DNA of 58,082 nucleotides, taken from Clostridium sp. CAG:508 (GTDB lineage: Bacteria; Bacillota; Clostridia; TANB77; CAG-508). The stretch covers positions 24,466 to 82,547 of the forward strand of contig FR889081.1 in assembly GCA_000435755.1 (NCBI GenBank), in the 5' to 3' direction. The position numbers were made by a program, and so were the translations under genes. The number at the start of each line of letters is the position of its first letter. Within the stretch, counting starts at the first letter, position 1. Shown here one piece after another: positions 1 to 58,082 of the stretch. A model generated the notes under the pieces. It was not told the origin of the DNA. It saw only the letters and a list, made by a program, of their open reading frames with translations, and did not search any database.

Positions 1-364
1 CTGGACAGTCTATTAAAATATAGTCAAATTCTTCTTTTAATTTTTCTGTTAATTCTTTCATTTGTTCTTCATTTATTGCACTTTTATCTCTTGTTTGAGC
101 TGCTGGAAGTAAAAACAACTCTTCAAAACGTTTATCTTTTATAAGAGCTTGTCTTAATTTACATTTTTCTTCTACAACGTCTACAATGTCGTAAACTATT
201 CTGTTTTCTAGTCCCATTACAACATCAAGGTTTCTTAAACCAATATCAGTATCAACTAATACTACTTTTTTACCTCTTAATGCTAAAGCGGACCCAACAT
301 TTGCTGTAGTTGTAGTTTTTCCAACTCCACCTTTTCCAGATGTTATTACTATAACTTCTCCCAT
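1..364 (-). CDS. minD: Septum site-determining ATPase MinD, N-terminal ~121 codons (gene continues past window start)
   Basis: Not in ORF track (truncated). Reverse translation from ATG at 362-364 gives MGEVIVITSGKGGVGKTTTTANVGSALALRGKKVVLVDTDIGLRNLDVVMGLENRIVYD..., with the deviant Walker A KGGVGKT of MinD/ParA. AGGAGG RBS at 370-375. Confidence 0.9.
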   Translation of the reverse strand, partial: MGEVIVITSGKGGVGKTTTTANVGSALALRGKKVVLVDTDIGLRNLDVVMGLENRIVYDIVDVVEEKCKLRQALIKDKRFEELFLLPAAQTRDKSAINEEQMKELTEKLKEEFDYILIDCP

Positions 365-463
365 GATTTCCTCCTTAAATTTGGATATTATTTATTTTAA
401 AAATGCAATATTAACAGTTTGTATTATATAACAGATTCTGGTAAAAATCAATGTGTAGAGCAC

Positions 464-503
464 AAAAAACTGTGCAATTCTAAATTTTATTAGAATTGCA
501 CAG
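464..503 (-). terminator. Rho-independent terminator after the FGE-like gene
   Basis: 13-bp perfect stem ctgtgcaattcta (470-482) / tagaattgcacag (491-503). The A-run at 464-469 gives a U-run on the minus-strand transcript. Confidence 0.7.
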
Positions 504-536
504 TTTTGTATTGAATTCTATTTGTAAAGTGTGACT

Positions 537-1805
537 CTAAAACCTATATAACCGTAAAACACCCACATAGTTACTACGTTCGGCTGCCGGAAAGCTAGAA
601 GATTTATAACAACACAATCCTCCTCTAAGTACATAAGGAGTCTTTGATATAAAAGTATTTTCTAAGGTCCATTCAGCCACATTTCCCGCTAAATTATATA
701 TATTCATTTTCTTACATGCATCACTTGCTCCTGTAGTTAATAGTACTCCATCCCCATCACTATTTTGAACTTGTTTTACACTATTACTGTTTACAAAGTT
801 TCTGCTAGTCGTTTGATTATATGGCGTCCAAGTTGTTGATAATGAATGAGTTTTAAATTCTGCATATTTCCCCCTATTTATCATAAATGTCGAATCTCTA
901 TAGTTTCCCCAAGTTCCACTATTAGTTCTTAAAGCGCTTTGTATTTTCGCTAACGTTGTTCCTTTTTTAACCTCTTTTACTTCTATATGTTTTAATACCA
1001 AATCCCATTGCACTCCAAATAGTAAACTACTGGTATAATCATCTGTTGTTAACATGTTTGCCGCTATTTGGGCATTGCCACACGTCACATAATTATACGG
1101 ATATACTGGTTTTTCTACAGTTCCTACTTTCGATAATGGTACTTCTGTTATTGGTGTACTGCTTGAAGTTCTATTCGTTTCTATTCCTGCTTCATATCTT
1201 CCTATCCAAAAGCCTCCATTTTCATATACACTTTTTAACATTTTTTGTCTCAGAGCCGTATATTGTACGTCTGTTAAGCCAAAATTTGACTCTGTAAAAT
1301 ATTCATCCTTAAAACTTGTTCCGTTCCTATAATAATTTGTATATTTATGCAAACAATATTCTATCTTATCATAATCTGTTGATTTTGTAGGTTTCTGGTC
1401 TGCTGTTGTTGTTTTTGTGTTATAGCTACTATCTGCATACAAGCTTTTAGGGACCTCTATCCATACATATTCATTTCCATTTGAATCTCGAATTACTAGT
1501 CCATCATTTAAGTTAGTATCTGGATCTTTCTCAAATGTATCATCTGGATAGTATGGTCTTGTGTCTTTTGTTCTTGGCAATTGTCGTTCAATTCTTTTTC
1601 CCTGTATCATATATATCTGCTCTTTTTTACTATTATCTTGTTCATATACTTCTTTTATTTTTATAAGTGTCTTTATTTGATTTCTTCTTGTAGCAACCGC
1701 TAACGAGAAAAGTGCAACTAATATTATTGTAAATGTTACTACTGCAATGGTAACATACATTGTCATAATACCTTTTTCACTTTTAACTTTATTTTTCATT
1801 TGCAT
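537..1805 (-). CDS. Membrane-anchored FGE-sulfatase (SUMF1/formylglycine-generating-enzyme-like) domain protein
   Basis: N-terminal TM helix (MYVTIAVVTFTIILVALFSLAVA). C-terminal motifs typical of the FGE-sulfatase fold: GGFWIGRYEAG, LFGVQWDLVLKH, NLAGNVAEWTLE, LRGG. Confidence 0.65.
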   Translation of the reverse strand: MQMKNKVKSEKGIMTMYVTIAVVTFTIILVALFSLAVATRRNQIKTLIKIKEVYEQDNSKKEQIYMIQGKRIERQLPRTKDTRPYYPDDTFEKDPDTNLNDGLVIRDSNGNEYVWIEVPKSLYADSSYNTKTTTADQKPTKSTDYDKIEYCLHKYTNYYRNGTSFKDEYFTESNFGLTDVQYTALRQKMLKSVYENGGFWIGRYEAGIETNRTSSSTPITEVPLSKVGTVEKPVYPYNYVTCGNAQIAANMLTTDDYTSSLLFGVQWDLVLKHIEVKEVKKGTTLAKIQSALRTNSGTWGNYRDSTFMINRGKYAEFKTHSLSTTWTPYNQTTSRNFVNSNSVKQVQNSDGDGVLLTTGASDACKKMNIYNLAGNVAEWTLENTFISKTPYVLRGGLCCYKSSSFPAAERSNYVGVLRLYRF

Positions 1806-1897
1806 ATTATCACTTTCCTTTACATTTTATATGTATATAATAATAAAAAAATACATTATTGTCAATTGTTTTCCAAAGTATATTATACCTTTTTTTC

Positions 1898-1926
1898 TTG
1901 ACATTATGCTTATTTAAGAATAAAAT
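1898..1926 (+). promoter_or_regulatory. Sigma-A type promoter of the por operon
   Basis: TTGACA (1898-1903), 17-nt spacer, TAAAAT (1921-1926). Lies about 40 nt upstream of the AGGAGG RBS and ATG at 1964. Confidence 0.55.
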
Positions 1927-1963
1927 AATACTTGAAAAATATTTAAGGAGGAATACTTAAACT

Positions 1964-2542
1964 ATGAAAGATTTAATTGAAATTAGATGGCATGGTAGAG
2001 GTGGTCAAGGTGCTAAAACAGCTTCTCTTTTACTTGCAGATGCTGCTTTTAACACTGGTAAATATATTCAAGGTTTTCCTGAATATGGTCCAGAAAGAAT
2101 GGGTGCTCCTATTACTGCATATAACCGTATTAGTAATACACCAATACGTATTCATAGTAATATATATGAACCAGATTATGTAGTAGTTGTTGACGATAGT
2201 TTGTTAGAAGCTGTTGATGTAACTGCTGGTTTAAAACCTGATGGTGCAATAGTTATAAACACTACAAAAAGTGGAAATGAATTAAAGCCTTTACTTAACG
2301 GATATACCGGAGATGTTTATACTATTGATGCAAGAAAAATATCATTAGAAACTTTAGGTAAATATTTTCCAAATACTCCTATGCTTGCTGCAATTGTAAA
2401 AGTAAGTGGAGTAATTGAAGAAAAAGACTTTTTAGCTGATATGGAAGGTTCCTTTAAACACAAATTTGCTAAAAAACCTGAAGTTATTGATGGAAATATG
2501 AAAGCTTTAGAAATGGCTTTAAAAGAAGTTAATAAAGTTTAG
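1964..2542 (+). CDS. porC: Pyruvate/2-oxoacid:ferredoxin oxidoreductase, gamma subunit
   Basis: IRWHGRGGQGAKTASLLLA... is typical of the POR/VOR gamma subunit. First gene of a gamma-delta-alpha-beta operon. Substrate (pyruvate vs ketoisovalerate) cannot be assigned from sequence alone. Confidence 0.85.
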   Translation: MKDLIEIRWHGRGGQGAKTASLLLADAAFNTGKYIQGFPEYGPERMGAPITAYNRISNTPIRIHSNIYEPDYVVVVDDSLLEAVDVTAGLKPDGAIVINTTKSGNELKPLLNGYTGDVYTIDARKISLETLGKYFPNTPMLAAIVKVSGVIEEKDFLADMEGSFKHKFAKKPEVIDGNMKALEMALKEVNKV

Positions 2543-2556
2543 AAAGGATGGTTTAA

Positions 2557-2838
2557 ATGATTGATAAAAATACTCCAGCTTGTGATATGACTATTGGTGG
2601 TAATATTTATAAAGCTGGTAATGCTAGAGAATTTAAAACAGGTGACTGGAGAAGTGTTAAACCTATTTACATATCTGAGAAATGTACTCAATGTGGTTTA
2701 TGTTTTCCAGTTTGCCCTGATGATGCTATTCCTGTAAATAAAGAAGGAAAGCGTGAAGATTTTAATTATGATTATTGCAAAGGTTGTGGAGTTTGCGCTA
2801 AAGTGTGCCCATTCCATGCCATTGAAATGACTGAGTAA
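2557..2838 (+). CDS. porD: 2-oxoacid:ferredoxin oxidoreductase, delta subunit (2x[4Fe-4S])
   Basis: Two ferredoxin Cys clusters, CTQCGLCFPVCP and CKGCGVCAKVCP. Size (93 aa) and position fit the delta subunit. Confidence 0.85.
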   Translation: MIDKNTPACDMTIGGNIYKAGNAREFKTGDWRSVKPIYISEKCTQCGLCFPVCPDDAIPVNKEGKREDFNYDYCKGCGVCAKVCPFHAIEMTE

Positions 2839-2851
2839 AGGAGATTATAGT

Positions 2852-4033
2852 ATGGGAATTAGAGAAAGATTAAGTGGAAATGAAGCTGCCGCTATTGCTA
2901 TGAAACAAATAAATCCAGATGTTGTAGCTGCCTTTCCTATAACACCTTCAACAGAAATACCTCAATATTTTTCTACTTTTGTTAGTAATGGCACTGTAGA
3001 TACAGAATTTGTTGCTGTTGAAAGTGAGCATAGTGCTATGAGTGCTTGTGTTGGTGCAGAAGCTGCTGGTGCAAGAGCTATGACTGCTACTTCTGCTAAT
3101 GGTTTATCATATATGTGGGAAATGATATATATTGCGTCCAGCTTAAGACTTCCTATTGTTATGAGCTTAGTAAATAGAGCTGTTTCAGGTCCATTAAATA
3201 TTCACAATGACCATTCAGATGCAATGGGTGTAAGAGATGCTGGATGGATTATGTTATTTTCTGAAAATAACCAAGAAGCATATGACAACTTAATTATGGC
3301 TCATAGAATTGCTGAAAATAAGGATGTTTTATTACCTTTAATGGTATGTCAAGATGGATTTATTACTTCTCATTCAATTGAGAATATCGAACTAATTGAA
3401 GATGATAAAGTTAAAGAATTTGTTGGAACATATAACCCAGAACATTATTTATTAAATGATAAAGAGCCAATTGCTGTTGGTCCATTAGATGTTCAATCAT
3501 ATTTATTTGAACATAAATATCAACAAGCTGAGGCAATGAGAAATGCTAAAAAAGTTATTTTAGAAGTTGCCAAAGACTTTGAAAAAATGACTGGTAGAAA
3601 ATATTCATTTTTTGAAGAATATAGAATGGAAGATGCAGAAATTGCTGTTGTTTGTATGAACTCAACTGCTGGAACTACTAAAACAGTTGTAGATGAGTTA
3701 AGAGAAAAAGGAATTAAAGCTGGTATGGTTAAGGTTCGTGTGTTTAGACCTTTCCCTGCAGAAGAAATTGCTGAAGCTTTAGGAAATTTAAAAGCTGTTG
3801 CAATAATGGACAAAGCTGATTCTTTAAATGCTATGGGTGGTGCATTATATGAAGATGTTATCTCAAGCATGTATACAGCTAAAAAGCAGGTTCCTGCTGT
3901 AAGCTATGTTTATGGTATTGGTGGTAGAGATACTACAAGTAATAATATTCATGAAGTATTTAATTATTTAGCACAAGTTGCTAAAACTGGTGAAATTGAT
4001 AATCCATATCGTTATGTAGGATTAAGAAAGTGA
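2852..4033 (+). CDS. porA: 2-oxoacid:ferredoxin oxidoreductase, alpha subunit
   Basis: LSGNEAAAIAMKQINPDVVAAFPITPSTEI... is an alpha-subunit N-terminus. 393 aa, operon context. Confidence 0.85.
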   Translation: MGIRERLSGNEAAAIAMKQINPDVVAAFPITPSTEIPQYFSTFVSNGTVDTEFVAVESEHSAMSACVGAEAAGARAMTATSANGLSYMWEMIYIASSLRLPIVMSLVNRAVSGPLNIHNDHSDAMGVRDAGWIMLFSENNQEAYDNLIMAHRIAENKDVLLPLMVCQDGFITSHSIENIELIEDDKVKEFVGTYNPEHYLLNDKEPIAVGPLDVQSYLFEHKYQQAEAMRNAKKVILEVAKDFEKMTGRKYSFFEEYRMEDAEIAVVCMNSTAGTTKTVVDELREKGIKAGMVKVRVFRPFPAEEIAEALGNLKAVAIMDKADSLNAMGGALYEDVISSMYTAKKQVPAVSYVYGIGGRDTTSNNIHEVFNYLAQVAKTGEIDNPYRYVGLRK

Positions 4034-4043
4034 GGAAAATTTT

Positions 4044-4994
4044 ATGGCATATAATTTAAAAGAAGTAATGGCAAATAAGCCATCTAGATTTACAGCTGGT
4101 CACAGAATGTGTGCTGGTTGTGGTGCCCCACCTATTGCTCGTATGGTTTTAAGAGCTTTAAAACCAGAAGATCATGCAGTAATTAGTAATGCTACTGGTT
4201 GTATGGAAGTTTCAAGTTTTATATATCCATATACTTCTTGGACTGACTCATATATCCACACAGCTTTTGAAAATGCAGCATCTACTTGTTCTGGTGTAGA
4301 AGCAGCTTATCGTTCATTAAAAAAACAAGGCAAATTGCCTAGTGATAAAACTACTAAATTTATTACATTTGGTGGAGATGGTGGAACTTATGATATAGGT
4401 ATCCAAAGTTTATCAGGTGCTATGGAAAGAGGTCATGATATGGTATATGTATGTTATGATAATGGTGCCTATATGAATACTGGTATTCAACGTTCTTCTG
4501 CTACTCCAAAGTTTGCAGATACTACAACTTCACCTGCTGGAACAGTTATACCTGGCAAAATGCAGTCCAGAAAAGATTTGACAGAAGTTATGGAGGCACA
4601 TCATTTACCATATGTAGCACAAACTATTGCTTATGCAAATTTTAAAGATCTATATGAAAAGGCTGAAAAAGCTATTTATACAGAAGGTCCATGTTTCTTA
4701 AATGTATTATCACCTTGTCCAAGAGGCTGGGGATATCCAACAGATATGTTAATGCAAATAAACAAATTAGCTGTTGAGACATGCTATTGGCCTTTATATG
4801 AAGTAATTGATGGCAGATATGTAATAAATTATAAACCTGCTAAAAAATTACCTATTGAAGAATTTTTAAAACCTCAAAAACGTTTTAAACATATGTTTAA
4901 ACCTGGTAATGAATGGATGATAGAAGAGTTTCAAAAAGAAGTAGATAAACGTTGGGAAGCTCTTTTAAAACTTGAAGAAACAACAAATAGCTAA
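4044..4994 (+). CDS. porB: 2-oxoacid:ferredoxin oxidoreductase, beta subunit (TPP-binding)
   Basis: CAGCG Fe-S ligand motif and TPP-binding GGDGGTYDIG...YDNGAYMNTG. Operon context. Confidence 0.85.
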   Translation: MAYNLKEVMANKPSRFTAGHRMCAGCGAPPIARMVLRALKPEDHAVISNATGCMEVSSFIYPYTSWTDSYIHTAFENAASTCSGVEAAYRSLKKQGKLPSDKTTKFITFGGDGGTYDIGIQSLSGAMERGHDMVYVCYDNGAYMNTGIQRSSATPKFADTTTSPAGTVIPGKMQSRKDLTEVMEAHHLPYVAQTIAYANFKDLYEKAEKAIYTEGPCFLNVLSPCPRGWGYPTDMLMQINKLAVETCYWPLYEVIDGRYVINYKPAKKLPIEEFLKPQKRFKHMFKPGNEWMIEEFQKEVDKRWEALLKLEETTNS

Positions 4995-4995
4995 G

Positions 4996-5026
4996 AAAAA
5001 ACTCGGCTGTGAGCCGAGCTTTTTTG
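4996..5026. terminator. Bidirectional Rho-independent terminator shared by porB and the convergent ferredoxin gene
   Basis: GC-rich stem ctcggct (5002-5008) / agccgag (5012-5018), flanked by an A-run (4996-5000) and a T-run (5020-5025). Confidence 0.85.
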
Positions 5027-5034
5027 TTATTATT

Positions 5035-5211
5035 TTATTCTTCGTTTGGTTCTGGTGCACCAACTGGGCAAACACCTTCGCATGTTCCGCATGAGATACA
5101 TGCGTCTTTGTTTATTACATATTTATCTTCACCTTGTGAAATGCAAGATACTGGACAACTTGCAGCACATGCTCCACAGCTGATACATTTGTCTGTAATT
5201 TTATATGCCAT
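5035..5211 (-). CDS. fdx: 2x[4Fe-4S] clostridial-type ferredoxin (58 aa), missing from the ORF track
   Basis: Reverse translation: MAYKITDKCISCGACAASCPVSCISQGEDKYVINKDACISCGTCEGVCPVGAPEPNEE*. Contains two CxxCxxCxxxCP motifs. The plus-strand ORF 5009-5248 is its antisense shadow. Confidence 0.9.
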   Translation of the reverse strand: MAYKITDKCISCGACAASCPVSCISQGEDKYVINKDACISCGTCEGVCPVGAPEPNEE

Positions 5212-5244
5212 TTATTTCACCACCTCTCATTTTTATATCTATTA

Positions 5245-6168
5245 TTAAATATCATCATCATCTGATTTTGCTCGTTCATCTAGTTTTTCTAATTTTTCTA
5301 ATTCTGCTAACTCTTTTGCATGTTCTTTTTCTTCTGGGTCTATCTCTTCTCTTCCAATATTTTTTATAATTTTTACCTCAGATGCTGGGTATCTTTTATA
5401 AAAAGTGTCATCTCCATCTTTAAATTTTACACGTATTATTTCTTTTAGTGTTTGTATTGAGTCAACTGTTCCTTCCCCATCTTCCGTTTTTACAATTGCT
5501 CCAATTTTAGGAAGTCTTTTTAATTTATCTTCATATACGTTTTGCTCATATTTTAAGCAACACATAAGTCTTCCACAATTTCCTGATATTTTAGATGGAT
5601 TTAGTGAAACATTTTGCTCTTTTGCCATTTTTATAGATACTGCCTCAAAATTATCTAAAAATGAACAACAGCAAAGTTCTCTACCACACACACCATTGCC
5701 ACCTATTTTTTTAACTTCGTCTCTTACTCCAATTTGTCTTAATTCGATTCTTGTTCTAAAAACAGCTGCTAGGTCTTTTACTAATTCTCTAAAGTCTATT
5801 CTTCCATCTGCTGTAAAGAAAAATATAATTTTACTATTGTCAAATTTATATTCAACTTCAGTTAAATTCATGTCTAACTTATATTTTTTTATTTTTTCTT
5901 GAGCAATTTTAAAAGCTTCTTTTTCCTTTTCTCTATTTGCTTCATCAATTTGTATGTCCTTTGGTGTTGCTATACGAATTACCTTTTTTAAAGGTGCTGT
6001 TAAACTAGATTCTTCTATTTCTCTAACACCTGTAGTAACATTTCCAATCTCTTGTCCTTGGCTAGTTTCTACTATCACTTTTTGACCTTTTTCTATATTT
6101 AATTTATCCGGATCAAAAAAATATACTTTTCCTGGTTTTCTAAATCTAACCCCTACTATCTTTTTCAA
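5245..6168 (-). CDS. ricT: PSP1-domain protein YaaT/RicT (stage 0 sporulation / RNase Y regulatory complex)
   Basis: N-terminus VGVRFRKPGKVYFFDP plus the Cys cluster GGNGVCGRELCCCSF...GNCGRLMCCLKYE, typical of YaaT. Conserved yaaT-holB neighbourhood. Confidence 0.85.
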   Translation of the reverse strand: MKKIVGVRFRKPGKVYFFDPDKLNIEKGQKVIVETSQGQEIGNVTTGVREIEESSLTAPLKKVIRIATPKDIQIDEANREKEKEAFKIAQEKIKKYKLDMNLTEVEYKFDNSKIIFFFTADGRIDFRELVKDLAAVFRTRIELRQIGVRDEVKKIGGNGVCGRELCCCSFLDNFEAVSIKMAKEQNVSLNPSKISGNCGRLMCCLKYEQNVYEDKLKRLPKIGAIVKTEDGEGTVDSIQTLKEIIRVKFKDGDDTFYKRYPASEVKIIKNIGREEIDPEEKEHAKELAELEKLEKLDERAKSDDDDI

Positions 6169-7103
6169 TTAACTTCCTCCCATAGTTTTAGTAATAAGTT
6201 ATCAATTGACATATCATAATTAGCATTTGCTAATATTCTTTGTTTTGTCTGTTCTATTATTTGTATTCCATTTATATAATTTGCTTTATGCTTATTTTTT
6301 ATAGCATTATATATCACTATTTCCATATAATCTAGCAAATCAATAATTTCATCTTTGGCAGAATATAGCACATCTGCTTTTCTCCAAATTTGTGTTATGT
6401 CTTGTTTATCTAATATGCCTATTAACTGCTCTATTTGCATATATTGTTCTTTTGAATCATTTATTTTTAATGCTTTGCCAATACTACCTTCACAATGTTT
6501 TAACATATTTTCTGTAATGTCTGAATTTATACCATTTTGTTTTAAATAGTTTATTATTTTTTTCTCTGGTATTGGTTCAAAATATAGCTTCATACATCTT
6601 GACTTTATTGTTGTTAATAGCTTGCTTTCATTTGAAGTTGTCAAAATAATAACTACATATTCTGGTGGTTCTTCTAAAGTTTTAAGTAAGCTATTGGCTG
6701 CTTCTCTAGTCATTGTTTCTGCTTGCGATATTAAATATACTTTTTTACTTGAAGTTACAGGTTTTTCTTGTGCTTTTTCTTGTAAAAATCTCACTTGCTC
6801 TATTTTTATGGCTTTTCCATCTTCTGGTGCTATTTGTAAAAAGTCAGGATGGCTTTCTCCATTAAATTCCAAACAAGATTTGCATTGATTACAGGGTTTG
6901 TTTGTTTCATTACTGCATAATATCATTTTTGCGAACTCTTTTGCAAATAAGTTTTTTCCTATTCCTTCTTGTCCTACAAACATATAGCTATGTAGTACAT
7001 TGTTATTTTTTACTGTTGTTTCAAGTATCTGTTTTATTTTTTCATTTCCTATTAAATTTTCAAAAGACATTTTTATACCTTTCCAAATAAATTTAATGGC
7101 CAA
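6165..7103 (-). CDS. holB: DNA polymerase III delta-prime subunit
   Basis: HSYMFVGQEGIGKNLFAKEFAKMILC (AAA+ P-loop-like), zinc module CNQCKSC, SRC motif (IKSRC). 4-nt overlap with yaaT. Confidence 0.85.
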   Translation of the reverse strand: MAIKFIWKGIKMSFENLIGNEKIKQILETTVKNNNVLHSYMFVGQEGIGKNLFAKEFAKMILCSNETNKPCNQCKSCLEFNGESHPDFLQIAPEDGKAIKIEQVRFLQEKAQEKPVTSSKKVYLISQAETMTREAANSLLKTLEEPPEYVVIILTTSNESKLLTTIKSRCMKLYFEPIPEKKIINYLKQNGINSDITENMLKHCEGSIGKALKINDSKEQYMQIEQLIGILDKQDITQIWRKADVLYSAKDEIIDLLDYMEIVIYNAIKNKHKANYINGIQIIEQTKQRILANANYDMSIDNLLLKLWEEVN

Positions 7104-7726
7104 AATCTAATCCAAACTTTGCTTTCAACTTTTTCTACTGGAACACATCCAAAAGCTCTACAGTCTGTAGATTGACTTCTATTATCTCCCATTGCAAAAA
7201 CATATCCTTCTGGTACTGTAAATTCAGAAAAATAATTATAGTTTTTTGCATCAACTGTTGTAACTACATTTGGTTGTAAGTATGGTTCTTCTAATTCTGT
7301 TCCATTTATATATACTTTACCATTTTCAATTTTTACATGTTCACCAGGTAATGCAATTACTCTTTTTATATAGCTTTCTTTTCCTATTTCTAGCACATAG
7401 TATACAAATTTACTCCACCAATTTGTTGGTTCTTTTTCATATTTAGCTACTGGATTTTGTAAGTCTACTTCTAGGCTATTGCTATATGCCACTTTACTAG
7501 GTGCTTCAAATGTAATTATTTCTCCTCTTTGTGGCATTTCATTTATTGTTCTCATCCATCTATTTAGTATTAGTCTTTGCCCTGGCATCAATGTTGGTTT
7601 CATTGAAACTTGACTTACAATTGTAGGTGTTCCTACAAAATATTTAACTACAATTGCTAAAACAAATGCAATTACAATACATAAAATCCACTCTAATATA
7701 TCACGTGTTTTGTCACTAATAGTCAT
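7073..7726 (-). CDS. lepB: Signal peptidase I (S26 family)
   Basis: N-terminal TM helix, catalytic Ser box SMKPTL, and GDNRSQSTDCRAFG box E. Confidence 0.85.
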   Translation of the reverse strand: MTISDKTRDILEWILCIVIAFVLAIVVKYFVGTPTIVSQVSMKPTLMPGQRLILNRWMRTINEMPQRGEIITFEAPSKVAYSNSLEVDLQNPVAKYEKEPTNWWSKFVYYVLEIGKESYIKRVIALPGEHVKIENGKVYINGTELEEPYLQPNVVTTVDAKNYNYFSEFTVPEGYVFAMGDNRSQSTDCRAFGCVPVEKVESKVWIRFWPLNLFGKV

Positions 7727-7744
7727 TATGTTTTTACCCTCTTT

Positions 7745-9193
7745 CTATTTTTTATAAACTGGTATTCTAATTACAACTTCAGTACCTTTTCCTGCTTCAC
7801 TTTTTATATCAATACTTCCATTGTTTTGTTCTATAATTTCTTTTGCAATTGGAAGTCCTAGTCCAGTTCCACCAAGTTCTCTTGATCTTGCTTTATCTAC
7901 TCTATAAAATCTTTCAAATATTCTAGATAAATCTGCCTCTGGAATTCCAATTCCATTATCTATAACCTTAATATATGCGTCATTATATACGAATCCAACA
8001 TATACTTTGATTACACCATTTTCTGGAGTATATTTTATGGCATTAGAAATTATATTTAATATTACTCTTTCTATTCCATATTTGTCTGCATTTACTGGTG
8101 GTACATTTGCTGTTACAAAACATTCAACATTATGATTTTTCTTTTCCACCTCAAAACGTAGTCTATCAATACAATTTTTCGTTAGTTCTCCTAAATCAAA
8201 TACAGATTCTTCTTTTGTTACTTTTTTATTATCATATCTAGAAAGCACTAGCAAGTCTGTAACAAGTCTTGCCATTCTTCTAGCTTCTGAGCTAATAACT
8301 TCTAAGAACTTAGTTTGCATTTCTTTGTCATAGTCACTCTCAAGTAAAGTATCTGCATATCCCATTATTGATGTAATAGGTGTTTTTAATTCATGTGATA
8401 CATCTGCTACAAACTCTTTTCTCATATTGTCTAGTTTTACATGTTCTGTAATATCTTGAATTACTACTATTACTCCCTCTGGCTTGTCACTTTCATCTTG
8501 GAAAGGTGCAAATAATAGGTTAATATATTTTTCTCCTATATTTAGTCTTTGTTCTGATGAAGTCCAATTTTCTAAATATACTATTTTCTCTAAGTTTATA
8601 TCTGTATTAAATTTTGTGAATATACTATTAAATGTGTTTTTTTCATTAGTTAAATTTAATAATTGTATTGCTGCTGGGTTTATATGAATAATATTGCCCT
8701 CCATGTCAAAGGCAATAATTCCGTCTGTCATATGTAATAAAATAGTTTCAATTTGTCTTTTTTGTCTAGCTACTTCATTTAAATTCTGCTTTAGTTCATT
8801 TGTCATTAAATTAAAGGCATTTGATAGTTCTGATATTTGTGTTTGATTTTTATTTTGCTCTTTAAATTCAACTTCTTCACCATTTGCAATTTTTTCTGCG
8901 TTTTCAATTAGATTGTCTATTGGTTTTACTATTGCTTTATGTATAAAATACCCTACTAACACAGTAATAATGGCAAAAACGCCTATTGCAATTGCCATTA
9001 TTAATAATGTTTGTGATGTTTTTTCAGCTATTATTGTATTTATTTCTGTATTTGCTGTTTCAATTTGCTTTAAACTATTTATATTTAAAAATGATAATGC
9101 ACCAATTATAATTATTCCTATTATGAAAAAAATTAGTATAATTTTTGTTTGTATACTTTTTATCATTTTTGGTTTCCTTCCTTCAAGGTACAA
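7745..9193 (-). CDS. Sensor histidine kinase (2 TM, HAMP, PAS, HisKA, HATPase), WalK/PhoR-like
   Basis: H-box VSHELKTPITSIMGYADTL, N-box ILNIISNAIKYT, G-boxes DNGIGIP and GGTGLGLPIAKEI. Short (~25 aa) extracytoplasmic loop. The start may be the internal MIKSIQ at 9166. Confidence 0.85.
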   Translation of the reverse strand: MYLEGRKPKMIKSIQTKIILIFFIIGIIIIGALSFLNINSLKQIETANTEINTIIAEKTSQTLLIMAIAIGVFAIITVLVGYFIHKAIVKPIDNLIENAEKIANGEEVEFKEQNKNQTQISELSNAFNLMTNELKQNLNEVARQKRQIETILLHMTDGIIAFDMEGNIIHINPAAIQLLNLTNEKNTFNSIFTKFNTDINLEKIVYLENWTSSEQRLNIGEKYINLLFAPFQDESDKPEGVIVVIQDITEHVKLDNMRKEFVADVSHELKTPITSIMGYADTLLESDYDKEMQTKFLEVISSEARRMARLVTDLLVLSRYDNKKVTKEESVFDLGELTKNCIDRLRFEVEKKNHNVECFVTANVPPVNADKYGIERVILNIISNAIKYTPENGVIKVYVGFVYNDAYIKVIDNGIGIPEADLSRIFERFYRVDKARSRELGGTGLGLPIAKEIIEQNNGSIDIKSEAGKGTEVVIRIPVYKK

Positions 9194-9220
9194 ATCTGGT
9201 TAGAAAAGACTGGTAATTAT

Positions 9221-10018
9221 TTAGTTGGTTGCTAAATAATATCCAACTCCTCTTTTGGTAATTAAAATCTTTGGAGCTGATGTGTCTTTTTCGATTTTTT
9301 CTCTTATTCTTCTTACTGTAACATCTACTGTTCTAATATCTCCATAATATTCATAGCCCCATACTTTTTCAAGTAAAGTTTCCCTTGTTACTACTTGGCC
9401 GGGCTGATTTGCTAAATATTTTAATACCTCAAATTCTCTTAAAGTTAAATCAATTATTTTTCCTCTAACTTTAACTTCAAACCTTTCTGTATCTAAAATT
9501 AAATCACCTAATTCTATTACAACGTTTTCTTTTTTAGGTTTTTCTACATTTGCTGAGTTTTGTACTTGAACTTCAGCTTTTCTCAAGTTTGCTTTTACTC
9601 TTGCCATTAGTTCTCTTACACTAAATGGTTTTGTTATATAGTCATCTGCTCCTAGCTCTAAGCCTAGTATTTTGTCAATTTCTTCATCTTTTGCAGATAA
9701 TATTAGAATAGGCACATTTAGTATATGTCTTAATTTTTTGCATACAGTTAGTCCATCTATTTTTGGAAGCATAATATCTAATAAAATTAAATCTGGTTTT
9801 TGTTCTGTTGCAATTCTTATTGCTTCTTCTCCATCATTAGCTTCTAAAGTAGCATACCCTTCTTTTTGTAAATTGTATGTTAAAATATCCACTATTGGTT
9901 TTTCATCATCTACTACAAGAATAGTTTTTTTAGATTCTTCTACGGAATTCAACTCTGTAGAATTTTCTTCTACTAAATTTAGATCTTCTTTTTTTAATTT
10001 TTCTTTATTATTCTCCAC
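9221..10018 (-). CDS. OmpR/PhoB-family response regulator (WalR/YycF-like) with ~30-aa acidic N-terminal extension
   Basis: Receiver ILVVDDEKPI...DLILLDIMLPKIDG...LSAKD, then winged helix LTLREFEVLKYLA...TVDVTVRRIREKIE...RGVGYYL. Immediately upstream of the kinase gene. Confidence 0.85.
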   Translation of the reverse strand: MENNKEKLKKEDLNLVEENSTELNSVEESKKTILVVDDEKPIVDILTYNLQKEGYATLEANDGEEAIRIATEQKPDLILLDIMLPKIDGLTVCKKLRHILNVPILILSAKDEEIDKILGLELGADDYITKPFSVRELMARVKANLRKAEVQVQNSANVEKPKKENVVIELGDLILDTERFEVKVRGKIIDLTLREFEVLKYLANQPGQVVTRETLLEKVWGYEYYGDIRTVDVTVRRIREKIEKDTSAPKILITKRGVGYYLATN

Positions 10019-10154
10019 AAAAAAGCCCTACCTTTCTTACTTTTAAGACTTATAACTTTGATACTATATTTATATCATAATAACTAATTTTGTACAAGTT
10101 TTTTTCAATAATTTTGTCACATTTTTGAAATAATTTTGAAATGATTTTGTAATA

Positions 10155-10188
10155 GAAAAAGAAGGCTACTTTCGTAACCCTCTTTTCT
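10155..10188 (-). terminator. Rho-independent terminator after the small GC-rich ORF
   Basis: Minus strand reads gagggttac-gaaa-gtagccttc followed by tttttc: a 9-bp stem with two G-U pairs and a GNRA-type loop. Confidence 0.6.
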
Positions 10189-10194
10189 TAGCAA

Positions 10195-10446
10195 TTATCT
10201 GCGATTCAGTTTCTTCAGATAGCGTTTAATGGGCTTCTGGAATGCCAATGCGATTCCATAACCAATAATTGCAAATCCGAAGATCCAGCCGGTGTATGCC
10301 CATACTCCAAAGAGTGTGGAATCCACACTTGCCTTGATTCCGAAAGGCAGAACCTTCGCCATGTAGGAACCCATAATATAGATTCCAAATAAACTGATGA
10401 GAATGCCCAACAGCTCCGAGATCAACGTTCTTGTAGTCTTTTTCAT
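10195..10446 (-). CDS. Small (83 aa) membrane protein of unknown function, compositionally foreign
   Basis: 2-3 hydrophobic helices and a basic tail KRYLKKLNRR. AAGGAG RBS 8 nt upstream. About 43-47% GC by hand count, against much lower flanks. Confidence 0.6.
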   Translation of the reverse strand: MKKTTRTLISELLGILISLFGIYIMGSYMAKVLPFGIKASVDSTLFGVWAYTGWIFGFAIIGYGIALAFQKPIKRYLKKLNRR

Positions 10447-10520
10447 GATGTATATCTCCTTAATAAATAAATTTTAATACCTTAATTATACCATTTTTTC
10501 TTATATAAATCAAATTTAGT

Positions 10521-13500
10521 TTACATAAGTATTTCTATGTTATACACTCCATCTGCAGAATTTAGCTCAATTTTCTTATCTGGTATTTCTTTTCCATTTA
10601 GTTTAAAGCTTTCTACTGTGTTATTTTTACCATTTGGATTACTTACATGAATGTTATATACAGAGTTTCCATGTTTATATTTTATGCTATATTCTTTCCA
10701 GTCGCTTGGAATACATGGCTGTATACTTAGGTATCCATTTTCTATGCGTAGGCCTAATAAATACTTAATACCTGCTTCATACATCCAGCTACTTGAGCCT
10801 GTGTACCATGTCCAACCACCTCGTCCTGCTAAATTTTTTTGAGTATATACATCTGCACTAATTACATATGGTTCTACTTTATATTTGTTTGCCGCTTCTT
10901 TCGTTCTACTATGCTCAATTGGGTTTATCATTCTATAATATTCCCCTGCTTTATCTCCAAAGCCTAGCAAACTAAATGCAATTATTGCCCAAATAGCTCC
11001 ATGTGTGTATTGTCCTCCATTTTCTCTGGTTCCTGGTACATAGCTGCTAATATAGCCTGGTTTTAGTATTCCTTTGTCAAATGGCGGGTCTAGTAATTTT
11101 ATCACTCCATTTTCTTTATCTATTAAGTGGTTCTCTAAACTTTCCATTGATATATATTTTTTATCATTGTCTCCTGCTCCTGATATTACAGACCAGCTTT
11201 GTGCAATTGAATCTATTCTACATTCCTGGTTTTGCATACTTCCTAAAACATTTCCGTCATCCATAAATGCTCTTCTAAACCATCTGCCGTCCCATCCACT
11301 AGCATTTAATGCTCTCTTTAATTTTTCTGTTATTTCTTCATATTTTTTTGCTAAATCTGGTTCATCTTTTTCTATACATATTGGAATAAATTTCTTCAAA
11401 ACATCATACATAAAAAATCCCAACCATATACTCTCACCTTTACCTTTATTTCCTACTGTACTAAATCCGTCATTCCAGTCTCCTGAACCTATTTTAGGTA
11501 AGCCATTTTCTCCAAAGTCTAAAGATATTTCTATTGCTTTTTTGCAATGTTCATAAATGCTTTCTGTTAATTCTGTCTGCTCATATCTATCATACTTTTC
11601 GTCGACTCCTGTTTCAAGTATAGCACCTGTTAGATATGGCGTTTGAATATCTAGTATTTGCTTATCTCCTGTAAATGATATATAGTCTTCTACTAAATAC
11701 ACTAACCATAATCTGTCGTCTGTAAATCTTGTGCGTATTCCTCTAATTGTTTCTTCATGCCACCAATGTTCTACATCTCCTTCTATAAATTGATGTGCAC
11801 TGTGTTTTATTATTTGCTGTTTTGTAAACTCTGGATCAACATATTTTAATGCAATTGTATCTTGAAGTTGGTCTCTAAATCCATATGCTCCACCAGATTG
11901 ATAATATCCTGTTCTTCCTAATAATCTTGAAGTTATAGTTTGATAAATTAACCAACTATTTAACAAAATATTTGTAGATTCCAATGGTGTACTTACTTGT
12001 AGATTATCTGTTATGCCTCTCCAGTAATTTTTAGTTTTTTCATATTCTTCTTTTACTTTGCTTAAATTACAATACTTGTATGCTATATCTTGGCACTCTA
12101 AAACAGTTTTACCCACACCTAATGTAAATACAATTTCCTTGCTTTCTAGTGCTTCTAGTTCTACCTCACATTGAATAGCAATTATTCCATTTTGCCATAA
12201 ACTGTTTGAATTATCTAATTTTATTTGGCGTATTCCATCTGGATTTGCTAAACCTCCATTGCCCACAAAGTTTTGCTTACTTCCAGTATATGATGTTATT
12301 TTTTCGCCACTTGATACAAATAAATATTGTGAAAATGTTTCTTCTTGGGCGGTATTTTTCATACAAATTACATTTGAATTTGGTATAAATTCTAAAGTAC
12401 AATATCCATTTGATTTAAGCTCATCTTCTTCTAACACTGGTTTTATATAATACACAAGTTTTAGTTTTTTCTTTTTTAGTCCATTGTTTTCAAGTTTTAG
12501 AGTTTGCACCTTTATATTATCTTCCATTGGAATATACATTTCTAAATTTTGACTTATTTCATCACTTTGATGGCGATATTTTGCATATCCTAATCCATAT
12601 GTGATATAGTAGTCATTATCGTCTGGACATGGATTTAAGCCCATAGACCATACTTTTTTACTTTCTTCATTTTGCAAGTATATTATTTCTGACGGTACAT
12701 CTTGTACTGGTAAGTTTCTCCATGCTGTTAATCTATTTAATCTGCTATTTTTATACCAAGTATAACCTCCCATTCCCTCTGTTACTAAAGTTCCAAATTG
12801 CTTGTTAGTTAAGATATGGCTCCATACTGTTGGTAATTTTTCATCTTTATTTACACGAATTATATATTCTTTTCCGTCTTGTGAAAAACCACCGTAATCA
12901 TTTAAATATTTTAGCTCTGTTAATTTTTCTCTTTTAGCTGGTATGGTTTCTACCATTCTTGGTGTTTCTTCAAATGGTATATCTTTTATACTATCTAGAT
13001 ACTCATCTTCAAGTTCTTTTAAATACCTGTATATATTGCCATAACTTGCATTTAAAGTTAAGTTTGCACGATACTCAAAAAAGTTTATCTCATCTTGTGA
13101 TAAATTTTCTAATACAAAAATTCCACTTTTTATATTTTGCAAATATGATAAATTCTCATTTGAAATACTGTTATATATTTCATCTCTTAGATTACCGTCA
13201 TAACTGTATTTTTCTTGATTTATAATTATCAAATCTACTAATATATTTTTCACTCTAAAATAGTTATAGGCTTTTAAAGTTTCTTCTAAAGTTTCTATTT
13301 CGTCTTTTTCTTTTATTTTTAATAACAGTATCGGCAAATCTCCTGAAATCCCATACTGCCACAACCTGCTTACAGGTGCTTCCATACTGCTACAAGTTAG
13401 AGTCTTTAATGGGTTATTATATAGCAAATATCCTAACATTTTTTGGTACAGCTCAGTTTGTCTTGCATTTACTCCTAAATATTTATTTTCCGCTTCTTTA

Positions 13501-16500
13501 CTAGCTCTCGCAAGTTCAAAGTTGTGTTTAATTGTAGCTTGGCTTGTAAATTCTTTTAAGGTTTCTTCTACTTTTTGTTTAGTTTCTGCAACTGCTAAAA
13601 TTAAATTAAGTGTTACCTTTTCTTCTGGCTTTATTGTTATAGTTCTTTTCATACTTGCAATCGGTTCTGTTGTCAACTGCATATTGTTACTAAATGGAAT
13701 TGAATTTTTTATTGCTATTGGAAGCCCTAATTCATTCCTTCCATAAAATTTTTCCTTATCTATTTCATATTCTAGCTTTCCTACTGTCTCATTTTCTGTG
13801 TAAAATTTTATACCTAAAAATACTTGATTTTCGTTATCTGTCCTTTTTCTTCTAGTAACTAAAATTGCTTCTAAATCATCTAAATATTCATAGTTTAAAA
13901 ATAAATTATTAAAACTTGGGTGGCTGTAGTCTTGTGCTGGTTCTGAAAGTACAGGTTCTAAAAAGCTTGTAATTTCTAGTGTTTTGCTTTCTAGCCCATG
14001 GTTTGTTATTTCTAAACTTCTTAACTCTACTGGGCTATCTACCATAACACTTGTTTTTAATATTGTTTCTATTCCACCATCTTGTCTTACTATTTTGTTT
14101 TGATCATCTGAAAAATACATTACATATTTGTCTGCATTATTCATATAACTCATTTTATTAGCTGTCCATATTCTATTTGTTTTTACATCTTTTATATAAA
14201 AGAAAATTCCTTGTTCAATATCATTTGTTTTTTTGTACCTATTTATTAGTATATTTTTGTACTTACTATAGCCTTCTCCTTTGGCATTCATTACAACTGT
14301 ATACTCATTACTTGATATTACATTTATTTGTGGAATTTTCAAGTTTGGCTTAGTTATTTCTCTTACTGAATAATTATTATCATATACATATTTTATTTTT
14401 TCTACTTTTTCTTTTTCCTCTTTTGTAATTATTATATTTTCTGGCATTTTTTCTTGAAGTAGAATGTCTATTGCCTTTAATTCAGGGTTTTCCATAAATC
14501 TTTTTTGCATTATATTATTCTTAAATAGGTTGTTTATTGCAAGTAATATTAAGCCTTGGTGATGTGCCATATATGTTTTTACTACTGCATATTTTTCACC
14601 TTTTTTTAATCTAGTTGGAGTATAGTCAATTGATTCATAAAATCCATATTGTTTATACATACCGTTTTTTTCTAATATTTTTAAATTTTCAACAACCTCT
14701 TTTGGAGCCTCTGTAAGCGCTAAAATACTTCCGTAAGAACTTGTTACCATTTCATCTGAAAGTCCTCTTTTTAATCCTATCCAAGGGATCCCAAAAGCTT
14801 TATATTGATAATTGTTTTGCAAGTCTTTTAAATAAAAAGCTGATTCTGATATTCCCCAAGGAATGTTGAGTTTTTTAGCATATTCTTTCTGGCTCATAAG
14901 CATAAACTTGCATGACTCATCTAATATGCTACCCGGATATTTAGGAATATTTATATTTGGCATAAAATATTCAAAAGCTGTTCCAGACCACGATATTAGT
15001 CCTTTATATTTATTCAATATTGTAAGTGTTCTACTCAAATTGTTCCAATGTCTTGCTGGTACATCTTTTTTTGCTATTGCTATTAAGCTAGTTTGCCTTG
15101 CTTCTGATGCAAGTAAATCATAATATGAATCTGTTAAACTGTTTTCCTCTATATTAAATCCAATTGAAAATAGTCGAGTGTTTTCATCATATAGTTTTGA
15201 AAAATCTGTGTTTTTAATTAGTGTATCTACTGTTAAAAGTAATGCTTCAACATTGTTTTCTTGAATATGTTCTAGTAAAAATTGTTTTAAAGTAAATAAA
15301 TATCCAACCAAATTTCCACTATCTACTGATGAAATATATCTTGGTATTAAAGGTTGTAAATTATCTAGGTTATACCAGTTGTATAAATGACCATTCCATT
15401 TTGGAAGATTACTAATTGTATTTAGCATTTTTTCCAATAATTTAAGTGTGTCTTCTAAATTTTCGTAACCCAAATCATAACTAGCTACTACTGCAAGTAA
15501 GCCTAACCCAATATTTGTAGGTGAAGTTCTATTCACAAGTTTTGGTTTTCTATCTTCTTGGTAGTTATCTGGTGGTAGAAAATTGCTTTTTTCATTTATA
15601 AATTCTTTAAAATACTGCCAAGTTTTTTTGCCTAAATTTAATAAATATTCTTTGTCTGCATCATTTAATTTTTCTAGCTGTGGCGTTACTTTATATTCTT
15701 TACTTATTTGCCACATTACTGCAGGAGTAATTGTCCAAAGTAGTCCAAATAAAAGTATAAATATATTGCTGAATTTTAATGGTAATATAAATAACATTGC
15801 TAGTGTTAATACGCCTAAAATAACGTTTAAAATCATATTTTTATAATACGAAAATAAATCTTTTTTTGCATTTTTTTCAGCTTCTTCTGCTGTCATCCAT
15901 TCAAGTAAATGTTTTTGGGTAACAAATACTCTTCTTAAAGTTTTTATACAAGCATTTAAGCTAAAATATGCTTTGTCTGGTAAATTTCCTAAAGCTAATA
16001 ATCCTCTTTGAATTGCTGCATTTGGTCCCGATATTGTTTTTGTAAAAGTTTTTTGTGGTTTTTCTTGATCCTTTTTAAATAATATACGGTTTAATAATTC
16101 TAAAATAGTTGGAATTATTGTTGCTATCACAAGCAAAGTTATTATTGGCCATATTTTTATATTAAACAATAGCTTGAAAATACTTACATAAACCATTGAT
16201 ATTACTACTGTTGGCTCCAATAAACTTCTTACTAAATTGTCTAAAATTTTGTATCTTGATAATATACTTAATGGGTTTTCCTTTTTCTCTCCTCTTTTAT
16301 TTATAATGCTACTGCCTAACCATTGCACCAATTGCCAGTCTCCACGTATCCATCTGTGAAGCCTTGCTTTAAAACTATTATATCCTGTAGGGTATCCATC
16401 AAGTAACATTATATCTGTTGCCAGTCCACATCTTAAGTAACTTCCCTCTAGTAAATCGTGGCTTAACACAGTATTTTGAGGTATTTCATTTGTAAGTACA

Positions 16501-18626
16501 GTAGAAAATATTTGTAAATCGTAAATTCCCTTTCCTGTAAAAATTCCTTCCTCAAAATTGTCCTGATATATGTCTGAAATGGCATTTGTATATGCGTCTT
16601 TTCCACTTGAACCTGCATATAATTTTGTAAAATAGCTTTTTTGCACATCTAAAAGTGAAATTCCAACTCGTGGTTGTATCAATGCATGTCCATCTATTAC
16701 TAAGTCTTGTTTATGATTTAATACTGGTTTATTTAATATATGTGCCATTGCACCTATTAGCTCTAATCCAGTATTTAGACAAAGTTCAGTGTCTGCATCT
16801 AAGGTTATTACATATTTAATCTTAGGAATTTTTTCGCATTTTTCAATTGTATTTGCTAAAAATTCATTTTTACTTTTTCCTAAAACATATTCATTAAATT
16901 GATTTAATAATCCTCTTTTTCTTTCCCAGCCCAAATAACATTCTTCTGCTGTATTCCAAGTTCTTTTTCTATATAAAAAATGAAACTTTGGAAAGTTATT
17001 ATCTGGATATTTTTTATTTAATCTCTCCGCTTCTTCAATTCCTGTACTTACAACCTCTTCGTCAAAAGGTTCTTTCTCATTTTTTCCTGCTGTGCAATCA
17101 CCTAAAAGTGCAAAATATATGTTATCACTCTTGTTTGCCATATAATATTTTTCTAAATTCTTCGTTATTTTCTGCACTTTTTGCTTAGAATTCACAATTG
17201 TAGGTATAACCACAAAAGTTGCTGATTCTTCCGGCACACCTGCTTCAAAATCCAATTTAGGTATTGGCTTTGGTTTTATAAATTTTCCTAAAATATATTG
17301 TGCAATTTGCACTAAAATGGTTTGCACTGGGATAATTAGCAATACTCCTAATAGCACAGCAAACCATACTGAAAATTGTGCTTTTGCATAAAAACAACTT
17401 GCAAATAATATACAAATTATAGCTGTGCAAATACTTAGTGCAGTAAGCCATATTGCAATTTTTTTATCATTTGATAGCTTATTTGTTTTTTTGCCTGTCA
17501 ACTCTTGCAGTAATTGCCCTTTGCCATCTGATATTAAATAATATCCTACATGTTTTTGTTTATCACCTTTTGCTTTATCAGCTAAATGCCATACCTTTTT
17601 TGCTATATATATTTCAGAAATCTTAGTTTTTTTGGCTATTTCTTTTATTGCATTTCTGTATACTATTCTTGTTTGATAATCCATTTTTTCATAGACATTC
17701 GCTGGATCTTGTTTTAGTATATCTTCAACACCATTTATGTCTTCAAAAATTTCTAGCATACTAATTCTATTTAAATTTTTAATGCTTGTAATACAATTGC
17801 CCATTGATACTTTGTTTATAGCAATTTCAAAATGTTCTTTTTTTATGGCTTCATCTAAATCCATACCTGCTCTATTTACTTGTTCTTCTAAAATAGATAT
17901 ATATGGATATGCCTTTTTGCCGTACTTTTTTAATTTATATGATAAGTATTCAATAAATGGATACTTCATTTCTGTATGTTTTGTTAGTTTGTCTTTGTAT
18001 TCTGATAGCTTGGTAAACTGCAATTCATCTTTATTTTTTTGTTCAACTAGTCTTTCAATTATATTTTCAACTTTGTATTTTTGGAGCTGAGAAACATATA
18101 TCTTTTCACAAATTTGCCTAATGTTTTCTATTAAGGCAATTTTCATAAAAATGCCTATGCTCCATATTTCTTCCATACTTAAGGTCTTCTTTTTTTGATA
18201 TGCTTGTATATAATCACTTAAATTTTTGCCATCTATTTTATTATCTGTGTAATTTACAATCTCACTTGCTAAAACATACACTCTAGCAAAGCCAGCATAA
18301 TTTCCATTTGCTAGCCCTAAAAACTTTGTATATTTATGTTTTGGAAGCTCTAACTTTATGTTTTTTACTGCCTCATCTATTACATAGTAATTGTCTAAAA
18401 TCCACTCTCCTGCTGAATGTATTGGTATTTTTAATTTTGCATGTTCATTTAATAAATTATATGTTTGAGTAATTAACTCAAAATTTTCTTTTAATCTTGG
18501 AATTGGGTATGTTTCTTTATCCGAAAAGTTCTGTAAATTATGGCTTGAAGCCACTTTTTCTAAATAATCTTCTAATTGATTTTTACCTAAAATTGCACCT
18601 TTTATCATTAAGGTTTTATATTGCAT
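10521..18626 (-). CDS. Cyclic beta-1,2-glucan synthase homolog (ChvB/NdvB/Cgs-like): GT domain, TM segments, C-terminal GH94 phosphorylase-like domain
   Basis: 2701 aa. Several TM helices bracket a glycosyltransferase region (VVIPTIV, ITLDADT, QPRVG). C-terminal GH94-type motifs GGAYGFRDQLQD and GSGDWNDGFS. Confidence 0.8.
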   Translation of the reverse strand: MQYKTLMIKGAILGKNQLEDYLEKVASSHNLQNFSDKETYPIPRLKENFELITQTYNLLNEHAKLKIPIHSAGEWILDNYYVIDEAVKNIKLELPKHKYTKFLGLANGNYAGFARVYVLASEIVNYTDNKIDGKNLSDYIQAYQKKKTLSMEEIWSIGIFMKIALIENIRQICEKIYVSQLQKYKVENIIERLVEQKNKDELQFTKLSEYKDKLTKHTEMKYPFIEYLSYKLKKYGKKAYPYISILEEQVNRAGMDLDEAIKKEHFEIAINKVSMGNCITSIKNLNRISMLEIFEDINGVEDILKQDPANVYEKMDYQTRIVYRNAIKEIAKKTKISEIYIAKKVWHLADKAKGDKQKHVGYYLISDGKGQLLQELTGKKTNKLSNDKKIAIWLTALSICTAIICILFASCFYAKAQFSVWFAVLLGVLLIIPVQTILVQIAQYILGKFIKPKPIPKLDFEAGVPEESATFVVIPTIVNSKQKVQKITKNLEKYYMANKSDNIYFALLGDCTAGKNEKEPFDEEVVSTGIEEAERLNKKYPDNNFPKFHFLYRKRTWNTAEECYLGWERKRGLLNQFNEYVLGKSKNEFLANTIEKCEKIPKIKYVITLDADTELCLNTGLELIGAMAHILNKPVLNHKQDLVIDGHALIQPRVGISLLDVQKSYFTKLYAGSSGKDAYTNAISDIYQDNFEEGIFTGKGIYDLQIFSTVLTNEIPQNTVLSHDLLEGSYLRCGLATDIMLLDGYPTGYNSFKARLHRWIRGDWQLVQWLGSSIINKRGEKKENPLSILSRYKILDNLVRSLLEPTVVISMVYVSIFKLLFNIKIWPIITLLVIATIIPTILELLNRILFKKDQEKPQKTFTKTISGPNAAIQRGLLALGNLPDKAYFSLNACIKTLRRVFVTQKHLLEWMTAEEAEKNAKKDLFSYYKNMILNVILGVLTLAMLFILPLKFSNIFILLFGLLWTITPAVMWQISKEYKVTPQLEKLNDADKEYLLNLGKKTWQYFKEFINEKSNFLPPDNYQEDRKPKLVNRTSPTNIGLGLLAVVASYDLGYENLEDTLKLLEKMLNTISNLPKWNGHLYNWYNLDNLQPLIPRYISSVDSGNLVGYLFTLKQFLLEHIQENNVEALLLTVDTLIKNTDFSKLYDENTRLFSIGFNIEENSLTDSYYDLLASEARQTSLIAIAKKDVPARHWNNLSRTLTILNKYKGLISWSGTAFEYFMPNINIPKYPGSILDESCKFMLMSQKEYAKKLNIPWGISESAFYLKDLQNNYQYKAFGIPWIGLKRGLSDEMVTSSYGSILALTEAPKEVVENLKILEKNGMYKQYGFYESIDYTPTRLKKGEKYAVVKTYMAHHQGLILLAINNLFKNNIMQKRFMENPELKAIDILLQEKMPENIIITKEEKEKVEKIKYVYDNNYSVREITKPNLKIPQINVISSNEYTVVMNAKGEGYSKYKNILINRYKKTNDIEQGIFFYIKDVKTNRIWTANKMSYMNNADKYVMYFSDDQNKIVRQDGGIETILKTSVMVDSPVELRSLEITNHGLESKTLEITSFLEPVLSEPAQDYSHPSFNNLFLNYEYLDDLEAILVTRRKRTDNENQVFLGIKFYTENETVGKLEYEIDKEKFYGRNELGLPIAIKNSIPFSNNMQLTTEPIASMKRTITIKPEEKVTLNLILAVAETKQKVEETLKEFTSQATIKHNFELARASKEAENKYLGVNARQTELYQKMLGYLLYNNPLKTLTCSSMEAPVSRLWQYGISGDLPILLLKIKEKDEIETLEETLKAYNYFRVKNILVDLIIINQEKYSYDGNLRDEIYNSISNENLSYLQNIKSGIFVLENLSQDEINFFEYRANLTLNASYGNIYRYLKELEDEYLDSIKDIPFEETPRMVETIPAKREKLTELKYLNDYGGFSQDGKEYIIRVNKDEKLPTVWSHILTNKQFGTLVTEGMGGYTWYKNSRLNRLTAWRNLPVQDVPSEIIYLQNEESKKVWSMGLNPCPDDNDYYITYGLGYAKYRHQSDEISQNLEMYIPMEDNIKVQTLKLENNGLKKKKLKLVYYIKPVLEEDELKSNGYCTLEFIPNSNVICMKNTAQEETFSQYLFVSSGEKITSYTGSKQNFVGNGGLANPDGIRQIKLDNSNSLWQNGIIAIQCEVELEALESKEIVFTLGVGKTVLECQDIAYKYCNLSKVKEEYEKTKNYWRGITDNLQVSTPLESTNILLNSWLIYQTITSRLLGRTGYYQSGGAYGFRDQLQDTIALKYVDPEFTKQQIIKHSAHQFIEGDVEHWWHEETIRGIRTRFTDDRLWLVYLVEDYISFTGDKQILDIQTPYLTGAILETGVDEKYDRYEQTELTESIYEHCKKAIEISLDFGENGLPKIGSGDWNDGFSTVGNKGKGESIWLGFFMYDVLKKFIPICIEKDEPDLAKKYEEITEKLKRALNASGWDGRWFRRAFMDDGNVLGSMQNQECRIDSIAQSWSVISGAGDNDKKYISMESLENHLIDKENGVIKLLDPPFDKGILKPGYISSYVPGTRENGGQYTHGAIWAIIAFSLLGFGDKAGEYYRMINPIEHSRTKEAANKYKVEPYVISADVYTQKNLAGRGGWTWYTGSSSWMYEAGIKYLLGLRIENGYLSIQPCIPSDWKEYSIKYKHGNSVYNIHVSNPNGKNNTVESFKLNGKEIPDKKIELNSADGVYNIEILM

Positions 18627-18743
18627 TTTAAAATTCCACTCCTTGCATTATATGTTTACACATATTTTTCTCAAAAAGTGGAATTTTTATTCAAAAATCA
18701 TAATTTTAGAATTATCTCATATATATGATTATGGGGTGGATTT

Positions 18744-19457
18744 ATGGTTGTTTTGAGTAAAAAGAGATTGGGTATTATTTCTAGTATTTTGTTAGTTTGT
18801 GTGTTTGTTTTTGTTTTTCAAATTGCAAATACTGATAAAACTGTTCCTACTGTTTCTTTGCCGGTTTCTAATAAGGTTATTGTTCTAGATGCTGGTCATG
18901 GAAAACCTGATGAGGGTGCTCAATCGAGTAATGGCACCACTGAAGCTGAAACAAATTTGAAAATAACTTTGAAGGTCCAAAGTTTGCTAGAACAGTCTGG
19001 TGCTACTGTAATTTTAACTCGTAGTGATGAAAATGCTATTTATGACTTAGATAAAAACACTTTGAGAAAAAAGAAAATTTCTGATATTCATAATAGAGTA
19101 AAAATTGGTAATGAGAGTTCTGCTGATATTTTTGTTTCTATTCATTTGAATAAAATTCCTCAGCAACAGTATTATGGTTGGCAATGTTTTTATAAACAGA
19201 ATGATGAGAAGAGTACTGTTTTAGCAAAGAGCTTACAACAAAATTTAAATGATTCAATTCAGAAAGAAAATAAAAGGGTAGCTATGAAGCTTGATAATGT
19301 TTATATTATAAAGCATGTGGAAATTCCTATATCTATTGTGGAATGTGGATTTTTATCTAACCCTGAAGAAGAACAGCAGCTTTTAACTGATGAATATCAA
19401 GATAGATTAGCTTGGGGAATTTATAATGGTATAATGGATTATTTTTATAATACATAA
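18744..19457 (+). CDS. cwlD: Germination-specific N-acetylmuramoyl-L-alanine amidase
   Basis: Signal anchor plus Amidase_3 motifs VLDAGHGKPDEGA, TEAETNLKI, FVSIHLN, ECGFLSNPEE. Size and sequence are typical of CwlD. Confidence 0.85.
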   Translation: MVVLSKKRLGIISSILLVCVFVFVFQIANTDKTVPTVSLPVSNKVIVLDAGHGKPDEGAQSSNGTTEAETNLKITLKVQSLLEQSGATVILTRSDENAIYDLDKNTLRKKKISDIHNRVKIGNESSADIFVSIHLNKIPQQQYYGWQCFYKQNDEKSTVLAKSLQQNLNDSIQKENKRVAMKLDNVYIIKHVEIPISIVECGFLSNPEEEQQLLTDEYQDRLAWGIYNGIMDYFYNT

Positions 19458-19493
19458 AAGGTTCTCTATTTTTTAAGAGAACCTTTTAATTTT
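19456..19493. terminator. Bidirectional terminator between cwlD and the convergent LPXTG gene
   Basis: 12-bp stem aaaaggttctct (19456-19467) / agagaacctttt (19476-19487) with flanking T-rich sequence. Confidence 0.8.
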
Positions 19494-21326
19494 TTAGTAT
19501 TTTATATTGTACTTTTTATATTTTATTGCAAATATTACTCCTGCTACTATTACTAATGTTATTGCAACATATATTACTATACTAGCTCCTGTTTGTGGAA
19601 GTTTTCCTGTTGCTGTTGTGTTGTCAATTGTAGTATCATCATTTCCTAAGTTCCATTTGAAATTATCATTTAAGTAATCAAATAAGTTCTTGCTCGTTTT
19701 TCCATCTTTTTCATATGTCAATGCTTGATATAATGACACATCTTCTACTGGAAAATATTTTCCATTCTCATCATCTAGTACCATATATACATAATAATAT
19801 TCATCATTTACTAGATTTAATTTATTTGTTATAGATTCAGACCTTCCTAGAGGAACTGTACCTGTATATATAGAATCTGCATTTTTAGCATAATCTAATA
19901 ATTTTTGTAAACAATCTGTTTCACCATTTTTTATAGCTCTTAATATACTTTTATCTGTTACTTTTCCTATTTTTACATTTATTTTTCTTGCATTTTCATA
20001 ACTATATGCCTCAAATAAATGTGTTGAAGTCTCCTCATTAAGGAAGTAACATTTCATTCTTGTTCCTATTTTTTTAAGTGCTGGTCTTTCTATTTTTTGC
20101 GCTTCAATAATGCATTTATTTTGACGTACATTATTTACTATTTGTGTTTCATATATCCATACATAAATATCTCCAGATTTTTCAAGATATTTACTAATTG
20201 AAAATCCTGGTTTATTTGTTACTGGAAGATTCTCATTTTCTATCCATCCAGTATCAGGAACTGTTGGTGCTATTTTTCCATTAGATATAAATCCATAATA
20301 CTTTCCATCTTCTTTTAATCCAGTTACCTTTAGATAAAAATCTTCTGTAACTGTGAATTTTATGTTTGATGGATCTGTCCAAACAATGCCATCATTTTTA
20401 GATACAGTAACTATACAAGTGGCAGTGTAGTTTCCATCTTTGGTCTTTACTGTTATTTTAGCTGTTCCTTCTTTAATAGCTGTTACTTTTCCAGCTGTAT
20501 CAACTGTAGCTATTTGAGTGTTGTCGCTTTCCCAAGTAACATTTTTATTTGTTGCATTTGTTGGGTTTATTGTAGCTGTTAATGTAGCTGTTTCTCCAAC
20601 CTTAATGTCTAAAGTCGATTTATTTAAACTTACAGATGTAACACTAACTTCAGTTGGTTTAGTACCATTCATAGAATATATTTCTTGGTCATAATATGTA
20701 TTTGTTCCTGTTACTAATTTAGCCCATATAGAAAATGATTTTTTTCCTGAAAATTGTGTTAAATTAACTTTGAAACTTCCATCAGTTGTTTTAGTCCAAT
20801 TAGAATCATTGTACATTGGAAGTTTATCCTTTACTTGATTATTTATTTGTGATACCTTGGCATTATATTCATCTACTTTGGTATTATATTCTTTTACTTT
20901 ATTTGTATAGTTGGTATTTGCTGTTTCATATTCTGTTTTAGCTACATTTATTTGTTCCTCTGTTAAATTGTTACTTATTGCATTTTGATATGTAGTATAT
21001 TTTTCGTCTTTAATAGTTTTTAAATTATTGTATTCTTCTTTTAAAGAATTCATTTGTCTTTCTATTGTTGACAATTCAGCTTTTCCATTTTCCTTTATCG
21101 TATTAATTTCATCATAAGTTGCATTTGATATTTCTACATTTTGATAATACAATGTATAGTTTGTTACAGAACTTTTTACAGTTATCTTTCCTTTTCCCTC
21201 ACTAACTATAAATGGAAATGATATTAGACTTTCTGGGTCTAAGTCCACTGAATGTGCACTTACTGTGCCTACTATTGCTATTAACATCAATGTTAGCAAT
21301 AACAAGATTTTCTTACATTTACTCAT
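19494..21326 (-). CDS. LPXTG-anchored cell-surface protein with coiled-coil region and a Big_2 (bacterial Ig-like) domain
   Basis: Signal peptide (..GTVSA|HS). Big_2-like VTSVSLNKSTLDIKVGETATLTATINPTNATNKNVTWESDNTQIATVD. C-terminal LPQTG, TM helix and basic tail. Confidence 0.8.
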   Translation of the reverse strand: MSKCKKILLLLTLMLIAIVGTVSAHSVDLDPESLISFPFIVSEGKGKITVKSSVTNYTLYYQNVEISNATYDEINTIKENGKAELSTIERQMNSLKEEYNNLKTIKDEKYTTYQNAISNNLTEEQINVAKTEYETANTNYTNKVKEYNTKVDEYNAKVSQINNQVKDKLPMYNDSNWTKTTDGSFKVNLTQFSGKKSFSIWAKLVTGTNTYYDQEIYSMNGTKPTEVSVTSVSLNKSTLDIKVGETATLTATINPTNATNKNVTWESDNTQIATVDTAGKVTAIKEGTAKITVKTKDGNYTATCIVTVSKNDGIVWTDPSNIKFTVTEDFYLKVTGLKEDGKYYGFISNGKIAPTVPDTGWIENENLPVTNKPGFSISKYLEKSGDIYVWIYETQIVNNVRQNKCIIEAQKIERPALKKIGTRMKCYFLNEETSTHLFEAYSYENARKINVKIGKVTDKSILRAIKNGETDCLQKLLDYAKNADSIYTGTVPLGRSESITNKLNLVNDEYYYVYMVLDDENGKYFPVEDVSLYQALTYEKDGKTSKNLFDYLNDNFKWNLGNDDTTIDNTTATGKLPQTGASIVIYVAITLVIVAGVIFAIKYKKYNIKY

Positions 21327-21364
21327 TTGTTTCTTCCCCCATTTTTTCCTTTATTGTTATCTTT

Positions 21365-21393
21365 ATATTAACACTCTTGTCGAATATTGTAAA
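21365..21393 (-). promoter_or_regulatory. Candidate sigma-A promoter of the LPXTG gene
   Basis: Minus strand: TTTACA (21393-21388), 17 nt, TAATAT (21370-21365). The spacer contains TGTCGAA on the plus strand (21378-21384), a perfect Spo0A-box heptamer. Confidence 0.45.
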
Positions 21394-21410
21394 TAGCTTT
21401 TATATTTTTT

Positions 21411-22346
21411 CTAGTTGGAACCATGCTTTCTTCTGTCTATTACATATGTACTACCAGGTGTGGTCTTTGCTAAGTGTTTTACTTGTGCAGCAGTTTCACC
21501 TATTTCTAATACATTTTTAAATCTACCTTCATCTACTACAACTACTGCAATTGATATACTTGTAAGTGGGAATTGTTCTATTATACATTTTCTATTTGGT
21601 ACTTCTAAGTATCCTTTTTCAATATCTTTTTTATTAAAATATTTAAGTTCTCCTTGGTCAAATTCCAATACAATATTCTGACATATTTGCTCACAATTTA
21701 TATTAGAAGTAATGGCAACAAAGTCATCTCCTCCAATATGTCCTACAAAATTTCCTTCATCTTCTGTATCATGTAAATGATTTGATATACATCTTGCTGT
21801 AAACTTAATCATTTCATCTCCATTTAAAAATCCGTAAACATCATTATATGCTTTGAAATTATCTAAGTCTATATATAGAATTGAAAATTGTTCATTATTA
21901 AGTAAGCGTTTTTTTATTTCTGCTTGAATTTGAACATTACCTGGTAATCCTGTCAGTGGACTTACTCTACGGTTTGTATCAAGCAAGCGTATTACATTTT
22001 TAACTGTATAATATAGATATTCCTCATCAATTGGTGCTTTTATATAATGTTCAACACATGCTTGTAAAATTTGTACCCTGTGTTGTTTTTCTGTTATTGA
22101 TGAAATTACAATTATTGGAGTTATGCTATTGTCTTCATTTGCTCTAATTTTGTCACATAACTTTATGATATTTTCTTGTATTCCATCTTCATTTATTATT
22201 ATCAAAGCAGGAATATTTTTAAGTACTGTTTCTATGTCTGTTGTTTTAGCTTTTTTAAATTTATAATCTTTTTCTTTTTTAAACAACTCTGTCAATTTGT
22301 TTTTTAATTCATTTCCATCATCAATTAAATAAATCTCTTGTGCCAT
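21411..22346 (-). CDS. Response-regulator-like protein: degenerate receiver plus GGDEF-family domain with GGDDF signature
   Basis: Start moved to ATG 22346 (AAAGGAGA RBS 6 nt upstream; the track start 22409 overlaps the upstream gene). GGDEF fold motifs PLTGLPGN, DLDNFKAYNDVYGFLNGD, GHIGGDDF (21720-21734). Confidence 0.75.
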   Translation of the reverse strand: MAQEIYLIDDGNELKNKLTELFKKEKDYKFKKAKTTDIETVLKNIPALIIINEDGIQENIIKLCDKIRANEDNSITPIIVISSITEKQHRVQILQACVEHYIKAPIDEEYLYYTVKNVIRLLDTNRRVSPLTGLPGNVQIQAEIKKRLLNNEQFSILYIDLDNFKAYNDVYGFLNGDEMIKFTARCISNHLHDTEDEGNFVGHIGGDDFVAITSNINCEQICQNIVLEFDQGELKYFNKKDIEKGYLEVPNRKCIIEQFPLTSISIAVVVVDEGRFKNVLEIGETAAQVKHLAKTTPGSTYVIDRRKHGSN

Positions 22347-22362
22347 TATTGGTCTCCTTTTA

Positions 22363-23313
22363 TTATGGATTATATTGTAATTCTGCAGTTGCTTTTTCTG
22401 TATAGTCATTTACATTTGTAACTTCAACTGAAATAGTATTATTTCCTTCTCTTAAATATAAATATCCTACTTTAACTTTTTTTCTATTTACATTCGTTAT
22501 TTCATACTCTTCTCCATTAAGATTAGCTTTGATACTTTTTATTCCGTCTTTATCTTCTATTTCTATAGATATTTTTTGTTTATTGCGTCTAAGTGTCATT
22601 TTAGGCCTTGAAGTAGAAGTAGTAATTTCTCTTTCAATTTCTTCAATATTTCCATTTGTATCTACTGCTATTATTTTTATTTTCTTTAAACCTACTGTTA
22701 ATGGTACTTGTACAATCATTTCTGTTTGTCCCTGTTGATCTGCATTAACTGTAACTGGCTCCCCATCTTCCCATTGATATGTTATATATGCTATTCCTGT
22801 TTCATCTTTTGCCACAATCTTCATTTTATCGTTTCCATCTTTTGTTTCAATTTCAACAACTGGCTTTGTAATATCTACTCCTGTCAATAAATATTGTTTT
22901 TGAAATTTTACTCTTTTACCATTCATATCTTCTATTGTAAGATTTAAAACACTGTCATATCCTAAAAGAGTAATTTCTTCTCTCGCATTAGTACTTCCAA
23001 TTGGTATAGCACTTTCTTCTCCATTATTCCAAGAATATACTAACTTCGAAATTTCAATATTACTACTAATTTGTACAATAGCCTTATCATTTACTCTTCC
23101 TATTGTAACATATGGTATATTTTCTGGTTTTCTGTCATCTATATCTTTATATAAGGCATATGAGCCTTGTCCTGCAAGAGTAAGTCCAAATACCATAATT
23201 ATTACGGCAAAAAACATCACTATGCCTTTTATTTCTATTGGTCTGCCAGTTCTTATTTTTTTAGTTTTAACTTTTTCCTTCTTTTTATTTTCAACAGCAA
23301 GAATTTGATTCAT
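22363..23313 (-). CDS. Bitopic membrane protein with repeated beta-rich (Ig-like) extracellular modules, unknown function
   Basis: Basic N-terminus, one TM helix (GIVMFFAVIIMVFGLTLAG), then about three ~80-aa beta-strand-rich modules. Forms an operon with the GGDDF gene (16-nt gap). Confidence 0.5.
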   Translation of the reverse strand: MNQILAVENKKKEKVKTKKIRTGRPIEIKGIVMFFAVIIMVFGLTLAGQGSYALYKDIDDRKPENIPYVTIGRVNDKAIVQISSNIEISKLVYSWNNGEESAIPIGSTNAREEITLLGYDSVLNLTIEDMNGKRVKFQKQYLLTGVDITKPVVEIETKDGNDKMKIVAKDETGIAYITYQWEDGEPVTVNADQQGQTEMIVQVPLTVGLKKIKIIAVDTNGNIEEIEREITTSTSRPKMTLRRNKQKISIEIEDKDGIKSIKANLNGEEYEITNVNRKKVKVGYLYLREGNNTISVEVTNVNDYTEKATAELQYNP

Positions 23314-23350
23314 ATGTCCAACCTTCCTTTGTTACATTTTCACATAAAAT

Positions 23351-23379
23351 ATTATATCACAAGCGCTTTTTAATGTAAA
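23351..23379 (-). promoter_or_regulatory. Candidate promoter (extended -10) of the Ig-like/GGDDF operon
   Basis: Minus strand: TTTACA (23379-23374), 17 nt, TG-A-TATAAT (-10 at 23356-23351). Confidence 0.5.
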
Positions 23380-23380
23380 C

Positions 23381-23412
23381 AAAAAATAATGCTAAAATTA
23401 CTTTAGCATTAT
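23381..23412 (-). terminator. Rho-independent terminator of the adhesin gene
   Basis: Stem ataatgctaaa (23386-23396) / tttagcattat (23402-23412). The A-run at 23381-23385 gives a U-run on the minus transcript. Confidence 0.75.
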
Positions 23413-23420
23413 TTTTATTG

Positions 23421-26400
23421 TTAAATTACATATTTCTTGATTAAAACTATTCCTCCTGCAATCATGCTTATTGATGCTAATGCAAGTGTAGCATATGTAG
23501 GTGCATTACCTGTTGCAGTAGTTAGGATAACTGGTGCTTCATCGATATCATCTTCTCCTTTTTTGTTATTGCCTGGTGTTGAATCGATATCTGGTGAATT
23601 ATGTTCATTGTAATTTTCATAAATTTCAGCCCAGTTTGTTTTTAATCCCATGTTATTTTTTCCATTTATCCATGTAAGTATTATCTCTACTGTTTGGCTT
23701 TCTCCTGGTTTTATAAGGACATCTTTTAGTTGATCTGTTAGTACTTTTCCATCATCTGTTAATCTCCACTTTGGATTATCCTCTGCAACGAATTTTAGTC
23801 CTTCTGGAATATAGTCTATTATTTCTTTAGCATATCCTTCTATTTCGCCTTCATTCGTTACTTTAATACTAAATTTAAATTTTACAGTAGTTTTATTGAT
23901 TCTGTCTTGACGAATTTCAACTTTTGCTGGTGGCTCTGGATTTTCATCCCCTGTATGTCCTGTTTTAGTAACAGTTGTTTTTCCATTGTATGTTACTATT
24001 GATTCTGTTACCCATTTTTTTAGAGCCAAGTCAAAATATTTTACTTTAATTTTTTCTATATCTTGGTCGTCTTCTTCAGGAACATTGTTATCTGGAGTTG
24101 AGTCAATATCATCAACTTCATTTCCATCTTCATCTGCGTCATCAGCTATTTCTGCTGTATTTATTATAATTCTATCAGATGTATTTGGCTCTGTTACTTT
24201 AAATGCAATTTTTATATCTTTATAATCAGGCATTGTCATTGTTTCAGGATCAAATGCTTTTAATATATTATTTCCTTCAACAGTTTCATTTGCTTTAGAT
24301 AAATAGTTTGTTTTAATAAATTTTGCTTCTTTTACATCAGTAGTTTCAGTTCCATCTTCTTTATACATTTTCCATTTAAATGCAGTGTTTATTGTGTTTT
24401 CTGGTAAGAATTCTAGTCCTTCCGGTAAATTATCTTTAACTTCTTCAGCATATCCTGCCACATTACCTTCATTAAATATTCTTAATGTGTATATAACTGT
24501 ATTTCCATTTGCTACATCAACTGGATCTTTTGGATGTACATATTCATATTTGCCATCTGATGTTTTTGTAAATACTGGTGCTCTGTTTGTAATTTCTTTT
24601 TCATTTACACCTGTGATGAATTTTCTTAATGCTAAATCGAACTTTTTAAGTATCAATTTTTCAAAATCATCGTCATCTTGTTGTCCTGCAATGTATGTAT
24701 CTCCACGTTCTATTTCTGTATCTTTGTATTCTGGTAATGTTTCATCTGTTGGTAATACTACATTTGATTTTTGTGAGTCTCTATCAATTATAGCATTTCC
24801 ATTTTTATCAGTGAAATCTGTAATATCCGCAATATTTGTTATTTTTTCATATAAGCTAATATTGTCTTTTACTTTACATTTAATTTTAACATCAATATAA
24901 TCTAATACATTTCCGTCAAATGCTTTTAATAAAACTTTATCTGTATTGTTTGTTCTATCTTCATAGATTTGGTCTCTACTTGCAAAACTTGATGTTGTAG
25001 AAGATGTTATATTTGTTTTTACTGTTCTTCCATCTTCTGATAAAATCCATCCATATTTTGCATTTAGTTCGTCATCTACTATAAATTCTAATTGTTGTGG
25101 TAAATGGTCTGTTATTTCTGTTACATACCCGTCCAATTGACCTTCATTGTAGACACGAATAGTATATGTTACTATGTCACCATTATATACATTTACTGGT
25201 GTTTTTGGATGATTATATGTTGCTGTTGTTGAGCTTCCGTCTTTTAATGCATCAAGGACAACTTGTGGTTCTCTATTTGTAATTTCTTTGTTATTTACAG
25301 CTGTAATGAATTTTCTTAATGCTAAATCAAAGTATTTTCCAAACATTATTAAATCTTCAAAGTCATCATCGTCTTCTTGGCTTGTTGTACCATAGTTATC
25401 TTTGTTTACGTTATTTGGTTGAGAATCACGATCAATTACAGTTTCATTTCCATCTTTATCTTTATGCGCTGTTATTTCTGCTATATTTTTCAATCTTTGA
25501 TCTGTTGATTGAGTAGGTGCTACTACTTTACACTCAACTTCCACGTCAACATATTTTAATTCTGTTCCATTAAATGCTTCGATTAGTTTGTCTGCTAAAT
25601 AAGCTGTTTTTATTGTTTTTCCATCTCCTGATGGATTTGTCCATCCATAAGTTTGATTTATTGTACTTTCTGTATTTGGTACAAGTTCTAGTCCTGATGG
25701 TAAATAGTCTGTAAGTTCTGTTACATAACCATCTAATTCTCCTTCATTATATACTCTAATTTTGTATATTACCTTGTCGCCTGTTGTTACTGTTAATGGA
25801 TCTTTTGGATGTACTTTATTAACTGTAGTTATAGTTCCATCGGCCAATTTAGTCAATTCTGATGCATCTACTTGAGGTGTTCTATCAACTGATGGTGCTT
25901 GACCATTTATTGATATGATAAATTTTCTTAATGCTAAGTCAAAATGTTTTCCACCCATTATTAATTCTTCAAAATCATCATCATCTTGTTGGCTTGTTCT
26001 ATCATAATTATCTAAATCCACATTGTTTGGTTGTGAATCACGATCAGTTACATTTTCATTTCCGTCTTTATCTTTATGTGCTGTTATTTCTGCTATATTT
26101 TTTAGTTTTTGGTCTGTTGATTGAGCTGGAGCTACTACTTTACATTCAATTTCAACATCTAAATATTTTAGTTCTGTTCCATTAAATGCTGTAATTAATT
26201 TGTCAGCCAAATAACTTGTTTTTATTGTTTTTCCATCTCCTGATGGATTTGCCCATCCATAGGTTTGATTTATTGTACTTTCTGAGCTTGGTATAAACTC
26301 TAATCCTGATGGTAAATAATCAGTAATCTCTGTTGCATAACCATCTATTTTTCCTTCATTATATACTCTAATTTTGTATACTACTTTATCACCATTATTT

Positions 26401-27785
26401 ACTGTTAATGGATCCTTAGTATGTACTTTATTAGCTGTTGTTGTAGTTCCACTAATTAGTTTAGCTAACTCTGTTGCGTCTATTTGTGGTGTTCTATCAA
26501 TTGATGGTGCTTGACCATTTATTGATATAATGAATTTTCTTAATGCTAAGTCAAAGTATTTTTCCTCTTCTTTTATAACTGTTTTACTGTCATTAAAATC
26601 TACCTTGCTTTTTTCTACTTTTACAACTGGTTGGTCTTTAGCAGAATCTGGATTTTCTACTGACCAATATGTTGATTTTGTTGTTGTATATGAACCAGAT
26701 ATTTCAAGCTTGATTGATTCAATATTTGCACTTGTTGGTACAGAAATGTAAAAATCCTCTCCAACTAAATTTTTGATTGACTTATTTGTTTGATCTTTGT
26801 TTGAATCTAATAATGTTATACTTGAAATTACAGTATTATTTTGGTCTAAAAATTTCGCATCAAAAGAATAATTTATATTTCCTTGTCTTTGTAGTCTAAA
26901 TGGTCCAACTATGTAATTATCACCATTCTTTACAATTTTAGCATCTGTATCAGCTATCTTTATTGGGTTTGGTGTTACGTTACTATTATCAATAGTATAT
27001 GTGAAATCTGCTTTTTGTGGAGTTTGTACCAGGTAATCAAATAATGCTTGGCAAGCATTTGCTCTATCCCATCCATCATCTCCAAAGTTGATCATTGATT
27101 TAAATGTACTATTTTCTGTTCCTTGTACACTGTTTAACCAAAAATCAATACTTGTAACATGATATGAGTCTCCTTCTGGGTTTGTATAATACCATACTGC
27201 TATTTGTTGTACTGCATCTATATCATCATCTGTTAATAGATTTAGTTCATTAATTGTTACATCTGTATTAGAAACTTCTTCTGCATATGCTGCTGCAGCA
27301 TTCAATAAATTCTTTTTGTCTTGTACTGCTCTGTTTGCTTCTTCTGTTGTTGGGTTTGTTTTTGGTGCTACATAACAGTTGTCTAATATCCATAACAATG
27401 CTTTATATTCTTTACTTGAAGTGTCTGGTAAAACATTCTTATATTGATTTGGTGTTATACTGTTTGGATCTTTTAAATTAAAATATTGTGTGTAATGTGT
27501 TTCTTGTGGTGTTCCTGATACATAATCACTAGAACCAAATCCAGGGCCACCTTTTAAACAATATATTGTACTGTTTAAACCTTTATCATTACCATTTCCA
27601 TCTGTTTCATAAATTTTCCATACATTTTTGTTATTGCTTGCAAGTTTATATCCATAACCTGAATTTCTCAATAGTTTAATATTAAGATACATACTACCTG
27701 TAGCTGCTTTGACTGTAGTAAACAAGCTAAGCATACAAGTTACTAGAAACAAAATTGTTATAAATATTATTCCTTTTCTTTTCAT
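23421..27785 (-). CDS. Large surface adhesin: signal peptide, N-terminal thioester (TQXA-type) domain, five DUF11-type repeat modules, C-terminal hydrophobic anchor
   Basis: Candidate thioester pair Cys76 (TIYCLKGG) and Gln194 (QQIAVW, compare TQxA[IV]W). Five modules start at (K)[YHF]FDLAL[RK]K and carry VYNEG..GY...D.LP.GLEF and DRDS.PNN...DDDDFE. Tail is ..TATGNAPTYATLALASISMIAGGIVLIKKYVI. Confidence 0.75.
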   Translation of the reverse strand: MKRKGIIFITILFLVTCMLSLFTTVKAATGSMYLNIKLLRNSGYGYKLASNNKNVWKIYETDGNGNDKGLNSTIYCLKGGPGFGSSDYVSGTPQETHYTQYFNLKDPNSITPNQYKNVLPDTSSKEYKALLWILDNCYVAPKTNPTTEEANRAVQDKKNLLNAAAAYAEEVSNTDVTINELNLLTDDDIDAVQQIAVWYYTNPEGDSYHVTSIDFWLNSVQGTENSTFKSMINFGDDGWDRANACQALFDYLVQTPQKADFTYTIDNSNVTPNPIKIADTDAKIVKNGDNYIVGPFRLQRQGNINYSFDAKFLDQNNTVISSITLLDSNKDQTNKSIKNLVGEDFYISVPTSANIESIKLEISGSYTTTKSTYWSVENPDSAKDQPVVKVEKSKVDFNDSKTVIKEEEKYFDLALRKFIISINGQAPSIDRTPQIDATELAKLISGTTTTANKVHTKDPLTVNNGDKVVYKIRVYNEGKIDGYATEITDYLPSGLEFIPSSESTINQTYGWANPSGDGKTIKTSYLADKLITAFNGTELKYLDVEIECKVVAPAQSTDQKLKNIAEITAHKDKDGNENVTDRDSQPNNVDLDNYDRTSQQDDDDFEELIMGGKHFDLALRKFIISINGQAPSVDRTPQVDASELTKLADGTITTVNKVHPKDPLTVTTGDKVIYKIRVYNEGELDGYVTELTDYLPSGLELVPNTESTINQTYGWTNPSGDGKTIKTAYLADKLIEAFNGTELKYVDVEVECKVVAPTQSTDQRLKNIAEITAHKDKDGNETVIDRDSQPNNVNKDNYGTTSQEDDDDFEDLIMFGKYFDLALRKFITAVNNKEITNREPQVVLDALKDGSSTTATYNHPKTPVNVYNGDIVTYTIRVYNEGQLDGYVTEITDHLPQQLEFIVDDELNAKYGWILSEDGRTVKTNITSSTTSSFASRDQIYEDRTNNTDKVLLKAFDGNVLDYIDVKIKCKVKDNISLYEKITNIADITDFTDKNGNAIIDRDSQKSNVVLPTDETLPEYKDTEIERGDTYIAGQQDDDDFEKLILKKFDLALRKFITGVNEKEITNRAPVFTKTSDGKYEYVHPKDPVDVANGNTVIYTLRIFNEGNVAGYAEEVKDNLPEGLEFLPENTINTAFKWKMYKEDGTETTDVKEAKFIKTNYLSKANETVEGNNILKAFDPETMTMPDYKDIKIAFKVTEPNTSDRIIINTAEIADDADEDGNEVDDIDSTPDNNVPEEDDQDIEKIKVKYFDLALKKWVTESIVTYNGKTTVTKTGHTGDENPEPPAKVEIRQDRINKTTVKFKFSIKVTNEGEIEGYAKEIIDYIPEGLKFVAEDNPKWRLTDDGKVLTDQLKDVLIKPGESQTVEIILTWINGKNNMGLKTNWAEIYENYNEHNSPDIDSTPGNNKKGEDDIDEAPVILTTATGNAPTYATLALASISMIAGGIVLIKKYVI
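25335..26561 (-). repeat. Two tandem near-identical ~612-bp intragenic repeats (adhesin modules 1 and 2)
   Basis: aa 409-613 (25947-26561) and aa 614-817 (25335-25946) align end to end with roughly 85% identical residues (KYFDLALRKFIISINGQAPSIDRTPQ... vs KHFDLALRKFIISINGQAPSVDRTPQ...). Confidence 0.9.
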
Positions 27786-27822
27786 TGATTTACCTTCCTT
27801 TTAGTTATAATATTATACTTAT

Positions 27823-27851
27823 ATTTTACTTTCGTATTTTATCAATGTCAA
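27823..27851 (-). promoter_or_regulatory. Sigma-A promoter of the adhesin gene
   Basis: Minus strand: TTGACA (27851-27846), 17 nt, TAAAAT (27828-27823). About 38 nt upstream of the ATG at 27785. Confidence 0.6.
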
Positions 27852-27949
27852 TAGCAGTTTTTTCCTATGTTACATGCGTTTTTTTAACACTATTTTTTAT
27901 ACTTACGGATATACATTTTCCATTTTAAAATTTAATTTTTATGCATTAT

Positions 27950-27977
27950 ATTACAATTATATTACATTTTTGTAACA
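27950..27977 (-). promoter_or_regulatory. Triple direct repeat matching the WalR-type consensus (box A)
   Basis: Minus strand reads TGTTAC-AAAAA-TGTAAT-ATAAT-TGTAAT: three hexamers at 11-bp phasing, each fitting TGTWAH. Lies 98 nt upstream of the adhesin -35. Confidence 0.55.
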
Positions 27978-28048
27978 TTTTCAAGTTTTTTTAAGTTTTA
28001 CTATGTCTTTTATTAGATTTCCGTAAGAGTTTATCAATTTATTGCAAT

Positions 28049-28083
28049 AAAAAAATGAAACTTTATTAAGTTTCATTTTTTTG
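28049..28083 (-). terminator. Terminator following tRNA-Cys (bidirectional shape)
   Basis: Stem atgaaact (28055-28062) / agtttcat (28069-28076), with an A-run on one side and a T-run on the other. Confidence 0.7.
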
Positions 28084-28157
28084 TGGAGGCGCCTATCGGA
28101 ATCGAACCGATGATCAGAGTTTTGCAGACTCGTGCCTTACCGCTTGGCTAAGGCGCC
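28084..28157 (-). tRNA. tRNA-Cys (GCA)
   Basis: Reverse complement GGCGCCTTAGCCAAGCGGTAAGGCACGAGTCTGCAAAACTCTGATCATCGGTTCGATTCCGATAGGCGCCTCCA. Cloverleaf with anticodon loop CT-GCA-AA, T-loop TTCGATT and encoded CCA. Confidence 0.9.
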
Positions 28158-28189
28158 AAAAATATTTAATTATAGTCACGAATAAGTTT

Positions 28190-28277
28190 GCTTACCAGCG
28201 ACTCGCTAGCGCTCCCTGCATACTGATGTTGTAACTCACTAGCGTTCGAACAACCTCAGCAGCTTGGCTAAGGTGCC
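28190..28277 (-). ncRNA. GC-rich (~50%) structured element beginning with a tRNA-Cys 5'-end mimic; not foldable as a cloverleaf
   Basis: Minus strand begins GGCACCTTAGCCAAGC, 15/16 identical to the tRNA-Cys 5' end, then diverges. Internal helices GTTGT/ACAAC and TGCTGA/TCAGTA. Internal repeat CGCTAG(T/C)GAGT. Sits between two tRNAs in one transcription unit. Confidence 0.3.
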
Positions 28278-28295
28278 ATTTTTTAATATAAAAAA

Positions 28296-28371
28296 TGGAG
28301 CGGGAAACGGGGCTCAAACCCGCGACCTCTGCCTTGGCAAGGCAGCGCTCTATCAACTGAGCTATTCCCGC
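28296..28371 (-). tRNA. tRNA-Gly (GCC)
   Basis: Reverse complement GCGGGAATAGCTCAGTTGATAGAGCGCTGCCTTGCCAAGGCAGAGGTCGCGGGTTTGAGCCCCGTTTCCCGCTCCA. Anticodon loop TT-GCC-AA, encoded CCA. Confidence 0.92.
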
Positions 28372-28395
28372 ATATGCTTTTTTCAAAGCATATTT

Positions 28396-28424
28396 ATAAT
28401 AACAAATTTTCATAAAAAAGTCAA
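28396..28424 (-). promoter_or_regulatory. Candidate promoter of the tRNA-Gly / element / tRNA-Cys unit
   Basis: Minus strand: TTGACT (28424-28419), 17 nt, TATTAT (28401-28396). About 25 nt upstream of the tRNA-Gly 5' end. The -35 overlaps the dacB stop codon. Confidence 0.5.
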
Positions 28425-29725
28425 GGTACTAATGATAAAAAATCTATAAAATAATCAAATATATTCTTTTTTTCTATGATTTGCTTATTCTTTATGCTTA
28501 AATTGGCTATTGTTTTTCCAGCTATTTGCACTTTCGCGCTACCTATGACTCTGCCTTCTTCTACTGGTGCTTCTAAATAGTAAAGTGAATTTATCTCTAT
28601 TTTCACATTATCAATATCTGTTCTCTTTACTGCAATCTTGGAATAGTCTAAGTTTTCAATCTCTAAATCTATGTTTTTTTGTTTTGCTTTATTTATATAT
28701 ATGCGCTTTTCATTTAAATATTTCCAATTTTCAAATTGTTCTTTAATATTTTTTTCAATATCAATCACTTCATAATTTTTATATGCATATTCAATCAATT
28801 TTATGCTGTCTAAAGTTCTGATTTTTTTAGTATCTGCACCCAACACTATTGTTATGATATCTAGATCATTCCTTTTACACGCTGTTACTAAACATCTGCC
28901 TGCTCCATTTGTAAAACCTGTTTTTACTCCATACACTCCATTTAGGTTTCCTAATAGTTCGTTTGTATTTCCTATTAAACTGCTTCTGGCATTTATTGTA
29001 ATATTATAACTTTTTGAATTTACAACTTCTTTAAATTTTGGTATATTAAGTGCGTAATCTGCCATACATGCAAGTTCATATGCTGTTGTATAATGTTTCT
29101 CTTGATCTAACCCATGTGGAGTCACAAAATGACTATTTATTAATCCCATTTCACTTGCCTTTTTATTCATCAGGTCTGCAAAGCCTTCTATTCCTCCGCC
29201 AACATGTTCTGCTAAAGCTACGGCTGCATCATTTCCAGACTTTAACATTAGTCCATATAATAAATCATGTACTGTAATTTTATCATTTGCTTTTAATCCC
29301 AATCTGGAGCCTCCAGTTCCTGCCGCTTTTTTACTTATTGTTACAATATCATTTAGATTAGAATTTTCTAATACTACTATAGCTGTCATTATCTTGGTTG
29401 TGCTTGCCATCGGAACCTGCTTAAGTCCGTTTTTTTCATATAATATCGTTTTTGAATTTCTGTCAAATATTAAACCTACTCTTGCATTTAGCTTTAGTTC
29501 ATCTGCATTTTTTGCAACAGTTTCAATTGTCTCTTTTTTTATCTCATCTACATCTATTATTTCATTATCATCTATATTAGCGTAGGAGATGGTATTTATA
29601 TATAATATAGTAAACATTAAAAAAGCAAATGTTATCTTTTTTATTATATTATAATCATTTTTAAAGGGGTGCTTTTTGCCCCTGTCCCCAAAATCATCCT
29701 TTATCTTTTTCATATAAAAACTCAC
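28421..29725 (-). CDS. dacB: D-alanyl-D-alanine carboxypeptidase (S11, PBP5/DacB-DacF type)
   Basis: Signal anchor, SxxK (ASTTKIMT), SGN (KSGNDAA), KTG (VKTGFT), and a C-terminal PBP5_C-like beta domain. Confidence 0.85.
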   Translation of the reverse strand: MSFYMKKIKDDFGDRGKKHPFKNDYNIIKKITFAFLMFTILYINTISYANIDDNEIIDVDEIKKETIETVAKNADELKLNARVGLIFDRNSKTILYEKNGLKQVPMASTTKIMTAIVVLENSNLNDIVTISKKAAGTGGSRLGLKANDKITVHDLLYGLMLKSGNDAAVALAEHVGGGIEGFADLMNKKASEMGLINSHFVTPHGLDQEKHYTTAYELACMADYALNIPKFKEVVNSKSYNITINARSSLIGNTNELLGNLNGVYGVKTGFTNGAGRCLVTACKRNDLDIITIVLGADTKKIRTLDSIKLIEYAYKNYEVIDIEKNIKEQFENWKYLNEKRIYINKAKQKNIDLEIENLDYSKIAVKRTDIDNVKIEINSLYYLEAPVEEGRVIGSAKVQIAGKTIANLSIKNKQIIEKKNIFDYFIDFLSLVP

Positions 29726-29769
29726 CTTTTACATTATATTTATAAAGGTGAGTTTTATGAATAATTTAA

Positions 29770-31038
29770 TTATCTTCTAGCATCTCTTGCTTCTGCATCT
29801 CCCCAAGGCGTTCTTTCTTCCTCTTCTTCTGTTCTTTCTTCTTGTTTTACTTCTTTTATGTCGTCATTTACTCTATCTTTAGCTTGCTTTTCTGTTAATT
29901 CTTCTTCTCCTATCATATAATTAAAAATTGCCACAGCTTCATGCTTTTGATATCCTTGCTCTATAAAGCTTTCTATTATTTCATCAGAATGTTGCATTAA
30001 ATACGTTCTATCATATTGAATCTCATCTTGTGGTTTTCCCATATTCTCCACTGCTTCATATGAACTAGTTTCTTTATCTGGATCCGCAACTCCTGTTTTC
30101 ATGGATGTTGCTTCATTTACTTCTGCACTATTATAGTCTCTTCCTCTAACCTCAATGTCATGTGCTGCCCATTCTCCATTTCTTCCCTGTCTAGCTTCTT
30201 CTATGTCTAAATATCCATACTGATCAAATTTTACATTTATTCTAACATCTCTTACGTCTGGATCTCTTCTAGTTAAGTTTTGAGTTCTCATTACTTGCTG
30301 TGGAGTTTCTCTTGTCATAGGGTTGCCATCTCTTCCCATAGATATGGTCTCTTGTCTAATTGAAGTGTTTGATGGCTGAATATATTTAGAAGGCTGTAAG
30401 TCACCATTTTCATCAATATATTCTGCTTTTACCTTTCCGTCATTATCACGGCTAAAAATTAATCCTTTTTCTAATTCTGGATGGTCCTTGTATAAGTTAC
30501 TATTATCTCTAACTATTAATACATTATTTACAGGAATTCCTTTTTTAGTTGCAATTTCTTGTTCTTGCGCGTTATCCTCTTGCTTTTCTTCTGGCTCGGC
30601 TTTTGCTTTATCATTCTCTAATTTTTCAGCTTCTTTTTTCAATTCTTTATGTTCTAATGATATGTCCTCTTCTTTTATTTTCTCTGGTAATTCAAGTTCT
30701 ACATTGTCTAATCTTAAAAGTTCAAAAAATTTAGCATATTCTTGTTTTAATCTTTCTATATATTCAGGTCTAAATTGAATTTTACCTTTTTCATCTACAG
30801 TTCCAATTTGTTCTCCCTCTTTACTATATATTTCAAAAGTGTCTACTTGGTCTTTTCCTTGAGTCTTTTGCAATTTAACAATGAATATGTCATTACCTAT
30901 AAACTTAGCTGAGTTAAATGTAAATTCCTTATAATATGTTATATTTGAAATTGCAGTGTCTTTTCCTTCTCTTTCTGCTATTTGTGTATAAATTTGTGCC
31001 ATTGTTTGCTTTACTTCTTCTGATTGTTTTTGCTCCAT
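29770..31038 (-). CDS. Highly charged (acidic) soluble protein of unknown function, last gene next to the T4SS-like cluster
   Basis: 422 aa with no TM helix or signal peptide. Long E/K/D-rich stretches and no motif I recognise. Own extended -10 (TGATATAAT) and AAGGAGA RBS upstream. Confidence 0.4.
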   Translation of the reverse strand: MEQKQSEEVKQTMAQIYTQIAEREGKDTAISNITYYKEFTFNSAKFIGNDIFIVKLQKTQGKDQVDTFEIYSKEGEQIGTVDEKGKIQFRPEYIERLKQEYAKFFELLRLDNVELELPEKIKEEDISLEHKELKKEAEKLENDKAKAEPEEKQEDNAQEQEIATKKGIPVNNVLIVRDNSNLYKDHPELEKGLIFSRDNDGKVKAEYIDENGDLQPSKYIQPSNTSIRQETISMGRDGNPMTRETPQQVMRTQNLTRRDPDVRDVRINVKFDQYGYLDIEEARQGRNGEWAAHDIEVRGRDYNSAEVNEATSMKTGVADPDKETSSYEAVENMGKPQDEIQYDRTYLMQHSDEIIESFIEQGYQKHEAVAIFNYMIGEEELTEKQAKDRVNDDIKEVKQEERTEEEEERTPWGDAEARDARR

Positions 31039-31083
31039 AATATTTTCTCCTTAACTAAATTTATTTTATTATATCATATAAGT

Positions 31084-31120
31084 AAAAACTTGTGAAGATT
31101 TTATTCTCCACAAGTTTTTT
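31084..31120 (-). terminator. Rho-independent terminator closing the T4SS-like operon
   Basis: Stem acttgtgaag / ctccacaagt (9 of 10 bp), flanked by an A-run (31084-31088) and a T-run (31115-31120), directly after the stop at 31121. Confidence 0.75.
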
Positions 31121-32470
31121 CTATATTCCAAATGACATTACAAAATCAGTGTTTTCATTTAAACGCATTACAAATGTTTTTGTTATACTCTTTGTACCTT
31201 CTTCATTTCTAATCTTTATATCGTACATATAAATATCCCCTTGCTTCCTTGCATTGCTTGCAGATATTTCATTTTTCTCAAAGAAGTTAGAACTTATATA
31301 TTTTTGGAAGTCTGCTAGTGTTTTGAAATTATTAGACTTGAAAGTATTATCTAGTTTGCTATATACATAGTTATAGTCTTTATCATTTATAGCAGCAAAA
31401 CATTTTTGAATATTTAAGAGTACTTTTTCTTCATCTGATGCTTTATTATACCTTTCTGTAAATTCTGGTAAGTTTATTGTATAAGTATCTAATATTACAT
31501 TAAAATTCATTATTCCATTTTCATTAAATATGTAATAATTCTGATTTTGGTCCACACATACATACTGTGTACAACTATCTGCTTGTTTCTTTTGATATTT
31601 ACTTAAGGTCATCGTTCCTAATTTGTATATATTACTTTTTACATAGTTTTCAAAATTTAACTGTGTACCAAATTTTTTAGTAGAATATTCTGTATTTAAT
31701 AGTTCATATGCTCTAGTTCTGTTGTATAACAAATCTCTTTTATATGTATTAAACACATCTGTTATATATGTTTCATCATTAATTGCTTTATATTGATATA
31801 CATTATATATATCATTTTTTATACTCTCTTCTACTGAAATTTGTATATTATCACCAGTTTTCAAATTAGCGTATTTTGTTTTAACATAATCTTGTAAATA
31901 TATTTTAAAAGTTTTGTTTTTCATATCTGTTTTTACTATTGCAGAAAAGTCTTGGTTTTTATTAGCCTTAATATCTAGTAAATTTCCGTATACAACATAT
32001 ACATATAAGTTTTCTTTCTGTTCACTAACATACATATCATTTATTTCTACATTTACTTCATTTATCTTTGGTAACTTATTTAATAAATTTTCTTTTGTAA
32101 TGCCTGCATATTTTATATACTCTTCGTCTAGCATATAGTATATTGCTGTGATATTATTATTTTGCTCTCTTTTTATACTTTCAAGTGCTTCACCTTCTAG
32201 CATATAATTACTATTAAAATTGTTAAATATATTTGCATATGTACTATAAAATTTTTCAATACAAGTTTTTATAACGTAAAAGTCATTTCTAATTGTTACT
32301 ACTTTTAATTCCTTTGTAAGTTCATATGTTTCCCCTTCGTCTGGTATTTCATTAATTAATGTTGCCGAATTATTCTTTATATTCAATATAAGTAAAATTG
32401 TTATAAGTAATATAGTAATTATAGTACATATAATAATTATTAACATTTTAATATTTTTCATGAAATTCAC
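31121..32470 (-). CDS. Bitopic membrane protein, possible VirB8/TcpC-like scaffold (inference only)
   Basis: One N-terminal TM helix (MLIIIICTIITILLITILLIL) plus a ~410-aa extracytoplasmic domain. Placement in a VirB-like operon. No diagnostic motif seen. Confidence 0.35.
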   Translation of the reverse strand: MNFMKNIKMLIIIICTIITILLITILLILNIKNNSATLINEIPDEGETYELTKELKVVTIRNDFYVIKTCIEKFYSTYANIFNNFNSNYMLEGEALESIKREQNNNITAIYYMLDEEYIKYAGITKENLLNKLPKINEVNVEINDMYVSEQKENLYVYVVYGNLLDIKANKNQDFSAIVKTDMKNKTFKIYLQDYVKTKYANLKTGDNIQISVEESIKNDIYNVYQYKAINDETYITDVFNTYKRDLLYNRTRAYELLNTEYSTKKFGTQLNFENYVKSNIYKLGTMTLSKYQKKQADSCTQYVCVDQNQNYYIFNENGIMNFNVILDTYTINLPEFTERYNKASDEEKVLLNIQKCFAAINDKDYNYVYSKLDNTFKSNNFKTLADFQKYISSNFFEKNEISASNARKQGDIYMYDIKIRNEEGTKSITKTFVMRLNENTDFVMSFGI

Positions 32471-32511
32471 TTATATAATAAATTTATTATTATATAAAAC
32501 TCCTTTCTATT

Positions 32512-33522
32512 TTATTGTGGTGCTCTTAGACCATATATGCATTTATTCAGACAAGTATTACTATTTGGTGATACCCTTCTAATTGCATTACCACTTCCTG
32601 CCGCATATACTTGACCGTCTCCCGCATATATTTCAACATGTCCAGCACATACAACAATATCTCCTGGTTTTAATTCGGATTTTGCCACCCTTGTAAAGCC
32701 TTTATTTTTTTCTAAGAATTCGGCTAGATTTTCCGCTCCATTACAATAATTAGTATTATGTTCCTCTGCAGTCATATATCCAGCCTCCTGCATTACCCAC
32801 GATACAAATGTTGCACAGCATGTTTTTCTTGTCTGTGGGCTGACTTTTGATCCCTCAAATGTAGATGACAAATAATGTTTTCCTCTACCCATTTTATCAC
32901 ATTCTTCAAATTTGTTTCCACCATATACACAATAAACATAATTGTTTTCTTCCATATATTGATGTATAATTTGTGCCCATTCAATTATAGCTCCACCCTC
33001 TGGTGTAAAACTATGTGTTGCGATATTATATCCTGTCTTAAATAACAACCATTCTGCTTTTCTTCTTGTAACCAAACCTGCCAATATGTTACCTGCGCCA
33101 TCTTTTGTAGGTGTATTCATATAGTTTTTATATAAAGCATGGTTATACATTGCATCATTTTCTGCTATACCGTATTCATTATCTTTTTCGTTCCAGTATT
33201 TATTATATGCATCTTTAAATCCAACTATATTTCCGCAATTATAATATCTACTAACTAGTGCTATAATTTGATATGATTTTAACCCCAAACCATTTGTTGC
33301 TGTCTCTACTGATGCTTTCATTTCAGATAATATCTCTTCTTCTATACTGTCTACTAATTCATTATCTACTTTATCTCCTTCTTTTAGAGTAGAAGGATCT
33401 ATTCCTCTCGCTATAAATCTTGAGCCCTGTGCTTCTATATTAACTCCATATCCAACAGTTCTATTTCCAGCTGAATCTTTATATACAACATATTGTCCGG
33501 CCCTCTTCTCTCGTACCTTCAA
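32512..33522 (-). CDS. Two-domain peptidoglycan hydrolase: GH24-type lysozyme plus NlpC/P60- or CHAP-type cysteine peptidase (CwlT/VirB1-like); 5' end looks frame-broken
   Basis: Lysozyme motifs Y.D..G..TVGYG, SYQIIALVSRYYNCG, GLVTRRKAEWLLF. Peptidase Cys/His CCATFVSWV ... GHVEIYAG. The TTG start is only apparent; see the frameshift finding. Confidence 0.8.
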   Translation of the reverse strand: MKVREKRAGQYVVYKDSAGNRTVGYGVNIEAQGSRFIARGIDPSTLKEGDKVDNELVDSIEEEILSEMKASVETATNGLGLKSYQIIALVSRYYNCGNIVGFKDAYNKYWNEKDNEYGIAENDAMYNHALYKNYMNTPTKDGAGNILAGLVTRRKAEWLLFKTGYNIATHSFTPEGGAIIEWAQIIHQYMEENNYVYCVYGGNKFEECDKMGRGKHYLSSTFEGSKVSPQTRKTCCATFVSWVMQEAGYMTAEEHNTNYCNGAENLAEFLEKNKGFTRVAKSELKPGDIVVCAGHVEIYAGDGQVYAAGSGNAIRRVSPNSNTCLNKCIYGLRAPQ

Positions 33523-35281
33523 AATACCTTATAAAAGCTTTTAAAGATCCTAAGCCTGATATTTCACTGAAATCCTTGATATCAAATATGCTAAAATCAA
33601 GCTCTTTTACGCCATAGTCCTTTCCAGTATATTTATACATAACATATCTCATGACTTGTTCTAAGTTTTGTAATCTTCCGTCTTTTTCCATTAAGCCAAA
33701 TAGCCATTCAGCTCCACTTACCATATTTGTTTTTCCTGCTGCTTCATATCTATTTGAATTTGGAATTTTAAAGTAGTCATCTAATAGTCCTAGGAATGTT
33801 GTTTTGTCATCAACTGTAAAATTGTTTTTTACTTGTCTTCTTTCATTTTTATATGAATCTTGTGTTACACCATTACTACCCTTTTCACCTGTTTTGTCTA
33901 TTACACCTCTTCTTGGTTCTTCTTTATATGTTGTTCCTGTTATATTAGTTGTAAATGTCCTACATTTGTCTGTATTCCAAACTACAGTTTCACCTGCTGG
34001 TGGATCTCCAGGTTCTGGGTCTTCAGCAAGTGATGGGTCTTCATTTGCTGTATATGTTTCAGAATTATAATAAGGATCTTGGTTATCTATTTTATATGTT
34101 ACTCTTTGCTCATAAAACCAAGTTCTAGCATATGTTATTTTAGGTGTAGGAATAACTGTAGTTGTAGTTGTTGTAATTTTCCTTGAATGGTTTTTGGGCT
34201 CTCCTCCTCTTGTTTCTGTATTTATTACCACACCCTGTTTCTTTGTTTCATAGGTTGTTTTAGTCTGGGTAGTATATTCATATGTATCTGTTTCTACATT
34301 TACAGTTTTTGTATCCATAATTGTTAATTCTATTCTACTATTCTTCACCATATCTGTAACTGCAGATACAAATTCAGGATTTTGTGATACCATAGTTAAA
34401 TATATAAAAAAGTTCATTGGAGTAGTATATTGTGAGATAGCACTTTTATAATCTATATGTTTTAAACTAATTATAACTTCATCGGCTTTTCCCGTAGTTT
34501 CTATTTTTGTCCACTGTGCTATTACTAGTTTACCTTCATCATCTATTGAATAATGATTTTTTATAGTATTTAATCCTTTTTCATTGTTTTTTGCTGCTTC
34601 TTCTTGCATCGTCGAATATGACATCCACGACATAGGAGTTGCTTTCGAATTTTCATTTATATATTCCTGATCATTTGCTCTATATATGTATACTTGTCCA
34701 TATGTTTTTTGGTTATATGCATTACCACTTGCAATCACTGGTTCATAGTGAGGTGTTTCTGTTACAAGTTGTGCCTCTAAAAATTTCCTTACATATTTTT
34801 TAGAAGCTTCTTCTTGTTTTGCTTTTAATGTTTCATCTGTGTCCGTATCATCGGTTTCTATATCTCCCAGTAACCACAGGTCATCCATATCGAAGCCCAT
34901 TTCTTGAATGTTATCAATAACTTTTTTGATATCATCATCTTTGATAGTAATTGAACCATCCCATGAATCATCTGCTGTAAAAAGGTTTACGAATGAATTT
35001 ATTACACTCTGAATAGTATTTCCTATTGTATCAAATATACTAAATAATGACATTGCTAATGATACAACTACAATTATAGGTATTAATATTGCAGATATTA
35101 TTGCTATTCTAACTTTTTTGTTTTTTAAAAGACTAAATCCATTCTTTACTGCACCAAGTACATTTCCAGTAGATACGTTTTTAGCTAAGTTAGCTCCATC
35201 TCTTACTGCATCTTTTGTGTCTTGAATAGTATCACTTGCTTTTTCTGCTAAGCTTTGTTCATTATTTTGTTCTTCATCCAT
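33479..35281 (-). CDS. Membrane-anchored 600-aa protein whose last residues (..IRYFEG) carry the catalytic-Glu motif of the downstream lysozyme domain
   Basis: TM helix at aa ~68-92 and a Thr-rich extracytoplasmic region. The C-terminal ...AFIRYFEGTRE precedes a stop and overlaps the next ORF by 44 nt in the +1 frame. Confidence 0.6.
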   Translation of the reverse strand: MDEEQNNEQSLAEKASDTIQDTKDAVRDGANLAKNVSTGNVLGAVKNGFSLLKNKKVRIAIISAILIPIIVVVSLAMSLFSIFDTIGNTIQSVINSFVNLFTADDSWDGSITIKDDDIKKVIDNIQEMGFDMDDLWLLGDIETDDTDTDETLKAKQEEASKKYVRKFLEAQLVTETPHYEPVIASGNAYNQKTYGQVYIYRANDQEYINENSKATPMSWMSYSTMQEEAAKNNEKGLNTIKNHYSIDDEGKLVIAQWTKIETTGKADEVIISLKHIDYKSAISQYTTPMNFFIYLTMVSQNPEFVSAVTDMVKNSRIELTIMDTKTVNVETDTYEYTTQTKTTYETKKQGVVINTETRGGEPKNHSRKITTTTTTVIPTPKITYARTWFYEQRVTYKIDNQDPYYNSETYTANEDPSLAEDPEPGDPPAGETVVWNTDKCRTFTTNITGTTYKEEPRRGVIDKTGEKGSNGVTQDSYKNERRQVKNNFTVDDKTTFLGLLDDYFKIPNSNRYEAAGKTNMVSGAEWLFGLMEKDGRLQNLEQVMRYVMYKYTGKDYGVKELDFSIFDIKDFSEISGLGSLKAFIRYFEGTREEGRTICCI

Positions 35282-35297
35282 TTTCTCACCTTCTTTG

Positions 35298-36233
35298 CTA
35301 GATTTTTATTGTTATACTTGTTTTTGTATTTGTTTCTTGGTTTAGAGTTATATTTCCAAATTGTATCTTTTCTATTACTCTAGTTGGAGCATATATTTTA
35401 TTAAATGAAATGTTTAATTCCGTAGTTCTTCCTGCTCTTAATAATAAATTATATTCTGGGATTTCATGTAAAAAAGCCACATATTTCGTATCATTTTTAT
35501 CTAACAAACAAATATCTTCGCTGTTTTTCCCATCACTAAGTAAAATTGTAATTGAATTATTATTTTTTATTGTTATTTTGTATTGTTCATAACTTCTATA
35601 TACTTTTTTGCTCTTTATTGTTATTTCTATATTGTTTGTTACTTGAGTTTTATTTATTTCTTGATTTTTTATAAAGTTATTTATATTAAGTTTTCTTTCC
35701 CCATCTTGATTTATTATTGTTATATAATCCTCGAAATTATTATTTGCTCCAGTTCCACCTGTTGCTAACAAATTATCTTCATAATATGTTATTTTATATG
35801 TATATGAACCTGCTTCAGTATATAACAATTCTAAGTTGTATGTTTTTTTAGTTTTAAAGATTCTATTATAATAATCATTTATAAACTCATTAATGTTATT
35901 ATTAAATTCTTCTTTACAGTCATTTGATAATAACTCATATGATTTTTGCGTTTGATTATTGTTACAATAATCAACAAAAGTTTTTATGATGTCAGTGTTC
36001 TCCTTAGTAACTGTCTCTGACACATTTTGCCCTGTTATAGTTGATCTGGTTGGTTTTTGTAAGTCTGTTACTTTTGAAATTGTGTTTGTTCTGTTATTAT
36101 TGATTTTATCTGCATTCTGTTTTTTTACAATCTGATTTGCAACCTGTATAATTATAAAAACAAAAGCTATAACAGCTATCGTTATTATTATCTTTCGTTT
36201 GTTTTGATTCCAGTATCTTAATAACTTTATCAT
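35298..36233 (-). CDS. Bitopic membrane protein of unknown function (T4SS-like cluster)
   Basis: One N-terminal TM helix (IIITIAVIAFVFIIIQVA) and a ~270-aa Asn/Thr-rich outside domain. Tightly packed in the operon. Confidence 0.4.
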   Translation of the reverse strand: MIKLLRYWNQNKRKIIITIAVIAFVFIIIQVANQIVKKQNADKINNNRTNTISKVTDLQKPTRSTITGQNVSETVTKENTDIIKTFVDYCNNNQTQKSYELLSNDCKEEFNNNINEFINDYYNRIFKTKKTYNLELLYTEAGSYTYKITYYEDNLLATGGTGANNNFEDYITIINQDGERKLNINNFIKNQEINKTQVTNNIEITIKSKKVYRSYEQYKITIKNNNSITILLSDGKNSEDICLLDKNDTKYVAFLHEIPEYNLLLRAGRTTELNISFNKIYAPTRVIEKIQFGNITLNQETNTKTSITIKI

Positions 36234-36255
36234 TGTTATAGCTCTCCTTTATTTA

Positions 36256-36846
36256 TTAATCTTTCACACCTTTAGCTGCTTTAATATACTTAACCGCTCT
36301 ACTTGCCTCTTTTCCTGCATCAGAACTACTATATCCACCCTTTTCAAGTGCAGATTTTAAGCTATTTGTTAAGTTAGTTACTTTTTGTTTATCTCTTAAA
36401 TCCTTTGCATCATATCCTTTTGCTTCTTTCATTACTCTTGCTATATATCCTTGTACATCTGTATCATCACTGACTGGTCCTAGTTCCTTCTTTAATTTAT
36501 CTTCTAGCTTAATTGCTTTTATAGCATTATCGCCATCTATTCCACGTGCACTATAATAAGCTCCTTGCTCTTTTTTAGCTTTAAGTTCTGATTTAGATAG
36601 TGCTGAGCCATCTTCATGTTTAAATTCGTGTTGATATATTGCATCATACTCTGTACTCTTTACATAGTCTCTTTCAGCCTGAGAAATAAGAGTATCTGGA
36701 CCATAAGCACCTTCTTTATAAGCTTCTGAGATTGATGATCTTGCTGAGCTTATCGCTCCCGGAAGTGCTGCACTACTTAATGCTGCTCCTGCTGTTGTAT
36801 ATTTCCAAACATCTCCTAATTCGTCTCCTGCTATTCCTGCAGCCAT
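36256..36846 (-). CDS. Probable C-terminal fragment of the VirB6-like protein (frame open upstream to ~37078 with no start codon)
   Basis: The same frame stays open for ~77 codons upstream of the annotated ATG (EKNYGNKFAGTNLGQKTIKFGRTIGNGAK...GAILG-M) with no ATG/GTG/TTG, and overlaps the end of ORF 37025-38812. Confidence 0.55.
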   Translation of the reverse strand: MAAGIAGDELGDVWKYTTAGAALSSAALPGAISSARSSISEAYKEGAYGPDTLISQAERDYVKSTEYDAIYQHEFKHEDGSALSKSELKAKKEQGAYYSARGIDGDNAIKAIKLEDKLKKELGPVSDDTDVQGYIARVMKEAKGYDAKDLRDKQKVTNLTNSLKSALEKGGYSSSDAGKEASRAVKYIKAAKGVKD

Positions 36847-37024
36847 TCCAAGTATAGCTCCAGGTGCCGCTTTGCCTACTGTTTTTGCTGTACCTATAGC
36901 TGCTTTCTTAGCAACATTAAACGTTCCTCTTGCTGTATTTCTAATTGGTTTAGGAATATATCCTATTCCTTTTTTAGCTAAATCTTTTACAGATTTTGCT
37001 CCATTTCCTATTGTTCTTCCAAAT

Positions 37025-44380: not shown

Positions 44381-45658
44381 TTATTTATTAGGTTCAATTA
44401 TTGACAATACTTTATTTTCATTTTTGAACATTTCATTTAAAATATTTTGTGTATATTCTTTTGTTACAGTTTCAAATTCTTCTATATAGTCAAAGCTTTG
44501 AACTTTTTTCATAGTATCTGCTAAAAACATTCTAGCTATATTAGCAACACTATTGTACTCTATAACATAATCACCATAAAGTTTTCTTCTTGCTCTTTCA
44601 AATTCTTCATCATCTAATCCTTGTTGTTTTAGTTGTTCTATTCTATCAGTTATCTTTTGAGCAACTTTTTTAGGTTCTTTTGAAGCTCCTGATATCAATG
44701 TGTGTGCATATTGTGCACTAAATTCATAATCAAAATCTGGTTGTGCTAATAATAATCCTTCTTCATATAATTCCTTATATAGTTTCGAGCTCTTGCCTAT
44801 GATTATATTTAACAATATTTCAATAGCTATATGTTTTTTGATTGCCGCTTCTTGATTGTTTTCAATGTCTTTGTATGCCATCATAAATATTGGTGTACTT
44901 ACTTCCATTTGAGCTATTTTTTCTGGCATATTTATTTTATCTTCTTTTGCAGTATATATTCTTTTTATATCTGCTTGGTTTTCTTTTGGTAATAAACGTT
45001 TTTTAATTTCTTCCAACAATTTTTCTGGTTCAAAATCTCCACATACTACCATTGTCATATTTGATGGATGATAAAATGTGTTATAACATTTATACAATAC
45101 ATCTGGATCTATTTTGCTAATTGATTCTACTGTTCCTGCTATATCTATTTTTATCGGATTTTCTTTATACATACAGTCTAGAGCATTCATATATAATTGC
45201 CAGCCAGGATCATCATCATACATTTTTATTTCTTGGCCTATTATACCTTTTTCTTTTTCAACATTTTCATCTGTAAAATATGGATGTTGCACATAGTCCA
45301 TAAGCTCATCTAGGCCTTCTTCAAAATGATCAGTACATTCAAATAGATATGCTGTGTGGTCATTTGTTGTATATGCGTTTGCATCAATTCCAAGTGCCAT
45401 TAAAGTATCTAAACTATTTGTTCCATCTGGTTGTTCAAACATTTTATGTTCAAGAAAGTGTGCTACTCCATCTGGTATATATACTTCCTCTCCTGTTTTT
45501 GGCATTATAAAGTGATTATCTATTGAACCAAAGTGTGTTCCCCATATTACATATTTCTTTTTTGTATGTTGTTTTGGTATTATAATTACTTGCATACCGC
45601 TTTCTAGTTTTTCAACATATGCTTTTTCTTTAATTTTTGAACTTTCTATAATTTTCAT
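44381..45658 (-). CDS. M16-family (insulinase/pitrilysin-like) zinc peptidase, catalytic subunit
   Basis: Inverted zinc motif HFLEH (GVAHFLEHKMFE) with a downstream Glu. 425 aa. Confidence 0.8.
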   Translation of the reverse strand: MKIIESSKIKEKAYVEKLESGMQVIIIPKQHTKKKYVIWGTHFGSIDNHFIMPKTGEEVYIPDGVAHFLEHKMFEQPDGTNSLDTLMALGIDANAYTTNDHTAYLFECTDHFEEGLDELMDYVQHPYFTDENVEKEKGIIGQEIKMYDDDPGWQLYMNALDCMYKENPIKIDIAGTVESISKIDPDVLYKCYNTFYHPSNMTMVVCGDFEPEKLLEEIKKRLLPKENQADIKRIYTAKEDKINMPEKIAQMEVSTPIFMMAYKDIENNQEAAIKKHIAIEILLNIIIGKSSKLYKELYEEGLLLAQPDFDYEFSAQYAHTLISGASKEPKKVAQKITDRIEQLKQQGLDDEEFERARRKLYGDYVIEYNSVANIARMFLADTMKKVQSFDYIEEFETVTKEYTQNILNEMFKNENKVLSIIEPNK

Positions 45659-45669
45659 CTTTTCACCCC

Positions 45670-46944
45670 TTAGTCTTTTAAAAAATAAATGGTATTGATA
45701 TTTATGTTTTGTGCTAGCTTAACAATTTGGTCTTTTGTTACTGCTTTTATTTTGTCCATGTATTCTTTTAAGTCTACAAATCTATTAGCTAATTCTTGTC
45801 CATAATAATAGGTTATTTCTGTATCTTGTTCTTCTGATATTCCTTCAATAGAAGCTATTATTAGTTCTTTACTGTCTTTGATGTCTTTATCTGTGAAATT
45901 ACCATTTTTCATATCTTCTAGTTGCTGTTTTATTGTATCTAAAGCTTTTTGATAATTTTGTATTTCAATTCCTGCACGAATAAATATACAATTTTTAGTT
46001 CTATTATAGTTTGATCCTGTTGTATATGCTAAACTTGCTTTTTCACGTACATTTTGGAATAATTTCGAGTTTGCTCCTCCACCTAGTATTGCATTATACA
46101 CAGCAGATATAAATCTACTATCTTCTGCTGTTTCATTTATATTTAAGCCAATTACTAGTTTTCCTTGTGTTACTTGCATACTCTCATTTATTATATTTGG
46201 CTCTCTAATTTCTATTTGTTCAGTTGTTTCATTGTTTACAATATACTCAGGTTTTCTAGCATTTAGTTTTTTAATGTTTTCATTTTGTTCTATAGTTTGT
46301 TTTACTTTTTCTTTATCTATAGTGCCTGAATAGAATATATCAATTTTACAGTTATCTATTAATGTTTTGTAGTAGTTATATAATTCTTCTGGTGTTATCT
46401 TCTCTAGGTCTTCTATATAACCATATTTATATAATCCATATGGTTTATCTTTAAACATTTCCTCAATACATCTGTCATAAGCATATCTAGCTTTGTTATC
46501 TATTTTGGCTTCTATAATTTGTTTTAGATTCTTCTTTTCCCCTTCAACATATTCTGGTTTAAATTTGTTAACTTCTATTAATGGATTAAATATTATGTCT
46601 GTTAAAATATCCATTGCTTCTTTTAATATATTTTCTGAAGATGGTAGAAATTCTTCACTTAGTGTTTCTAAATAGAATTTCATAATGTGGTTGTCACCTG
46701 TTTTTTCAACACCACAGTCAAAACTAGCTCCATATAGCATTTCTAATTTTTGACTAATTAAATCTTGTGATGGTATGTTTTTAGTGCCTCTTCTTAATAC
46801 TGCTGTAAGCAGAGCATCTAAAGTTACATTTTCTTTTTTTAGTGGTGTGGCTAAAAATATTGCGTTTAAGTTTGTTTTATAGTTTTCAGTATAAATTTGG
46901 TGTAAAGTTATACCTGGTTTTATTTCTTGTTTTTGATAATTCAT
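45670..46944 (-). CDS. M16-family peptidase-like protein lacking HxxEH (non-catalytic partner)
   Basis: Start reassigned to ATG 46944 (AGGAGA RBS). M16 fold-length protein with no HxxEH motif. Adjacent to the catalytic subunit, the typical M16B pair arrangement. Confidence 0.7.
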   Translation of the reverse strand: MNYQKQEIKPGITLHQIYTENYKTNLNAIFLATPLKKENVTLDALLTAVLRRGTKNIPSQDLISQKLEMLYGASFDCGVEKTGDNHIMKFYLETLSEEFLPSSENILKEAMDILTDIIFNPLIEVNKFKPEYVEGEKKNLKQIIEAKIDNKARYAYDRCIEEMFKDKPYGLYKYGYIEDLEKITPEELYNYYKTLIDNCKIDIFYSGTIDKEKVKQTIEQNENIKKLNARKPEYIVNNETTEQIEIREPNIINESMQVTQGKLVIGLNINETAEDSRFISAVYNAILGGGANSKLFQNVREKASLAYTTGSNYNRTKNCIFIRAGIEIQNYQKALDTIKQQLEDMKNGNFTDKDIKDSKELIIASIEGISEEQDTEITYYYGQELANRFVDLKEYMDKIKAVTKDQIVKLAQNININTIYFLKD

Positions 46945-47061
46945 TCTTTCTCCTCTTTTCTTTTTTAATTCATGTATATTATAATCTAATTTTGGAAAAT
47001 TATTCAAGAGCATTTTTAAGATTTGCGATTTAAAATTATTTGGTAAAATTTGTAAGATGTA

Positions 47062-47090
47062 TTGTAATTGTTACTCATTGTTGATATAAT
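47062..47090 (+). promoter_or_regulatory. Promoter of the small toxin-like ORF
   Basis: TTGTAA (47062-47067), 17 nt, TG-A-TATAAT (-10 at 47085-47090). Confidence 0.55.
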
Positions 47091-47137
47091 GGTCGTATCC
47101 TTTTGCAAAGGAAATCTTTGGAAAGGAGGAAAGTTAT

Positions 47138-47221
47138 ATGACTTCATTTGATTTAATCTGGAAACTCATGGTTTTATTACTTAGTACATATAATGATGAT
47201 GCAGATGACAAAAAAGATTAG
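47138..47221 (+). CDS. 27-aa hydrophobic peptide with acidic tail, Fst-like type I toxin candidate (not in ORF track)
   Basis: AGGAGG RBS 8 nt upstream. ATG...TAG encodes MTSFDLIWKLMVLLLSTYNDDADDKKD. Has its own promoter and terminator. Confidence 0.6.
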   Translation: MTSFDLIWKLMVLLLSTYNDDADDKKD

Positions 47222-47231
47222 AAATAATCTA

Positions 47232-47266
47232 ATAGGAGAGTATGCAACTGCTCTCCTATTTTTTTG
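47232..47266 (+). terminator. Terminator of the small ORF
   Basis: Stem ataggagag (47232-47240) / ctctcctat (47251-47259), then a T-run at 47260-47265. The loop contains TGCAAC. Confidence 0.8.
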
Positions 47267-47336
47267 CAAAAAAATGAACTAAATGTTGCAACCCATTTAG
47301 TTCGAAAGCTATCTGACTTCATTGATAACTTGTGTT
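47267..47336 (-). ncRNA. Candidate ~70-nt convergent small RNA (putative antitoxin) complementary to the toxin translation-initiation region
   Basis: Own promoter (47343-47371) and terminator (stem 47276-47284/47295-47303, with a U-run from A-run 47268-47274). Contains AATGAAGTCA, perfectly complementary to mRNA 47139-47148 (start codon plus codons 2-4). Confidence 0.5.
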
Positions 47337-47342
47337 AAACAT

Positions 47343-47371
47343 AGTATACTACTTTTTTTATTATATGTCAA
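47343..47371 (-). promoter_or_regulatory. Promoter of the candidate antitoxin sRNA
   Basis: Minus strand: TTGACA (47371-47366), 17 nt, TATACT (47348-47343). Confidence 0.5.
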
Positions 47372-47406
47372 ACTAATTTAAATAATTCCTTATATTTTTT
47401 TGGAAA

Positions 47407-47847
47407 TTATTGTAATAATTTTTTAGCAACTTCATTTATTGTTTTTCCGTCTGCTGATGCTCCTAATTTTTCTTTTGCAGTTTTCATTACTAAGCCCATT
47501 TCTTTCATGGATGTTGCGCCTAGTTCAGCAATTATTTCTTTTACTTTTGCTTCTATTTCTTCTGCAGATAATTGTTCTGGTAAGTATTCCTCTAGTATAG
47601 CAATTTCTTGGTTTATTTGGTCTAGCAAATCTTGTCTTCCACTTTTTTCATAATCTACAATTGAATCTTTTCTTTTTTTAGCTTCTTTTGCAATTATTTC
47701 AACTATTTGGTCATCTGAAACTTCTATTTGTTTGTCTTTTTCAACTTGTAGAATAGCAGCTCTAACCATTTGGATAACATTTTTTCTAATTACATTTTTC
47801 TCTTTCATAGAGTTTTTTAAATCGTCTAACAATTTTTCTTTTAACAT
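47407..47847 (-). CDS. yqeY: GatB/YqeY domain protein
   Basis: LKEKLLDDLKNSMKEKN..RKNVIQMVRAAI...EIAILEEYLP is typical of YqeY. Conserved rpsU-yqeY arrangement. Confidence 0.85.
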   Translation of the reverse strand: MLKEKLLDDLKNSMKEKNVIRKNVIQMVRAAILQVEKDKQIEVSDDQIVEIIAKEAKKRKDSIVDYEKSGRQDLLDQINQEIAILEEYLPEQLSAEEIEAKVKEIIAELGATSMKEMGLVMKTAKEKLGASADGKTINEVAKKLLQ

Positions 47848-47865
47848 ACATTTACCTCCCTATTA

Positions 47866-47906
47866 AGCAAAAATGGATTGAAAAATTCTAATAACTTTCA
47901 ATCCAT
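47866..47906 (-). terminator. Hairpin/attenuator between rpsU and yqeY
   Basis: 11-bp stem atggattgaaa (47873-47883) / tttcaatccat (47896-47906), followed by TTTTGC on the minus transcript. Confidence 0.6.
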
Positions 47907-47916
47907 CTCTTACTTT

Positions 47917-48087
47917 TTAAAATTTTCTTTTTCTTGCTGCCTCTGATTTTTTCTTTCTTTTTACACTTGGTTTTTCATAATGCTCTCTTTTTCTTACTTC
48001 TTGTAATACTCCGTTTCTAGCACATTGTCTTTTAAACCTTTTTAAGGCATCTTCTATATTTCCGTTATTAACTTTAACCTCTGACAT
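47917..48087 (-). CDS. rpsU: 30S ribosomal protein S21 (missing from ORF track)
   Basis: Reverse translation: [66 protein letters not shown]. Confidence 0.92.
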
Positions 48088-48163
48088 TTTTGTTCCCCTC
48101 CCTTCAGTAGTTACACTCTTACGTGTGGGATTTTAACTGAAAATTATTATTTTTACGTTAATT

Positions 48164-48192
48164 ATTATAACTGTATTGGGTAAATTTGTCAA
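48164..48192 (-). promoter_or_regulatory. Consensus sigma-A promoter of rpsU
   Basis: Minus strand: TTGACA (48192-48187), 17 nt, TATAAT (48169-48164). Followed by a ~70-nt leader with nested stems (CAGT..ACAC..GTGT..ACTG). Confidence 0.65.
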
Positions 48193-48225
48193 TATTTATA
48201 TAAAATTTTCTAGAAAATACTTGTA

Positions 48226-49173
48226 CTATTTATCAAAATCGAACAAATCGCCTAGTGGTTGTGCTTCATTTACTCTTTTTATAGCTTCTGCAAATAGTGG
48301 TGCAATAGATAAAACTTTGATTTTGTCTGTTTGTTTTTCTGTGGTTAATGGCACTGTATTTGTAATTATCAATTCTTTTATTGGTGAGTTTTTAATTTTC
48401 TCTATTGCAGGTCCACATAAGACTCCATGAGTACATGCTGCGTATATTTCTTTTGCTCCGTGCTCTTGTAGAATTTTAGCTGCCTCTACCATAGTTCCGG
48501 CAGTGCTTACCTCGTCATCAAATATTAATGCTGTTTTTCCTTCTATGTCTCCTATAATGTTTGCTGCTACTGCTTTATCGTCATTGCCAGTTCTTCTTTT
48601 ATCTATTAACGCCATAGGACATTTGAAATACATTGAGTATTTATATGCTTTTTTAGAGCTTCCTGCATCTGTTGCTACTACTACTTTGTTTTCAATTTCT
48701 TTTCCGTCAAAATATGCTTGTAATATGTGTTGCCCTGTTAATCTATCACATGGAATATTGAAATATGCTTGAATTGCCGGATTATGCAAATCGCAGGTGA
48801 TCACTCTACTTGCTCCTGCTGCTTCTAGAAGTTCTGCAAATAATCTGGCTGTTACAGGTACTCTTGGTTGATCCTTTTTATCTGATCTTGAATATATAAA
48901 ATATGGAAGTACTACGTTTATTCTGTGTGCTGATGCTCTTTTGGCAGCATCAATCATAATAAGTAATTCCATTATTCTTTCATTAACTGGCGGTTCTGTT
49001 GTTTGTATCAAATAAATATCTTGTTCTCTTACTGTTTCTTTAAATTGTATAAAGTTGTTGTCATTTGCAAATTTATAGCATTCAACTTTTCCCATTGGTA
49101 AATCCAATTCTTTACATACTTCTTTTGTAAACTCTTCTGCTGTAGGACATGCGAATATTTTAATATTTTTCAT
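48226..49173 (-). CDS. prs: Ribose-phosphate pyrophosphokinase (PRPP synthetase)
   Basis: Typical Prs sequence: ...VVLPYFIYSRSDKKD..., the PRPP-binding loop ALIFDDEVSTAGT, and 315 aa length. Confidence 0.88.
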   Translation of the reverse strand: MKNIKIFACPTAEEFTKEVCKELDLPMGKVECYKFANDNNFIQFKETVREQDIYLIQTTEPPVNERIMELLIMIDAAKRASAHRINVVLPYFIYSRSDKKDQPRVPVTARLFAELLEAAGASRVITCDLHNPAIQAYFNIPCDRLTGQHILQAYFDGKEIENKVVVATDAGSSKKAYKYSMYFKCPMALIDKRRTGNDDKAVAANIIGDIEGKTALIFDDEVSTAGTMVEAAKILQEHGAKEIYAACTHGVLCGPAIEKIKNSPIKELIITNTVPLTTEKQTDKIKVLSIAPLFAEAIKRVNEAQPLGDLFDFDK

Positions 49174-49257
49174 ATTTAATTCATTCCTTCCTTTGAATAC
49201 AAATTAGGTTGGAAAATAATTATAATTATTCTCCAACCTCTTACAGTATAGCTTCAA

Positions 49258-49758
49258 TTAAGAAGCACTCTTCCAAGCTGTCACTTCTCCATTTTTCAAG
49301 CTCTTTTGTACATCAATTACTCTTTGGTTTTCTGAGCCCCTCCAATCCAATCTAGGATTGTGAAGTGCATCAACATATTGTCCATCTACAAGAACATCTA
49401 GGTATTTTACCACCTCTTTGTCCTTTAGATAGTCATCAAACTTAAAACCTGACCAAGCCCATAAATTTTTATTTGGAAATTTCTCTTTAAAAGTTTTAGC
49501 TAGTTTTGTTGTTCCTTCTATATTATTTGGATGCATTGGTTCTCCACCTAAAATTGATAATCCTTCTACATTTTCGTTTTGGCAAAGCTCCATTATTCTG
49601 TCAATAGTTGCATCGGTAAATTCTTTTCCCCCATTAAAATCGTGTGTTTCTGGGTTAAAGCAATTTTTACAATTAAATGCACAGCCTTGCATAAATATAG
49701 ATACCCTTACTCCTGGTCCATCTGCTATATCCATTTTTCTGATTTTATTGTATTTCAT
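49258..49758 (-). CDS. nrdG: Anaerobic ribonucleotide reductase activating protein (radical SAM)
   Basis: DGPGVRVSIFMQGCAFNCKNCFNPE (CxxxCxxC). 166 aa, directly downstream of nrdD. Confidence 0.88.
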   Translation of the reverse strand: MKYNKIRKMDIADGPGVRVSIFMQGCAFNCKNCFNPETHDFNGGKEFTDATIDRIMELCQNENVEGLSILGGEPMHPNNIEGTTKLAKTFKEKFPNKNLWAWSGFKFDDYLKDKEVVKYLDVLVDGQYVDALHNPRLDWRGSENQRVIDVQKSLKNGEVTAWKSAS

Positions 49759-49782
49759 AGTTAATAAATCCTTCTTTCTAAT

Positions 49783-51942
49783 CTACTCGTCGTCTTTGTT
49801 ATCAATATGGAGAACCCTCTCCTTAATCTCTTGTGTTCTTCCCTTATTCCAGAATTGGCTTCCAATATATCCGCAAGTTCTTCTTGCTACATTTAATGTG
49901 TTATGATCTCTATTTCCACAGTTCGGACAATACCATTCTAAGTTTTCGTCTATTAAAATTTCTCCATCAAATCCACATTTTTGGCAATAATCTGATTTTG
50001 TGTTCAATTCTGCATACATAATATTATCATAAATAAAGTTAATTATTTGTAATACAACTTCTAAGTTGTCTTGTAAGTTAGGTGTTTCTACATAAGATAT
50101 AGCTCCACCTGGGCTTAGTTTTTGGAATTTACTCTCTAGTTTTAATTTAGAGAAAGCATCTATATCTTCAAATACTGGTACATGATATGAATTTGTGATA
50201 TAGCTTCTATCTGTAATTCCTTCAACTGTTCCAAATCTTTTCTTTAAGCATTTTGCAAATTTATATGTTGTAGACTCAATTGGAGTTCCATAAACACTGT
50301 AATCTATCTTCTCTGCTTCTTTCCATTCTTTGCATTTGTCATTTAATTTTTGCATTACTTTTATTGCAAATTCTTCTCCTTCACCATTATCAGTATGGCT
50401 ATGTCCTGTCATGTATTTTACACATTCATATAATCCTGCATATCCTAATGATATTGTTGAATAACCATCATGTAATAATTTGTGAATACTTTCACCTTTT
50501 TCAAGTCTTGCTAAAGCTCCATGTTGCCATAATATTGGTGCAACATCACTTGTAACTTTACTTAATCTCTCATGTCTAATTTGTAGTGCTTTATGGCATA
50601 ATTCTAATCTTTCGTCAAATATTTTCCAGAATTTTTCTTCATCTTGTTTTGATGATAATGCAACATCAACTAAATTGATAGTTACAACACCTTGATTAAA
50701 TCTTCCATAGTATTTTGGTTTATTTGTTTCTGGGTCTACATATGGTGTTAAGAATGATCTACATCCCATACATGGGTAGCAGTTTCCGTTTCCATTTTTA
50801 TCTATTTTAAGTTCCTTCATTTTCTTTTCAGAAATATAGTCTGGAACTAATCTTTTAGCTGTACATTTGGCAGCTAGTTCTGTTAAATACCAATATTTGC
50901 TATCTTTATGTATGTTGTCTTCTTCTAATACATAAAGAAGTTTAGGGAATGCTGGTGTAATATATACACCTTTTTCATTTTTAAATCCTTCTATTCTTTG
51001 TTTTAAGAATTCTTCAATTATCATTGCTAATTCTTTTTTGTATTCATCAGTTTCTCCTAAATACATACAAACTGATAAGAATGGTGCTTGTCCATTTGTA
51101 TTTGTCATTGAATTTACTTGATAATTGAAAGTTTGAACACCGTCAGATACCTCTTTTTTAGTATCTTGTTCAGCATATTCTTTACATTGTGCTTCGCTTA
51201 AGCCTCTTTTTTTGTATTTTTTATAATATCTATCATAACTGCTTTTTACAAATGGTGCTAAGTGTGTTAATGATACTGTTGCTCCACCATAAGTAGATGA
51301 TGTAACACCTAATATAATTTGTGTAGCAATTGTCATAGCTGTTAAAAATCTATGTGGTTTTTCAATCATAACACCATTCATTATTGTTCCATTTTGTAGC
51401 ATATCTTCTAAGTTTATTAATTCACAGTTAGTTAATGCATTTTGTGCAAAGTAATCTGCATCATGGAAGTGGATAATTCCTTCGTCGTGAGCTTTCACTA
51501 CATCCTCTGGTAGTAAAAATCTTCTAGTAATATCTGTACTAGTAATTCCTGCTAAGTAGTCTCTTTGAGTTGTAACAACTCTTGCATTTTTATTTGAATT
51601 TTCATTGTTCCAATAATCACTTTCACCATCAATTAATTCCTTAATTGATTGATCTGTCGTGTTTGCTTTTCTTACTAATTCTCTGGTATAACGATATGTA
51701 ATATATTTTTTAGCTAGTAGATATTTTCCAAAAGACATCAATTGCTCTTCTATAATATCTTGAATATCTTCTACCAAAATTCTTTTTTTATCTAAATCTT
51801 CAACATAATCAATTATTTGATTTATTTCCTCTTTAGTTGCTCTTTCTCTTGGTCTCACTTCTCTGTTAGCTTTTTCAATTGCTACTCTGATTTTTGATTG
51901 ATCAAAATCTACTAATTTCCCATCTCTTTTCACTACTTGCAT
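49783..51942 (-). CDS. nrdD: Anaerobic ribonucleoside-triphosphate reductase (class III)
   Basis: N-terminal ATP-cone (VVKRDGKLVDFDQSKI), C-terminal Zn ribbon CQKCG...CPNCG, and glycyl-radical motif ARRTCGYIG. Confidence 0.9.
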   Translation of the reverse strand: MQVVKRDGKLVDFDQSKIRVAIEKANREVRPRERATKEEINQIIDYVEDLDKKRILVEDIQDIIEEQLMSFGKYLLAKKYITYRYTRELVRKANTTDQSIKELIDGESDYWNNENSNKNARVVTTQRDYLAGITSTDITRRFLLPEDVVKAHDEGIIHFHDADYFAQNALTNCELINLEDMLQNGTIMNGVMIEKPHRFLTAMTIATQIILGVTSSTYGGATVSLTHLAPFVKSSYDRYYKKYKKRGLSEAQCKEYAEQDTKKEVSDGVQTFNYQVNSMTNTNGQAPFLSVCMYLGETDEYKKELAMIIEEFLKQRIEGFKNEKGVYITPAFPKLLYVLEEDNIHKDSKYWYLTELAAKCTAKRLVPDYISEKKMKELKIDKNGNGNCYPCMGCRSFLTPYVDPETNKPKYYGRFNQGVVTINLVDVALSSKQDEEKFWKIFDERLELCHKALQIRHERLSKVTSDVAPILWQHGALARLEKGESIHKLLHDGYSTISLGYAGLYECVKYMTGHSHTDNGEGEEFAIKVMQKLNDKCKEWKEAEKIDYSVYGTPIESTTYKFAKCLKKRFGTVEGITDRSYITNSYHVPVFEDIDAFSKLKLESKFQKLSPGGAISYVETPNLQDNLEVVLQIINFIYDNIMYAELNTKSDYCQKCGFDGEILIDENLEWYCPNCGNRDHNTLNVARRTCGYIGSQFWNKGRTQEIKERVLHIDNKDDE

Positions 51943-52024
51943 TTTTATTTCCCCCTATATGTATCTTATAGCTTATAATAGTTTAGATATTTTTATAATC
52001 TCTAAACAATATCTTTTCTTTTGT

Positions 52025-52061
52025 TTGACATTATCTTATATCACTCAAAAGATAATGTCAA
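52025..52061. promoter_or_regulatory. Perfect 13-bp inverted repeat in the nrdD leader/promoter region
   Basis: TTGACATTATCTT (52025-52037), 11 nt, AAGATAATGTCAA (52049-52061). 83-119 nt upstream of the nrdD ATG, with no U-run after it. Confidence 0.4.
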
Positions 52062-52210
52062 GCAGTTACAGTTTATGTAACCGTTCTGTGTTTTGCTTGA
52101 TATATATGGTGTTATGCGTTTTTGTCAATTAGTCTTATTTGTGTCTTTCAGTCAATTTGTTTGTAATTTTTTGTCTGTTTTACACGTTTTTATTTTTTAT
52201 AGCAATTATT

Positions 52211-52227
52211 ATTACAATTTTATTACA
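52211..52227 (-). promoter_or_regulatory. WalR-type dimer box (box D)
   Basis: Minus strand TGTAAT-AAAAT-TGTAAT. About 82 nt upstream of a candidate TTGACA(52128-52123)-17-ATATAT(52105-52100) promoter facing nrdD. Confidence 0.35.
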
Positions 52228-52487
52228 TTTGTTTAAAAATCGCTTATTTCTAAACATTTTTAGCATTTTATAAATTGTATCCACATTGATTTTGCTTGAT
52301 ATTTCAGTAAATTTCGCTTCAATTCTTTCAAAAAAATGGTAAAAATATTTTTGTTTTATTTTTTAAAGTTTTTTAAAAATGATTTTTTGCATATTTTTCA
52401 TTTTTTATTTTATTATTAAATGTATATTTTTGTGTTTTCCAGTTTTTATCAATACTTTTGTATGTTTTTCTATTATAATTTTATTCT

Positions 52488-52523
52488 AAAAAAACTCGTT
52501 TTTTGAAAAAACGAGTTTTTTTA
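52488..52523. terminator. Bidirectional Rho-independent terminator after the DUF308-like gene
   Basis: aaaaaaactcgtttttt-g-aaaaaacgagttttttt: a long perfect hairpin flanked by A- and T-runs. Confidence 0.85.
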
Positions 52524-52593
52524 TTTTTTAATTTTTTAATATTGTTTTTATTATATTTTAACGGTATTTTATGTCATTGTCTTTTTGTTATAG

Positions 52594-53142
52594 TTATTTT
52601 TCTAGTTTTTTTATGTTAGATAAGAATATAATGTCTTCTATCATATCTAATATTGAGTAAATTAGAATTACAATTCCTATTGTCACAACTATGGCATTTG
52701 ATACAAATATTGTATATAGCCCACATACTATCATTACAATAGAAATTAATAAACTGCATATCCAAGTTGGTGATTCTACTAGTTTTAATTTAAATGACAA
52801 GCTTAATCTTATTATTCCTGTGTAAACTATCCAAATTCCTATTAAAACTCTGAATATTGTTTCAATTTGGCTTTTGTAAACTATTGTTATAATTCCAAGG
52901 ATGATAGCTATAATTCCATATGCTATGTCATAATTGTAAAAGTTATATTTTCCTCTTGTTAGGCAATAATCTACTAATTTGTATAGTCCTACTATAATGA
53001 AAAGTATTCCTACAATCAACGATACTACCTTTGTGCTTCCCTCTGGGTTTGTAATTAAAAGTATTCCAAGAATTGCAAATACTAATGATGTTAACAAAGA
53101 TGTCCATCCTGTTCTTTTAAATATTTTTTCAAGATATTCCAT
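52594..53142 (-). CDS. HdeD/DUF308-like six-TM membrane protein
   Basis: Start reassigned to ATG 53142 (the track ATG 53160 lies within the AAAGGAG RBS). Three tandem pairs of TM helices, typical of the DUF308 repeat. Confidence 0.5.
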   Translation of the reverse strand: MEYLEKIFKRTGWTSLLTSLVFAILGILLITNPEGSTKVVSLIVGILFIIVGLYKLVDYCLTRGKYNFYNYDIAYGIIAIILGIITIVYKSQIETIFRVLIGIWIVYTGIIRLSLSFKLKLVESPTWICSLLISIVMIVCGLYTIFVSNAIVVTIGIVILIYSILDMIEDIIFLSNIKKLEK

Positions 53143-53208
53143 ATTTGTTGCTCCTTTCATTTTTATTTATATTATTATATTTATCATTAAATTTAATATT
53201 TTTCAAGA

Positions 53209-58082: not shown

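Follow-up and report, generated by a model that had tools for sequence, protein, structure and literature searches.

The 58-kb window analyzed here (58,082 nt of contig FR889081.1 of Clostridium sp. CAG:508) contains an insert of ~400 bases between two housekeeping genes, yqeY and M16. In the close relative L101, the flanking genes are 92–94% identical to those of the window at the nucleotide level, and the intergenic region is just 102 nt, containing a yqeY terminator and the M16 promoter. Homology between the window and L101 stops at about 47010, after TTCAAG(A/G)G, and the M16 operon has its own conserved promoter at 47007–46978. The insert shows presence/absence polymorphism, as it is missing at the same site in a sister strain and in neighboring species. 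Among 79 related genomes found through yqeY, only L001 has a homologous intergenic region; in the others this region is short or unrelated, and in L062 the synteny is different. Because the M16 promoter is separate and conserved, while the module is lacking in close relatives and turns up elsewhere in unrelated surroundings, we rejected the possibility that the insert encodes a leader peptide or attenuator of the M16 operon.

The insert carries two convergent transcription units, a plus-strand unit with a 27-codon open reading frame (ORF) and a minus-strand unit predicted to yield a small RNA (sRNA). A sequence-only reading of this DNA had proposed both promoters, the ribosome binding site, the ORF, and both terminators, and all are present where it had placed them (Table 1).

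Table 1. Features of the module, in window coordinates
Feature	Position	Strand	Details
Whole module	47011..47406	.	Insert of ~396 nt that separates the yqeY stop codon from the M16 (YfmF-like) promoter
Peptide mRNA promoter	47062..47090	+	TTGTAA, 17 nt, TG-n-TATAAT
5′ UTR of peptide mRNA	47097..47137	+	Predicted fold
sRNA target site on mRNA	47129..47160	+	Covers repeat copy 1 at 47129–47152
27-codon ORF	47138..47221	+	MTSFDLIWKLMVLLLSTYNDDADDKKD, behind AGGAGG
Small hairpin over stop codon	47215..47230	+	AGATTA / TAATCT, consensus fold prediction
Intrinsic terminator of peptide mRNA	47231..47267 (hairpin 47231–47260)	+	Loop UGCAAC at 47243–47248
Predicted ~70-nt antisense sRNA	47267..47336	-	5′ hairpin plus terminator hairpin; both ends placed from promoter and terminator positions
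sRNA terminator hairpin	47276..47303	-	Loop GGUUGCAA at 47293–47286; U-run on to about 47267
sRNA 5′ domain	47304..47331	-	Holds repeat copy 2 at 47304–47326; hairpin 47306–47331
sRNA promoter	47343..47371	-	TTGACA, 17 nt, TATACT; 11/12 matches

Between positions 46000 and 48500, the only terminator-like hairpins are those at 47231–47260 (plus strand) and 47303–47276 (minus strand), with 0.7 expected from shuffled sequences. Promoter-like matches are not enriched in this region (14 versus 13.4 in shuffles), and no second copy of the module was found in the window. In Rfam searches, the whole window matched only two tRNAs at gathering thresholds, and all matches to 46900–47500 at E values up to 10 had E ≥ 2.6, far under gathering scores. 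Taken alone, the window provides weak evidence for part of the promoters and repeats. Comparative data, described below, indicate that the features of the module are functional and not due to chance.

The RNA-level reading of a convergent mRNA and sRNA pair is supported, and each element is found again, with compensatory changes, in six further alleles from other contigs. We refer to the seven diverged alleles as A (the window), B (L001), C (L105), D (L115), E (L119), F (L121), and G (L122). Three are at the yqeY–M16 intergenic site, one is by an excisionase-like gene, and three are on IMG/VR viral contigs, where they adjoin a CI-like repressor or a serine integrase; alleles E and F are in phage lysogeny regions, by a CI/LexA-like repressor (phrog_4, E 7e-40) or a large serine recombinase. 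All seven have convergent promoters, back-to-back terminators, an ORF of 27–30 codons, and a repeat across the start codon. Members of the peptide/sRNA family occur in numerous gut metagenome assemblies as well as on contigs of temperate phages, and no match by DNA or by peptide was found in the GenBank phage and PLSDB plasmid collections. A metagenome scan with a 20-mer from the 5′ UTR returned same-locus contigs only, plus three chance matches. Metagenome contigs L087 and L094 appear to be chimeras, and homopolymer errors are found in L095. By sequence comparison, the locus belongs to an unannotated, type I toxin-antitoxin-like family of gut Clostridia and their temperate phages. The strains represented by L105 and L106 are near-identical at the flanking genes (yqeY 100%, M16 99.1%), and their module cores are only 59% identical, which indicates an exchange of cassettes.

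The peptide mRNA promoter is kept in alleles A to C, and in alleles D to G equivalent TTGACA or TTTACA ... TATAAT or TATATT boxes are present. Transcription would start near 47097, in which case nucleotides 2–8 of the transcript are predicted to pair with the Shine-Dalgarno region, not within a separate upstream helix. Specifically, 47098–47104 (UCCUUUU) would pair with 47121–47127 (GAAAGGA) around an inner hairpin at 47106–47120, occluding the Shine-Dalgarno GGAGG at 47125–47129 (fold -10.7 kcal/mol, z -2.2). The anti-Shine-Dalgarno sequence is invariant in alleles A to C, and each of the seven alleles is predicted to pair its mRNA 5′ end with the Shine-Dalgarno, E and F doing so through another sequence. 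At the 3′ end, the hairpin over the stop codon is kept in allele C with another sequence (AATTAAC / GTTAATT), and the terminator stem shows compensatory changes at 7 of 11 pairs among alleles A to C.

The predicted sRNA folds into two hairpins (-18.4 kcal/mol, z -4.1) and its promoter is 100% conserved in alleles A to C. We found no conserved ORF in the sRNA, in line with the earlier suggestion that the minus-strand unit yields an RNA of ~70 nt with no convincing ORF. The sequence-only reading had also proposed that the sRNA gene overlaps a decayed copy of the peptide ORF, and had suggested that the antitoxin may stem from a duplicated toxin 5′ region; the ORF and its supposed copy are similar over the repeat of ~23 nt, with no similarity beyond it. 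The 10-nt loop of the 5′ hairpin (47314–47323, AAUGAAGUCA) is a perfect complement of UGACUUCAUU in the mRNA at 47139–47148, and the corresponding loops of alleles B and C likewise hold the core of their target complement. The loop of the terminator hairpin contains GUUGCA, the complement of the UGCAAC in the mRNA terminator loop.

Two contacts between these RNAs are predicted. At the translation initiation region, the direct repeat that had been proposed to make the sRNA complementary to the start codon is identical at 18 of 20 positions (47129–47148 and 47304–47323) and, with a 1-nt bulge, reaches ...GAT at 47152 and 47326. Within it, the 10-mer TGACTTCATT occurs exactly twice in the 58-kb window versus 0.21 times expected; as 3 of 100 shuffles contain it at least twice, this repeat alone is marginally significant. 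The duplex between the initiation region and the sRNA 5′ end is predicted at -24.3 kcal/mol, which none of 2000 shuffled sRNAs reached (mean -8.7, sd 2.6), and would span -9 to +23 relative to the A of the AUG. Such duplex comparisons covered these two segments only (initiation region and 5′ domain of the sRNA), as RNAduplex on whole transcripts gives meaningless long-loop solutions. At the terminators, the previously noted TGCAAC (plus strand) is in both loops, at 47243–47248 and 47287–47292.

Both contacts co-vary among the alleles, and through compensatory changes the sRNA 5′ domain remains the complement of mRNA positions -9 to +25 in all seven. The duplexes of cognate partners range from -24.3 to -31.3 kcal/mol (mean -29.0), compared with a mean of -13.9 kcal/mol (sd 3.7, best -22.0) for non-cognate ones, and the cognate partner is the best in each row and column of the 7 × 7 matrix. 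Compensatory double changes are found at 14 of the 31 positions that are paired in at least two of alleles A to C. The terminator loops are complementary over 5–8 nt in all seven alleles, in an allele-specific manner and within unrelated stems (plus-strand loop pairs by allele: TGCAAC/TGCAAC, CGCTAT/CGCTAT, CCCTA/CCCTA, TGACT/TGACT in D, E, and F, and TGACCAA/TGACCAA). The sequence-only reading had named, as evidence that the repeat is just a duplicated fragment, a lack of conserved complementarity in homologous loci; we find instead that complementarity is kept, by co-variation, across the seven alleles. Since the pairing partners are direct repeats on the DNA, part of this co-variation could reflect repeated duplication or gene conversion in place of selection on pairing, an origin that is implausible for islands of 5–8 nt in the loops of unrelated stems. 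The pairing sequences appear to diversify faster than neutral sites. A YUNR U-turn motif, looked for by eye, is seen in one or more loops of alleles C to G, with none in those of A and B, and is therefore not used as evidence here.

The ORF keeps its start, frame, and DLIW[KR]L core in all seven alleles, with an N-terminal core of M-[ST]-[ST]-[FYP]-D-L-I-W-[KR]-L. When concatenated allele sequences were used as the query for peptide relatives, the motif was also found in about 27 more over-called ORFs of public data. The resemblance to Fst-type toxins proposed in the sequence-only reading extends to a charged, acidic tail, which comprises 11–15 residues rich in D, E, K, N, and Q and gives the peptides a net charge of -2 to -3. 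It does not extend to the rest of the peptide: glycine and the PXXXG motif are absent from all eight peptides, and the best 19-residue Kyte-Doolittle means are 0.0–1.1. By comparison, the same measure is 2.2–2.5 for reference sequences of Fst, TisB, PepA1, and IbsC. Rfam and Pfam (Fst_toxin) searches had been suggested as a check, and neither the locus in Rfam nor the peptides in Pfam-A gave a match; the peptides also lacked matches in NCBIfam (E up to 10, as for Pfam-A), PADLOC, and PDB sequences. The hydrophobic segment is too short for a membrane span to be predicted. As allele B has D, R, E, and K inside its 12-residue helix, which is clearly amphipathic, a membrane-spanning toxin is not predicted. 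A secreted signaling pre-peptide was rejected because the N terminus is not signal-peptide-like and no receptor is adjacent.

We propose, with a probability of about 0.6, that the region carries a type I toxin-antitoxin-like module, which is self-contained, moves horizontally, and is controlled in the manner of par of pAD1. The plus-strand promoter would produce an mRNA of ~170 nt encoding the 27-residue peptide, with a short hydrophobic or amphipathic helix led by DLIW[KR]L and an acidic, polar tail. Since the extreme 5′ end of the nascent mRNA would pair with its Shine-Dalgarno region, the mRNA alone would be poorly translatable. The convergent promoter would produce the two-hairpin sRNA; as yqeY lacks its own terminator when the module is present, the sRNA sequence is probably also supplied as the 3′ end of yqeY read-through transcripts. 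Recognition would take place at two sites, with the sRNA terminator loop kissing the mRNA terminator loop and the sRNA 5′ hairpin loop nucleating on codons 1–4. Pairing would then spread over positions -9 to +23, burying the spacer, the AUG, and the first codons, and thereby would block ribosome binding. If the supply of sRNA drops, the peptide would be made and the cell would be expected to be harmed or arrested. For modules on prophages, such harm upon loss of the sRNA would favor retention of the element.

Could the locus be explained with only one of these two products? If the minus-strand hairpin is simply the yqeY terminator, the repeat and loop matches could be remnants of a local duplication, with no RNA-RNA function. 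In DNA as AT-rich as this, promoter-like matches are frequent and, since yqeY has no other terminator in module-bearing loci, the hairpin at 47303–47276 must terminate yqeY. However, TTGACA-17-TATAAT-like boxes lie at an equal distance from the hairpin in all seven alleles, four of which (D to G) are in unrelated contexts without yqeY, and between alleles A and B the sRNA promoter segment is 100% identical, compared with just 73–84% at third codon positions of the flanking genes. Moreover, the repeat and loop sequences vary between alleles and always match within one. It is therefore very improbable that there is no independent sRNA. Even less likely is the converse, that the plus strand gives rise to a regulatory RNA, non-coding or dual-function, whose ORF is incidental. 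In favor of this reading, RNA pairing also constrains codons 1–8 of what is a very short ORF, and a poly-A tract close to its end (47210–47215) differs among assemblies (A6, A7, A8), so that the C-terminal tail tolerates frameshifts and seems weakly constrained. Yet pN/pS is 0.22 over codons 5–15 (pS 0.69, with synonymous sites near saturation), with many synonymous and conservative changes, indicating purifying selection on the peptide. In addition, three start codons (ATG, GTG, and TTG) occupy one and the same site downstream of a strong Shine-Dalgarno, indels preserve the frame, and the length stays at 27–30 codons in the seven alleles and in more than 25 further variants.

The nature of the peptide is the point on which a different reading has the most weight. 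It is possible, if doubtful, that the RNA mechanism is as described and that the peptide, instead of being a toxin, has a regulatory or accessory ("moron") role as a small protein of temperate phages. It could, for instance, be an acidic-tailed amphipathic helix whose binding partner is a protein of the host or phage and whose level is set by a dedicated antisense RNA. The low hydrophobicity, the absence of a predicted membrane span, the amphipathic helix of allele B, the acidic tail with its negative net charge, and the lack of matches to toxin families all fit such a protein, and phage lysogeny regions also hold many non-toxic accessory genes. However, characterized type I toxins, such as TisB, can have charged residues in short helices. 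The gene pair also stands alone, moves as a unit between the chromosome and phages, and is polymorphic both in presence and in cassette. Furthermore, a double lock, in which Shine-Dalgarno sequestration is combined with a two-site antisense RNA, is a signature of harmful products (PMC7472228). We favor a toxin-antitoxin-like module.

The sequence-only reading had likened the layout to the par locus of pAD1 from Enterococcus faecalis (RNA I/fst and RNA II), and the module matches the par features listed in PMC7472228. As in par, the promoters of the mRNA and antisense RNA are (here by prediction) convergent, complementarity between the sRNA 5′ region and the translation initiation region stems from direct repeats, the terminator loops are predicted to make a second contact, and an intramolecular 5′ structure is predicted to sequester the Shine-Dalgarno. 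Like Fst, the peptide has about 30 residues and a charged, acidic C-terminal tail and, like Fst/Ldr-family homologues, copies are found both on mobile elements and in intergenic regions of the core genome. In par, an upstream helix (5′-UH) sequesters the extreme 5′ end of the toxin mRNA; in the module, this end is predicted to be paired with the Shine-Dalgarno region. The comparison fails at the terminator. Although par has one shared bidirectional terminator, giving terminator stem-loops that are complementary throughout, the module has two separate ones with unrelated stems, of which the loops alone are complementary; this loop-only complementarity is a functional analogue of the shared terminator, with a structure that is not the same. 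The module also has one interrupted repeat instead of DRa and DRb, its sRNA, unlike that of par, presents the complement of its target within the 5′ hairpin loop, and YUNR is missing from the loops in alleles A and B. The peptide differs from Fst in having neither PXXXG (or D/S/TXXXG) nor glycine, in its much shorter hydrophobic segment, and in a tryptophan near the N terminus, and no Pfam or Rfam model matches the module. The module is therefore par-like in mechanism, yet lies outside the Fst family.

Other type I systems share some of these features. In SprA1/SprA1AS of Staphylococcus aureus, the antisense RNA is also convergent and at the 3′ side of the toxin gene, and its non-overlapping 5′ domain pairs with the ribosome binding site and start codon to repress translation, as proposed here (organization as summarized in PMC8594479). 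However, these RNAs overlap at their 3′ ends, whereas the transcripts of the module are predicted not to overlap, and PepA1 is a membrane peptide that carries PXXXG(C) and has a basic tail. In TisB/IstR-1, Zor/Orz, and ShoB/OhsC, trans-like type I systems of Gram-negative bacteria, the mRNA and sRNA are likewise non-overlapping, complementarity is confined to a short region, pairing is paralogue-specific (orthogonal), and the short helical peptides may have charged residues. Those pairs differ in being divergent, with the sRNA at the 5′ side of the mRNA (PMC8594479), in lacking a contact between terminator loops, and in belonging to other phyla and encoding unrelated peptides. Host class and setting are shared with the systems of Clostridioides difficile, in which type I toxin-antitoxin loci in prophage lysogeny regions are established to stabilize the prophage (PMC7699646). 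Like these (e.g., CD0977.1-RCd11), the module combines a Clostridia host, a prophage location, and a small peptide controlled (here by prediction) by an antisense RNA. Prophage maintenance, which has been demonstrated for the C. difficile systems (PMC7699646), is proposed for the module. The C. difficile toxins have 34–47 residues (PMC7699646), and the peptides of the module gave no sequence match to any known family, these toxins included.

The locus anchors a peptide/sRNA family that is missing from Pfam, NCBIfam, PADLOC, and Rfam. Its at least seven alleles with co-varying two-site RNA-RNA recognition form an unusually clean natural experiment. The co-variation supports a par-type mechanism, combining a kissing loop with start-site occlusion, outside the Fst family, and suggests that such a mechanism is also possible where the terminators are two separate ones. 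The peptide, short and acidic, may differ in its action from classical membrane toxins. The swapped cassettes of near-identical strains are a sign that prophages and the chromosome are still exchanging modules. [quoted passage not shown]

Finally, we note an unlikely but consequential reading, in which the family goes beyond an addiction module and consists of orthogonal "specificity cassettes" that are swapped between temperate phages and a chromosomal landing site. The peptide, being too short and too polar for a classical pore-forming toxin, may have a specific target of cellular or phage origin. If so, the allele-specific sRNA would be a self/non-self key, with a resident copy silencing only incoming elements of the same allele; mismatched alleles would escape silencing, resulting in competition between prophages or between host and phage, or in exclusion. 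Such a role would explain both the divergent cores of near-identical strains and the rapid diversification of the pairing sequences.

The 462-nt spacer between yqeY and an M16-family peptidase gene carries what we judge, at a probability of roughly 0.9, to be a genuine antisense-controlled peptide gene: a small mRNA (+) with a convergent, predicted ~70-nt sRNA (−). The promoters, ribosome binding site, 27-codon ORF, terminators, direct repeat and loop word (TGCAAC, present in both terminator loops) described by the sequence-only reading were all found in place, and the two back-to-back hairpins are the sole terminator-like hairpins within 46000-48500. Promoter-like matches in the region do not exceed those in shuffled sequence (14 vs 13.4), and two occurrences of the 10-mer TGACTTCATT are only marginally unusual. 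Stronger evidence than either is the duplex predicted for the start region with the 5′ end of the sRNA (−24.3 kcal/mol, compared with −8.7 ± 2.6 for shuffled sRNAs, 0 of 2000 being as low). The surrounding window has a G+C content of ~29% and nearly all of its genes on the minus strand; its nearest genomes are gut-sample metagenome-assembled "uncultured Clostridia." A homologue of the first M16 gene is titled "EF-P 5-aminopentanol modification-associated protein YfmF" in one public record.

Features of the module, its neighbors and comparison loci (window positions, unless a retrieved locus, L, is named)
Feature	Position	Strand	Basis or remark
Peptide mRNA promoter, TTGTAA-17-(TG)TATAAT	47062-47090	+	sequence match
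sRNA promoter, TTGACA-17-TATACT	47371-47343	-	sequence match
mRNA terminator-like hairpin	47231-47260	+	hairpin scan 46000-48500
sRNA terminator-like hairpin	47303-47276	-	hairpin scan 46000-48500
27-codon ORF	47138-47221	+	AGGAGG upstream
Direct repeat	47129-47148 / 47304-47323		18/20 identical; with one bulge reaches GAT
yqeY	47407-47847	-	Pfam YqeY, E 1e-45; next to sRNA
M16-family peptidase gene 1 of 2	45670-46944	-	ATG at 46944; module's downstream neighbor
Second M16-family gene	44381-45658	-	paired with first M16 gene
Promoter upstream of rpsU	48164-48192	-	sigma-70 consensus, perfect 12/12
Two tRNA genes	28087-28371	-	only Rfam matches across whole window
CI-like repressor	L119:1752-2414	-	next to sRNA, ~1696-1630 (-)
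153-residue ORF	L121:2897-3358	-	next to sRNA, ~2662-2600 (-)
Unrelated spacer inserts	L004:886-1183, L005:3439-3775, L007:2746-3052, L011:3442-3786, L020:2822-3091, L034:3430-3856		other related species

Comparison of seven diverged alleles (A, the window; B to G, in retrieved loci) strongly supports the RNA-level interpretation, in which the two transcripts make antisense contacts. In a 7 × 7 matrix of duplexes between the translation initiation region (−18 to +32) and the sRNA 5′ domain, cognate pairs reached −24.3 to −31.3 kcal/mol (mean −29.0) and non-cognate pairs averaged −13.9 kcal/mol (sd 3.7, best −22.0), with the cognate partner best in every row and column. Each plus-strand repeat core (A, TGACTTCATT; B, TACACCTGAT; C, CAGTTTCGACT; D, TGACATCATTCGA; E, TGTCTTCATTCGA; F, TGACATCTTATGA; G, TTGAGTTC.TTTGACTTA) is present twice, once per repeat copy, in its own allele and in no other; two-sided changes that keep the pair are found at 14 of the 31 mRNA positions (−9 to +25) paired in at least two of A to C. 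The complementarity proposed from the window is conserved across homologous loci, each of the seven alleles having its own predicted pairing. Two-hairpin folds are predicted for the sRNAs of A, B and C (z-scores −3.8 to −4.1), and in each the 5′ hairpin loop shows the core of the target complement (AAUGAAGUCA in A, 47323-47314), and the extreme mRNA 5′ end is predicted to pair with the Shine-Dalgarno region in 7/7 alleles, through other sequence in E and F.

The terminators provide evidence for a further contact. Their stems are unrelated to each other within an allele and differ across alleles; in the mRNA terminator, 7 of the 11 stem base pairs have compensatory changes among A to C. The two loops share a plus-strand word in each allele (TGCAAC, CGCTAT, CCCTA, TGACT in D, E and F, and TGACCAA), compared with just 2–3 nt in common between non-cognate loops; by a rough estimate (~0.01 per allele), the likelihood that five independent words match by chance is negligible. 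As the partners are direct repeats in DNA, duplication or gene conversion could add to the matching; these processes cannot account for the short loop islands.

Three of the alleles occupy this same site: A in the window and 15 metagenome contigs, B in L001, L098, L106 and L107 (L103 and L104 have a variant form) and C in L105, L113 and L114. Alleles A and B share 95–100% identity in both promoters and the 5′ UTR, only 73–84% at third codon positions of the flanking genes, and 20–60% in the core (Shine-Dalgarno to sRNA +10). L106 (B) and L105 (C) are identical in yqeY (100%) and nearly so in the M16 gene (99.1%) and promoter/UTR arm (98.9%), but the two cores share just 59% identity. B-type cores, conversely, stay 91% identical across backgrounds with flanks that are 87–90% identical. 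On these comparisons, the core behaves as if it were an exchangeable cassette between conserved arms.

Among 79 loci retrieved via yqeY and 15 via M16 homologues, the yqeY-M16 spacer is 31 to ~490 nt long, with exceptions of ~1.6 kb that contain an extra gene. In a close relative (L101; flanking genes 92–94% identical in nucleotides) it is only 102 nt, including a yqeY terminator and the M16 promoter, and in L109 and L110 it is 144 nt. From these short spacers, we infer that the module is a ~396-nt insertion (~47011-47406), polymorphic for presence and absence. Where the module occupies this spacer, the window included, yqeY lacks its own terminator, so its transcripts must enter the sRNA sequence and stop at the sRNA terminator. 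The sRNA gene lies directly downstream of a co-directional gene in three unrelated contexts (yqeY, a repressor and a 153-residue ORF), from which read-through would supply extra antisense RNA. In other related species, the same spacer holds unrelated 150–300 nt inserts with long G+C-rich inverted repeats that look like REP or MITE elements, and it appears to be a hotspot for small insertions. Two low-coverage metagenome contigs, L094 (past the sRNA −35 box) and L087 (past the ORF stop codon), depart sharply from the window sequence at points within the module; chimeric assembly is the probable cause, or the breakpoints may reflect rearrangement at module borders.

Searches for a known family in Rfam and Pfam, suggested by the sequence-only reading, and in NCBIfam gave no match to the module. 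Using concatenated allele peptides as query, allele D was found through over-called ORFs that end in it (contigs L115 to L118), in a different context; the 178-residue protein downstream is weakly similar to excisionase-like proteins (phrog_575, E 1.6e-4). Degenerate DNA patterns searched against IMG/VR viral contigs yielded E, F and G. Allele E (L119, L120) immediately adjoins a CI/LexA-like repressor (phrog_4, E 7e-40) followed by Erf, a replication initiator and a DnaB-like helicase; F (L121, GTG start) immediately adjoins a large serine recombinase; and G (L122, TTG start) has a 5′ UTR and sRNA promoter near-identical to the A to C versions. A search with a second concatenate gave 27 more over-called ORFs with the motif [MVL]-[ST]-S-[FY]-[DE]-LIWRLI-x-LLLL and an N/D/E/Q/K-rich tail, one of which has an HTH_17 (excisionase-type) domain fused ahead of the peptide. 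These finds show a widespread, unannotated and partly phage-borne family.

Evidence that the ORF is translated comes from its preserved start position, frame and length (27–30 codons), in-frame indels, residues invariant in eight variants (D5, L6, I7, W8, L10, L13) and a pN/pS of 0.22 over codons 5–15 (pS 0.69, pN 0.15). The start codon, at one fixed spot, is ATG, GTG or TTG. The peptide is best described, from its sequence, as a helix of 10–14 residues, hydrophobic or amphipathic and containing D5 and K/R9, followed by an acidic, polar tail, with a net charge of −2 to −3. The proposed likeness to Fst-type toxins did not hold: the peptide has neither a PXXXG motif nor a glycine, searches of Pfam, NCBIfam, PADLOC and PDB sequences gave no hit, at most 4–10 consecutive residues are free of D, E, K and R, and the best 19-residue Kyte-Doolittle mean is 0.0–1.1. 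On the same measure Fst, TisB, PepA1 and IbsC score 2.2–2.5.

Is the module a toxin-antitoxin system? The low hydrophobicity of the peptide weakens that label and would suit a non-toxic small protein. However, the double-lock control, mobile-element contexts and cassette and presence/absence polymorphism favor a toxin-antitoxin role instead, and we consider a non-toxic product less likely. We lean towards a true type I system, a label that we infer from these features.

Loci of the par type, such as RNA I/fst-RNA II of plasmid pAD1, conserve promoters that converge, one bidirectional terminator serving both RNAs, at whose loops interaction begins, and two direct repeats, DRa and DRb, by which the initiation region is sequestered; at the 5′ end a stem-loop masks the Shine-Dalgarno sequence and there is an upstream helix, and the Fst peptide combines a PXXXG-bearing hydrophobic domain and a charged tail with a conserved tryptophan (PMC7472228). 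The par-like layout first proposed for the module stands in part. Convergent promoters, repeat-based start-site occlusion, predicted Shine-Dalgarno sequestration and a charged tail are present, and loop contact is kept but built otherwise, from two terminators with matching loops; in contrast, there is no shared terminator and the peptide is not Fst-type. After par, SprA1/SprA1AS is next closest in logic. The type I systems of C. difficile prophages are closest in biology, because a role in prophage maintenance has been demonstrated (PMC7699646).

The poly-A tract in ORF codons 25–26 (47210-47215) is A6 in the window and A7 in four metagenome contigs (L084, L091, L094, L096) and the error-prone L095, giving the tail ...DDKKRLEII. 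It is A8 in P0121, giving a 48-residue read-through product across both terminators, and P0150 has a like read-through in a different allele. These length differences may reflect true slippage or phase variation, or errors of assembly. An over-called ORF (P0125, 147 residues) contains MTSYDLIWRKYS... and, ~55 residues on, a full MSSFDLIWRLILLLLFSN... peptide, which suggests either tandem modules or in-frame reading of the sRNA-side repeat copy.
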